Shown piece by piece: positions 1 through 64,000 of a stretch of DNA of 64,000 bases. Under the pieces are notes generated by a model. That model was not told where the DNA came from and did no database searches. It saw nothing but the letters and a program-made list of their open reading frames with translations. Source of the DNA: Okamejei kenojei (lineage: Eukaryota); assembly GCA_035221665.1 (NCBI GenBank), contig CM069147.1, positions 45,012,001 through 45,076,000 on the forward strand, given 5' to 3'. Made by a program: the position numbers and the translations under genes. How positions within the stretch are numbered: position 1 is the stretch's first letter; each line of letters opens with the position of its first letter.

Positions 1-23
1 TCGCCAAGTAGGACAGGCCCTTA
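1..23. mobile_element. Right terminus of a MITE similar to the one at 62824-63143 (cut by window edge)
   Basis: aagtaggacaggccctta resembles the TIR end cagtgggacagggctttta. Confidence 0.4.
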
Positions 24-110
24 AGTCTGAAGAAGGGTTTTGACCCGAAATGTCACCCATTCCTTCTCTCCAGAGATGCTGCCTCTCCCGCTGAGTTACA
101 TTTTGTGTGT
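24..110 (+). mobile_element. PLE terminal-repeat fragment containing hammerhead motif (27-54)
   Basis: ctgaaga-a-gggtt-tt-gaccc-gaaa-tgtc followed by the family tail cattccttctctccagagatgctgcc...gctgagttac. Confidence 0.75.
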
Positions 111-1115
111 AATGTCATTAAACTATAGACGAAGGTTGAACTGAAGTTGGACCCAAACGAAAATCAAAGCACAAATATTTTGACATCACAATTTGGTTTC
201 ACAGTCAATTTAAAGATGGCATTGGAGCTCCATCTTGCTACACAGTCATGGGTATAGAGCCATAATCTCTTTATTCCATTATTCCATTTTATTTTTTGTG
301 CCACTTCTGCTTACGCTACACTCTTTGCACCATTCTGCTATTCTTGCCTTTCTTGTATATTTATTGTTTTATTGTTTACTTTGTGAGCTTCATGTGAACT
401 AGGAAATTCTTGCACATTAATGTATATGGCAATAAGATCTCAATCTCCCATTATTGATGCGGGTGTCCGTCGAAAGCCTTTTCTATACTATTGGAAAGTT
501 TGACCAGGCAGGAGAGCCGTTGTAGCTTCAAGAAAGCAAGACAACATTTTTAGCTGCCTGCGTAGCTTACTACTGTGTTACATCATTAGGATGCAGTGGT
601 TTGCATATATGTCAATGGCTGAGTCAGCATTACATTGTAAACAACCCACAGTGCAGCAGAGTTCAAGAAGCAGAAAATTCAGAAATTGGGTTAAAAAAAA
701 ATTAATATAATTACCAAAGCTGTTGGCGTAAATTCTGAGAACAATCAGTTGGTGATGCATTTTGTGCTCATGCAGGTGAAGGAGTTGAAGGGTTGTAGTT
801 TGACCTTTGGGAAGGTAAGATGGTTGGGCTGGGGCTTGGAGAGGGGGAATTCCTTGACTTTGCTCTCTGTGTAGAATGATGACAGAGGTGAAAGTAAACA
901 GGCTCTTTGAACTCTTTAAAATGAGAGCTTGACCCATCCAAAAGTTCGGTCTTGAACCTTTAGAACTGTCCTGTTGAAAGCCTGGTGTATGATGCCTGGA
1001 ACCGGGACACAAAGCACAGAGAGTTTGATCTTGGTGGTTCTTGCATTGCGGTTCCAAGAGCTGTCAACTGGCGATTAACATACGAGAGCTCATCCTTTCC
1101 TTGAGCAGCCTGCGA

Positions 1116-1205
1116 CTCAAGAAGGGTCTCGACCCAAAATGTCACCCATTCCTTCTCTCCAGAGATGTTGCCTGTCCCGCTGAGTTACTCCAGCATTTTG
1201 TGCCT
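1116..1205 (+). mobile_element. PLE terminal-repeat fragment
   Basis: Same repeat family; hammerhead core mutated (ctcaaga, aaaa). Confidence 0.75.
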
Positions 1206-1535
1206 TAACTCCTTCACTGGGAATCAGTATTGTAGAGGAAGGTAATTAGGATAAATTGTTCTGCTTGAAAGCTAGATATCCTGCTGGTGTGACAGGATTG
1301 TGTTATCAGATATGGTAATTTTGATTTGAATTTCTTATCAGTCTTCATGCATTACTGTCACCTTCTTATCCTCTGGACATTATCTGCCAGCATTGGTATT
1401 CACACAAACAAATAAAACATGGGCAGACTTCACAATCTTGTTTGATTTCATCACTTAGCTAGTTGGTAGGTCCTGCTGTTGAATCTTTCATCACAGATGT
1501 CTGGGCAGATAGACAGATATTTGAACAGGGGTGTG

Positions 1536-1640
1536 AGTCTGAAGAAGAGTCTCGACCCGAAATGTTTGTCCCGCTGAGTTACTCCGGCATTTTGTGTCTA
1601 TCTTCAGTGTAAACCAGCATCTGCAGCTCCTTCCTACACA
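1536..1640 (+). mobile_element. PLE terminal-repeat fragment
   Basis: gtctgaagaagagtctcgacccgaaatg...gctgagttactccggcattttgtgtctatcttc...cagcatctgcagctccttcctacac. Confidence 0.75.
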
Positions 1641-1741
1641 AATGTTGAACATGGTGCCTTCAAGATGGAGCGAGAGTGTATTTGGATAGTTGCCTGGCTG
1701 GCCACCAGAGCTGGACTCTGAACAGAGCTTGAAGATCAGAT

Positions 1742-1875
1742 GTACACGAAGGAACTGCAGACGCTGGTTTAAATCGAAGATAGACACAAAGTGCTGGAGT
1801 AACTCAGCGGGACAGGCAGCATCTCTGGAGAGAAGGAATGGGTGACGTTTCGGATCGAGACCCTTCTTTAGACTT
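1742..1875 (-). mobile_element. PLE terminal-repeat fragment, inverted relative to 1536-1640
   Basis: Reverse complement of the family consensus (gaaggaactgcagacgctggtttaaatcgaagatagacacaaag...gacgtttcggatcgagacccttc). Confidence 0.75.
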
Positions 1876-2450
1876 TTCTTCAGATTTTGAAGATTAGTTT
1901 TTGGCTGTCCTCAGTCAGCTGTAGTCCATCAGTGATTTCTAGGAACTTGGAGCTCACAGTAATCATTCCAGAATCAGTGCCATTTCATAAAGTGATTTAT
2001 AGATTGTGTTGTTTCCCATATTGCTGTCAAAGGCGACCAAAGTTTTATATTTATCCAATTTTATTTTCTCCATTTATCCTATTTGTGCCTTTACTCGTTT
2101 TTCCAGAGTGTGAATGTTGTCACTCTGCCCAGGATGGGGTTTGGCAGCCTTCTCGTTCCCTTGTTGAACTTTAATCAGAGAATGCTGTCACAATGTGCTT
2201 TTTGATGAGTTCAGACTGAAGCCTCTGCTACCACAGTGTTCTCCAGCAGGCAGGGTCGGAATCAAGATCCACTTCAGAGAGTTAAGAGTCAAACAGTAGT
2301 TTGGACGAAGGGGGTGAGCACACACACATTATGCCGCAAGCGGACAGCACAGAGAGCTCTATCACCACTGATTTGCTTTGACAATCAGTTCCCATATCAG
2401 AGCTAGCTTGAAGGAGGATGCTGATTTACAGGGAGTGGGTATAACATATA

Positions 2451-2760
2451 GCTCTCTCTTTCTGTCTCGTTCTCCCTCTCCCTCTCTCTCGTCCTCCCTC
2501 TTTCCCTCGCTCTCTCTCNNNNNNNNNNNNNNNNNNNNNNNNNNNNNNNNNNNNNNNNNNNNNNNNNNNNNNNNNNNNNNNNNNNNNNNNNNNNNNNNNN
2601 NNNNNNNNNNNNNNNNNNNNNNNNNNNNNNNNNNNNNNNNNNNNNNNNNNNNNNNNNNNNNNNNNNNNNNNNNNNNNNNNNNNNNNNNNNNNNNNNNNNN
2701 NNNTTCGCTCTCTCTTTCGCTCTCTCTCTCTCTCTTCCTCTCCCTCTCACTCTCCCTCTC
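2451..2760. repeat. (CT)n-rich microsatellite spanning an assembly gap (N 2519-2703)
   Basis: Degenerate ct/ctcg/ctcc repeats on both sides of the N run. Confidence 0.9.
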
Positions 2761-2989
2761 ACAAGGTGTGGTGACAAGGACATTGTGGCATTGATGGAGA
2801 AACATGGTATAAATGTGTGGGATTGTGGAATAAAGTGAATAAACAAATTTATAATTTGGACCGTATTCAAATATCCAAATCGGTGATGCGGAGTTGGAAT
2901 AAGGATCTGAGAGAATTTTGCTTTGAATTTGTTTATCCTTATTTGTTGTTGCAAGGCAAGGGGTTAGGGTGATGTCAAACTCTATGTGA

Positions 2990-3330
2990 CACGGTGGTGC
3001 AGTAGTTAAAGTGTGCGGTTATTACCGGAGCACCAGGCTATTAATGCAAGGTTCTAATCTTGTCATGGCAGTTAGGAAATTTAAATTCAAGTAATTAAAC
3101 AAATCTGGAATTAAAATTAGTCTCAGTAATGATGAGCATGAAACTCCCAGATAGTGCTAAAAGCCCACGTATGGTTGTGCCATGTGCTGTCCATACCTGC
3201 TCCCGGCCTTTTGTTGACTCAACAATATAGGTGACATTTAACAGCCTCCTTGATTTAGAGGGAATTATGGGTGGACAATAAATATGGCCCTTGCCGGCTA
3301 CGTCCATATCCTGTGGAAGAATGTAAAAGA
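2990..3330 (+). mobile_element. Old tRNA-headed SINE with LINE2-like 3' tail
   Basis: Degenerate A/B-box head (ggtggtgcagtagtt...ggttctaatc) and tail gggaattatgggtggacaataaatatggcccttgccggctacgtccatatcc. An inverted homolog lies at about 8810-9150. Confidence 0.55.
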
Positions 3331-3488
3331 GTAAAGAACAAACAGCACTAGTGTGAATCAGATAGGTAATTCATTACTACTTCCATTAATTAATGTTTCA
3401 CGCCGTAACTGAAGAGATTTACAGGCTTTGGAGGAGGAACAGGAGGCAAAATTGAAGTATAAAAATTAACTTGAAGTAATGGATCTCA

Positions 3489-3812
3489 GGGCAGCTCAGT
3501 GGCACAGCTGGTGGAGCTGCCGCCTCACAGCGGCCAGAGACCCGGGTTCAATCCTGAACTCGGGTGCTGTCTGCGTGGAGTTTGCACATTCTCCCCGTGG
3601 CCATGTGGCGTTCCTCCAGATGATCCGGTTTCCGCTCATATTTCAAAGAGGTTTTGGTTTGTAGGTTAATTGGTGTAACTGCTGTAAAGTGCCCTGAATT
3701 TGTCGGGATGGATGCGAAAATGGGATAACATAGAATTAGTGAGAACAGAAGACCGATGCTCAGCATGAACTTGGTGGGATGAAGGGCCTGTTTCCTCGCT
3801 GCATCTCTATAA
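3489..3812 (+). mobile_element. tRNA-derived V-SINE (HE1-like)
   Basis: A box tggcacagctgg, B box ggttcaatcc, V-core tgcgtggagtttgcacattctccccgtg, CR1-type tail gaagggcctgtttc...tgcatctcta. Confidence 0.8.
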
Positions 3813-4333
3813 ATGCATAAATACTGAATGGAAAACAAGTATTGCATTTGTTGGACTAAAACCATTTTCTTTTGATGGAATTTTGATGAGTTGGTCTGCA
3901 CACCTGTTATTTGTGTCACCTGCTTCTTGAGGGATTGAAAATTGCATCTATGCAATTCTTTAATAAAAGCCGTTTCAGATTCCGCCACTGGTTCATTTGG
4001 TAAGGCAGTTGGTAACCCGAATGCTATCCCAGGAGATCAGGAGGAGCTGATTTCAGATGAATTGGTTGAAAAAAATTTTCAACTTTACCCCCAAACTGCT
4101 GAAAGTCACAGAGGGGAAACCGCTCGAGAGTTTGGCTTCAGCCCAATGTCCAGTGGACAATTAGCTGGAAGTATGGGCATAGGATGAAAAACAAATTTTG
4201 TCTCAAATGTGGTGTTCCTACTAGAATCAGTACCCTAGGAAACCCATCATTTGCAATATTCTTCAAGAATTGGCAGGCTAGCATGTTTACAACCATACAG
4301 CAACTGAAGCTTGATTGATTTTGATTGATTGAA

Positions 4334-4640
4334 AGATACAACATGGAACAGGCCCTTCGGCCAACCGAGTCCATGCTGCCCATTGATCACCCATTCGTGC
4401 TAGTTCTACGTTATCCCACATTCGCATCCACTCTCAACATACGAAGCAATTTAAGGCAAATTAACCTACAAACACGAATGCCTTTGGGATGTGGGAGGAA
4501 ACCGGAGCGCCCAGAGGAAACTGATGTGATCATAATGAGAGCATGTCAACTCCACACAGACAGCAGCCGGGGTTAAGATCGAACCTGTGTCTCTGGCTCT
4601 GTGAGGCAGCAGCTTTACCAGCTATGCCACTGCGCCGTCC
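4334..4640 (-). mobile_element. V-SINE (HE1-like)
   Basis: Reverse complement of the same SINE (ggaacaggcccttcggccaaccgagtcc...gatcgaacc...gtgaggcagcagctttacc). Confidence 0.8.
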
Positions 4641-4692
4641 TGTGGGACTGATGGGGAAAGCATAATTAACCTGAAATAAAATGGCAGATATC

Positions 4693-5208
4693 CTTGGTCT
4701 TTCCAGGTGAGGCAGAGGTTCACCTGCACCTCCTCCAACCTCATCTACTGCATCCGCTGTTCCAGGCGTCAACTTCTCCACTAGCGCAGGCTCGCCGATC
4801 GTTTTGCTGAACACCTCCTCTCTGTCCGTCTTAACCAAGCTGACCTCCCAGTGGCCCAGCACTTCAACTCCTCCTCCCATTCCCAATCTGACCTTTCTAT
4901 CCTGGGCCTCCTCCATTGTCAGAGTTGGAAGAATTTGAGGAACAACACCTCAGATTTTGCTTGGGTCGTTTACACCTCAGCGGTATGAACATTGACTTCT
5001 CTAACTTCAGGTTGCCCTTGCTCTCGCTCTCCTTCCCCTCCCCCTTCCCAGTCCTCCCACTAGCCCCACTGTCTCTGCCCACTTTTTCTTTGTCCTACCC
5101 CCTCCCCTGACATCAGAAAGAAGAAGGGTCTCGACCCGAAACGTTGCCAATTCTTTTTCTCCATAGAGGCTGCCTCACCCGCTGAGTTTCTCCAGCATTT
5201 TGAGTCAA
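4693..5208 (+). mobile_element. 5'-truncated Penelope-like retroelement: decayed GIY-YIG endonuclease end plus 3' terminal repeat
   Basis: Translates QVRQRFTCTSSNLIYCIRCSR (IGETK deleted)...QHFNS...EEQHLRFCLGRLHLSGMNIDFSNFR, then a pyrimidine tract and the repeat tail gaagaagggtctcgacccgaaacgttgcc. Confidence 0.85.
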
Positions 5209-6012
5209 CCTGGCAGATACCCTTCCGTGTGCAATGTCAACTTTTACTCTTTTCACAGAGTAACAGAGAAAAGGAAGGGATGATAAGAATGATTTGTTAA
5301 TCCTTGCAAAATACTCTGCCAATTCCACCTCAGAAGTGCCCTACTCAGTTTCAGTAAACTGGATCCCAGTGCAAGATCAAAGGCATGCCAGTTTATCAAT
5401 AACTGTCCTAGCAGACCACGTTTTCCTGTAAATTGAGAACCATTTATGGCATTGATTATTCAATAAGGTTATTAACTCTCAGATGGCCGGTGTGGTAACA
5501 AGTAAAATCTTTAAAACCCTTTCGTTCACAGTTGCCACACATCAGGGGAACATTAAAATGTAGCCGGCATGTAGTGTATTAAGACAAGAAATATTTAATG
5601 TTGTTCTCACTTCGTGAAGTGGATGTGATTTTAATTATTCATAATATGAATATGTGATTGTGTCAGGTCCATTATGTTAGTGAGATTCAAATTTGGACAC
5701 AGACATGGGCCACATGCAGGACAGAGTGATGTTGTTCTTTGGCATGGGAAAAATTAAAGTTTCAATTTTGTTTTAAAAATTCATGAGACTCTATCAGTTC
5801 AAGCTCTGGAAGATGCTGCCCTGCTGCATGACCAGTTAGCAAAGCTCATCAAGGTTTCCAGTTTCACGAGCATTTAGCACGATGAAATATAATTGTAAAT
5901 GGCAGTGGTGGGAAGCAGGGCTTCTGATACAGAACCTAGATCTCTTCCTACTGATGTGCCCCTGTCTTTGGGAGATTCCATATATTCCATATGACTTGTT
6001 CTTCTCTTTGGT

Positions 6013-6051
<39 letters not shown>
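6013..6051 (+). repeat. Poly-G run (about 39 nt)
   Basis: Direct reading. Confidence 0.9.
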
Positions 6052-6052
<1 letters not shown>

Positions 6053-6085
6053 AGGGGTAAACAGTTCTAGGATACTACAGACACA

Positions 6086-6187
6086 ATAGACACAAAATGC
6101 TGGAGTAACTCAGCGGGACAGGCAGCATCACTGATAGAAGGAATGGATGACCTTCCTCACACTGACGTTTTGGGTCGAGACCCTTCC
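6086..6187 (-). mobile_element. PLE terminal-repeat fragment
   Basis: Family consensus; flanked by direct repeat ctaggatact (6067-6076 and 6187-6196). Confidence 0.7.
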
Positions 6188-6588
6188 TAGGATACTTTGG
6201 CATTTTTTCTGTTTCTGTTAACTCTATTTATTGTACACTCGTTGTTTCTGGTATATGATGGGCTCCCATTGGTATAAATGCATTTAATAAATGATAATAA
6301 TATTGCCAATTTGTTTTGAATTCTTGAAATATTGAGTAGAGAATTGGAATCCACAGGACGAACAAAATGTTCTTGATAGTGACAACTATTCACTGTATTG
6401 TGTTCATTTTGCATCTATTCAAAATCTTTCAGTGTTAAAAGACATTTATTGGCTTTTGGTGAAGTGTTCCTCATTCAGTTTGTTGGCAAAATTAAAGACC
6501 ATCCTATAAAAGTGATGGTAAGGGCATGAATATTCTTCATTTAATGGAATATCGTCAAATAATGGAAAACAGAATGTGGTAATGAATG

Positions 6589-6787
6589 CGTAGGAAGGAA
6601 CCAAAAATAGACACAAAATGCTGGTCAGCGAGTCAGGCAGCATCTCTCGGTGAAGTTTCAGGTTGAGACCCCTCTTCAGACTGAGACTCAGGGGAGAGGG
6701 AAACCAAAGGTGTGAAATGTCACTTATTCCTTTTCTCCAGAGATGCTGCCTGACATGCTGAATTACTCCTGCATTTTGTATCTATCA
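6589..6787. mobile_element. PLE terminal repeats as an inverted pair
   Basis: A minus copy followed by a plus copy of the tail. Confidence 0.7.
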
Positions 6788-6869
6788 TTTATGGTAATTA
6801 ATGGTTATTTTTTCCAATAGGATTAGCATTCTGGTGGGTTCAGTCATGGGACTGCTATGGATTTGATGT

Positions 6870-7490
6870 ACATTAATAACTTGGCTTTTGAAATTTGCAG
6901 AGGACACAAGATGTGTTAAGTATAGTGAAGGAAATGTCAAAGGGTCACAAACCACTAAGTTCCCAGCAAAGGAAGTTTTCCTCAGAATAGTATAAGGTGA
7001 TCAGATTTTAGTGTGGAGAATCAGAACAGGTAATAAACAGAAAATGTTTCAACTGGTGCATAAATAGAGTCCTGGGTATGTTTTTGCATAAACCTGTGAA
7101 GGGGGCACAATTGGCTGGTAAAGAAAATTAAATCCTTGCTTTTCTAAATAAAGACAGTGAGCTATTGATGGTAAACCTGTATTGGTTGGACTGCAGCTTG
7201 AAAGTTGTTTCAGAGGATGGACTTCCCACCAGGAAGATGGAAAACTTTGAAGAAGGTCCATCAGAGATTAGAGAAGATTTAGACTAGATTTGTCGTAAGA
7301 TAAAAATCGTAACTTTTTCACATTACAGGATGTTAGCATTGCCTGATAGATGGGTGGATGCAGTTTCATCACTAATGTGGATAAGTATATAAGGGCGAAA
7401 AATATGTGATGGGAAGGAATTAACTCAAGGACCTGCTGTTAAGAAGAGCCAGCACACAATCAGAGGGCTGAATGATCTCCATGATTCATT
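6870..7490 (+). mobile_element. Highly decayed CR1 LINE 3' region
   Basis: Recognisable CR1 ORF2-end and 3' UTR remnants (ggtaaacctgtattggttggactgcagcttgaaagttgtt..., agggctgaatgatctcc). Confidence 0.45.
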
Positions 7491-7519
7491 GATGCCAAAT
7501 CCAGCCTAAGATCAGTGCA

Positions 7520-7895
7520 TTTTGTCATAGCTGTCTGTTTCAAAGAATGTGAAAGATCTTGTGGCACCTTTGCAGAACAGGAGGGTCCTTCCAAGTCTGA
7601 AGAAGGGTCTCAACCTGAAACGACACCCATTCCTTCCCTCCAGAGATGCTGCCTGTCCCGCTGAGTTACTCCAGCATTTTGTGTCTATCTTAGGAGAGTC
7701 CTTCAAATGTCCTTGCAAAATTTAACTCTCAACCAACATAAACTAAGACAGAATTCTTGCTATCTTCTCCATTGTTGTCCACAGGTTAACTATCTACCAA
7801 ATTAAATATCAGATCAAACTCAATCCGTTAGCTGTGAAATGTTTTAAGACGTTCAGAATATATAAGCAATACTATATAGTTGCAGGCTTATTCAT
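7520..7895 (+). mobile_element. Deu-domain SINE remnant interrupted by a PLE fragment (7594-7691)
   Basis: aaagatcttgtggcacc...tgtccttgcaaaatttaactctcaaccaacataaactaagacaga...ttagctgtgaaatgtttt resembles the Deu core of SacSINE1/AmnSINE1. The PLE is flanked by gagggtccttc / gagagtccttc. Confidence 0.55.
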
Positions 7896-8809
7896 CTACT
7901 CGAGTTGAAAGGAGTTAATATTATTCATCTCCAAAGGAGGGAAATTGCTGATGCCTTTGAAATCTTCTGCGGCTTCATTTAAATGATTGTTGTAGAATAT
8001 TCACCTTCTATCAAAAGCTGCAATGTCGTACATGGCAGTGAATGCACACACTATAAATCTCATTTATAATTAGTGACATTTTAGGCACTTGTAACTGAGC
8101 AGATGTCAGTCAAAGTAAAGCACTATGAGCAAACAGTATTATTGTCCCCGTCCTGTTGCAAGGTAGAACTACAGACAATCCACTTTAGACTGTAAAAAAA
8201 CATTGGTAATTGCATTAGTGATACTTGCTTTTTGTTGTTTTTTTAAAAAATAATCTCATTTTGCTGAACGATGTGCACAGAATGCCTCAGACCTATCCAG
8301 CCTTCAGCCAGTTGCCTGTTGGATTGGTTTCCAGAGTGGAAATTTTGTGAATAAAGTATATTGATTGAACTTGGGTTAAGTAAATGTTTGCTTCACTAGT
8401 TCATCACGCTGTCAGTTGGTGGAGAAGGGTCCAGCAGCCCCCACCAACGGCTGATCAGGAATGGGTGTACATTTTCAATGATTCTAAAGCTCAATTACAT
8501 CACCTGCGCAGAAGCATTTATGTTACTCTGCAGCATCCTGGAATTACCGGGAAAACCATCTGCAGCTGAATATTTGAAAATTGTAATGACTTTTCTCCCC
8601 TATGATATTTGAAGCAAAAATCACTATTCTCTGCTGAGAGTTGGATCATATTAAATCAATAGGCGCTCTGTGTTGTTGGTTTGGTATCAGTTTTTTTTTA
8701 CTTCTGGAACACGTCGAAACCGTTTAACCCCTTTGCTTTTCGATCATTGAAGAAAATTGCAAAAATGTTTGCCCATTCAAAGATGATGAAATAACTACTG
8801 ATCACTAGC

Positions 8810-9150
8810 AGGATATGGACATTGGCAACAGTGTCAATGTTTACTGTCTATTCCTAATTGCCCCTAAAGTGAGGAGGCAACTAAAAGTCAAAGCATTGAT
8901 GGATCTGAATTCGGATGTAAGCCAGGCCGAGTAAGGATGGCAGATTTACTTCCCTGAACGACATTATTGAACCAAATGGGTTTTTAAGGCATTCCATTAT
9001 TTTCATATTAACAGGTTATTCCAGATTTTATTTGTTTGCTGGAATTTAAATTCCCCAGATGTCACGATGGGATTCAAATCCATGTCTGCAGCTCAACAGT
9101 CCAGGCTTTCTGAATATTAGTGCAACATTAAGTTAACACTACCACGCCAG
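8810..9150 (-). mobile_element. Old tRNA-headed SINE with LINE2-like tail (homolog of 2990-3330)
   Basis: ggatatggac...tttactgtctattcctaattgcccct...attccagattt...aatttaaattc...atgggattcaaatcc is the reverse complement of the 2990-3330 layout. Confidence 0.55.
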
Positions 9151-9156
9151 GCACAG

Positions 9157-9546
9157 TTTAGTTTAGTTTAGTTTAGAGATACAGTGTGGAAACAGGCCCT
9201 TCAGCCCACCAAGTCCACAACGACCAGCGATCCCTGCACATTAACACTATCCTACACACACTAGGGACAAGTTGTTAACCATTTAAACCCAGCCAATTAG
9301 CCTACAAACCTGTACGTCTTTGGAGTGTGTGAGGAAACCGATCTCGGAGAAAACCCACGCAGGTCACAGGGAGAACGCACAAACTCTGAATAGATAAGAT
9401 ACAAGATACATGATACATTTATTTGTCACATGCACCAATTGGCACAGTGAAATGTGTGGTCGCCCAGAGATAGCACCCGTAGTTAGGATCGAACTGGGGT
9501 CTCTGGCGCTGTGAGGCAGCAACTCCATCGCTGTGCCACCGTACCA
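9157..9546 (-). mobile_element. V-SINE (HE1-like) with a short LINE 3'-tail insertion at about 9389-9465
   Basis: (tttag)n tail, ggaaacaggcccttcagcccacc, V-core and B box gatcgaac. The insert reads on the minus strand ...catttcactgtgccaattggtgcatgtgacaaataaatg(tatcttg)n. Confidence 0.8.
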
Positions 9547-10148
9547 CACGGTAAAGGCAATTTAACAAATGTTATGTGCAAACCCATAGCAGGACTGCAC
9601 ACATGAGGTACATTCCTTTCCACCTCGTCCTCATAATCCTCAGACCTGGTGCTGCAATCAACACTTTCTGAGTTTGCCGGTTATGTGGTACTATTTGTTC
9701 TGTGCGTTGAGTTTCTATTGATTTTCAGATGTACAGTGATGAAACAGTTTAGCAACGATTCCAGTCCTATTTGCCTGGAAATCACAGGAAACCTCAGTGG
9801 GTGAGGATTTGACACAATCGTATGATATTTTGCTGACTAGTCTTCTGACTCCAGCACTGAGTGATTTATTCGAAAGGAGTTAACACCCCTGCTAAAAAAG
9901 TGGGCAGAGAAATTTCATACCGAATAGTTGAGCCTTTGTCTACTTGCATTGCCAGCAGTGATTCACACTTTCAGATTTTATGGAGTGTTAATTTTGTAGA
10001 CACTCAGTTTTCTTTCCGGGAAAAATATAGAAGGAATATACTACTCTAAGGGCCAATTTCTTATAAAGTATTTAGTAGTGAGATGTCAGATGTAAGAGTT
10101 TATTTTTTTACGCAAGGCACTCACTTACTGTTTTGTTTCAATTTTCAG

Positions 10149-10194
10149 GCCCCTGCCAGACTGGATGCAATGAAACGCTCATGTAGTCAACACC
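10149..10194 (+). promoter_or_regulatory. 5' UTR part of the first coding exon with three upstream ATGs
   Basis: ATG-CAA-TGA (10165-10173), ATG at 10170 (12 codons, stop 10206-10208, overlapping the main ATG out of frame) and ATG-TAG (10181-10186). Confidence 0.75.
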
Positions 10195-12850
10195 ATGGAA
10201 ACCTGTGACTCCCCTACCATCACTGGGCAAGAGGATGGGTGTAGCACTTCCCAGCATCAGGAATGGACTGAATCCAACCCCCAGGTCTCTGATAAAGTTG
10301 GTTCAATGGAATCTGCACAAGAGAACTGCATCCCGTGTGAGAACCTAAGGTCATCATTCGACGAGTGCAGCTCAGAGACTGCTGCGGCGGCTGCTGTTCC
10401 ACACGGCACCTTGTCCACCAAGGAGGTCAGCTGCAACGAGTGTTCATCCTCATTCTCAAGTTTACAAAAGTACATGGAACACCATTGCCCGAACTCGCAC
10501 CCTCAGCTCCTCCAGGAGGAAAGTGACAGTGAAATGAGCGAGGCAGAGGAGAGCGACGTGGAGAACCTGGTTGGGGAGATTGTCTACCAGCCAGATGGCT
10601 CTGCCTACATCGTTGAGAATGTGAACCAGTTAATGCAAAGCATCCAACCTGGAGGGCCCAGTGGCAGTAGTGTCCTCCCAGCATTGTTCATGAACTCTAT
10701 GTCCAACGCTGGGAGTAAGCAAGGGGAGTCCACCTCCGCAGCATCCGTCTCTGTCTATCCACAGATCATCAACACTTTTCACATAGCCTCATCTTTTGGG
10801 AAGTGGTTTGGTTCTGACCAGGCATTCCCAAATACCTCAGCACTGACAGGCATCAGTCCTGTCTTGCACACTTTCCGTGTTTTTGACGTGCGACACAAAA
10901 GCAACAAGGATTACCTGAACAGTGATGGCTCTGCCAAAAACTCTTGTGTATCCAAAGATGTCCCTAACAATGTGGACTTGTCTAAGTTTGACAGTTTCGT
11001 GCTCTATGGCAAACGAAAGCCGATTTTAATGTGTTTTTTGTGCAAGTTGTCTTTTGGATATGTGAGGTCATTTGTAACGCATGCTGTGCATGACCACCGA
11101 ATGACCCTTAGTGAAGAGGAGCACAAGCTCTTAAGTAATAAGAACGTGTCTGCTATCATCCAAGGGATAGGCAAAGACAAGGAACCTCTTATAAGCTTTC
11201 TGGAACCAAAAAACAAAAACTTTCAACACCCTTTAGTTTCCACAGCTAACCTCATTGGCCCTGGTCAGAACTTCTATGGTACTTTCAGTGGAATCCATGT
11301 TGATGGTGATGAGGCTGTCCAGGCTGGTTTGGCTTTATTCAAAGATTCTGAAGGTAGTACGAGTGCAACTGAGCAGCTTCATCCAATCCCACTGGCACAG
11401 AGTGCTCTGTTGAATCTTGGAGGGTTGACCAGCTCATCCCTAAAGACCCCAATTACCTCAGTCCCTCTGGGCCACCTTGCTTCCGGGCCTACCAAAACGT
11501 CAGAGAGCAAGGATTTGGGGATGGAAATCGAGAAGAAAAAAGCCAGTGGAGAGTTTAGCGCTGACAGTTGCCTCATGGAAAAGGCGGACTCTGCTGAACA
11601 AGCGGAGGAAGATGAGGAGTGCAAAGACCTGTTCCCAAACGAGTCAGATGAGGATGATGATGAGCCCCAGGAAGACCCTGAGGGTGATGCATGTAGCAAC
11701 AAGGAACTCACTCTCTCAAACCAAAGCATTTCTAAATCTCCTTTAATGCCTAATGTGCTGAACCCTTCTCCGAGGGGCACCTCTTCTTCTTCTACTTCTT
11801 CCTTTGTTGTTTTCGATGGTGCAAATGGGAGGAATGCAGTGAGCTTGTCAAACGACAGCGCAAGCGGCGACAGCTGTGTCGGTAATGCTGAGAGTAATAG
11901 GACGGACTTTGTAGATGAAAGTGCCAATAAAGACAGTGCCACAGCTCCTGAACCAAATGAACCTGTCGATGGCGAGGAAGGAAACTATGCCTCCCATCAC
12001 CCGCATGCCAGCACTCCCTGTGACCTGGGGGGTGGGGAATGCTCATCCGGAAGCACCGTAGAGTGTCCGAAGTGCGACACGGTCCTGGGCTCCTCACGGT
12101 CCCTTGGTGGGCACATGACCATGATGCATTCTCGGAACTCGTGCAAGACCTTGAAGTGTCCAAAGTGCAACTGGCACTACAAGTACCAGCAGACGCTGGA
12201 GGCGCACATGAAGGAAAAGCACCCAGAATCCGGTGGCTCGTGTGGCTATTGCAAATCTGGGCAACCTCACCCTCGGTTAGCCCGGGGAGAGAGTTACACG
12301 TGTGGTTACAAGCCTTTCCGATGTGAGGTGTGTAACTACTCCACTACAACCAAAGGCAATCTCAGTATTCATATGCAGTCCGACAAGCATCTCAATAACA
12401 TGCAGAACTTGCAGAACGGCGGAGGCGACCAGGTTTTCAGCCACACCGCTGGGGCAGCCGTGGCGGTGGCAGCCGCTGCCGCCGCCGCCGCCAGCATGAG
12501 CTCGTGCGGGGCCTCCTCGCCCACCAAACCAAAAACCAAACCCACTTGGCGGTGCGAGGTGTGCGACTACGAGACCAACGTGGCCAGGAACCTGCGCATT
12601 CACATGACCAGCGAGAAGCACATGCACAACATGATGCTGCTCCAGCAGAACATGAACCAGATCCAGCACAGCAGACACTTAGGCCTCAGCAACCTGGCAC
12701 CTGCAGAGGCTGAGCTTTACCAGTACTACCTGGCCCAGAACATGAACCTCCCAGGCCTGAAGCTGGAAAATGCAACCGACACACAGTTTATGCTGGGTGG
12801 ATTCCAACTGGACCCAACAAATGCAGTATCAGCACTTGCACCTGCACTAG
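10195..12850 (+). CDS. ZFHX3: Zinc finger homeobox protein 3 (ATBF1), first coding exon (885 codons + 1 nt; exon itself starts at 10149)
   Basis: Acceptor ttttcag|gc at 10148/10149, Kozak caccATGG at 10195, donor CTAG|gtaata at 12850/12851. The translation has C2H2 fingers ([108 protein letters not shown]) and segments I recognise as ZFHX3 rather than ZFHX4 ([55 protein letters not shown], poly-Ala then [10 protein letters not shown]). Confidence 0.96.
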
Positions 12851-13459
12851 GTAATAGACAATACCTTCATTATTCCAAATATTTCCACTTAATTCTTTAC
12901 GACTATTGAAATATAAATACATCTGTTTCATCGGCTCAGGAAATACCATTCAAACTAGTGCACGCGTATTCGGATTATAAAAAGTATAAGCATTTGGATG
13001 TGTCGGTTCCCATGAGACATGATCATACACCTTAATAGGCTTTGTCGTTGAATCGAGAGAGTTTCCAAAGTTTCTTGTGCTAACTGCTCTGGAACAAGTC
13101 CATGATTGCACTTTAATAAATATAAATTCAGAACAAAGTCAAACATTACACTTCTCATTAAAAAGATGAGCTTTGATGGTTTTCCAATAAGTAGCAGTGA
13201 TGTGAATTGAGGGCTGCATTAGAGAGGGATATGACCACCTCTGTTTTGCATTTCAAGAGTTAACTATAAATTGCCCTGTTTTACTTGTCCCCCAAATCAC
13301 ATACAAAGTGAACAATAACAAAGGCTTAAAAAAGTTGACCCCATGTTTTACGGATGACATGAAAAGATGTTGCATTGATAAGTCAGTTGACACCAATATT
13401 TGTGATTTTACTGAAATGTTCACCTACACTGTTCCCAGTGTATTGGCTCATTTTCTGTT

Positions 13460-13715
13460 ACCAACAATAGACAATACGTGCAGGAGTAGGCCATTCGGCC
13501 CTTCAAGCCAGCACCGCCATTCAATGTGATCATGGCTGATCATCCCCAATCAGTACCCCGTTCCTGCTTTCTCCCCATATCCCCTGACTCCACTATTTTT
13601 AAGAGCCCTAACTAGCTCTCTCTTGAAAGCATCCAGAGAACCTGCCTCCACTGCCCTCTGGGGCAGTGAATTCCACAGACTCACCATTCGCTATGAGAAA
13701 AAGTGTTTCCTCATT
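13460..13715 (-). mobile_element. CR1 LINE 3' end fragment
   Basis: Reverse complement of 26650-26897 (caatagacaatacgtgcaggagtaggccattcggccc...cagtaccccgttcctgctttctcccc). Confidence 0.85.
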
Positions 13716-14068
13716 TACCAATTCATTTTTATGTAAAATTTGAATTGTGTTGTGGGACTGGATGGGGCTATATTTTGTTTCTTATCTAAAAAGCAACACT
13801 CGCAATTCCCTTGTGAAGCTATTTGGGGGAGTTTACCAGTGACTAGAAAAGGAGAGAGGAAGTTAGTATTTATATTTACTAGTACCATCTGCATAGGTAT
13901 TACAAAATATAGAATGTGTTGACAAAAGAGGATTATTGGTGTTTTATAACAATTAGAGGCCTATTCTATTAAGGATCCTAGCGTCATTTGGGCATGTTTA
14001 GATAGTAGCCTTGAGCAAACAATCCCAGCCCTAACAATCAGACATGAACCTGATCTATAGGATTTAAG

Positions 14069-14215
14069 GGTACACAAAAGGCTGGAGAAACTCAGCGGGT
14101 GCAGTTGCATCTAAGGAGCGAAGGAGATAGGCGACGTTTCGGGTCGAGACCCTTCTTCAGATTGGTCAGGGATCAGGGAAAAACGAGAGATATAGATGGT
14201 GATGTGGAGAGATAA
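14069..14215 (-). mobile_element. PLE terminal repeat with intact hammerhead core (14133-14160, minus strand)
   Basis: Minus strand reads ctgaaga-a-gggtc-tc-gaccc-gaaa-cgtc-gcc. Flanked by a long host-sequence duplication. Confidence 0.8.
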
Positions 14216-14616
14216 AGAATGTGTTGGCAAAAGAGGATTATTGGTGTTTTATAACAATTAGAGGCCTATTCTATTAAGGATCCTAGCGTCATTTGGGCAT
14301 GTTTAGATTGTAGTCTTGCGCATTTATAGGATTTAATATAGGATATAGGATTTAATCCAGTTTTACAATGCCATGTAATTTGAGTTTGAATAATTTATGG
14401 CACAAGAATGTAATTGATGCCATTCAAAGGCTTTTCTTGGGTGAAAGTACATTCACCAATTAGCAGGCCTCTTTCTGTGGCAATTCATGGCTACTGCCAG
14501 TTGGACGTTTCATTGGCTGTTTCATTCGAACGGCTTAAGTCTGACTGAAAAAAAGGTCAACACAATCTTTAGATATGGTGTGTAAATACACCCCTACACT
14601 AAAAGAAAAGTTTTAA

Positions 14617-14915
14617 AGGAGTGGCATGGCGGTAGAGTTGCTGCCTTACAGAAACAGACACCCGGGTTCGATCCCGACCACGGGTGCTGACTGTACGGAG
14701 TTTGTACGTTCTCCCCGTGACCTGCGCGGGTTTTCTCCGAGATCTTCGGTTTACTCCCGCACTCCAAAATTGTACAGGTCTGTAGGTTAATTGGCTTGAT
14801 ATAACTGTAAATTGTCCCCAGTGTGTGTAGGATAGTGTTAATGTGTGCGGGGATTGCCGGTCGATGTGGACTCGGTGGGCCAAAGGGCATGTTTCCACGC
14901 TGTATCTCTAAACTA
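14617..14915 (+). mobile_element. V-SINE (HE1-like)
   Basis: ggcggtagagttgctgcc, B box ggttcgatccc, V-core, tail gtttccacgctgtatctctaaactaa. Confidence 0.85.
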
Positions 14916-15108
14916 AAAAAAACTTTGCTGTTCCCCAATACTTATGAAGAATGCAGAATGGTTTACACAGAGTAAAATACTCGTGTGAAAACTATCAAAG
15001 AAAAAATTGAAAAGTCCACTGATGATTGCTCAATTCTCAATAGCTGCTGGTTGCCTTTTAATAATATTATCCCATGGATATGTAAAAACAATTCCTGCGG
15101 CAACATTC

Positions 15109-15632
15109 ATTCACCTGCACCTCCTCCAACCTCATCTATTGCATCCGCTGCTCTAGGTGTCAGCTGCGCTACATCGGTGAGACCAAGTGTAGGCTTGCCG
15201 ATCGCTTCGTCCAACACCTCCGCTCGGTTCGCAATAACCAACCGGATCTCCCGGTGACCCAGCACTTCAACTCCCCCTCCCATACCGAATCCGACCTTTC
15301 TGTCCTGGGCCTCCCCCAGAGTGAGGCCCACCGCAAATTGGGGGTGCAGCAACTCATATTTCGCTTGGGCAGTTTACACCCCAGCGGTATGAACATTGAC
15401 TTCTCCAATTTCAGGTAGTCCCTGCTTTCTCCCTCTTTCCCCTCCCCTTCCCAGCTCTCCCACAACCTACTGTCTCTGCCTCTTCCGGCTCCCCCCACCA
15501 CACACCAGTCTGAAGAAAGGTCTCGACCCCAAACGTCACCTATTCCTTCGCTCCATAGATGCTGCCTCAGGTTGCTAGTATCTCCAGCATTTTTGCCTAC
15601 CTTTGATTTTTCCAGCATCTGCAGTTCCTTCC
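15109..15632 (+). mobile_element. 5'-truncated Penelope-like retroelement: GIY-YIG domain (15110-15418) plus 3' terminal repeat
   Basis: Uninterrupted 102 codons FTCTSSNLIYCIRCSRCQLRYIGETKCRLADRFVQHLRSVRNNQPDLPVTQHFNSPSH...LGSLHPSGMNIDFSNFR*, with the PLE-type IY-CxxC-YIG, R, H, H and N signature. Followed by the hammerhead-bearing tail at 15510-15537. Confidence 0.9.
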
Positions 15633-16126
15633 TAGTTCACCTTAGTTCACCTTTGATCGGCATATACATTTGTTTAATGAACATCAATCTCCTTGTTGTG
15701 TTGGTGTTCCTTTCTTAAGGAATTTTAAAAATTCTTCTGAGCAAGGTATTTGTATTTGCCCCATCTTGCTAAGATGAGGAATGTAAAATGGTCATCTAAT
15801 AGGTCCCATCTCTTCATGAATTCAATGGTTATCATTATGATTTTGAATGCCCTCTCAAAATCCATTGCCCCTTTTGCAAATGTTTTTAATTTTTTTAATG
15901 GTACTGCATTTATCAAGAGTTCTAAAAGTACCTCCAAAAGAACAAATTTTCCAAATACAACATGAATATAGGAGACGTGACACACTCTCGAGCCTTCTTC
16001 TGAAACGTGGGAGCGTCTCAGAATCTAAAATAACTGGAATTAAAATGTAACTAAATATCTTCAGCATAGTGTATTGTATCAATATATGTATCATCAAGGA
16101 GTAGCAGAAAAACTAACTAGCGATTT

Positions 16127-16720
16127 AAATGCTGGAGATACTCAGCAGGTCGGACAGCAACTGTGGAGAGAGAAACATTTCAGCCAGAATGAGGCCACAT
16201 GGAAACTGGAGGAACAGCTTCTAATATTCCACTTGGGTAGTTTATAACGTATGAACGTTGAATTCTCCAATTTTATGTAATACACCACTACCTCCTCTCT
16301 CTTATCTGTGCCCCAGTCACCCCACTCCTTTGCTCTCCTTCGTACACTTAACTCTCATCCCTGTGTCCTTCAAATTCCTCTCATCCCTTCCCTCTTTCCC
16401 CTCCCCCATCTCCTTCCACCTCCATCTCCCTCCCTCCAGCTTTACATATCCCTCCGCCTCCTCTCCTCCCCTTGTCACCTGCTGCCTTTATCCACTTACT
16501 CCACCCATCGGACAATCAAAATCCCTCTCACCTCTATCCACCTATCACTTGCCAGACTGTCATGCCCCAACCTCTCTTATCCAGCTTTCTCCCCACTATC
16601 ACTGTCAGTTAGAAGTAGGGTCCTGACTGTAAAACCTCACCTGTCCGTTCACTCTGCAGATGCGGCCTGACCCTTTGAGTTCCTCCAGCACTCTGGTATT
16701 TGCTGAAGATTTCAGCTTGT
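16127..16720 (+). mobile_element. Older diverged PLE copy (inverted 5' stub, end of GIY-YIG, pyrimidine tract, tail)
   Basis: gaggccacatggaaactggaggaacagcttctaatattccacttgggtagttta...atgaacgttgaattctccaatttt (KLEEQ.LIF.LG motif) and tail gatgcggcctgaccctttgagttcctccagca. Confidence 0.7.
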
Positions 16721-16919
16721 TGACCTTTCATCGGAACAAGCAACATTTTAAATCTGTAGTACAATGAGCGATGTGGTGACAGGATAATTTGGGATCGTTT
16801 TTCAAGTGCAGCCTATCTGTGGTTTCCAGCTTCTCCGCTTGATTGCATTACTTTCCACCGAGTGCTCCAGTTTTCTCCTATATCCCAGAGACATGCTGTA
16901 GGTTGATCTATTCTACATT

Positions 16920-17119
16920 TGTGTAGGAAGGAACTGCAGATGCAGGTTTAAACTGAAGATAGACACAAAAAGCTGGAGTAACTCAGCGGGTCTGGCAGCA
17001 TCTCTGGAGAGAAGGGATGGGTGACGTTTCGGGTCGAGACCCTTCTTCGAGGCCCCCATTCCTTCTCTCCAGAGATGCTGCCAGACCCGCTGAGTTACTC
17101 CAGCATTTTGTGTCTATCC
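16920..17119. mobile_element. Palindromic PLE insertion inside a decayed V-SINE (about 16770-17330)
   Basis: Arms 16958-17020 and about 17056-17118 are reverse complements. 13-bp direct repeat catgctgtaggtt at 16892-16904 and 17121-17133. Confidence 0.8.
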
Positions 17120-17464
17120 TCATGCTGTAGGTTAATTAGTTACTGCAAATTACCCGTCAGTGTAAGTAGGTGGCAAAGAAGTAAAGGGGAGTTAATGGGC
17201 ATACGAAAAAGAATCATTTTCCAAGTTATCGGGAAATAAGAAGAGGGGGAATATAGTTTTGGGGGTTGCTTCATTATCAACTGGCATGGACCCAATGGAA
17301 CGAATGGCTTTTTCTGTGTTGTAATAAATAAGTAAGAAAACAAGCATGTTTTAAATTAAAGATGTATAGAAGGGGTGGGTGGTGGGGGATGCCTGTCTTG
17401 CACATCAAGGGAAACTGAATGCCACATGATGTTGGTGCTATCTGAGAGAGAGTGGAAAAGGCTT

Positions 17465-17687
17465 AAGAAGGAACGGCAGATGCTGGAAAATCGAAGGTAG
17501 GCAAAAGTACTGGAGAAACTCAGCGGGTGCAGCAGCATCTATGGAGCGAAGGAAATAGGCGACGTTTCGGGCCGAAGGTTCTGAAGGTTCGGGTCTGAAG
17601 AAGGGTTTCGGCCCGAAATGTTGCTTATTTCCTTCGCTCCATAGATACTGCCGCATCCGCTGAGTTTCTCCAGCACTTTTGCCTACC
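17465..17687. mobile_element. Palindromic PLE insertion, second subfamily, with plus-strand hammerhead at 17595-17622
   Basis: Inverted arms; stem II gggt-ttcg-gccc. TSD gtggaaaaggctt at 17452-17464 and 17688-17700. Confidence 0.8.
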
Positions 17688-17990
17688 GTGGAAAAGGCTT
17701 GTTCATTGCAGCTGAGCTGGAGGGGCTGTAAGTGGAGGAGATGAATAGACAATAGGTGCAGGAGTAATGAGGAGAATGAATGAGGAAAGAGAACCAAAAA
17801 GCAACCTTTGAACTATGAGACAGAGAATGCAGTGAGTCAACATTACAGACTAATGACCCTTCATTAGAACTGGCTAGTTCTGACATGATCTTTTAAAAAA
17901 TGGAACAATCTTTTATCTCCCCTCACCATCACCCCCCTCCAGGTCTGGAAATATTTAATATTTCATAATGGGGCAAGGCATGAAACATAT

Positions 17991-18212
17991 TGAAGGTAGA
18001 CACAAAATGCTGGAGTGACTCAGTATGTCTTGCAGCATCTTTGGAGAGAAGGAATGTGTGATGTTTCGGGCCTAAACTGAAGAGTCAGACTGAAGAAGGC
18101 TCTCGACCCGAAATGTCACCTATCCATGTTCTCCAGAGATGCTGCCAGACCTACTGAGTTACTCCAGCATTTTGTCTTTGTTTCTGGCAAACCGGCATCT
18201 GCAGTTTTCTGC
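17991..18212. mobile_element. Palindromic PLE insertion with plus-strand hammerhead at 18090-18117
   Basis: Minus arm followed by ctgaaga-a-ggctc-tc-gaccc-gaaa-tgtc and the plus tail. Confidence 0.75.
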
Positions 18213-18309
18213 AAGTATTTACTATTTTCCATGTTACACTGCACAGTTTCAAGATGATTTCATGCAGAATGTAGCCTTATTTTACACCAGGCATATAACT
18301 TGACACATA

Positions 18310-18441
18310 TCAGTCTGAAGAAGTGTCTCGACACGAAACGTCACCCATTCCTTCTCTCCAGCGATGCTGCCTGTCCCGCTGAGTTACTCCAGCATTTTTG
18401 TGTCTATCTTCGGTTTAAACCAGCATCTGCAGTTCCTTCCT
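18310..18441 (+). mobile_element. PLE terminal repeat
   Basis: Near-consensus copy. TSD gcatataacttg at 18291-18302 and 18442-18453. Confidence 0.85.
18315..18342 (+). ncRNA. Minimal type I hammerhead ribozyme motif (best sense-strand example)
   Basis: CUGAAGA (18315-21), extra A, stem II GUGUC-uc-GACAC, GAAA (18335-38), palindromic ACGU helix III, predicted cleavage after GUC at 18342. Activity untested; helix I is only about 2 bp. Confidence 0.65.
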
Positions 18442-18884
18442 GCATATAACTTGCAAATTTGCACTTGCACCAGTGTTGACGATTTCAAGAAACTTAAAAA
18501 TATAAAATCTTTTGTCCAAGCAACTTAACCAAGAATAAAATAATGTCAACATGAAGTCATTGTTCTAATATGCATATGCAGCAGTCTAAATGAGAACAGC
18601 ATTGTTCCACAAACTGCTGGTAAATATAGACCTGACATTCTGTTTTTTTTTGTTTATTGATGGGTAAGTGTTGATTCAGACAGTAAGAAAACAGTACTGC
18701 TATGTTCCATCAGAAAGATTGGCTGTGGATCGGTTGAATACATAGAAGCGAGGATTCAAAGTCAAGGTCTATAATTGAATGTCTGGCAGCAATAGCCATG
18801 GTGCCACAATCGCATTTTAGTACGTAGTCCTAATACACGGCACAAAGCACAAACTGTGGTAGTCTAATCCTGGGTTGGAATTCG

Positions 18885-19215
18885 GTTTAGTTTAGTTTAG
18901 ACATACAGCGTGGAAACAGGCCCTTCAGCCCACTGAGTCCGTGCTGACCGGCTATTTCCCCCCCCCCCCCCCCCCCCCCCGTGCACTAGCAGTTTCCTGC
19001 ACACTAGGGACAATTTACAATTTTTACCAAAGCCAATTAACCTACAACCCTGTGCATCTTTGCAGTGTGGGAGGAATCCAAAGATCTCAGAGAAAACCCA
19101 CGCAGGTCATGGGGAGAACGCACAAACTCCATACAGACAGCACCATAGTCAGAATCGAACGCTGATCACTGGAGCTTTAAGGCAGCAGCTCTGCCGCTAC
19201 ACCACCGTGCCGCCC
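18885..19215 (-). mobile_element. V-SINE (HE1-like) with internal poly-C expansion (18958-18980)
   Basis: (tttag)n tail, ggaaacaggcccttcagccc, V-core, aaggcagcagctctgccgctacaccaccgtgccgccc. Confidence 0.8.
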
Positions 19216-19904
19216 TAGTTGTAGGAAGTTTACTAAGGATTGATTGCTTATTTTAAAAGGATTTGCTGAGGAGTGCTTGAATATTTTCAAGCATAAAATG
19301 TTTGTTATCTGAGCCACAGCAAGGCTTCTGCGCCATAACTTAAACTTAGTTCCACCCATCATCGTAAGCAATCATTGCAGTGCTGGTACTTTGAGTAATA
19401 CACTCAACAATTCATTGCCACTATCCTGGTAATTAGTTTCGTTTTTTTTTGCCAAAAAGGTTCATTTCAGAAGAAACCTGTCTTGCAAATTGCCCATTTA
19501 TCTCCAGTTCTATCAGTCAAGCTCCTGTTTGTTTGCTGTTTGTTTTAAACTTTAACCAAGGCAAAGTTAAAATGTGTCCTTGGTTGATGTCTGTGGTGTT
19601 AATGGTGTATTGAAGAGAGAAGCAAAAATAAAAGCTGTTGTGTACCGCAGGAGATCAGTGCCATTTAGGATCGATTTTTTTTGGAAGTTTCAAGGGGGGG
19701 AGGGGGGGGGGGGGGAGGGCAGAAGCTTGCCAGAAAGTCGTGTTTTAAATGAAAACAAGCATAAATACATTGGAAAAATAATATGATCCAAAACACTATT
19801 TAAAGCATAGCCCCACCCTCACTACACCATTTGACTCTCTTCCCTGGCTACTTCCTTTCATTACACACCAAGAATTATGACTTTTTCCATTATTTTTCTT
19901 TCTG

Positions 19905-20057
19905 NNNNNNNNNNNNNNNNNNNNNNNNNNNNNNNNNNNNNNNNNNNNNNNNNNNNNNNNNNNNNNNNNNNNNNNNNNNNNNNNNNNNNNNNNNNNNNNN
20001 NNNNNNNNNNNNNNNNNNNNNNNNNNNNNNNNNNNNNNNNNNNNNNNNNNNNNNNNN
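19905..20057. other. Assembly gap
   Basis: Run of N. Confidence 0.99.
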
Positions 20058-21205
20058 TCAGTAGGGGGAGAATGAGCCGTAGTCCTGTGTTATTAACATG
20101 TTCTTACAAGAATATTGGACTTGGAAAGCTGCCAGAGCACATTATAATACATTAAATCTAATCTCCTGCAGAGTGATTAAAAAAGATCAGAGTGCCCAAG
20201 CATATTTTAACGCATGGCACTGAATCTCATGACATCTGCCATTGAGCTCATGTGGTAGTATCTGGATCCTTGTTATATTTCCAGCCACATTGTTAGAAAG
20301 ACTCTCTTGGTAATATGACCTTCTTGAAAGTAGGACCAGTGTTGCTTGGTGGGGTTTCCTTGGTCCCCTGTGGTAATGATGGCAGAGTTCCAAAATAGAG
20401 GAAGAAGTAAGCTAAAAGAGGTTGTAGAATTGGGCTCAGATGCTCCTTGGTTTAATTAGGCATAATGTTAAAAATATATACGGTAATATAGATGGTCACA
20501 AGATAAGAAATAATCCAAATTACAATACAGATTAAACATTTCCGACTTTATAATAACTTTATTCATGGTGCTTTGGTGCAATATCTCCAAAACTAATTAA
20601 TGCATGTGTGGTTTTCCAAATCTGTGTACTATGATTTATTATCCATAGACATTTTGTTAAAATGATAATTAAAATTGTTGGGTGGTTTAACAATGGTTTT
20701 TAGAATTGCCGCAATAAATGTTGTTTGTGGGCTAGAATACAAAGGGTTAATCGTATCATTATGTAGATGCCTGCAGTGGTTGAGTTGATTAGTGCCAATG
20801 TGTTATTGCACAGGCTTGTTTGACCCACGTTTCTTCACAATAATTAAAAATTGATTATCGTAACTAATTTCTACCATCTGTTTAATTCTCATGTGAATTA
20901 GAATGCTTGCATTTGGAGATGTATAATACCAATAGCCCATTTTAATGCCATTCTCAGTTCCTTGGTACTTATTCTAAAGTTTAAGCTACAGTTGTCAAAC
21001 GTTAAGAAACTCTACTGTCAGCTCTGGCACTTCTGTGTTCACCCTTTAAATTTGAGGCAGATTTGGATTTATTTCTCTATTCGAATCCCCGATTAGCTGG
21101 GTCATTGAGGGTTAAACCATGTGCATGGTAACCTGAATGTTATATGATGGTCCCTCCTATTTCCAACCTCTCATATCTTAGGACCTCCAACTCTAGGTTT
21201 TACTT

Positions 21206-21301
21206 AAGATAGACTTAAAAAGCTGGAATAACTCAGGGGGTCAGACAACACCTCTGGAGAAAAGGACTAGGTGACGTTTCGGGTCGATACCCTACTTCAG
21301 T
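21206..21301 (-). mobile_element. PLE terminal-repeat fragment
   Basis: aagatagacttaaaaagctggaataactcag...gacgtttcgggtcgataccctacttcag. Confidence 0.75.
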
Positions 21302-21495
21302 AAAACCCTTTTACCTCCTTTGTTTCTTTTTGTGAATACAGTCATTAACAATGTGAGCAATGTGAGCACTAAAGAATTAAGAAACATGTTTGATGATGTT
21401 CAATAAAAAAAATAAGCTTTTCCCTGGCAATGTGCTTGTTCCCAGTCTTGGTGCCCTTAGTGCCCTTACTCCGCCTCACACAGCAGTTATCCTGG

Positions 21496-21650
21496 TGTGT
21501 AAGAAGGAACTGCAGATGCTGGTTTAAAGCGAAGATAGACACAAAAAGCTGGAGTAACTCAGCGGGCACCTCTGGAGAGAAGCATCTCTCAACCCGAAAC
21601 GTCACCCATTCCTTCTTTCCAGAGATGCTGCCTCTCCCGCTGAATTAACC
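21496..21650. mobile_element. Palindromic PLE insertion (internally deleted)
   Basis: Minus arm then plus arm; flanked by cctggtgt direct repeats. Confidence 0.75.
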
Positions 21651-23591
21651 TGGTGTTTTGTATGAAAGAAATAAACAATTGTTTGTAGGTCAACTCAATA
21701 AGAACAGAATTGAAATATGCCCCAGTTCATTTCAAGTGTATTCATCTTGCACTCGAAGGACCCCTCGTGGCAATGGAGTGGGGACTTCAAGGTAGTCCAA
21801 ATTTGAATCCAGCTACTAAATCTGAAATGTTAAAAACCTGACTATCTCAGTCCTCAGTGTTCATTGATTCAGCCTTCAAAGTTCTCCGGAATGGAGAATC
21901 TATTTTGTCAAGCTCCCTCAGAATCTTATATCAACAAGACTTCTTCACATTCTTCTAAACTCCAATGAACATAAACCCACTCCGCTCAACTTTTCCTCAT
22001 ATGTCAATCGTTTTATTCCTGTACCATTGCAGTTAGATTTATACTCGATCCCCTTTGCAATAATGTCCAACTCTCGATTTGCCTTCCTGCTGTATTTGCA
22101 TGTTGTCTTTCTGTGTCTCACCTTTGAGAAAGCCTACATCTCTAGGAGAATTGGCGATGTGGTGCATATTTCTAAATCTATGTGTAATTCTCACAGTAAA
22201 ATCCATCAGTTTTGTTAAACTTTGTAAATGCTGTCTGATTTAGCAACATGATAAGTCATAATTACTCAACGACAAAATATTTTTTTCTATATGTACCGAG
22301 TCTAATTGTTACAAAATATTATTTTAAAATTCCCCTGATTTAAGATAACAGGTTTAAAGGGCCATTGAGTCATAGAGTTTATGACCCTATAATAAGCTTA
22401 ATTGTTTTAGTGTTTCTTGTTTCAGCCTCTCCTCAGTCTGAATGAATGTGCCAATCTTTATTTTGACTTTTGCTAAATAGTGACAAAATGGGATCAAAAC
22501 AAGACCTTTTTTTTTGCTGTTAAATAGGTTCTTGTAATTCGATTGACCACACAGCCAGCTTGGTGATTGCACCATAGCTGGATTCCAGTTGGTTTTGTGG
22601 AAATGGGAAATCCATAGTATAAATTCCTCGGAGGTTTTGGGGACTGATTTCCTCATGGTCAATAGTAAGTAGCCGACTTTTGTCAATACAGCAAAATCCG
22701 GGCCAATTGAGCAATCCGGGCCAATTAATTGAGAAATCTGGGCCATTAATATGAGTGAGAAGGAGATAGGTAGTGAGGGGGGAGTGTTAGTGAAGGATTT
22801 CAACACCATGAATGGCTAGATGGAACAGCACAGTGGAAGTGTTTTTGAGGTTGTCCTCATTTGAACCCATCCATCTTGGTCAAATCCTTTGATGCAGGAG
22901 GCTATAATGGAATAGAAAATATATAAGCGTTCAAGTCACAGACTCCATACAACTAAAATAATTAGGCTTCAATGAAGCCTATTTTAATCAGTTAGAAAAT
23001 AAGAGAATAATAAGTGTGATGTGCTTGTGAGTCAAACATGGTCTTTGACTGCAGGGTTAATGTGGTTGGTAACCAGTTGGTTGATAAGGAAAGGTTTTGC
23101 AACTGTTTCTAATGAGTGGGTGAAAGCAAAATGACAATTGAGATTTTAAATATCCAAATATGGGAATGAAAGTAGTGGTTCTAAAACTAAATACATTTTC
23201 CATGGATTAAAAATAGTGCTCTTGACAACATTTGCTGTAAAGAGAATATGGAGCTAATGCTCTTGACCAAAAAGATGCCTTGTGACAAATCCATTCAATA
23301 GTCAACAATATATCATTAGATTACACAGAACATAGAACATACAACATTACAGCACATGAACAGGCCATTCGGCCCACATGTCTGTACTGACCATGATGCC
23401 TGCCCGTGATCTCTGTCTCTCCATTCCCTGCATATTCATGTTCCTAGCTAAAACCCTCTTAAATGCCCCTATCAAATCTGCCCCTGGCCACTCCCTGTGT
23501 AAATAACTTGCCCTGCACACCCCCGTTAAACCTTGCCACTCTAATCCTCAAGCCATACCCTCTAGTCTTTGACATTTTCATCATGGAAAAT

Positions 23592-23740
23592 TGTGTCGGA
23601 AGGAACTGCGGATGCTGATTTAAACCAAAGATAGACGCAAAAAGCCAGAGTAACTCAAACGTCTGGCAGCATCCCTGGAGAAAAGGAATATTTGACATTT
23701 TGAGTCGAGAACCTTCTTCAGACTGAGAATCAGGGGGAAA
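23592..23740 (-). mobile_element. PLE terminal-repeat fragment nested in CR1
   Basis: tgtgtcggaaggaactgcggatgctg...gagtcgagaaccttcttcagact. Confidence 0.75.
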
Positions 23741-24426
23741 AAATGGAAGGTTTGACTGTCTACCCTGTCTATGCTTCTCATAATTGTATATAATTCTATC
23801 AGGTCTCCCCTCAACTTCTGGCATTCCAGAGAAAACAGTTACATTTGTAGAACCTCTCCTTAGAGCTGTTAATCTCCAATCCAGGAAGCATTCTGGTTAG
23901 CATCTTCTGCGCCCTCTCTAATGCCTCCACATCCTTCCCATAATGGGGTGACCATCATATTATAAATGCCGCTTAATCAAAGTCCTATAAAAGTGCAATT
24001 TGAATTCCTGGCTTCTGTCTCAGTACGCCAATCAATGAAGCCAAGCATAACATGTTACTTTTTTTCCAGTCTATCTTCTTGTGTTGCCACTTTAAGGGAG
24101 CTATGGATTCTTGGATTCCCACCTTTCTCTGTACATCGATGTTGTAAAGGGTCATGCCATTGACTATATACTTTCCCTTTATATTTGACTTTCCGAAGTG
24201 CAACACTTCATTCTTGCTGGGATTAAACTCCATCTGCCAGTTCTCTACCCATTTCTGTCACTGATCTATATCCCACTGCATACTTTGACAGGCTTCCTCA
24301 CTGTCTGCTACTCCACCAACGCCACTGGTCAACTTCAGCCAGAATAACACTCTTCCACCACAGCTGCCGTGTCTTCTAAGAGTAAGCCAGTTCTATATCA
24401 AATCACCAAGTCATGTATGGATCAGT

Positions 24427-24655
24427 ATGTGTAGGAAGGAACTGCAGATGCTGGTTTAAATCGAAAATAAACACAAAATGCTGAGGTAATTCAGCAGGAC
24501 AGACAGCATCTCTGGAGAGAAGGAATGGGTGGCATTTTGGGTCGAGACCTCTTCTGTATGGAGAGGGGTCTCGACCCCAAAACGTCACCCATTCCTTCTC
24601 TCCAGAGATGCTGCTTGTCCTACTGAGTTACTCCAGCTTTTTGTGTCTATCTTCG
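24427..24655. mobile_element. Palindromic PLE insertion nested in CR1
   Basis: Inverted arms. TSD tatggatcag at 24416-24425 and 24658-24667. Confidence 0.8.
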
Positions 24656-24684
24656 TTTATGGATCAGCCTATCATGTGGGACTT

Positions 24685-26897
24685 ATATGATAAGTTTTAA
24701 TCTACAATTTGAGAGGGAGAAGGGGAAATCGGAAGTGTCAGTATTATATTTGAGCAAAGGGGACTATAAGGGAGGAAAGGACTGGAAAGGGACCCTAGCA
24801 GGGATGACGTTGGAACAACACTGGCAGTATTTTGGGGAATAATACAGAAGGTGCAGGATCAGTTCATTCCAAAGAGAAAGAAAGATTCCAAGGGGAGTAA
24901 GAGGCGACCGTGGCTGACAAGGGAAGTCAGGGAAAGCATAAAAATAAAAGAGAAAAAGTATAACATAGTAAAGATGAGCAGGAAGCCAGAGGATTGGGAA
25001 AACTTTAAAGAGCAATAGAAGATAATTAAAAAGGCAATATGGGGAGAAATATGATGCACGAAGGTAAGCTAGCTTAAAATATAAAGGAGGATAGTAAAAG
25101 CTTCTTTAGGTATGTGAGGAGGAAACAAATAGTTAAGACAAATGTGGGTCCCTTGAAGACAGAAACATGTGAATTTATTATGGGAAACAAGGAAATGGCA
25201 GATGAGTTGAACATGTACTTTGGATCTATCTTCACTAAGGAAGAAACAAACACTCTCCCAGATGTACTCGTGGCCAGAGGACCAAGGGTGATGGAGGAAC
25301 TGAAGGAAATTCACATTAGGTTGGAAATGGTGTTGAGTAGACTGATGGAACTGAAGGCTGATAAATCTCAGGGCCGGATGGTCTGCATCCCAAGGTACTT
25401 AAGGAAGTGGCTCTAGAAATCGTGGGTGCATTGGTGATCATTTTCCAATGTTCTATAGATTCAGGATCAGTTCCTGTGGATTGGAGGGTAGCTAATGTTA
25501 TTCCCACTTTTTAAGAAAGGAGGGAGAGAAAACAGAGAATTATAGTCCAGTTAGCCTGACATCGGTGGTTGGGAAGATGCTGGAGTCAATTATAAAAGAT
25601 GATTGGATAGCAGTAACAGGATCAGTCCGAGTCAGCATGGACTTACTATGGGGAAATCATGCTCGACTAGTCTTCTGGAATTCTTTGAAGATGTAACTAG
25701 GAAAAGGGAGAGCTAGTGGATGTAGTGTACCTGGAATTTCAGAAAGCCTTTCAAAGTCCGACCTAGAAGTTTAGTGGGCAAAATTAAAGCACATGGTATT
25801 GGGATGGGGTACCGACATGGATAGAAGATTGCTTGGCAGACAGGAAACAAAGAGTAAGGATTAACGGGTCCCTTTTACAATGGCAGGCAGTGACTAGTGG
25901 GATATCGCAAGGCTCAGTACTGGGACCGCAGCTATTTACAATATACATCAATGATTTAGATGAAAGGATTTGAAGTAACATTAGCAAATTTGCAGATTAC
26001 ACAAAGCTGGGTGGCAGTGTGAACTGTGAGGAGGATGCTATGAGAATGCAGGGTGACTTGGACAAGTTGGGTGAGTGGGCAGATGATGGCAGATACAGTT
26101 TAATGTGGATAAATTTGAGGTTATCCACTTTGGTGGCAAGAACAGGAAGGCAGATTATTATCTGAATGGTGTCAAGTTAGGAAAAGGGGTAGTACAATGA
26201 GATCTGGGTGTCCTTGTACACCAGTCACTGAAGAAGGCACTGTACAGCAGGCACTGAAGAAAGCTAATGGCATGTTGGCCTTCATAACAAGAGGACACGA
26301 GTATATGAGCAAAGAGGTCCTTCTGCAGTTGTACAGGGACCAGGTGAGACACCTGGAGTATTGTGTGCAGTTTTGGTCTCCAAATTTGAGGAAGGACATC
26401 TTTGCTATTGAGGGACTGAAGTGTAGGTTAACAAGGTTAATTCCCGGGATGGCGGGACTGTCATATGTTGAAAGAATGGAGCGTCTGGGCATTTATACAC
26501 TAGAATTTAGAAGGATGAGAGGGAATCTTATTGAAACATCTAAGATTATTAAGGGAATGGACACGCTAGAGGCAGGAAACGTGTTCCCGATGTTGGGGGA
26601 GTCCAGAACCAGGGGCCACAGTTTAAGAATAAGGAGTAGGCCATTTAGAATGGAGATGACCATTTTCACCCGGAGAGTTGTGAATCTGTGGAATTCTCTG
26701 CCTCAGAAGGCAGAGGCTGGTTCTTTAGATGCTTTCAAGAGAGAGTTAGATAGAGCTCTTAAAGATAGCGTTGTCAAGGGGTATAGGGAGAAGGCAGGAA
26801 CGGGGTACTGATTGTGGATGATCAACCATGATCTCAGTTGGTGCGAAGGGCCGATTGGCCTACTCCTGCACCTATTGCCTATTGCCTATTGTCTATT
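24685..26897 (+). mobile_element. 5'-truncated CR1-clade LINE (HER1-like); ORF2 reverse transcriptase disrupted by frameshifts and stops
   Basis: RT motifs [42 protein letters not shown] and C-terminal HLEYCVQFWSP...RGNLIET...SRTRGHSL...VVNLWNSLP. 3' tail ggcctactcctgcac(ctattg-like)n. Confidence 0.92.
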
Positions 26898-27552
26898 GAC
26901 TTTATCAAACATGTTACTGAAATCTATGCAGCCGAGATCTACTGCCCTACCCATAGCTATCACCTTTGTCACCTCAAAAAATTGGTAAGACATGATCTGC
27001 CGTGAACAAATCTGTTCATAACTAATGAGCCCCTAATGAGCCCATTGTCTTCCAAATCTTTGTAATGCTATTATGAACAATCCTCTCCAGTAGCTTCCCT
27101 AGTAGTGATGTGAGACACGTCAGCCTATTATTTCCTGGATTATCTGTCCTTCCCATTTTAAACAAAGAAAAACATTGGCCACTCTCCTTCATCCGGTACT
27201 TCACTTGTGGCTAGAGAAGATACAAAGATCTTGGTCAAGGTTCCTGTGTTCTCCTCTCTTGGCTGTCTCAATAACTTGGGATAGATTCCATCAGGCCCTA
27301 GGTGTTTATCCATCTTTTTGTCTTCAATAGCCACAACACCCCCTCCTACTTGATTTCAAACTCGCCTTGCATATTAGTATTCTTCACGTTGATGTCACTG
27401 TCCTCCATGTCCTTCTCCTTGGTGAATACCGATGGGAAGTACTTGTTCAGTACGTGTGCATACCCTGAGTCCAAGCATAAATTCACCTCCTTTATCCTTG
27501 AGCAATAAAAGATTCTTCAAAGACCTTCGTTTATATTCTGTATTAACCATTT

Positions 27553-27857
27553 AGGGTGTCCCGGTGGTGTAGCGGTAGAGTTGCTGCGCTGCAGTGCCAG
27601 AGACCCGGGTTCTACAGGTGCTGTCTGTCCGGAGTTTGTACGTTCTCCTCGCGATCGCCTGGGTTTTCGCCGGGTGCTGCGGTTTCCTCACACACTCCGA
27701 AGACGTACAGACCTGTGGGCTAATTTCCTTCTGTAAATTGTCTGTAAATTGTCCTCTAATGTGCAGGATGGTGCTAGTGTACCGAGATTATAGGTCGGCG
27801 CGGATTTGGTGGGCCAAAGTGCCTGTTTCCATGCTGTATCTCCAAACTAAACTAAAC
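27553..27857 (+). mobile_element. V-SINE (HE1-like)
   Basis: ggtggtgtagcggtagagttgctg...gacccgggttc, V-core, tail tgtatctccaaactaaactaaac. Confidence 0.8.
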
Positions 27858-28508
27858 ACTTATGAAGATTTACTCTGGTCATCGTGTACATCCTAATTAC
27901 AATCGAGTTCCTTCCCAAACCTTGTTTGAAGCCTGACGATTTTCCCATAAATTTCTCTTTTCCACAGCTGCAGAAATAAAAACTAAAACCTATTCTTAGT
28001 AAACTTTTGGCTTCCGAGTTTCCGATGCCACCAAAACATGACCACCTGTTTAAAACCACTGTTTATGAATGCTCCCATATCCTGTGAAATATTGATTGAA
28101 GATTGGGAGGAAAAGTGTGAAGATCCACGTTATATTAATAGTCATAAGATTTTCCCGAAACTCCCTCTTCCTCTCACATACAATTCTTTCATTGTTACTT
28201 TAGTAGTAGTCCAGCCACAAAAAGTAAAACAAATTTTTGAAACTTTTACATAAACCAAGTGAATTAAACCAATACAGATATCAACTGTATGCTTTTTGCA
28301 AAACCTATAAAATTGGTCTTAAATGTTTGGAACTACTGCAGATATTTTAGATTTCGAGACAACTTGCCATTTATAAATATTTCACTGGTAAAATATGCCA
28401 GCAAATGAATATGACTGTGTTTAGTCTCTGTTGCTCTCTTTCCCTCTCCCAATTTTTTTCTTATTCTGTGTTGGAAAGTGCAGTGTCTCATCTTTGTTTT
28501 CCCAGCAT

Positions 28509-28805
28509 GTTTAGTTTAGTTTAGAGAACTCTGCCCACCGAGTCCTCTCCGACCAGTGATCCCTACACACTAACACTGTCCGAAACACATTGGGGACAAT
28601 TTTACATTCATACATTGATACCAATCCAATTAACCTACAAACCTGTACGTCTTTGGAGTGTGGGAGGAAACCGAAGATCTCAGAGAAAACCCACGCAGGT
28701 CACGAGGAGAACGTGCAAACTCTGTACCGGCAGCACCCATAGTCAGGATCGAACCCGGATCTCTGGCACTATAAGGCAGTAGCACTAGGTCTGCGCCACC
28801 GTACC
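28509..28805 (-). mobile_element. V-SINE (HE1-like)
   Basis: (tttag)n, aattaacctacaaacctgtacgtctttggagtgtgggaggaaaccg, ggatcgaacccgg. Confidence 0.8.
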
Positions 28806-29379
28806 TCCCTATGCATTTTTATGTGTGTGTGGGGAAAAAATGTCACTTTATTTTACTTCGACTTTGCATGTTGGTCTGTTTGTCTTTGGAATTTTAACTT
28901 CACATGAGCACTTAGCGTGATTTTTTTCCATCAAATTCATATTGGGGATGCTTTCCTTGGGCATTTGCTGCTGAAATGTAGGATTTAATTATTCAATTAA
29001 CCCTTCATTTCATGAATAGCTGGAAGACTCTTTGCTTCATCATACACTCTGATGGTTTGGAAGTGTTTAAGGTGATAGCTGGGACAAATTCAAGGTGTAA
29101 AATTCAAAGCGGGTGCAGAAGAAGTTGCTCTGTGTGTTGTTGTTTCCTCGTAGTCAGTGTTTATGTGGACGATGCATTCATATGACAAGTTTATTTCTTC
29201 TTGCTGTTGCCATGTAGAGGTAGTTTATTTAGGCAAAAGGAAAATGAAGTTACTACTTAGGTAATAAGTCTCAAAAGTGATAGAGGAGTAAAAGGATCTA
29301 ATGAACAAATATATAAATCACTTAATAAATCACTTTATAGTAAAGTGGTTAAGTCACTAAAAAAGACAAAGATATTGGT

Positions 29380-29830
29380 TCATTGGGAAAGGGTAAATTT
29401 TAAAGGCAGAATTGAACTCCCATTGACCATATTTGGAGGATTGTGTACAGTTCTGATCACTGTACTATAACATTACTATGTCATTCTTTCCTAAAGACTG
29501 GGAGATGACCTGATAGTTGTTTTTCTGGTTATGGAAAGGTTTGAAGGGATAGATGTGGAAAAATATATTTTTACTTGCAAGAGAATTCAGAGTCAGCTGC
29601 ATAGATATGAGATAACCCAAACTAAATCCAATAGCGGTGAAACTTATTTTCCAAATATTGCTAAGAAGGTGGAAATCGGTACAACGAAGCGTGGGTGAAG
29701 CCAGAGGCAAGATAGGAAAAGGACGGAAGGAAAAGGACAATCTACATGGCAACAGCTAGAAGAAAGCTCCTACTGATACAGCAAGGCAAATTCAACAGCA
29801 TGTCCTGCTCTTGTGCAGTAAACTCATTGT
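29380..29830 (+). mobile_element. Highly decayed CR1 3' region
   Basis: tttggaggattgtgtacagttctgatcac (LEYCVQFWSP-like) and gggagatgacctgatag (RGDLI-like). Confidence 0.5.
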
Positions 29831-31029
29831 AACAATGAGAATGCTTGAAAATCTGTTCCCACGTGGTGTCCAACACTTCCCTGACATAGCTGTTCCATTG
29901 TGAATTCCGCCAATTTGTTCATTCATCATTTAATCCTCTTCATGACTTAGAAGGTACCTAAGAGGTCCTCAGTGCAGCTGGTCTTTGGTGTCATATGTCT
30001 TCATCGGAATCTCTGTTGATCTCCACACCGTCTATTTTGGACTCTCTCTTTCACCCCTCCCAAAACAATGCTCATCAAAGAGTGAATCTGCACAGCTCCA
30101 TTCAATAAATTCTCAGCTATCTCCATCTTCTTTTCACCAATTTCTCACTGGGTTTCCCACTTGGCTTATAGCTCAGAGTCTGAGATGTTTTCCAGCCAGG
30201 AGTCCAGCCACTTGGTTTGGAAGGAATCTACCTCGTGTGTTTTTCTTTTTTGTAGACTTCCCAACATTCTGAGGCTTTGTAACAAATGAAAAGATGTTCA
30301 ATTGTGTTCACAATTAGTTCATAGGAAAGTTCTCTGTTCATAACGGATCTGCCAGAAAATGATGAATGTCAAAAGCTCTTGCACAACAACCTTGAATTAA
30401 AGGTTATTTTATGGCAACAGCCCGCTGTGTTTCCAGCTGGAAAAAAATACCATAGATATGGTACAGTAGTTGTTTGTCACATAAGCATATGCATCAACTA
30501 ATTTGACTGAAACCTTAAGAGTGACTGAATAGGAGATGTATGGGTGCTGTAATCTGCAGGGATATGCAGGGTCAACGGTACATAAAATCTCACTTTATTG
30601 AATTTCTACTACATCAGTGGAGATGGCCAAAAGCAAGACTCAGTGTGTGATGACAGGGCAATCACAACTCCCATAAAATATACTTGGAACTGAAGCCAAG
30701 ATCTTCTCTGAGCAGAAGCACTGGGTTAAGTTTAAGTTTAAATGTAATGTGGCCTGGTTAACATGTAGCAATCCAGCATTGTAAGCACACTATTATGCCT
30801 GAACACTATTATTGTTGAGAAATGTTGTTGGCCAGCTTGGCTCAGAACAGTCTAAGGTTCAGATGGCATGGAGCATACTTGTACTGTGCTAGCTGGGCAG
30901 CTGTTAGGTAAGGATACTTTGACACTGCCATTGCGGCTTTCCCCCTATGCTGGTAGCTCAATGACTTCTGAACCAGCACAAACTGTCTTGAGAATAGGGC
31001 TTCCCAAATGAGAAAGTTAATAAAGTTCA

Positions 31030-31165
31030 TATAGGAGCAGAATTAGGGCATTCGGCCCATCAAGTCTACTCCACCATTCAACCATGGCTGATCTATCTTT
31101 CCCTCTCAAGCCCATTCTCCTGCATTCTCCCCATATCCTCTAGCACCCATATTAATCAAGAATCA
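31030..31165 (-). mobile_element. CR1 3'-tail fragment
   Basis: ataggagcagaattagggcattcggcccatcaagtctactccaccattcaaccatggctgatcta. Confidence 0.7.
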
Positions 31166-31426
31166 AAATTAAAGGTGAATCATCTTTGGTTCCCCTCATC
31201 TCTGTTAGACCACCGACCAGACAACTGAAGAGAAAAAATATTTGAAATTTAGCAACAGATCACCTATTCTTTTAAAGAGGATCAGTATTTGATCAAAAAC
31301 AATGCTACATTTTGCTGACTCTTTTGGAACATAAGACGGAGAAGCTTTGGCTCAGAACAGGCTTTGTTTTAAACTGACTGCTCTCTTCAGCAATGATAGT
31401 TTTTTAACTTAGAAACCAGATGTCAT

Positions 31427-31555
31427 GTGTCGGAAGGAACTGCAGATGCTGGTTTGCACTGAAGATAGATACAAAATGCTGGAGTAACTCAGCGGGATAG
31501 GCTGTAGCTCTGGAGAAAAGGAATAGGTTAAGTTTCAGTTGGAGGCCTTCAGATG
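31427..31555 (-). mobile_element. PLE terminal-repeat fragment
   Basis: tgtgtcggaaggaactgcagatgctggttt...gctggagtaactcagcggga. Confidence 0.75.
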
Positions 31556-33473
31556 CGATGTAATGATGTGTGCACGGGTGGGTTTTCATCAAAGCCCTCT
31601 GGTGTAGGTAATCTTACTGGGTTGATTCTACTGACAGAATTGAATTTATATCGCTTGGATTAGCGCTGGAATTCTCTTTGGTCAAGTGGTCCATTGGTTA
31701 GCGAGGAACTCTAAATCCAAAGTATAGCAATTAATCCAAATCGCACATGCTCTCCGTGGACGGGATCCTCCAGTTCATAGCCCATCCACTAGGTGGAGCA
31801 TTACGCGGTGGCAGAAAGTTACTTGTGTGGGAAAGGAGAGCTGGATGGTGGGGAAGGGGTTTAGTAGTGGTGGACAGCTACAGGTGGAGAGGACGGAATC
31901 CATTCGTCTTTCTTTAAAAATGTGAAACCATAAGCTGAATTTTAAAGTCGACCCTTCCTTGGACTTGAATTTTCTGAAATGAGGGAAGTGCCATTCACGG
32001 TTGCTAGGCTTTTGTGCTATGAATAAAGAGCTTGTTGTTATTAATTTACTGTAAGTTGGACAAGGTCAGCTCTTGGTTTTGTCTGGTCAATGATGTATTA
32101 AAGATTGTGTAGTCAGAGGCATTAGACAGATCTGTGCAGCTCAGAGGTTTTCACCTTCCACTGATGAGCTCACCCATCGCACTGGCACTGACACAACTCT
32201 GTTAAATGGATGTATTGACGCCGTAATGGGATAATTAGCTCTACCTCGCTGCTGTTGATGACATTACACAAGTTTCACTGCAGCTATTTCAACCTGTTTT
32301 CTGTATTGAGTATATTTCATTAGCTTGCCTCTTTTTTTCCTACGCTGTCTATTTTTTCAGCTTGTGGCTGCAATCATTAGGAAAGGTTTCTTTTTCCGTT
32401 TTCTTCTTTGTTGATCAGCAGACTTGGGCCGGCTTTAAGCCAAATATTAGGTTGGCTGGGAAAAAAAAAATCCATATTGTACATATGTAGCATTTTGTTT
32501 TAAGATAATATCAAAAAAATCCCTAATGGTGTCTATCTAAAATAAAAATGGTGAGAAACACACACAGTAGGTCAGTTAGAAACCACACAAAGAACAGACA
32601 AGGATCTTTGCTCAAAGTGTCCAGATGCTAATTGACATTGAGTATACTTCCAGCAATTTTATTTGGCCTAATCATCAAAAGATCGGGCAATCTTGCCTTT
32701 CTCAAGCAAGTAGGCGATGTAAGGAAAAAAATGATAAGTAAAGAAAAGCATCTCCTAGCTAAAAAAAATGCAAATTGGAATGATATTAATTTTATTTTTG
32801 TCCTGCAATAATGATTCGTTACCTTGTGACACCAAAATGGTCCTCTTAAACCAACATTCTTGGAATCTGATTGTAGGTAAAATAAATAATCCATGTTTAT
32901 TTGAAGATGCATTCTGAGATAACATGACACTTAAAATTGCTTTTTTAAATGATATAATGTAAGCAGTTTTGAGCTACGTTTGGTCACGTTTTATGCTTTT
33001 CTTTCTATTGCTACATGTATCCTGCGTGTTTACCTTTGAAACCTGTACAGGCTAAAGTTTAAATCTAATCTGGCATTAGCTGATAGGAATCACTGTCCCT
33101 GAAGGCTAATAACTGATTACAAGTAAAATGAGTTTTGACCATCTCAGTCTTGTATTGAGAGACAAGAGCATAAAGCAAACTCTTAAGCACGGTTTACCAT
33201 CAACAAATCAAGTAAATAGGCCTCATGCACTCTCATCTCTACCTATCGAACATTGCAGCAGATCGGCCATTTAATTTGTATAAAGAGTTGCCATGCTGCA
33301 GATTTTATCCCCAGACAATGATGGGAGATTGGACTTTAATGTTAGTACTGGATTTAGAAGAAGGGTGAAGACTGATGACTAGAAGGGTTCTTCTCAGGGT
33401 TTGAATGTCGCTTTCTGGCACCTGTTCCCAAGTATTTCATCCTTACTCTTTATTCTCTGTTTTTTTTATGCAG

Positions 33474-33970
33474 TTGGCGGTGAGATTCCTATTGACATGC
33501 GACTGGGAGGTGGGCAGCTGGTGTCAGAAGAACTCATGAACCTCGGCGAAACGTTCACGACCACGAACGACCCTTCCTTGAAGCTTTTCCAGTGTGCCGT
33601 CTGCAACCGATTCACCACGGACAACCTGGAGACACTCAGTCTGCACATGAACATTGAACGACACCTTCCCGAGGAGGAGTGGAAAGCATTCATTGGCGAT
33701 TCCTACCAGTGTAAGCTCTGCCGTTACAACACCCAGCTCAAGGCCAACTTCCAGTTGCACTGTAAGACAGATAAGCACGTGCAGAAATATCAGCTTGTGG
33801 CACACATCAAAGAAGGAGGCAAGGCCAACGAGTGGCGACTCAAATGTGTGGCCATTGGGAACCCAGTGCACTTGAAATGCAACGCATGCGATTACTACAC
33901 CAATAGTATTGAGAAGTTGCGACTGCACACTGTCAACTCAAGGCACGAAGCCAGCTTGAAACTGTACAAG
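33474..33970 (+). CDS. ZFHX3: ZFHX3 second coding exon (497 nt; phase 1 in, phase 0 out)
   Basis: Polypyrimidine tract plus tgcag|TT at 33473/33474. G(12850)+TT gives Val, reading ...[32 protein letters not shown]... as in vertebrate ZFHX3. Contains fingers [34 protein letters not shown] and [23 protein letters not shown]. Donor AAG|gtaaga at 33970/33971. Confidence 0.96.
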
Positions 33971-35339
33971 GTAAGAAAAGCAACATCTCCCAATGCAGTC
34001 CTTCCTTGAATTACAGTGAACAGCAGTCATTAACTTCTCCATAAATGGAATTTGCAAATATTTGTTAATGAAGGATTGTCCTTTGGAGGATTTCTTTTAG
34101 ACATTTCAAGTTTGCCCTGTGGAAACTTTATACGTTGTTTAATTTACTCAAGAATGTAACAGCTTTGGACGAATGTTTGAGGTAAAATTGGTGAAGCCAA
34201 CAGCCCTAGAAGAGGTGTCCTCAGATTAGAAAAAAATATTGCTGAAGTTAAAAATACTTTGACACCTCGAGCAGAAAATAAATGTTTCTTTCGGCTGTCA
34301 GTTCAAATTATCCAATAAGGTTGGGTGGCTTGAGAATTCCACATTTAATGTAAGCATAAGGGAGTGACACCAGAGAGCAAATTATTTTGTTTTATTTAAA
34401 GAAAAACCTTCCTATTTAATCAGGGCTCAACATCAAGCTTTCTGAAGACTGGCCCCTCAGGCTGTTGTTCAACAGGCTCCACATGACTGATTGCCTGACT
34501 CATTAATCAATACTCTGATCCATTTTAGTCAATTAAGTAAATCTGGAATACAAATGTTGACTCCCATTGCAGCACCTCCTAGGGTCTATGGAAAACTATC
34601 CATAAAGTCAGAATGAAGTTGAGTTAGATAATTAATTTATAGTTCTGCAAACTCGTCACTTTATTCCCATTCACGACTCTGTGGTTCTGAAACTCTCACT
34701 CATGCCTTTCCCTTCCCCTACTAATTACACAATATTAATCCTGTACATGTACTTCATGTGTTTCTCAATGCAAAGTTCAAAAAGATAAGCCAAGGCCATT
34801 TGGCCCACATAGCCCGTTAATGCAACGAAGCTGTAAGCTGCTTCCACATATCCATTATTCTTGCTTTCACTTATTTGTATCAAGAAGCAATGCTTTCTTG
34901 CATTGTCTATGAACTTCTTAATTTTCTGTGCTTACTTGTCAAGCAGTTGCAATTTAGCATGATTTAGTATTCAGGATTTGCCTTTTTGTATTCCACTGGG
35001 TGACATATATTTCCCTCTTATCCTAACTGTCTGCTTTCTATGCTGAAAGATTCTTAGGTTTTAGCTTTTCCCTCATTACTCAGTCCTCTAGGATCATAGA
35101 TCTGCTTTTTGACCCTCCTCTGCAGCATTTCCGGGGTCTGAAATATTCTCCCGAATACCAGGAATGCAACTTGGACAGCAAGGTTGTCCTACCCGTTGTC
35201 TACTCATTTGACGATGTAGCTCAGACATCAACTGGTTTTGTCAATTGCAACTCTGTGGTGTGCACAGGTGCTGATTGTTGAATCTTATATTCACTCTCTT
35301 TTCAAGCTAATCAAGTAATTAACATATTACTACTACCGT

Positions 35340-35740
35340 AGGGAGAGGTTGACCTGGCTGGGTTTTTTTTTTTTTTCCTTGCAGCACAGGAAGGTGAGGA
35401 GTGATCTTATACAGGTGTACAAAATCATGAGAGGAATAGATCGGGTAAAAGCACAGAGTCTTTTGCCTAGAGTAGGGGAATCGAGAACCAGAGGATTTAG
35501 GTTTCAGATGAGGGGGAAAAAGTTTAGAGGGAACCTGAGGGGTAACATTTTTACTTAGAGGGTGGCAGGTGTATGGAACAAGCTGCCGGAGGAAACATTT
35601 AGACAGGTACATGGATAGGGTAGTTTTAGAGGGATATGGTCCAAAAGCAGGCAGATGGGACTGGTGCAGATGGGGCATGTTGGTTGACATGGCCAACTTG
35701 GGCTGAAGGGCCTGTTTGCATGCTGTATCTAAGACTCTAT
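35340..35740 (+). mobile_element. CR1 LINE 3' fragment (tail shared with the V-SINE)
   Basis: RSDLIQVYKIMRGIDRV...GESRTRG...RGNLRGNIFT; ends gggctgaagggcctgtttgcatgctgtatct. Confidence 0.85.
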
Positions 35741-38700
35741 AATGTGCATGACCCTTTACTTCACTCCATTCTTTCTTTCTGAGTTTTGCTCACATAGTTA
35801 CTTTCCCTTTTCCCCACCCCCACCCCCACCTCCCCAATCACCACCAATTCTCCCATTTCTAGTTGATGATCATCAATAAAACTGAACTAATTGTGTTATG
35901 TTGCTGCATTCTTCCCCCTAGGACAGATACCTACCTGTCATATACCTTGATTGCAAAATACTCTATATCGGCCCCATCTCTCTTCCTCTCTAGCATAGCC
36001 CTCTCTTCACAATATCTCGGTGCGTCCTTCCATCTCATTCTCCTGCCACCCTCTTCCCTTCCTACCTCACTGGTGTTTACTGTCTTTTCTTCACTTGCTC
36101 TCTCACTTTGTCTACGTGTCTTTCTCATTGTGGGGGGAAAAAGAATTGTAGAACAAAACAACACGACTTAACGCAGCCAAAGAAATGTGCGTGATATGGG
36201 GCCCATCTGTCGGGAAGAATAGTAATGGTCATTATCATCATATTCATGTTGACTTGTTTTTTCTTCATTGAAATTGCAAAAATCCTCATTGCTGCAATCC
36301 TCCAACCATAGGGGTGTCTGTGAATTTTGGTGATATGCTGTTATATTTAAAAACGCCACACTGTTGATCTCAGGTCTAAACTAAACGTAGATCCGTGGAC
36401 TCGTCCTGTAGACAGATGTAAGGTTGATGTGATGTTATTCGTCAACATTTAATTATCTTCCAAAGACAGAAATAACTAATTCTTCTGATACGTTGTGCCT
36501 TGTATGATCTGTTGTCCTTTTCCATAGATTTGTGTTTGATGTAGCTTTTGCTGATAAATACATTGTGGTGGGGGGTGAAATTTGTGCTGGGGAATTGGAA
36601 GCCAAGTCTATTCTATTTTTGATTGTCTAGATTTAACAGTTACAGGCTTACAGCTTTTGGAACCGGAGATATAAAGATTTTAATTGTTAGGGCTTTCAGC
36701 TAAGATAACCTATGTTCAATTTATTTTTGTTGCTGGCTACATAAATATGCAGCACTGTATATTCGGAGACTATACTCCTGGCAAATGTAAGGTCAAACTT
36801 CTCTGAAATACCTACGCATTTAAGGTCTGGGACAGCATTTTGACCGAATGGAGCAGAGTCCTACTTGAAATCCCAGAGGTTCAAACTGTTTGTTTTAAGC
36901 TTCTTTCAAGGTCGCACATGGTATCAATCAAGAAATGTTTTCCACTCAGCCTCAGAATTAGTCGTTCTATCCATGCTCCACCAAATGACTGACGAGAAAT
37001 GGACCAGCAAATCCCCCTGACCGTGCTTGGTGCAAGGCTCTGATTTGTTACCAAACTTTAAAGGGTTAACCAGCGTGATTGTATATATGAGCATGTTTGG
37101 TGTTTAATTGTTGTGCCAGTTTTGATATGTACTGTCGTTCAGCTTGTTGATTATTTGTTCTGAAAGTAAAAAAAGATAGGAAACGTGAGAACTGGTTTTG
37201 GAGAACATATTTGCACCATCTTCCTAGCTTCCTTTCCCTTGTGAACGTACTTTACTGTTGAAGCGAGAATTGCCCACATGCACAAATTAAACAAAATGGT
37301 GCTTTGAAACCGTAATCTACAAATTACCAAAACTGTGATGGTACTGAATTAAATTGCACAAGTGATATTTATTGTGTAAAAAGTGTAATGTACAGACATT
37401 CTTCAATGATGCTTTTGTGCGCTTTTCAGTTTGTTTTGGTGTCGGATTAGAGAATATCAATATTATGATGCCGTGGTAAAGATTCTGCTACAGACAAAGA
37501 TGATATATTGAGGAGAGGAGAGATCAGTATGAATTGGTGGCAAATGTTAAAAAGCCGTTTACATTCAGTCTTCGAGCCATTTTAATGATATTGGGTACAT
37601 TCAAATCTGCAGCAATTTTAAAAAGCAAAATATTATGGTTTATGAAAGGGGTGAAAATGTCTTAACAATCTGACTTAGGAACACGGTTCAGGTGGGCATG
37701 CAACGAGCTTGTACCCAGCTCCCTGAAACCTAAGACGGGATAAAGATCCAGTTAATGGTACTCGACTCAGGCAGCTGAATTGCTGTAGACAGTTGTATTG
37801 ATTTTCACTGGACTTAAAGCTTCACCTTTTTCTCTAATCATTCCATAATGGCTTTAGTATGAACAATCAGGTACAAATGGCCATAAATCTACCAGCCTTA
37901 TTCCACTTACCTTCCACTCAATGTCAGGCACAGACTTGTAGTTAACCCAACTTGGCAGTAGCTTTGGGACATTTTTTTTTTTAGTGCCGTGTTCTTGCCA
38001 GTAAAGCTGTTTCATTTAAAAAAAACTAGAGATAGGATCGCAGAGCAGCCTATGTTTTTTGGGAGCAGATTCTGTTCGCATAGTTTGTCGAAGAACGATT
38101 CTGCAAAGCAACTCTTTCGTACAACGCTTTTGAAATATCATTTCAAAGGCTTGACTATGAGAATATAGGCACCAAGTGTTGGCTTCAAGCAGTCCTTTTT
38201 AATAATGTAAACTAATAATTTACAAGGAAATTGTTGATTGGACAGGAAAAATTGCTGCTGTACAGTACATTTTTCATTTAATCATAAAAGCATTAAATAT
38301 GTTCTTATTTTAGGCACCTCCTGAGCAAATTTCAATTTAGTTATCACTCTCCTTGCCCCTGTAGATTTAGTTAGAAGCCAAAGGGACACCTGGACCAAGA
38401 AACACAAATGAAAGTCTTTTCCAATTTTAAAATCAAGCATTCTGCCGCAATTTTCATTTTTACATAATAAATATCTTTACCAAGAAATTCCGTGGGGTCA
38501 GCCGGGTAATATATGCACTATTGTAGCAATAGCATTTTGCACATAACATCTGAAATTAGAGTCCACTGAAGGAAATGGATTGAATGTTGGAGGCAGATTT
38601 CAACAACTAACTGGTTCGGAGTTATTGGCGCCGCTGACCAGGGATGAATTTCTCGGCAACAATGCTGGAGAGGACTTGTCCACATCATCCTGTGCTGCAA

Positions 38701-39074
38701 TGAAGCTATCACACTGGTGGTGGTGCTATACCAGACACTGGCAACATTTGCAAAAACAACATGACATTGTTTTCAACGTAACGTCGAGAATTTGATGAAG
38801 ATTCAGATCTTGTGAGTGACGACCACTTACTAGAAATAAGGTGATTTTCAAACCATTGGGATGAAGTAGAACAAATGGGTCACGTGTACAATTTATCGTG
38901 GCCATGTATGAAGGCATTTCTGAATTCCGTCAAATAGAAGGAATTTAGTTGACAAAATGTAAATTATTTATTCATATGCTGTTTCACATTCGTAGTATGG
39001 AGCTAATTTTGGTTGCACATAAGCCAGCAGCTAACGTTGGAATACCATCTCATTCCCCAATCCGTGAGTCTCAC

Positions 39075-39240
39075 CGAACATAGAAACTCAGTACAGGAGT
39101 AGGCCATTCAGCCCTTTGAGCCAGCACTGCCATTCAATATGGTCATGGCTGATCATCCAAAATCAGTACCCCGTTCCTGCCTTCTCCCCATATCCCTTGA
39201 TTTTGTTAGCCCTAAGAGCTCCCTCTTGAATATACCCAGT
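39075..39240 (-). mobile_element. CR1 3'-tail fragment
   Basis: caggagtaggccattcagccctttgagccagcactgccattcaata...cagtaccccgttcctgccttctcccc. Confidence 0.8.
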
Positions 39241-39289
39241 TATTTACATTAGAAAATAACATACTCACCAATTCCCATCTGCCTGTCTC

Positions 39290-39490
39290 GCTGGAGTAAC
39301 TCCGCGGGACAGGCAACATCTCTGGACAGAAGGAATGGGTGACGTTTCGGGTCAAGACCCTTCTTCAGACTCGACCCGAAAAGGTGTCGACCCAAACATC
39401 ACCCATTCCTCTGCAGGGATGCTGCCTGTCCCACCCGTTGTGTGCACAACTTCAGTTTAAACCAGCATCTGCAGTTCCTTCTTACACATT
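39290..39490. mobile_element. Palindromic PLE insertion with intact minus-strand hammerhead core (39341-39368)
   Basis: Minus strand ctgaaga-a-gggtc-tt-gaccc-gaaa-cgtc-accc, then the plus arm. Confidence 0.75.
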
Positions 39491-39639
39491 AATCATGTAT
39501 TGCTTTCAGGCCTGGGTGAATGGAGCTTAATTGCTTTCTGTCCTAATTGTTAAAAATGCTCAATAATCAAAATGCACTTGAGAATAAGAGCATATGGCTC
39601 ATTCTCCAAATCCATCAATCCATCTGTACACAATTGCAA

Positions 39640-39790
39640 CGTTTAAGAAACATTTAGACAGGTGCGTGGAGAGGACAGGTTTGGAGGGATATGGGCCTAA
39701 CGTAGGCAGATAGGACTAGTGTAGATGAGACGTTGGTCGATGTGGGCAAGTTGGGCTGATGGACCTGTGTCCATCCTGTATGACTGTCTG
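39640..39790 (+). mobile_element. CR1 3'-tail fragment
   Basis: gtttaagaaacatttagacaggtgcgtggagaggacaggtttggagggatatgggcc...gggcaagttgggctga. Confidence 0.75.
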
Positions 39791-40112
39791 GAACTGAAAT
39801 TCAGAAGATAATATTAAGTATGACCAACAGGAAACCTGAACTAAAATAGAGGGATATTGATAGGAAAATGTAATCCTTTTACTTATTGCATTTGAAAGAC
39901 TGAATTCGAAATCATTAAAAAAAAATGCAGAATAAGCCTGGCTCACTCTGCCTCTTGCACTCGGATCTTCGTTGACTTTGGGTTGCCTGATACAAATTCT
40001 GAGTCATCATGGCCACACAACTCAAACAAAAATCTGCACCCAATGCTGATCAGCAGTATTAGGTGAGTGGAAGAACGTCTGTTGTAGAAAATGAAACAAT
40101 CTTGAATTGCAG

Positions 40113-40435
40113 ATTTAGTTTAGTTTTAGTTTAGAGATACAGCGTGGAAACATGCCCTTTGACCTACCGAGTCCATGTTGACCAATGATCAGCCATACAC
40201 TCATTCTATGTTACCCCAGTTTTGCATCCTACACGAGAGGAGCTGTTTAAAGAAGACAACTAACCTACAAACCTGCATGCCTTTGGAATGTGGAAGGAAA
40301 CCGGAGCACCTGGCGAAAACCCATGTGGTCACAGGGAGAACTTACAAACTCCTTACAGAAAGCGCCCATAGTAAGGATTGAACCTGGGTCTCTGACACTG
40401 TAAGGCAGCAATTCTACTGCTGCGCCACTCTGCCA
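40113..40435 (-). mobile_element. V-SINE (HE1-like)
   Basis: (tttag)n, gagatacagcgtggaaaca, V-core, ggattgaacctggg. Confidence 0.8.
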
Positions 40436-40444
40436 CTAGTTTAC

Positions 40445-40542
40445 TGAAAAAAGACACAAAGCGCTGGGATTACTCAGCAGGTCAGGCAGCATCTCTGGAA
40501 AATATGGATAGGTGACGTTTCAGGTTGTGGCCTTTCTTCAAA
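40445..40542 (-). mobile_element. PLE terminal-repeat fragment
   Basis: gacacaaagcgctgggattactcagcaggtcaggcagcatctctgg...ggtgacgtttcagg. Confidence 0.7.
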
Positions 40543-40569
40543 CAATTAATCCAGCTCATAATCAACCCA

Positions 40570-40760
40570 TGACATCCAAAGATACACTACGCCAATGAAA
40601 TAGTTTTGGTGTAGTCAGTCATGGTTTTGTACGCAAGCACAGTGGCCAGTCAGCACACAGTAGGGTCACGCAAACAGCAACAAGAATAAATGGACATTGT
40701 AGTCTAAAGTTAGCCATATTAGCTCAGGAATAAATGTTAGCTAGGAAAATTTACTACATG
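40570..40760 (-). mobile_element. Deu-domain SINE remnant
   Basis: ccaatgaaatagttttggtgtagtcag...gcacacagtagggtcacgcaaacagcaa is the reverse complement of the Deu core seen at 55045-55140. Confidence 0.55.
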
Positions 40761-40852
40761 GTTAAATAATGCATTGGATATGCACATAATGTCAACATGT
40801 GAAATTATTGAATGAAACCCAGAGGATTGTGAAGCTGACTCCTCAAAGGACG

Positions 40853-40929
40853 ACGACCCGAAACGTCGCCTACCTCCTTCGCTCCTTAGATGCTGCTGCA
40901 CCCGCTGAGTTTCTCCAGCTTTTTGTGTA
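40853..40929 (+). mobile_element. PLE terminal-repeat fragment (second subfamily)
   Basis: cgacccgaaacgtcgcctacctccttcgctcc...; TSD tcctcaaaggac at 40840-40851 and 40930-40941. Confidence 0.8.
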
Positions 40930-41559
40930 TCCTCAAAGGACAATGTCTACACTTCTTCCACACATACCATTCACAAAGAAAGGCAATAGTGAGAGGCATC
41001 CACTCATGGACTTTCCATTATTTTTTCCTTATGGCTCAGGTTTTGTCAATTAGGAAGCAGGTCAATGCTTGGTGTGTCAACTGGAAAGGGCATTTTGACT
41101 TAGAAAGGTGATGATAAGACAGGAGTCATTATTATGTTGGATAAAACTGTTCTTTCGGTAGCTATTACAGGCTAGGAATGTTTGATTTCAGTTTTGGCAC
41201 TGCGCTGGTACACACATTTGATGACAATATTGTTTATCTCTCTTCTAAAACTGTGTCCAAGAGAGCTTCAGACAGCTCATTCAGAACAGGGGAATGGGAT
41301 GAGGAGAAAAGAGACAGGTGTGCTTGCATTGCCAGGGAGAGAGATGTGCATTTGTGTGAGTGCATGCATGTGAGTGCATGTATGCATGGGCATTGTCCTA
41401 AACTGAAGCTTGAAAAGCTGATTCTTGCTAACTGTCTCTAATGTACTTCACCCCCTTTAGTTTTGAATGCTATTGTTTAATCCCTAAGCTTGGCTGTTAT
41501 TTTATCATGATCCAGTGTATGTCCTGATTTATAAATTACACTACGAGTAGGAAGGATGC

Positions 41560-41653
41560 AGTCAAAAGAAGGGGGTCTCTACCCAAAACGTCACCTGCTC
41601 CTTGTCTCCAGAGATGTTGCCTGCCCCGCGGAGTTACTCTAGCTTCTTGTGTA
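41560..41653 (+). mobile_element. PLE terminal-repeat fragment
   Basis: Diverged family copy; tataaattac repeated on both sides. Confidence 0.7.
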
Positions 41654-41880
41654 TAAATTACGAAAAATGCTTAATTGAGGCTTAAATAAACAGCAGGTTG
41701 CGAAACCTATGGACGTTCTTAGCATTATACGATTTAAAACTTATGCAGTTCCCATTGAGGTCTTTGCTCTTATTTTCTGCACCCCTCCTCCATTCTCCAG
41801 GATTTGGATGGTCCAGGAAATTTCTCCATGAATCTCCTCCACACTTTCCCGTCTCCCTGGTCCATGATCTTGAAATACAA

Positions 41881-41901
41881 ACTGCTCCTCCTGGTGGCCA
41901 G
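41881..41901 (-). promoter_or_regulatory. Candidate CTCF binding site
   Basis: Minus strand ctggCCACCAGGAGGAGCagt closely matches the CTCF core tggCCACCAGGGGGCGC. Confidence 0.45.
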
Positions 41902-44900
41902 GGTGGGATGTTGAATTTCAGCTTTTAAGGGGAACGCAGGTCAAAGTTCAGCACATCTGCCCCAAGGTGACTCTGGCCCTGCTAATACCCTGAATACGTT
42001 TGTAACATTATTCATATTTGGGCCGCATCAGATTTCAATTTTACCAATCTTGTATCAATAACATCAAGATATGAATGTTATAAAAAAATAAATCCCAAGT
42101 AAATGTCGTTCCTGCCTGCTTGCTGTACTTTCAATCCCTTGTGTGAACTTGTAACACTTGCACTGTCCCACCAGTAGAGGCAATGGAAAGCCATGGTCGT
42201 CAGATGTCTAAAATTATAGCCTTACGGTTTTACAAAGGCATTTCCTGTTACTAATGTGGGTGTCAGGAATTCACAATGTAACATAAAAGTACAGGGACAA
42301 TGTATGGTTTTAAAACGGGGACCAAATTACATTTGCCTGGTTTTGTCAAATTCCACCACCGACCTCTATTGCCAAGGTCTGTGAAAACTATACTTCATCC
42401 CAACTGTAGAGGGTGGGATCGAAACGGCAGGGACAGGATACGATAGGTAGGTGACTGGCTGGTCTTTATGTATACGCAGGTATCTAATAGACAGTCAAGC
42501 ATTCCTGAAAAGTTAAACTACATCCCATCCTCACCACAATATGTAAAGTTCACCAGCAGTTGACTTGTTATTTAACAAATTGAAAACATGGAGACGAAAG
42601 AATCTCGGAGGGCAGTGCTTTCTAAAATAGCGAAATAATGGGACAGAAAACCCACAGAGAGTGTAACCGCCTCTTTATCGCTTGCTGCCACGCAGTGATG
42701 GCATTTCCCCATCAGCTACTTTTGTTTCTGTCTGAATACTTCGATCTCTTTCTGTTGAACCGTTGGAGAGGAGAGGAGGTACAGTTGTGGGTAGTTGCTG
42801 GATACTTTCAAGTTTATCTGGGCTGGTGTGGTCTGCCGTAATTGAGATTGATTGGATGTTATTTTTCCTCTTGCAAATGTAATCCATTAGTTTGGCACAT
42901 GCATAATCAGTTTAGAGCCCAGTTAACTGGATGTAATCTAGTTCTTCAATGTCTGTTGCAGCAAATCTGCTCCAGATGCCAGTTACAGAGTGAGTGCGAG
43001 CATAGGTCCTATCACAGCTGAAATCTCTAATATACTCCCTCTCCCTTTTCCTGCTGTCTGCATTGGCTGAACTTACTCTGTTTATTCGTATTTGTAACCA
43101 ATTCAATTTGAGTCGTTGGGTAGCAGAATTCCCCCGGCTTAAATGTAATATTCCTTTATGAAAACCTATCTTTTAAAAGTTGTCTTTAAATTGCGGTATA
43201 TGTACAAGGCATGGTTAGATGTTAGCAAGGATGATTGTGTCCAATTAACTTATACATTCTTTGGCGCAGTTAGCAAAATGGTATAAATCTTCTAATTCTA
43301 TTACCTATTTAACCCTTAGAGATTTCTTTCAAAGTGGAATTCGTTCAGGCTGAAGCCAGTGTTTCTGAATTATTCCAGACAAGAAAAAGTTTAAATGTAT
43401 TTTCCTAACTCAGCTGCATTTCCAGCCAACCTTTCTTCATCAATCGTGGATCAAAAATATTCAGTAACTGGGTTGTTTTTGTTGCCAGATTTTGACTGTC
43501 TCACCTCTAACTTCCAGTCTCCTGCATGTTAAACAAAAGAAAAAACAGATGCAAAACTTACCTGAAAAATTAATAGAGTACAGAAGCCTTTGTGGTCTGA
43601 AAGGCTTAGTGTGTGATTGTAGGATTCATGATGCTGTAAAATATATATGATAGACACACAATCATCGCAGGTTTTTTTCCCCCCTGGAAACCACATTGCA
43701 TTTTAATTTTACCAGCAACTTGTCAGATTAAGCACTTTGGAGAGATAGAGACATAGATTTATTTTAAAATACTGCCTCCCTGTGCAACTGTAACAACCTC
43801 GTGTTTATATGCTCTATATTTTCTGCAGACCAAGTTGCTTTATAAAGACAGAGGCAATCAAATAAATACTTGTTACCGATGAAACACGAGGGAACTGGGG
43901 TTTCTATAAGGGTCTACTCAGATATGGCAGCCAGCTCCAAGGAGAGGATATATTTATATTTAGGTAGAAATATCGTGTGTCCTTTCTCCAGAGGGTCTTT
44001 GCACAATGAAAAGGGTGTTGATACAGGAGGCATTCTGTTGTGCAGCAGACAGGTACAGTTCATCACCAGGAATGTAATAATTGCTTTTGTTACTTCAAAG
44101 GCTTGAATGTGACCTGACAGGCTTGCGTGAGGCCCCAGGTCTACATTGAGCCTATTGATTAAATGAGTTACAGGCTTAGATCAGGGATTTTTCACAATCA
44201 AGAAATTTCAGCTGAATTAAATACACTATATCAATAGCAGGTTGCAGCTGTGCTCGTTCAAAATGCTTAACCCGCCAAGCGGGCTGGCCAAAATTAAAAT
44301 GTGATTATGTTTCTACAGAAAAGAACTCTAATGGGTTATTGTGTGTCAACCGTGTGTGTGTCAGGAGCTATTTACCACTATATTGTGAATTCTAAATTTA
44401 CACGCTAACACTTTTCGACCACAAAGTCCACTTTAAAGACTATTAAAAATAAAATCTTCTCACAGTAGCAGCCATTATAATGGCTCTCACACATGCGAAA
44501 GAGCATCAGTAAGTCTCCATCAGTTCTGTGATATTGAGTTCCTTGGGGGTTTTAGTATAAACTTTCAACCACATTCTGCCTTAACACCTTGCAGATTAGA
44601 ACCAGTAGGCCAGTGTTTCTCGCTTTTTTGTATACAGGGCTCACTCTGATGACCTGACCCTGGACCCGAGCTCACAATATGCACATGGAATGAATACAGA
44701 TTTTAAAATGTTGCTTTTTTTCCCCCTCATCATCTTGGTATCCCACAGGCCTTGCTGTCAAAATCTATGGATGAGCCTGGGGCCAGATGCTGAGAAATCC
44801 TCCATCGCTTTATTTGGAAATGCATCCTGCATTACACGGCAGTGTTTCTGGCATAGTAATATTATAATTCTTGTCCTTGGAAGGTGGTTGAAGGGCAACT

Positions 44901-45479
44901 ATAAAAGACTCAAAAGCCTTGCAAGTGTTGTAAGCCTTTGATTGTGAAAAGCCAAGTCCAGTGTATTCAACACAGCATTCTCTTTGTTTCGAGACCATTA
45001 GTTTGAATTGTAAAGCTTAAATACCGAGCTTGTTGCAAGACTATGTAGGGTTGGCTTATTGCAGCAGCCTTGACGTCATGCCCACTGGAGCCATTTTCAT
45101 CGTGGGTTGCCAAAAGCCATTAATCACGGTGCCAGTTTCATTTGATGGCACTTACAATTGTTTCACATCTGGGACAGTTGCAGCACTCACTACACTCCTG
45201 ATTCCACACCTTTGGTTCACATCTGTCAACGAAAGGATTTTTGAACACACACACTTTCAAACTTTGCTATCCAATGCTTTTCTTTCTCATAAGCATCGTG
45301 GAACATTGACGGAACTGAAATGTGATAAATCCCCGCAGGTAAATGGCCTGATAACCAGGATTCTGTAGGGGAGAACCATGCAGATAATGGATCCACTTGT
45401 CAGCTTTCATTGCGCCACCGATTTCTATTTTGGTTCCCACAGATTGGAAAATAAAAAATTGCAACACCTTATGAAACAA

Positions 45480-46940
45480 AGTAAGGAGAGAGAAAACAGG
45501 AAACTGTAGACCAATTAACCCGACATTAGAAATATGAAAAATGCTGAATTCTATAAATAAGGAAGTGGTAACATTTAGAAAATAATAATTGGCCTAGGAA
45601 AGTCAATGTGGATTTATTAAATGGGAATTGATTTTGACAAAATTGTTGGAGTTTTTTGTGTTTGTAACTAGCAGAATAAATAAGAACAATGCATTTGATC
45701 CACATATAACTATTTACAGAAGGCTTCAATAAGGTACCACAGGAGAAATTATTAAACAGAATTAAACTGCATGGTGGTGGTGCCTATATACACTGTGGAT
45801 AGAGAACTTAGTTAGTGAGCAGAACAGAGAGAGTAGAAATGATCAGAACGTTGATTTCAGGTCGGGGGCCGAGTGGGGTATCAAGCGATCATTGCTGGGG
45901 CTTCAGCTGTTCATACACTATAATGGTTATCTCGATCAGAACATTTAAAGCAGTGTATTCACACATATATACATGGTGGAACCCGGCCCGAAAAGTCAGT
46001 CTGAAGAAGGGAGGCAATCTGAAACTTCACCCATCCTTTGTCTCCAGAGAAGCTGCCTGACCCGCTGAGATACTCCAGCACTTTGTGTCTATCTTTGGTA
46101 TAAACCAGCATCAGCAGTTCCTTGTTTCTACTCTACATGTGGTGGTGTGGGTTGTGACAAGGAACTTCAGAAAGACATTACGTGGAAAATAATGTGGGGA
46201 GAGTGTGAGGTTATCCACTTAAGGAAAAAAAAAGAAAGGCTGGAGAATTTTTACATGAGAAAAGATTACAAAGTGTTGATGTTGAGAGGAGCATAGATGC
46301 CCTTGTACATGAGTCATTGGGAGTTTACATGTGGTAAGGAAAGCAAATGGAATGGTTGTCATTATCGCAACAGGAATGAAGAGCAGGATTAGAGATGTTC
46401 AGCTCCAATTAGAGAAGGCCCTGCTGAGATCAGATGTGGAATATTGTGCATGGAGGTTGTCACGCCCTCTGAGAAAAGGCAAACGGGATCGAGGGAATGC
46501 AGCAAAGATTCAGCAGATCGATTCCAGGGATGTCGGGTGCGATCTCTGCTCCTGAGATTAAAAGAGTGAGTGATGATCGCATTAAAAACACACTAACTTC
46601 CTAGTGGGCTTAACAGGTAGATGTGCGTTTGAAGGGGAGTCTGGAACCAGGGTTACAGTATCAAAATAAGAGGTTGAACATTCAGGAATGAGATGAGGGA
46701 AAATTCCTTCACAAAATACTGGGATTTTTTCGACGGCTTTGGAATCTGAGTTGCTGATTTTACAGAAGACAAGAGATCAGTAGATTAGTAGATAGCAGGA
46801 CAATCATAGGAAACAAGATTAGTGCAGAAAAGTGGTGCTGATGCAAAAGATTAATCATGATCTCATTGAAGATTATCTATGATCTTATTGAATGGAGCAA
46901 GCAGAGGTGCTGAATGACCCAAAATACTGCTTCTGCAATA
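45480..46940 (+). mobile_element. Decayed CR1 LINE (RT to 3' end) interrupted by a PLE fragment (about 45995-46131)
   Basis: Remnants acagaaggcttcaataaggtaccac (QKAFDKVPH-like), VRKANGM...SDVEYCAW, and 3' UTR tgaatggagcaagcagaggtgctgaatgacc. Confidence 0.7.
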
Positions 46941-46959
46941 ATTCTTCTTAAATTCCTGC

Positions 46960-47085
46960 ACAAAAAAAACAAACTGCCTGAGAGACTCAGCTGGCCAGGC
47001 AGCATCTAGAGAGGGAAATGGACAGACTACGTTTGGGGTTGGAACCCTTCCCTTTGCTCCAGATTCTGGCATCTGCCGCCTCTGC
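46960..47085. mobile_element. Older PLE terminal-repeat remnant
   Basis: actcagctggccaggcagcatctagagagggaaatggacagactacgtttggggttggaacccttc, then ccagattctggcatctgc. Confidence 0.55.
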
Positions 47086-47629
47086 GCAGTAGTGTGTAAG
47101 CCGTACATCCAGTCAGTGTTAGTGGGGCAACAGCACCTTGTTTCTTCATGGTATGTGGATCTTGGTTTGGGCTGTGAACGTGACGTACAGCTGACCACAT
47201 AACATAGAAGGGAAGGCAGCGGGGTTACCTTATCAGTCCTAAATCAGGAAAATGTTGGGGTATTGTGTCCGTGTTAATGTGGGCAAAGGAGGAAGTCTTA
47301 TTTTGCTAAAATGGTTCTCATTGAAAATAAAGTAATAATTAAAACATTTCACAACATTGCCCAGCCCATTATTTGTCATAACCAGTCACTGAGTTCAATT
47401 TGCTTCTGAACTTTTTTCTTAGTTTTAATAGCTAATTCTGCATGGCAATCCATTTTAGCTTTATAATATTACCAGCAGCGTTAAAAAGTTGCTCATTAAA
47501 GTATACTTTCAGCTTTGTTTATGCATAATTAAACTTATGTATTGATGAGCCCGTGCAAAAAATTAAATAAGCATCTTATCGTTGCTCAGCCCCGAACCTG
47601 TGATAACCTCCACAAGCAGATGCTTTTCT

Positions 47630-47720
47630 AGGTAAAGCACAGAGGGCTGGAGGAACTCGGCAGGTCTGGCAGCACCTGTGGAGGGAATGACAGGGGACTT
47701 TTTGGGTCAGGACCCTTCTG
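47630..47720 (-). mobile_element. Older PLE terminal-repeat remnant
   Basis: gctggaggaactcggcaggtctggcagcacctgtggagggaatgacag...gggtcaggacccttc. Confidence 0.6.
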
Positions 47721-49769
47721 TGTATTCTGCTTATAAAGCACAGTTAAGATCAGAAATGCAATAACTTTGAGAGATTTTTTAAACTTAGCTGTAACTTCTC
47801 ATAAAGTGATATTTACTCTTTAGACCAAACCAACTCCACCCAAGGAACTATGAACTGCATTTCAACTTAAAAATTTGTGCTGCCCTTTAAAACAAATGAG
47901 TTACTGGTAAAAGAAGGAAGAATATGTAATTGGAAAACTGCATGGTCAACTACATTGACTACTATATTCACTAAATTCTAAAAATGAGCAAACTATGATT
48001 TTAATAAAGGTGGTTTGTAACTAATCTTAGTATAAAAATACTGAGGAAAGAATGAAATGAGCTGCGTGTTTTTGTTTAATGTAGTGATGGTACTTGAACT
48101 AACCTTGCTAATGACACCTTCACACAAACATAATGGTTAGTCTGCCTGAGGATGAGGTCATTGACTAATAATTGGAACTTTGTTGAGAATATACTTTAAT
48201 TAGCGAGCGGATGCACTACACTCATAAATTAATGATTTGTCTGTCTAATTCTTATTGTCGGCATTCTTTAGTCTCTTTGGAACCCGAGCTGTGAAAGAGG
48301 AGAGAGAGCAGCTTAGTGGTCTGCCTGTATCATTACACGTCAACACAGATCCGGAGGTGAATGTCTAGACATTATTCTAAGGCACGTATATGGTACTTTA
48401 AAGGTAGCTTTGGGGCATGTTTGAGAGATTAGTCTCTTTAACATGTCCAGTTTTATCAGAATATCTGTTTAAAGTGGGAGGGGTCATTTTTTTATTTACT
48501 TTATTTGGGTTTTCCCAGATAGGATGCTACTTGCAGATCAGTCAAGGCTGAGGTAAAATAATTTAAAGGAAAGGTGATCTATTTGGCAAGCTGCAGTAGT
48601 ATGCTTAAAATATATATTTCTCTTTGATACCCTGATATCTATTTTTGTGGGCAGTGGTAAATAAATTACTGGTATGGAGAGAGAGTATTAATAGTGTCTC
48701 GATGATATCATTGCAGGAGTAATGATCAAGGCCAAAATTATACTTTTACTCATGGTGGAAATATATTTTGCACAGCTCGCCATATTTTTTTCAAAATATC
48801 TCTAGAAATTTGTGATGTGACGTGACTCTGGAGGAGCCTTTGATTGAAGAGAATGTCGGGGAACACTGGGCATGTGACTGCACTTGTTGTGGGGTGGTAG
48901 CGTGTTGTTTTGAGTATATTAGCTCACGTTTAAGCGTTACAAAGTACAGTGGTCCCCAACCCCAGCCTATGTCCTAAACTCTGAATTGTGAGGAGCCCAG
49001 ATACAGATGAATGGAGAGTTTTGGTGCCATGCATAAAATCTAAGAAATAGTCCGCTCGAAAGGTTAAAGTCCAACAGAGCATGTTACTGTGAAAATGAAG
49101 CTGAGGGATTGATTGTAAACAGTGAATGGAATAATGAAGAAAGAATGTAAGTTCTCATTTTCAGAAAGCATCGTTTTGTTTCTCTACTAATTAATATAAA
49201 CACCCTGTTAATGCACAGCCAGAAAACTTCCGTCTTATTGCTCTTCTGTGACTCAGGCTTTCATGACCCACATCACTAGAAGCTTTATTACCATACTGTC
49301 AGTAGTGTGCCATGCCTAGTATGTTTTGAATGTCACAATATTATATTAAGGAAACTCACAAACAAAGTTTTTGTTCGTGCGATGAAACTATTTTATATAA
49401 CACATTAAAAGTTAAATGAAGAACATAATATGAAAGTTTGTAAAACCGGTGAGTTTTATTTATTAAAGTTATAAAACCAACTGTGTTGCTAAACTTAACT
49501 GCAGCTCCCTACAAGTTCCACGTAGTGTTACTTGTAATGGATGCTTTACTTTTGGTTTAGATCCCATTTGATAATTGATTAGTACAATTCCAGCAACCAG
49601 AATTAAGGTAGTTGTTATAGATACAGACGCAAACCAATATAATGTGCTTAAAGTAACATCCTTGTTCATATTCCAAAGTACCTTGCTGAAGAAATTTTGC
49701 TTCCAATTATCAATTGTTACTCCAATCTCTAAAAGAAACATTGAAGTATTACTCAAGATTTAAAAAAAA

Positions 49770-49860
49770 CTTTAGATGCTGGAAATCTGAAATAAAACAG
49801 AAAATGCTGGAAACAGACAGCAGTTCAGGCAGCATCTGTGTAAAGATAAAATGATTAAGA
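49770..49860 (-). mobile_element. Older PLE terminal-repeat remnant
   Basis: agatgctggaaatctgaaataaaacagaaaatgctggaaac...caggcagcatctgtg. Confidence 0.6.
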
Positions 49861-50749
49861 GGTTCGAAACTCTTAGCAGAAATATTAGGCAACTAGGATT
49901 CTATAGTATCTCTGTTTTTAGGATCACTTCTGATGGTTGTACAATTCATTCTGAAGAATAAATTGAAAGAATCCCACGACTGAATAACATGGTTTCTTAA
50001 AGAATGAAATATAAGTAAAATCACTGTTTTCTGTTAGAAATAAGATCAAGAAATTGTGACCTTTTTTTGGAGACTACTCACTTGCATGAAGAAGCAAATT
50101 TAATGTTTTAATCTTCTAATTTGGTCACAGCTAATTAACATACAGTAGGCCTTGACTCTTAAGATAAAGGGCTAGCCATTGGTCTTTGAAGTTAAAATGA
50201 TGATGAAAAAGCTTTAAAATCCTGTTGTTTTGATTTAATGCCAACACATTTCATGTTATTGGTGATCTTTTTCTAAAACTTTATTTCTGGCGTGCTCTTT
50301 TGTGTGGTTAGCACGTAAATGGATGCTAACTATTGAAGACATTGTTGTCTTGGAAATGATTATTGAATTTTAAACCTTTCCTTGTTAAGCTTTCAAGTTC
50401 TGTCATTAATTCAGTATCTTTGTGCAAGATTTCCACAGCATATGTGATGTTATTTCATCACAGTGGCTTAAACAAAACGTCGTTTGCTATTCAACAAGGC
50501 ACAGTAGGGTCCAGTATTAAACATTTCATTTGGTCTATATGTGTAACCTAACTCTTTGGAAATTTGCTTGTAAATTGTATCTGTGCCTTCTTCACTTTTT
50601 GTTTAAATTTCTCTGCATCTTTAATGCTCGATAAATTTTCACCAGTCTGATTGATTATATCCATTGGCTTAAAGTATCTCAGAATTGCATTTAAATAAAA
50701 TTTCAGGGAGTAAATGGAGGAGAAAATAAATATCCCATAACAGTGTTCA

Positions 50750-50980
50750 TTGATAGGAAAGGTTTAGAGGAAAATGGTCAAGCATGGGCAAATGGGATTA
50801 GCATAGAAAGGTCCAAAGAAGGGTTTTGACTAGAAACCTATTCCTTTTCTCTAAATATGCTGTCTGACCTGCTGAGTTACACCAGCTTTCTGTGTCTATC
50901 TTCATCATAGATAGGCATTTTGGTCAGAATGAACGTTATGGCGGAAGGGCTTGATTTCGTGCTATATGACCCCATGACTG
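50750..50980 (+). mobile_element. CR1 3' tail interrupted by a PLE fragment (50812-50903)
   Basis: gataggaaaggtttagagg...gcatagaaagg [PLE] catagataggcattttggtc...gaagggcttgatttcgtgctatatgac. Confidence 0.65.
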
Positions 50981-52792
50981 TACAAATCTCCTTGATCTTT
51001 ACATAATAATAAAAATAAATTGGAACCAGTTCCTAGCCAGATATGGAGTTGGTAATAATCAGCAAAATGATAGTTCAGACATAGAATAACTGATGCCTGA
51101 GGATTGTCCACTATGCTCTTCCACTCGTCAACGGACTAGAAACATCTACAAGGTCCTGAGTGCTCCTACCGATATCTACAGTGCATCTGAGCAGATGAAG
51201 GGTGAGGCAACGCAGCTTCTAGCTCCCACACTTTTTGGAACTACACCAAAGCAGGAGAAAGCTGAAAGCCATCGTAGTCAAAAGAGCAAAAACACAGGGC
51301 CACATTTTTTGAGAGGAAGGAGCATTTGGGAAAATGGGAAGAAAAGACAATAATGAAAAAAGAATGAACGACGATGAACATATTCCTTCAGAACTAGTAA
51401 TAGGGAGCAGTATTCCTTCAGGACAGTCGACGTGGTATTTGGTTGATCAAGACCATTTTGGCAAGTAGGGTTGTAAGGTGAGGAACACTGATCTTTTTTA
51501 TAATGCGCCCTGTTTCACTTAGCATAGTTAGGTTGAATTTGGTTGCTTGAATTCCATAGTTTAGAAGAAAAATACCATAGGCAGTAAGGGAATGAAACCA
51601 GGCTGCTGTTCCTTTGAAAATAATTTCAACGTGCAAGAGAAGACCGATGTATTGCACAGATTGTGCACTCTCACCCTCTCACTGTTGGTCAATCGTTATT
51701 CTTAGAGGCAAGTTTATAACACAGGTTGCTTGCTGCATTCATGTGCATAACAGCTGTATGGAATGTGATCTGCCCATTAATCTCTCATTGTGTCTCCCCC
51801 CCTCCCAATTTTTTTTCTTTTCGCAACAGGATAACAGTGAAATGCCACAGATGTAAAAGAAATAGAATTTCACATATGTAGCTGAGGACTGGAATGATAT
51901 TTCACCATGAGGAAGGGTCTCTCGTCCCCCCTTTAACCTCAGGCGGGACCATCCCATTAGTTTATTTTGTATCGATTACCATCAAGTTACTTGAGAAAGG
52001 CAAGGAGGGAAGTTAGAAGCAGTTATAGGCAGTTGCAGTATAAGCAGTACTAGGGGATCTTTAAAAAGAGGGGGAGTATACATTTCAATTCTGAAAGAAT
52101 TAACAATTAAATATTTCTGTACCCATTTACTTCCATCTTCATCTCATTGATTAATTTTGGTCCTTCATTTCCCGAGTCTGGGGTTTGTGCGGCCTTGCGA
52201 TGCATTGGACCTTTCTCATGTAATACTAACAATTTTTTGCTTAATTGTTGGCTGCTTTCGCTCTGCAAGCCTGCAGTCTATAAATCATCTGCCGTTGTGC
52301 GCTCATGTTTTCTGCATTTTCGTTCCTAGGCAGCCGAAAACTGTTTGAAGATTACATCCTTTTGTAATAAAGCTCTCCTGTGGTAGAAAGATTGTCATCT
52401 GGTTTTCATTGTTGCTCTGGAAAATATCCTTCACACCTTGTTTTCTCATCAAGAAATATTCTTTTAAATATTTTTTTTAAATGAATACAGTACCTTTATA
52501 GGAACCATGTGATTTGATTTAAGAGAGAAGGTCATTAAAATTGCAGGTAAGCAGAAGGGGGTTTGTGAATTCCTCTCTTTTTTTATTCACAAGACACAGA
52601 TGGTTGAAAAAAGGTCAGACAACTCTCACTTCAGTGGTTTCACACATTTGCATTTTATAAAAAGCAGCAGGTAACTGTACAGTAAGCGCCGTAGTCAGAT
52701 ATATAAATAATGTTTACACTTCCATTGGATGAAGGGACACCGTCCTCCTTGCCAGACTACTTTAACCCTTTAAAAATATTGTGTGATGTACA

Positions 52793-52920
52793 ATCAGTCT
52801 GATAAAGGATCTCGATCCGAGAAGTCACTTCTCCATGCCCTCCCCAGTTGCTGCCTGCATCCTCGAGTTCCTCCAGCACTTTGTCTTTTGCTCAAGATTC
52901 TAGCATCTGCAGTTTCTTAT
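52793..52920 (+). mobile_element. Older PLE terminal repeat
   Basis: atcagtctgataaaggatctcgatccgagaagtcac...gagttcctccagcactttg...agcatctgcagtttctt. Confidence 0.65.
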
Positions 52921-53354
52921 GTAATCTGCAATAATGTACCTATTCCTCTAACTACCCATGTCTCCTCTTCTTCAGGCTAAGACCCTGCTGACATTCACAT
53001 TGCCTTGAATGCACTCCAGGTTCTGATGGGCCTGTGGATCTATGTCCCAGTCACGTCCCAGCTGTATACATTGGTGCCAATTTAATATCTTTATCAAGTT
53101 AATGTACACATTTAAGGTGAGCAGATTATTATTGCTGGAGCTCGCTTTATTTACTTTAAACTGGGCAGAGTAGAATATGGCACTTAACAGAGCAACCACT
53201 TGGGTTCCATATCGTCAATGAAGTTTTGAAGAAAGCTGTGGATGTTTAATGGTTCCAAGCGTAATGCTTCTTTTGGTGAAGTTGAATGTCACGAGGAATG
53301 GAAGGTGAAGATAGTTTATGTGAAGTAGATGCATGAATTCTACTTTAATGCCAA

Positions 53355-53695
53355 GGGGCACAGGTAGTAAAGCTGCTGCTTCAACTCACTGCTCCTGAGA
53401 CCTGCATTTAATCCTGACTCCAGCAGAGTCTGTGTGAAGTTTGCACTTTCTGCCTGTGACTATATAGGTTTGGCTGGGGTGCTCCGGTTTCCTTCCACAC
53501 CCCAAAAGCATGTGGGTTGTTAAATCAATACAGTGGCCACTGTACATTGCCCCTGGTGTGTAGTTTAGGTTTGGAATCCAGGAGGAAGGTGGGGCAAATT
53601 AACTGGGATTAGCATAGGAGACTTGTGGATGAGTATTTGATGGGCGACTCACAGCCGCTGGGCTGAGTGGCCTGTTTCCATTCTGTGTAGCTCTG
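53355..53695 (+). mobile_element. Diverged V-SINE
   Basis: tctgtgtgaagtttgcactttctgcctgtgact...gtgctccggtttccttccacaccccaaa...gggctgagtggcctgtttcc. Confidence 0.65.
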
Positions 53696-54263
53696 GCTTA
53701 ATGAATGAGCTGCATATTCCTGTATATATTCAATATTCCTGTCAAAGACCGCAATGAAAAATCAGCAATGCTTTTTTCCATGCTTAATAGCATAAAGGTT
53801 CTTTGTTTTAAAAAAAAAGCTCTTTAGATTGACTGAGCTCTTCTGTGTCGGGCAGAAGATGGTTCTCTGAGGGGCCATACATATTAGCACAAGTTCTAGG
53901 ATACCGGTCTTAATAGGACTGTTAATAACAGGCTGTGGTGATCGATATCTCCCTCCGTGGGGCTTGCTGGTTGATGAGGGTTGGGTTATTGCAGTGCAGG
54001 TAAGAAAGGAGGAATGTAAGGTGAAGAAAACCTCTGTGAGGCAGGACATGAATTTTATTTTGGGCATTGTGATAAAAGGTGTACGGGGTTTGTTTTTTTT
54101 TTCTCGTCTGCCTGCTGTTCATACTATGCCCTTCATGTGCTGTACTTTAATTGCCAGACCACTAAGAACAGATACCACGAAAGATCACGGACACTTTATT
54201 GCATTTTATGTGGTTCACCCATCATTGTGGATTTCCACTTCCCAGTTCCATTCCCAGTGTTAA

Positions 54264-55200
54264 TTGTGGCTCAGTTGGTTGCTCAGAGTTTGGTTTATGG
54301 GGTGCAAGTCTCACTCAAAGTGAGCACAGAAATGTCATTTGGCCTTGCAGTATATCACTGCACTTTGGAAATGTAAAATTTGGAGAAGACTGTAAATTGG
54401 GGATACGTTTAGTCTCTCTCGAGTGGATGTACATGTTGCTATGTTGAATTTTAAGGAAAGTGAGGGTGATATTTCGAACATAGAATGCTACAGCACAAGA
54501 ACAGGCCCTTCGGCCCACAATGCCTGTGCTGAACACAGTGCAAAGGAAAAATCTCATCTGCCTGCACATGATCCATATCCCTCTATTCTCGACATATCTA
54601 TGTGCCTATCTACAAGGCTCTTCACGCCACTATCATACCTGCATCCACCACCATCCAAGACAGCACATCCCAGGCATGCGCCACCCTCCATGTAAACAAA
54701 TAACTCACCCCGCATAACTCCTTTAATTGTTGCCTCTCTCACCTTAAAACTATTTTCTCCAGTCTGTGAGACATTTCCACCCAGGGATAAAGGATTCTTA
54801 TTGTTTACCCCAACTTTGCCTCTTGTAACTTTATATACTTTTATCAGGTCTCCCCTCAACATCTGGCATTCCAGATGTTGACAGAAAAAACAAACTCTGT
54901 CCAACCTGTCCAACCAGGCGAATATCTTGTAATCCTGGGACAGCATTCTGGTAAAATCCTTGATGCCCTGGCTAATCAACTCTCACCAACTTCACCAACA
55001 AATGGTGCTCATCAACTTCACCAAAAGAGCCTCTTTCATAATAATATTTGCCGTGGGAGCTTGCTGTGTGCAAATTTGCTGTTGAGTTTCCATTCCAAGT
55101 GTGACTACACTTCAAAAACAATGCTTCATTAGGTGCAAAGTGCTTCTGGGCCTCCTGGGCCTGTAAACAATGCCTACATCGGTGCTAGTCATTTACTTTT
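54264..55200 (+). mobile_element. Deu-domain SINE (SacSINE1-like) split by a CR1 fragment
   Basis: tRNA-like head tgtggctcagttggt...gtgcaagtctcactc, then after the insert tttgccgtgggagcttgctgtgtgcaaatttgctg...gtgactacacttcaaaa...cttcattagg. Confidence 0.6.
54475..54965 (-). mobile_element. CR1 LINE 3' fragment
   Basis: Minus ORF remnant LRGDLIKVYKVTRG; tail aacatagaa...acaggcccttcggcccac. Confidence 0.75.
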
Positions 55201-56416
55201 CCTTTCTCCCGTATCTGAGGTTAGAGGCTGCAAGCGTGAGAACTGGGGAAACGGCTGTCACATTTAGCTATAGCACTAAGGTCAGGGTAACATGTGAATT
55301 AATGTAAATACTACTATAAATACTGTTATCTTTTGAAGTTTGCGGTGTGCCTGCTGTGGTTGCTAAAGCATCCTGTGGCCTAACATATATGAACCTCAGA
55401 CAAGATAATGGCTGGGTTTTGAAATACAATTTAAGCAACAACTATCTACGTTGCATTAGAGGAATTTGTTTTATTTTCATTGCTTTATACTATGGCAATC
55501 TTTACATTATTAATGATGGAGGCCAATGTGTAGGAAGGAACTGGCCAAAGCATGTGAGCTGTCCCTTTAAATCTAACTGGAGTTGGAAATGGAGGAAGAT
55601 TTTTGAATTCCGAAAATGTTGTTCTCACCCTGACCTGGTGCTTAAGAAGAGGTCCGAGTGTACCTTTGAGGGTTCAATCGGATGCTTGTTAAAAGACCAT
55701 TTAAAAGGAAACATGTACCAGTTCCAAGCAAGGAGTCTGCCCCATCTCTATGAGGGATGTGCTCGCAAGCCAAGGGCTTTAAGGGACTTAGGGCAGGAGA
55801 AGATTGGTCCCTGAGGAAAGAGAAAGTGCAGTCAAACATGAAATCCTGAAATGCTTCAGCCACTTCACCTTTGCATTTAGTGCTTGTCCCAATGCTTGTT
55901 TAATGTGTTTAAATGCCTATTTTCTTTATTTAGAAAGATACAGATTCGAGTTTGAGTGAAAATTAATTAACTGGCTTTTGGGATACTGTCCACTGATGCA
56001 AAATATACTTAAAAACAGAGTTAGTGAGTGAACCCGACAATTTAATCCAGTCAGTTTCATAGGTGGGGGAAAAAATAGGCACTTTACCAGCAAATCCTGT
56101 GGTTGAAAAAGTTTCACCTGTGAACGTTTGGGGAACACAATGAAACGAGGTTGAAGTGAAAGAGATGATCAGAAATAACCTAGATAATTTTGTTTTTGAT
56201 GAACTTTGCGAAGGAATGCTGTGAAAATTATAATGAACAATATTCAGAAAGCAACCTTAGAAATCATGGGTAGTAGGGTTTTCTTTGTCTTGCGGGAAAG
56301 GTTGCTGCCGTCTCTGTGGAGCAGAACCAGCCACTTCAAATGTGCTTTTGCCAGATCTGTGGGGCTGATTCCTGCGAAAACCAGAATAAATGCTTTTACG
56401 AAACGGTAGTTTTAAT

Positions 56417-56779
56417 GTCGAGGAAGGAACTGCAGATGTTGGTTTAAACCGAAGGTAGACACAAAAAACTGGAGTAACTCAGCGCGTCAGACAGCATCTC
56501 TGAAGAAACGGAATAGGTGGCATTTAGTGTCGAGATGCTTCTTCTGAAGAAGGGCACTTTTGAAAAATGTCACCTATTCCTTTTCTCCAGAGATGATGTC
56601 TGACCCGCTGAGTTACTCCAGTTTTATGTTGAAGAAAGAACTGCAGATGTTGGAAAAATCGAAGGTAATGCTGGAGAAACTCAGCGGGTGAGGCAGCAAC
56701 TATGGAGAGAAGGAATAGGCGACGTTTCGGGTCGTGACCCTTCTTCAGACTTCTTCTCCAGTTTTATGTGTCTATCTTT
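56417..56779. mobile_element. Compound PLE: palindromic copy with a second-subfamily copy (56631-56751, minus) nested in its right arm
   Basis: Inner TSD ctccagttttatgt (56616-56629, 56756-56769); outer TSD agttttaatgt. Intact minus-strand hammerhead core at 56721-56748. Confidence 0.8.
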
Positions 56780-57639
56780 AGTTTTAATGTTGATACTTGC
56801 TGTCTTTTGAAATTTACAATCAATATCAATGTTTTTTTTTAATACTGTATTATTTCTGAAATAGTTGTAGAAACAATTGTGTTTAGTTAGCACAAATATT
56901 CACTAATTAGGAACCCTCCCGAATGGAGTCTGACTTTTATATTATGCAACCAGATAGTGCTACAAGTCTTGTTTGTGATTTGTAAGGAGTGGGCGTGCTG
57001 ATATTTGAAAACTGTGGTTGTCTTTTAGAAGCTTTGGCCTGAAGGAGGTGGTTTTAAAGTGTCTGTGCTTCTGCCAGGGAAGCAGTGTTACTGTTTTGCA
57101 AGTGAACAATATTGAGATCCCTCATACGTCTTTACCATGCAAATAAATATATAATGACCAGTCTGACTATTTGATGAAAAGTACAAATCGCAGAAGATAA
57201 TTTATAAAATCAATATTGCAAATATATTTTATCACATTGTTAAAATATAATCTATATTTTAAATTGAAGTTTTGCCAAAAGTCAGTTCCAGCGAACGATG
57301 AGGCAGCAATTTTTAAAGATTTATTTTGTGGTTATTAAGATGAGGGCTGTCAGTGCCGCTGAATAGGATATTTTTTAAACGTTTTTAGCATCCGATGTCA
57401 ATATCAACATCAAATATTTCCAGATTAAATACAGCATTGTTAACCACAACAGTGGAGTTTAACTTTGCCCAATTATTTCAGGATCAACACTAATGCTCTA
57501 CCAGTGTGGCATTTCCTTTCCCATCTCTGACATCCCTTATGCCTCCATAGATGAGTTTAGCATCCAGGCGATAGTTGGTGCCAGATTATTGAGATTGTTG
57601 AGCTGAAGAGCCACAGGACTTGGAACACCACAGAGTGAT

Positions 57640-57980
57640 AGAGTCATGGAGTGATACAGTGTGGAAACAGGCCCTTCAGCCCAACTTGCCCACACCGGCC
57701 AACATGTCCCAGCTACACTACGCGTTTGGTCCATACCCCTCCAAAAAAGTCCTCTCCGTGTGCCTGTCTAACTGTTTCTTAAATATTGGGATAGTCCCAG
57801 CCTCAACTACCTCCTCTGGCAGCTTATTCCATATACCCACCATCTTTTGTGTGAAAAAGTTACCCCTGAGATTCCTATTCAATATTTCCCCCTTCATCTT
57901 CAACCTATGTCCTCTGGTCCTCGATTCACCCACTCTGGGCATGCGACTGTGCATCTTCCCGATCTATTCCTCTCATGATA
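57640..57980 (-). mobile_element. CR1 LINE 3' fragment
   Basis: Minus ORF PRVGESRTRGHRLKMKGEILNRNLRGNFFTQKMVGIWNKLPEEVVEAGTI. Confidence 0.85.
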
Positions 57981-60055
57981 GATGTCCATAACAAATGGCC
58001 ATTTGGTGGTAACCTACTTCATCCCACATTGGGCTTGAGTTGAAACCAAACTGTCACCACACGGCTTTTAAAATGTTGCAGATAATATTGCTCACTGCAT
58101 CAGCGTCCCACAGATTTAAAAATGGCTCAAAACTACAGTATATTCTTCTGGATCTGCCTATGTGCAACATATACATCATTCTACATATAACTATTTGAAT
58201 TGTCTTTCTTTACCTTCTCCAGCATGGTAACTTAGAATGCCACAAATATTACATCATACATTTTTTTCTAAGAAGTCCTATTCTTCAAGCTGTTGGCAAT
58301 CCCTCTGTTTTAATCTGTTGGGCCTATTGGTTCTTCTTGTTGCCATTGGCAGAATAAGTCATTCTTCGCTCCCTCTGCAACGGTGAATTCACTTCATTCC
58401 AGTCCTCTGACACTGATTTCAGCTACTTCAGGCTAAATTCCAGTCATTGTCATGACTTTATTCTTATTGCATGGGATGCCATTTGATCTCTTCCTATTCC
58501 TTATGGGAGACTGACCAATATACAGTAAACAATCCACAGCCTCCTGGCATGTATACCGGCAGTATGTGTAACTAATCAATCTCAAATTATTTGCCGTGCA
58601 TTAAACCTGACCATGAATGGAATATATCAGGTCGGGCAAGAAGTTGAAAATAACTGGGATGCACAACTCAGAATTCGAGAATAGAACGGGGGGCCTGCGA
58701 AAAGTTTGTCTGAATCTTAAGGATTTGTATCTGATTATATTTGGGTTCTCCTAACATCACATCATGAAAACGATGTGCTCCCAAACACCTTCTTTGGTCA
58801 CGATATTAGATTTAAGGAAATGCAACAGAACTTTAATCTCTCATCTGCTTGGCATTGCCTTTTTAAGTCGTTAAACACAATTAAGACATATTTTCAGTGC
58901 CGTTTACTGCTTTCTACATACAAAAATCAAACAACCTTTGCCATTTTTGATCAGTAAGAACAGCTGTCAGACTGAATTTACTAAGACATAACAGGGAAAA
59001 AACATTAGCTGCCAATCACTGCATTGATCTCTGAACTACACAGTTCAGCGAAGCACTCTTAAAAGGAAATGAGGAAATCTTTGTCATGCCCTAAAGTATA
59101 TTTAAAGGAAGAGGTATTTGAAGAGACAGTATCCCTTATCTGGAGCTTAAATAGATTTGTTTCGACACTGTCACCAGGAAGATGCTGCTCTTTTATTTGT
59201 CAAATCGTGTCATAATGATGGAATAATTTCAAACAAATTGTGTCAAAAGGATAACTTTTTCAGTGAAAGTAAATGATAATCTTATACCTTTTGTCTCGGA
59301 AGAAAATGTTCAGGATTTTAAGGTGTAAAACAGCATTGTAAATGATAAGGCAGTAACTTTCGCCAATAAATGTGACTGGGAACTTGATCCAAGAGGCAAG
59401 AGGAAACAAATAAACAATATCCTGTAGATTTGAACCTGTCATTTGCTGATAAAGTATCTAAACCTCAGCATAGATCCCATGACTTCCATCGCAGCACAAT
59501 GAAGAGAATAGGCCAGATTCATTACCAGAGGAATGATTTAATAGCTGGATGAGTGTGAGGGTCAGGCTAGCAAATTTATTAATAAACTACTAACCGGCTA
59601 ATTGGGGAAAAAAAATCTCTACATGATCTCTCGATAGTTACAAGTTTTTACAATGCTATCTTTATTTTTCAACCCATTTTATAACTACATATGTCAAATG
59701 AAGTGATTTCCAAAATTCTTGAAGGTTTAAAACGCAGGTGCCTTGTTTGGAGGAACAAAATAGCAAAAAGTGGCATTTTAATACCAAGAAAATGTTGACT
59801 CATGCAGACAAATTATATCTTGACATTAAAACAAGCATCAGATTTGCATTGAGATGTAGCTTTTCCCCTTGAGAAGTGGTTCTGGGTTTTTGCCCTTTGC
59901 ATTTCTAAAGATCCCAACGCCTGTTTTATTGTGAACTGTCCGATACGTTTTCATTAAAATGCAGCAATGCATTGTTCATTTCTAGCAGTACAGAGGTTAA
60001 AGGACACATTTGGAGTAATTATTTCTCACTGACAAGCCTCTCAGTCTGTGATTAC

Positions 60056-60057
<2 letters not shown>

Positions 60058-60098
<41 letters not shown>
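60058..60098. repeat. (GT)n microsatellite, about 20 units
   Basis: Direct reading. Confidence 0.95.
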
Positions 60099-60101
<3 letters not shown>

Positions 60102-62478
60102 TGTACATGTGTGTAATTTGTGTGTTTGTGCACACACACGTGTGTCCATGTAAGATAAGGCCGATGCAAATTAACATAGAGATTAGTGAAAGACTGTTGA
60201 GCAGTCCTCCGTAGACATGCAGTGTTCGTTTTTAATATTGGGACAAGAGGCTCTAAAATTAATGATGAATTGCAAATCAACTGAGCTTTGTCAGTGCAAT
60301 TAGATGTGCTAACCAACAGCTCATCAAAAGAAGTGGGCAAACCTGATACTTGACAGGTAACCGTTGTTTCACCCGGGGGATGGTGTATCCTGATTTTGGT
60401 TTTCAAATGTGGAATAACACCAAGTCACAAGGATTTCTTCTCTTCCTTCACCTGTCCCAGAAAACAATGCCTTTTCAATGTTTTAATATTTGAATGTATA
60501 TATTATCCGTAGATTTAAAGCAGAGCTGACCGATCCACACACTAAACAAATAGTGGGAAGCCATTTATTACGTTACTTTGTATAAAATGTCTTGCAGATT
60601 TTCTGTTGATGCCAAGTAATAACCGCGTAGTATAAAATATGGCTCCAAAATCCATTACAGTGTCTATTTTTGTCTGAAGATGTTTATCAGATTTTCCTAC
60701 TCTTACCAAATGCTTGACTTCTGCAGTTAAATTATGCACCGTTAATTAAATTACATTCATGTGCAAATATTTGGTGTTATTTATGTATGAAAATAAAAGT
60801 CAGGCTTCTCGTACATTGATGGAAGCCATCAATTTATCTGCATCATAAACTGGCCGCATTTTACCTACTTAATTGAGAATGTTCATCGTAAACCATTTTC
60901 TGATTATTGAAAGATTTGTATTGTCAGGGCCTGAGAGGGACAGACACCCTTTCTCCTCCCCCAGTCCTCCATGCAATAGTTTCCGTCTGATAGCTTGTGT
61001 GGTTAAGACAGTTTGTATAATTGGGAGAGGCTAGTGGTATCCAACAATGAACTGAAGACCTCATTAGCAGAAACATGGCATAATTTATCAAGTGAATCTA
61101 ATGATCCCGGAGCAGAGGCCGTTTCGGAAAGTTTTATTTTAAGGATGCATTGGCAGTCTAAAGCCTCGTCATCTTCCTGCATTGGTTACTTGCTTATCAG
61201 CTGTAGCAAAAGAAAGCATGATATACATTTTTTTACATGTTCAGCGTTAAAATGGTACTGAGATGACTGATTTTTATTGCAGCTGCCTTGACAGAGTATG
61301 CTCTCTCTTCTTCCCCTTCCACCCGCCTATTCCCCACTCTCCCCCCCCCGCCACCACTTCCCGTTGCAAAGTTGATAATGAAATGCTCAGTGATGTGATT
61401 AGAACATTCATACCTACATTAATTTTGCCAAGTGCAGAGGTGCATCTGTAAGACGGATGAGATCCTGAGGTCCAGTTGCCTGATAGTTCCTGCAGACAGA
61501 TGACCCTGCTCTCCTGTTAATGAGGATGCTGGCTTGCCGCTTGCTTGTTTAATTGCTGTGCTGCACTGTATTCCAATACAGACCGCAGATTACGTTTTTC
61601 ATGCAATTTATTAATAAGAAAAAAGGCTATTGCTCACCGGAGGAGGTCAGCTGTATGGTCTAGTGATCGTTAAAAGGTCATAATAAGCAAGGGATTTCAG
61701 CCATGGCTGGAGAAAGGTTAGAAAGGGCAAAATGATGTTTACTTACATAAATAAGTCATTCTCCATTTGAGGGCACAGCTTTGGAAATGGATTTATGGGA
61801 TATATGGACCGTTCATGGTGTGGGTTTCCACAATATTTTAGAATAATTCAACCCTGTATCTTACCCTGATACACTCTTGAATAGAAAATACATTATTTGT
61901 TTCTCCCTTACTAATTTAGAAACACCGTTTTGACATTGAAATAAGCAGTTTAATAACACCATCAAAACAGCAGAAAATACACTTGCGGAAATTGTGGTGT
62001 TTGCATGCCAGTCTGGCAAAGATTAATACAAGGGGCAAGGTATGACATTGGCTTTTAGGTTGTCTCTTGTTATTGCGCGCTTTTACTGTGGCACCTTATG
62101 ACAGCATTATGGAAAGGGCTTGCTCTACACTTAATCCTGTTCCTGCTTGATTATGTAGGTTATATATCTTGTACAACAGCTGTGAAGGCAGCTCCTCGGA
62201 GTGGTGTGACGCTGGTTCCTGCAGGTGAACTTCATGCACTGCGCTGCTGATTTCAGCTGGAGTGCTGACAGAGGGAGGGCTGTCAGGAATGGCACAATCC
62301 TGAACTGGCATCGCCGCCAGTTTGTGAGACGGAAGTGCTGAGAAAGATGATGTGAAAAATACCAAAGGGAGGATTCAAATGAGACAAAAGTATTAAAAAC
62401 AAATGCGTTTGCGTTTAGTTTCTGGCAGGTACAGTCAAAAGCTTTTGCCGCGTGCAAACCAGCCAGCAAAAAGACAAT

Positions 62479-62674
62479 GTGTGTGGGAAGGAGCTGCAGA
62501 TGCTGGTTTACATTGAAGATCGACATAAAATGCTGGAGTAACACAGCGGGACAGGTAGGATCTCTGGATAGGATTGGGCTGAACAAGGGCCTCGACCCAA
62601 AACGTCACACAATCCTTCTATCCAGAGATGCTGCCTGTCCTGCTGAGTTACTCCAACATTTTTTGTCTATCTTC
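62479..62674. mobile_element. Palindromic PLE insertion
   Basis: Inverted arms. TSD gcaaaaagacaat at 62466-62478 and 62676-62688. Confidence 0.8.
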
Positions 62675-62823
62675 TGCAAAAAGACAATATATGATTACAA
62701 TCAAGCCATCTGCAATTTACAGACACATTATAAAGCGAATAATCTGAATAACGTGTAGTGCAAAATAAACCCAGTAAAGTCCGGTAATTCTTTCACAATT
62801 CCTCAGTTATTAGTGAAGGGTTA

Positions 62824-63143
62824 TAGCCCTGTCCCACTGTATGAGCACATTCAAGTGCTCTCCCGAGTTTAAAAAAAAAATCAAACTCATGGTAAGCTCG
62901 TAGAATGAACGTAGCGGGTACGTCGGAGCTCGGGGACGTCCCTTAGCGGCTCGTAACGCTAACGGCAGGTACTCGGGAAACGCGGTAAGCTCGGGAACAC
63001 TCGTGAAGATTTTTCAACATGTTGAAAAATGTCCACGAGAGCCCAGAGTACCTGCGAGCGGCCATTACCGTAAATCTCCGAGTTCGAATCAGGGCAAACT
63101 CAGGAGAACTCTTTGAATGAACTCGTACAGTGGGACAGGGCTT
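62824..63143. mobile_element. Non-autonomous DNA transposon (MITE), probably PIF/Harbinger type
   Basis: TIRs agccctgtcccactgtatgag (62825-62845) and ctcgtacagtgggacagggct (63122-63142), tta on both flanks, internal palindrome tttttcaacatgttgaaaaa, CpG-rich. Confidence 0.8.
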
Positions 63144-64000
63144 TTAATTGCATTTTTGGTTCCGAGCAAGAGCCAATGCTGTTTTAGGGTGTTGCAATGA
63201 AATTTTACATCTGTTTATAGTCGCTTCATCCATGTTTAACATTTTAACTATCATTTTGCCAGATTAGTGATCATAGATGCTGCTAATCCTGAAGAAAGTT
63301 GCTATGATGTTCTCGCAATTGTCAGTGTGTGGGTTTCCCCTTCTCCACCATTGTTTACTATCAGCCATCAGCTCAATGTGGCTGAGTGATCACATTAAAA
63401 GAATACTGGAAGTCAGAAAGAAACAACATAATTTTAATTATTTTGCGGAGCCAAACTCAAAGGTTGGAAAAAACAAATGCAATTAAGGCACAAGGTTGGG
63501 TCTCATAAATCACCTTATCTAAAATATATTTTTGTACTTTAAAATCCATTATATTTTGAAATGTTTATGTAGCAGAACTAAATCACATATCTCCAGCAAG
63601 TTTTTTTTTTAGAGTAGGGAGTTTGCTGAGCAGTAATTAATCGAGAATATGTCTGTTTAAAACCTTGCGTTTGCCTCATGCAACAGAGCATAACAATTTC
63701 AGGGAATTTCTTGGAAAGGCAGCTTTGGCGAATGCCTTACTAATTCAGCTGATCTGCCTTGATTCTGATAGAGAAGGCTACAAAGTAGCAAGGGCTGTAA
63801 GCTACTTGGAAATTTCCTTGTTAAACCGCAGGTCTGTGAAGCTCTCAAGGTCTTTATCTCTTTCATGGTAAAACATTTGCAGTAAAATCCAGGCCAAATT
63901 CGTCCTCAATTAATAATCAGTATTGTAGCTCTTATCCTGGAAATATGACTCATTGCCTTCCAAAAAGTAGTACGGGCGCTAGGATTCAAAGGGCATATTA

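Follow-up and report, generated by a model that had tools for sequence, protein, structure and literature searches.

The commonest repeat in the window, by which we mean the whole 64,000-nt stretch of Okamejei kenojei DNA analysed here (contig CM069147.1, positions 45,012,001 to 45,076,000), derives from the terminal repeat (pseudo-LTR) at the end of a Neptune-type Penelope-like element. It carries a minimal hammerhead motif of a class known since 2014 from Penelope-like elements. Lone copies in the introns of the host gene, ZFHX3, are very probably inert relics that do not cut the ZFHX3 RNA, and the motif, once inserted, decays as ordinary DNA does, with no clear sign of selection on the inserted copies. 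Self-BLAST depth reached 35 over this repeat, against at most 8 for the other repeats of the window.

The initial annotation had listed eight core-intact copies of the motif, built around a 5-bp stem II and a palindromic ACGU helix III. The core boxes CUGAAGA and GAAA and the GUC/GUU cleavage triplet were present in all eight, as were the extra nucleotide (A) reported after A9 and the G10.1-C11.1 pair. Stem II, however, had to be corrected to 4 bp closed by a tetraloop, because 5 bp would force a loop of 2 nt. It reaches at least 3 bp in six of the eight copies and is broken in the other two (1 bp at 1539, 2 bp at 18090), so the copies are intact in their core boxes but not all in stem II. The palindromic ACGU was found in four copies, and AUGU in the remaining four. 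The eight motifs are as follows:

27 to 54, + strand: motif with core and stem II intact, AUGU, helix I of 2 bp, located 5' of the first coding exon
1539 to 1566, + strand: motif with core boxes intact and stem II broken, helix I of 0 bp
17595 to 17622, + strand: motif with AUGU and GUU, helix I of 4 bp, in the + arm of the head-to-head pair 17460 to 17693
18090 to 18117, + strand: motif with stem II broken, helix I of 0 bp, in the + arm of the head-to-head pair 17987 to 18208
18315 to 18342, + strand: minimal type I hammerhead motif with core boxes, extra A, 4-bp stem II, ACGU, GUC and helix I of 2 bp
14133 to 14160, - strand: motif on the antisense strand, from the youngest subfamily, with a helix I of 1 bp
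39341 to 39368, - strand: antisense motif in one arm of the head-to-head pair 39290 to 39492, helix I of 2 bp
56721 to 56748, - strand: antisense motif, helix I of 2 bp

The caution already expressed about a short helix I was justified, as it spans 0 to 2 bp in seven of these eight copies; among 38 otherwise intact motifs from a 1.06-Mb sample, it measured 2 bp in 23 and at least 3 bp in seven. The motif does not qualify as a canonical type I hammerhead, a form that has a helix III of its own, a helix I of 6 bp, contacts between its loops and a match in Rfam: no monomer fold was predicted, and a search of the window with Rfam gave no hammerhead match at E<=1, as one would expect of a motif that lacks its own helix III. 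A Plastid-psbJ-4 match at 16977-17097 (E 0.25) was rejected, as it corresponds to a head-to-head pair of the Penelope-type repeat.

The host gene was correctly named as ZFHX3. It lies on the + strand, with 70% identity to ZFHX3 versus 57-58% to ZFHX4, and its coding exons could be located, two of them in the window:

10195 to 12849, + strand: first coding exon of ZFHX3, which defines the sense strand of the host gene
33473 to 33970, + strand: next coding exon of ZFHX3

The copies had been described as lying in ZFHX3 introns; those at 27 and 1539 sit 5' of the first coding exon, and for these an intronic position is assumed. The introns of this gene are very long, with 109 kb separating coding exons 2 and 3. 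No exon beyond the third coding exon was confidently found within 170 kb downstream, and this stretch was therefore excluded from the main strand count; a weak candidate for the following exon lies 128 kb further on, over a stretch of about 143.5-271 kb in window coordinates.

With a profile built from 45 natural copies, seeded on motif matches, 43 remnants were detected in the window, 22 on the + and 21 on the - strand, and none in the reversed-sequence control. The repeat is thus the commonest and densely seeded, as had been proposed, but the proposed figures of about 30 copies and one per 2 kb were too low, the density being about one per 1.5 kb. A 24-nt motif pattern allowing up to two mismatches gave 16 matches in the window and none in 100 shuffles. 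Over 264 kb around ZFHX3, a hammerhead descriptor returned 19 matches (0-1 in shuffles), 18 of them from the Penelope-type family, so that other hammerhead families account for at most one of the 19. Across the 2.76-Gb genome, a single 31-nt form occurred 13,437 times, and a loose core pattern matched 153,116 times, equally on both strands, with 38 matches for the backwards control. Sampling of 1.06 Mb irrespective of the repeat yielded 63 core-pattern matches, of which 52 kept stem II, 38 also the 15.2/16.2 pair and about 30 a 2-bp helix I in addition; by extrapolation, complete-looking motifs would number around 70,000 genome-wide. In addition, 40 arbitrary 10-kb stretches contained 181 remnants, which extrapolates to about 1.2 million in the genome if these stretches are typical. 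The two longest remnants of the window, at about 4700-5209 and 15110-15635, include around 400 nt of upstream terminal repeat and the frame end. A 230-aa open frame at 26119-26811 is putatively similar to the final part of a CR1-type LINE protein.

The assignment of the motif to a Penelope-like terminal repeat, also made in the initial annotation, was borne out by the motif positions around the element ORF, with a helix III that could form only between two copies. The end of a GIY-YIG frame was found upstream of several repeat copies. Among 30 loci picked by the GIY-YIG protein, 23 showed the motif 83-118 nt past the frame end, three only a farther copy and four none, while 14 of the 20 loci picked by the N-terminus of a full-length homologue showed it 161-163 nt ahead of the start codon. 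At 20 loci picked by the reverse transcriptase (RT), no 5' direct repeat was seen; this repeat surfaced only via the N-terminus search. Two loci contained an intact ORF of 1,185 aa between direct repeats, each repeat carrying the motif, and these ORFs show RT motifs, YIGET, a CX4CXXC linker and, at the C-terminus, a GIY-YIG endonuclease. Full-length elements have the motif twice, once in each terminal repeat: one precedes the start codon by 162 nt and the other follows the stop by about 240 nt. In five full-length copies the motif-to-motif spacing is 3,935-3,955 nt. The terminal repeats of these five copies differ by 0-1 mismatches over 179-806 aligned nt, and this near identity points to recent activity of the element. 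Every catalytic position and stem II are intact in the youngest copies, and inverted 5'-truncated copies sit on the 5' side of long copies.

Pfam matches to RVT_1 and GIY-YIG were weak (E 5e-4 to 3e-3, below the gathering cut-offs); homologues of the element protein carry PF00078 and PF01541, and its best named relatives come from sharks, rays and a skate. A CX2-5CXXC linker between RT and endonuclease marks the Neptune and Nematis clades (PMC8557442; here and below, statements on cited papers refer to their accessible parts). The clade would be Neptune-type on the basis of this linker, shared with Nematis, and of the indirect link provided by relatives that bear the coral Neptune motif, with Nematis as the alternative.

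Several side observations were made on the element. Three loci contain uninterrupted full-length Neptune-type ORFs with identical terminal repeats; counted from the start codon, two of these ORFs measure 1,185 aa. A long insertion rich in proline and histidine, itself harbouring a minisatellite, lies within the full-length ORF. Three annotated ray or skate proteins, bearing the names of ordinary gene isoforms, include long stretches of the element frame, either through exonisation or as an annotation artefact. In one intact element a splice-donor-like sequence stands just ahead of the start codon, and an acceptor-like pyrimidine tract plus CAG precedes the core. A splice acceptor before the core, as in D. 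virilis, was not supported, because short copies abut the target-site duplication without a common upstream exon; furthermore, no GT..AG was found among 15 of 121 joints, from contigs of doubtful RNA status. These contigs came from the best four of 24 sequencing runs, putatively RNA but in two cases probably DNA; they gave cover over the full element, a signal that is blind to RNA ends and strand.

Relatives of the element were represented by 80 metagenome loci, 42 of which had the frame end and at least 250 nt beyond it. The descriptor used on them demanded the core and a 3-bp stem, but not position, strand, G10.1-C11.1 or the extra base. A sense motif was detected 104-157 nt after the ORF in nine of the 42, and an antisense one in none. 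Stems II and I vary in sequence among these nine relatives and yet pair, with five different paired stems II; helix I spans 3-6 bp in five of them, and in four relatives, at 44-55% identity, stem II is the one published for the Neptune element of a coral. No motif was found with this strict descriptor in the other 33, many of which are only 31-37% identical. Judged from these sequence comparisons, the motif is under selection across lineages. Several of the relatives' hammerheads, on metagenome contigs, have a pyrimidine run followed by CA or GC directly before the core, and a helix I of up to 6 bp.

The fate of the motif after insertion was followed on 447 remnants. The catalytic G12, which lies in a CpG, was mutated in 31.7%, versus 29.0% at CpG sites of the flanks, and in gene bodies the share of copies with a change at G12 was 39.2% in sense and 39.0% in antisense orientation. 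Ten non-CpG core positions showed 5.9% mismatch versus 8.0-10.1% in the flanks, equally on both strands; the p value of this gap ranged from 2e-6 to 0.14 depending on the flank filter (smaller set), and the gap shrank as subfamily-marking columns were removed. The better-kept core can be explained by subfamily differences in the flanks together with the motif-seeded profile, which leaves room for weak selection on the non-CpG core positions. By hand count, none of 100 listed copies altered at 10.2 had a compensating change, and 100 of the 490 double changes in stem II were 72 A x A, 14 A-U, 9 U-A and 5 U x U; eight A x A loci examined all lay inside one other repeat. At 18315, stem II has a U-A pair at 10.2/11.2 where G-C is usual; we read it as chance, because the remnants showed no compensation and the A x A loci were confined to that one repeat. 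The head-to-head pair with the A x A stem II has multiplied as a passenger within its host repeat (about 350 copies by extrapolation), and two further repeats carry a remnant as passenger (5/100 and 13/100 listed matches).

The initial annotation had further suggested that sense copies could nick the ZFHX3 pre-mRNA, and had proposed to look for a depletion of intact cores on the sense strand of introns. The strand test covered 383 kb of gene bodies, namely ZFHX3 from the first to the third coding exon plus 25 stretches of 10 kb lying in three CSMD-like genes, which were located by their CUB domains. Remnants numbered 91 in sense and 95 in antisense, intact cores 19 and 16, and cores with stem II 11 and 10, so that no sense-strand depletion was seen in these gene bodies. 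For the proportion of intact cores in sense orientation, the 95% interval was 0.37-0.71, and on 35 intact cores this excludes only a strong sense-strand effect. In the probable next ZFHX3 intron, the sense and antisense counts were 27 and 31 for copies and 3 and 8 for cores. As for folding, a monomer hammerhead was predicted in none of the copies folded, with a pairing probability of helix I of at most 0.005, and in the young subfamily a competing hairpin is predicted to absorb the cleavage triplet. The predicted energy of an intermolecular helix III was -1.7 kcal/mol for ACGU and +2.6 kcal/mol for AUGU. With no sense depletion, ordinary CpG decay at G12 and no monomer fold, nicking of the pre-mRNA was not supported. 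In published work, monomers of minimal motifs were inactive and dimers or trimers cut weakly (PMC4209133), one of nine Xenopus dimers being cut, and the Anolis PAc motif cuts only when the element protein is added (PMC11167929). By analogy, if the ribozyme studied here cuts, it would do so only as a dimer assisted by protein, within full-length element RNA.

It is very improbable, in our opinion, that sense copies cut the ZFHX3 pre-mRNA even at a low rate, by means of a second copy or of a protein acting in trans, and thereby affect expression. Five + strand copies of the window keep an intact core in the alignment test, partners are plentiful, since about 30 of the 63 core-pattern matches are complete up to the 2-bp helix I, and recently active full-length elements could supply a protein like the one that allows the Anolis motif to cut (PMC11167929). 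However, neither sense depletion nor faster decay of sense copies was seen, helix III is predicted to be weak with either ACGU or AUGU, and the nearest sense neighbours of the 18315 copy have a broken stem II (18090) or are held in a long hairpin (17595). In addition, the protein-binding region in Anolis is the start of the ORF (PMC11167929), which is missing from the short remnants, and the low activity of published dimers and trimers, including those of Xenopus, speaks against cutting. An effect on the host gene, if there is any, might come not from cleavage but from head-to-head pairs folding as long double-stranded RNA hairpins in either orientation, a reading we hold as possible, if on the doubtful side. 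Such pairs include 68 of the 164 remnants around ZFHX3, and the seven located in the window are predicted to fold with energies between -92 and -160 kcal/mol and to form 53-90 base pairs over their centre:

16917 to 17121: head-to-head remnant pair
17460 to 17693: head-to-head remnant pair, in which the 17595 motif would lie hidden within a predicted hairpin of 89 bp (-160 kcal/mol)
17987 to 18208: head-to-head remnant pair, predicted to form a long hairpin (-110 kcal/mol)
24426 to 24659: head-to-head remnant pair
39290 to 39492: head-to-head remnant pair
56412 to 56628: head-to-head remnant pair
62475 to 62674: head-to-head remnant pair

According to these folding models, the pairs are possible sources of double-stranded RNA and possible substrates for editing in pre-mRNA.

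The origin of the remnants was approached through their ends. The insertion that holds the 18315 motif is delimited as follows:

18291 to 18302, + strand: left target-site duplication, 12 bp
18303 to 18441, + strand: 139-bp insertion, a 5'-truncated pseudo-LTR end with the optional tail
18442 to 18453, + strand: right target-site duplication, 12 bp

Target-site duplications were detected on 28 of 397 copies, against 1.2 in the control. After removal of two tandem duplications, 17 of the 26 copies so flanked start within 5 nt of C3, and the 3' junctions lie 88-97 nt from C3 in 16 of the 28 and 126-129 nt in seven. In the unbiased set, the 3' ends also formed two peaks (140/343 and 129/343), about 35 nt apart, and these two end points correspond to the optional 30-40-bp Penelope tail. 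Most remnants are inserts of 100-140 bp starting 2-6 nt ahead of the core, and not at the cut site. Cleavage-defined 5' ends were rejected as their main source, with only 18 of 343 starting near that site; for the same reason, we take the templates to be uncut, with copies stopping just before the core. Classification of 209 anchored copies gave 76 short ones, 80 in head-to-head arrangement, 48 that extend upstream and only five with a direct partner within 150 nt upstream, the arrangement of a retrozyme-type tandem. In short copies, the family base was kept with frequencies of 0.82 at position -1, 0.74 at -2, 0.71 at -3, 0.47 at -4 and, weakly, 0.41 at -5, beyond which they fell to background. 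The bases immediately before the core are YCAGTCT, which we take to fit the initiator consensus. Internal initiator-type promoters have been published for Drosophila and rotifer Penelope elements, that of Drosophila being an Inr/DPE promoter that includes RGACGTGY.

The start-site reading that follows derives from the insertion ends. Element RNA would begin 3-5 nt before the core, at the initiator-like site; the element protein would nick the target and prime reverse transcription within the leader of the RNA, where two sites, about 95 and 130 nt downstream, would serve as alternative starts, and synthesis would most often run off at the 5' end of the uncut RNA, giving a 100-140-bp copy that is integrated. 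Two run-off copies at one target would yield head-to-head pairs, which we infer because the Anolis PAc protein nicks and extends both strands (PMC11167929); the published alternative for palindromes is self-priming on an antisense template. We give about an even chance to the proposal that the approximately one million short remnants are strong-stop-like run-off cDNAs from capped, uncut RNA. An extra G is the mark of a copied cap. It was enriched genome-wide (2,773 G versus 1,669 T, for an expected ratio of 0.73), an excess that is partly artefactual because joins with inverted partners add G, and in cleaned sets it was not significant (7/16, p=0.11; 10/24, p=0.08).

Two other explanations were weighed. 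It could be that in this lineage the motif has ceased to work as a ribozyme, full-length elements included, and persists chiefly as core promoter and leader, in which YCAGTCT ahead of the core would be initiator-like and ACGTC, which overlies the cut site, downstream-promoter-like. We regard this as rather unlikely, since all catalytic positions and stem II remain intact in the youngest copies and the promoter role is putative. It would agree with the competing hairpin that occupies the cleavage triplet in the young subfamily, with the mostly uncut templates, with the RGACGTGY-containing promoter of Drosophila Penelope and with a helix I of 2 bp in the intact young element versus 3-6 bp in five of the nine relatives and mostly 3-5 bp in the published alignment, but the D. 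virilis motif likewise has a 2-bp helix I (PMC4209133). Cutting is also dispensable for insertion in Anolis PAc, whose hammerhead mutants insert in vitro unimpaired (PMC11167929), as a promoter and leader role would allow. Alternatively, the short copies could constitute a separate non-autonomous element, SINE- or retrozyme-like, produced by short masters whose boundary would be the observed 5' end. That 156 of the 209 anchored copies are short or head-to-head, that non-autonomous Penelope derivatives have been published and that some remnants multiplied as passengers in other repeats would all be in line with such masters; nevertheless, short and ORF-linked copies bear identical subfamily marks and end at the same two points, and direct partners are rare, unlike in retrozymes, which makes separate masters quite improbable.

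As a ribozyme finding the motif is ordinary, and the evidence points to inert relics. What sets the family a little above routine is how numerous its copies are, together with young elements that are still intact and a sharply defined 5' boundary. Intact elements with identical terminal repeats represent a recently active vertebrate Neptune-type element and provide a direct way to probe the role of the hammerhead; in the accessible parts of the compared literature, we met no biochemical study of the Neptune clade. The sharp 5' boundary of the remnants bears on where the RNA starts, on the use of uncut templates and on how Penelope makes its tandem and inverted ends. Neither a pile-up of 5' ends before the core nor this repeat family was found described in the literature covered, which lay outside Repbase/Dfam, where the family may well be named, and outside most subscription journals. 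If the run-off reading is true, the genome would record, in fossil form, where the first reverse-transcription step of Penelope begins and ends, the 5' hammerhead would seldom be cut in templates, and the motifs would form the densest hammerhead-like set reported for a vertebrate in the accessible parts of the compared literature. Should sense copies cut after all, contrary to what the evidence indicates, the motifs that look intact, which number in the tens of thousands, would be relevant to how genes are expressed in this lineage.

The closest known motifs are the minimal hammerheads (min-HHR) that Cervera & de la Pena described in 2014 from metazoan Penelope-like elements, where they lie in the pseudo-LTRs (PMC4209133). 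Both share CUGANGA with one extra base, G10.1-C11.1 and GAAA-C-GU-H without an own helix III, and in both the motif is present in the two terminal repeats and is found mostly as single motifs from truncated copies, as well as in opposite-strand pairs. In contrast, helix I has 2 bp and stem II 4 bp here, and a uniform motif replaces many variable families. The 153,116 core matches, obtained with a looser pattern, compare with about 4,000 in coelacanth and 9,000 in Xenopus in that paper, and no cartilaginous fish appeared in the searched file of its supplement. The stem II of the coral Neptune motif (Fig. S3 of PMC4209133) is that shared by the relatives at 44-55% identity.

Type I hammerheads in huge numbers, with a link to Penelope terminal repeats, are also known from non-LTR retrozymes (Cervera & de la Pena 2020, PMC7229834), with 126,247 of them in axolotl (PMC7229834; Li et al. 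2026, bioRxiv 10.64898/2026.07.22.740005). Retrozymes consist of tandem units of 170-400 nt, which in the 2020 paper have canonical motifs and are accompanied by circular RNAs, whereas the copies described here are solo or head-to-head and carry the minimal motif. Domesticated intronic hammerheads of the RECK type are single copies that are kept across species and withstand decay; here, the family-wide decay of G12 looks neutral, a pattern from which a single kept copy could still depart.

Regarding the element itself, it resembles the Neptune clade (Craig et al. 2021, PMC8557442) in its RT, CX2-5CXXC linker and C-terminal GIY-YIG, and also in its partial tandems, inverted 5'-truncated copy and optional 30-40-bp tail. 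It differs in that its ORF of 1,185 aa has a long proline-rich insertion, versus 800-930 aa in the longest homologues, and in that its start codon comes after the tail. Finally, in the Poseidon element PAc of Anolis (Frangieh et al. 2024, PMC11167929), which belongs to another clade, the ORF begins inside stem II and not 162 nt downstream, and the accessible account describes no pile-up of 5' ends before the core. As in the element studied here, two internal starts of reverse transcription explain the tail in PAc, and the main template is uncut RNA.
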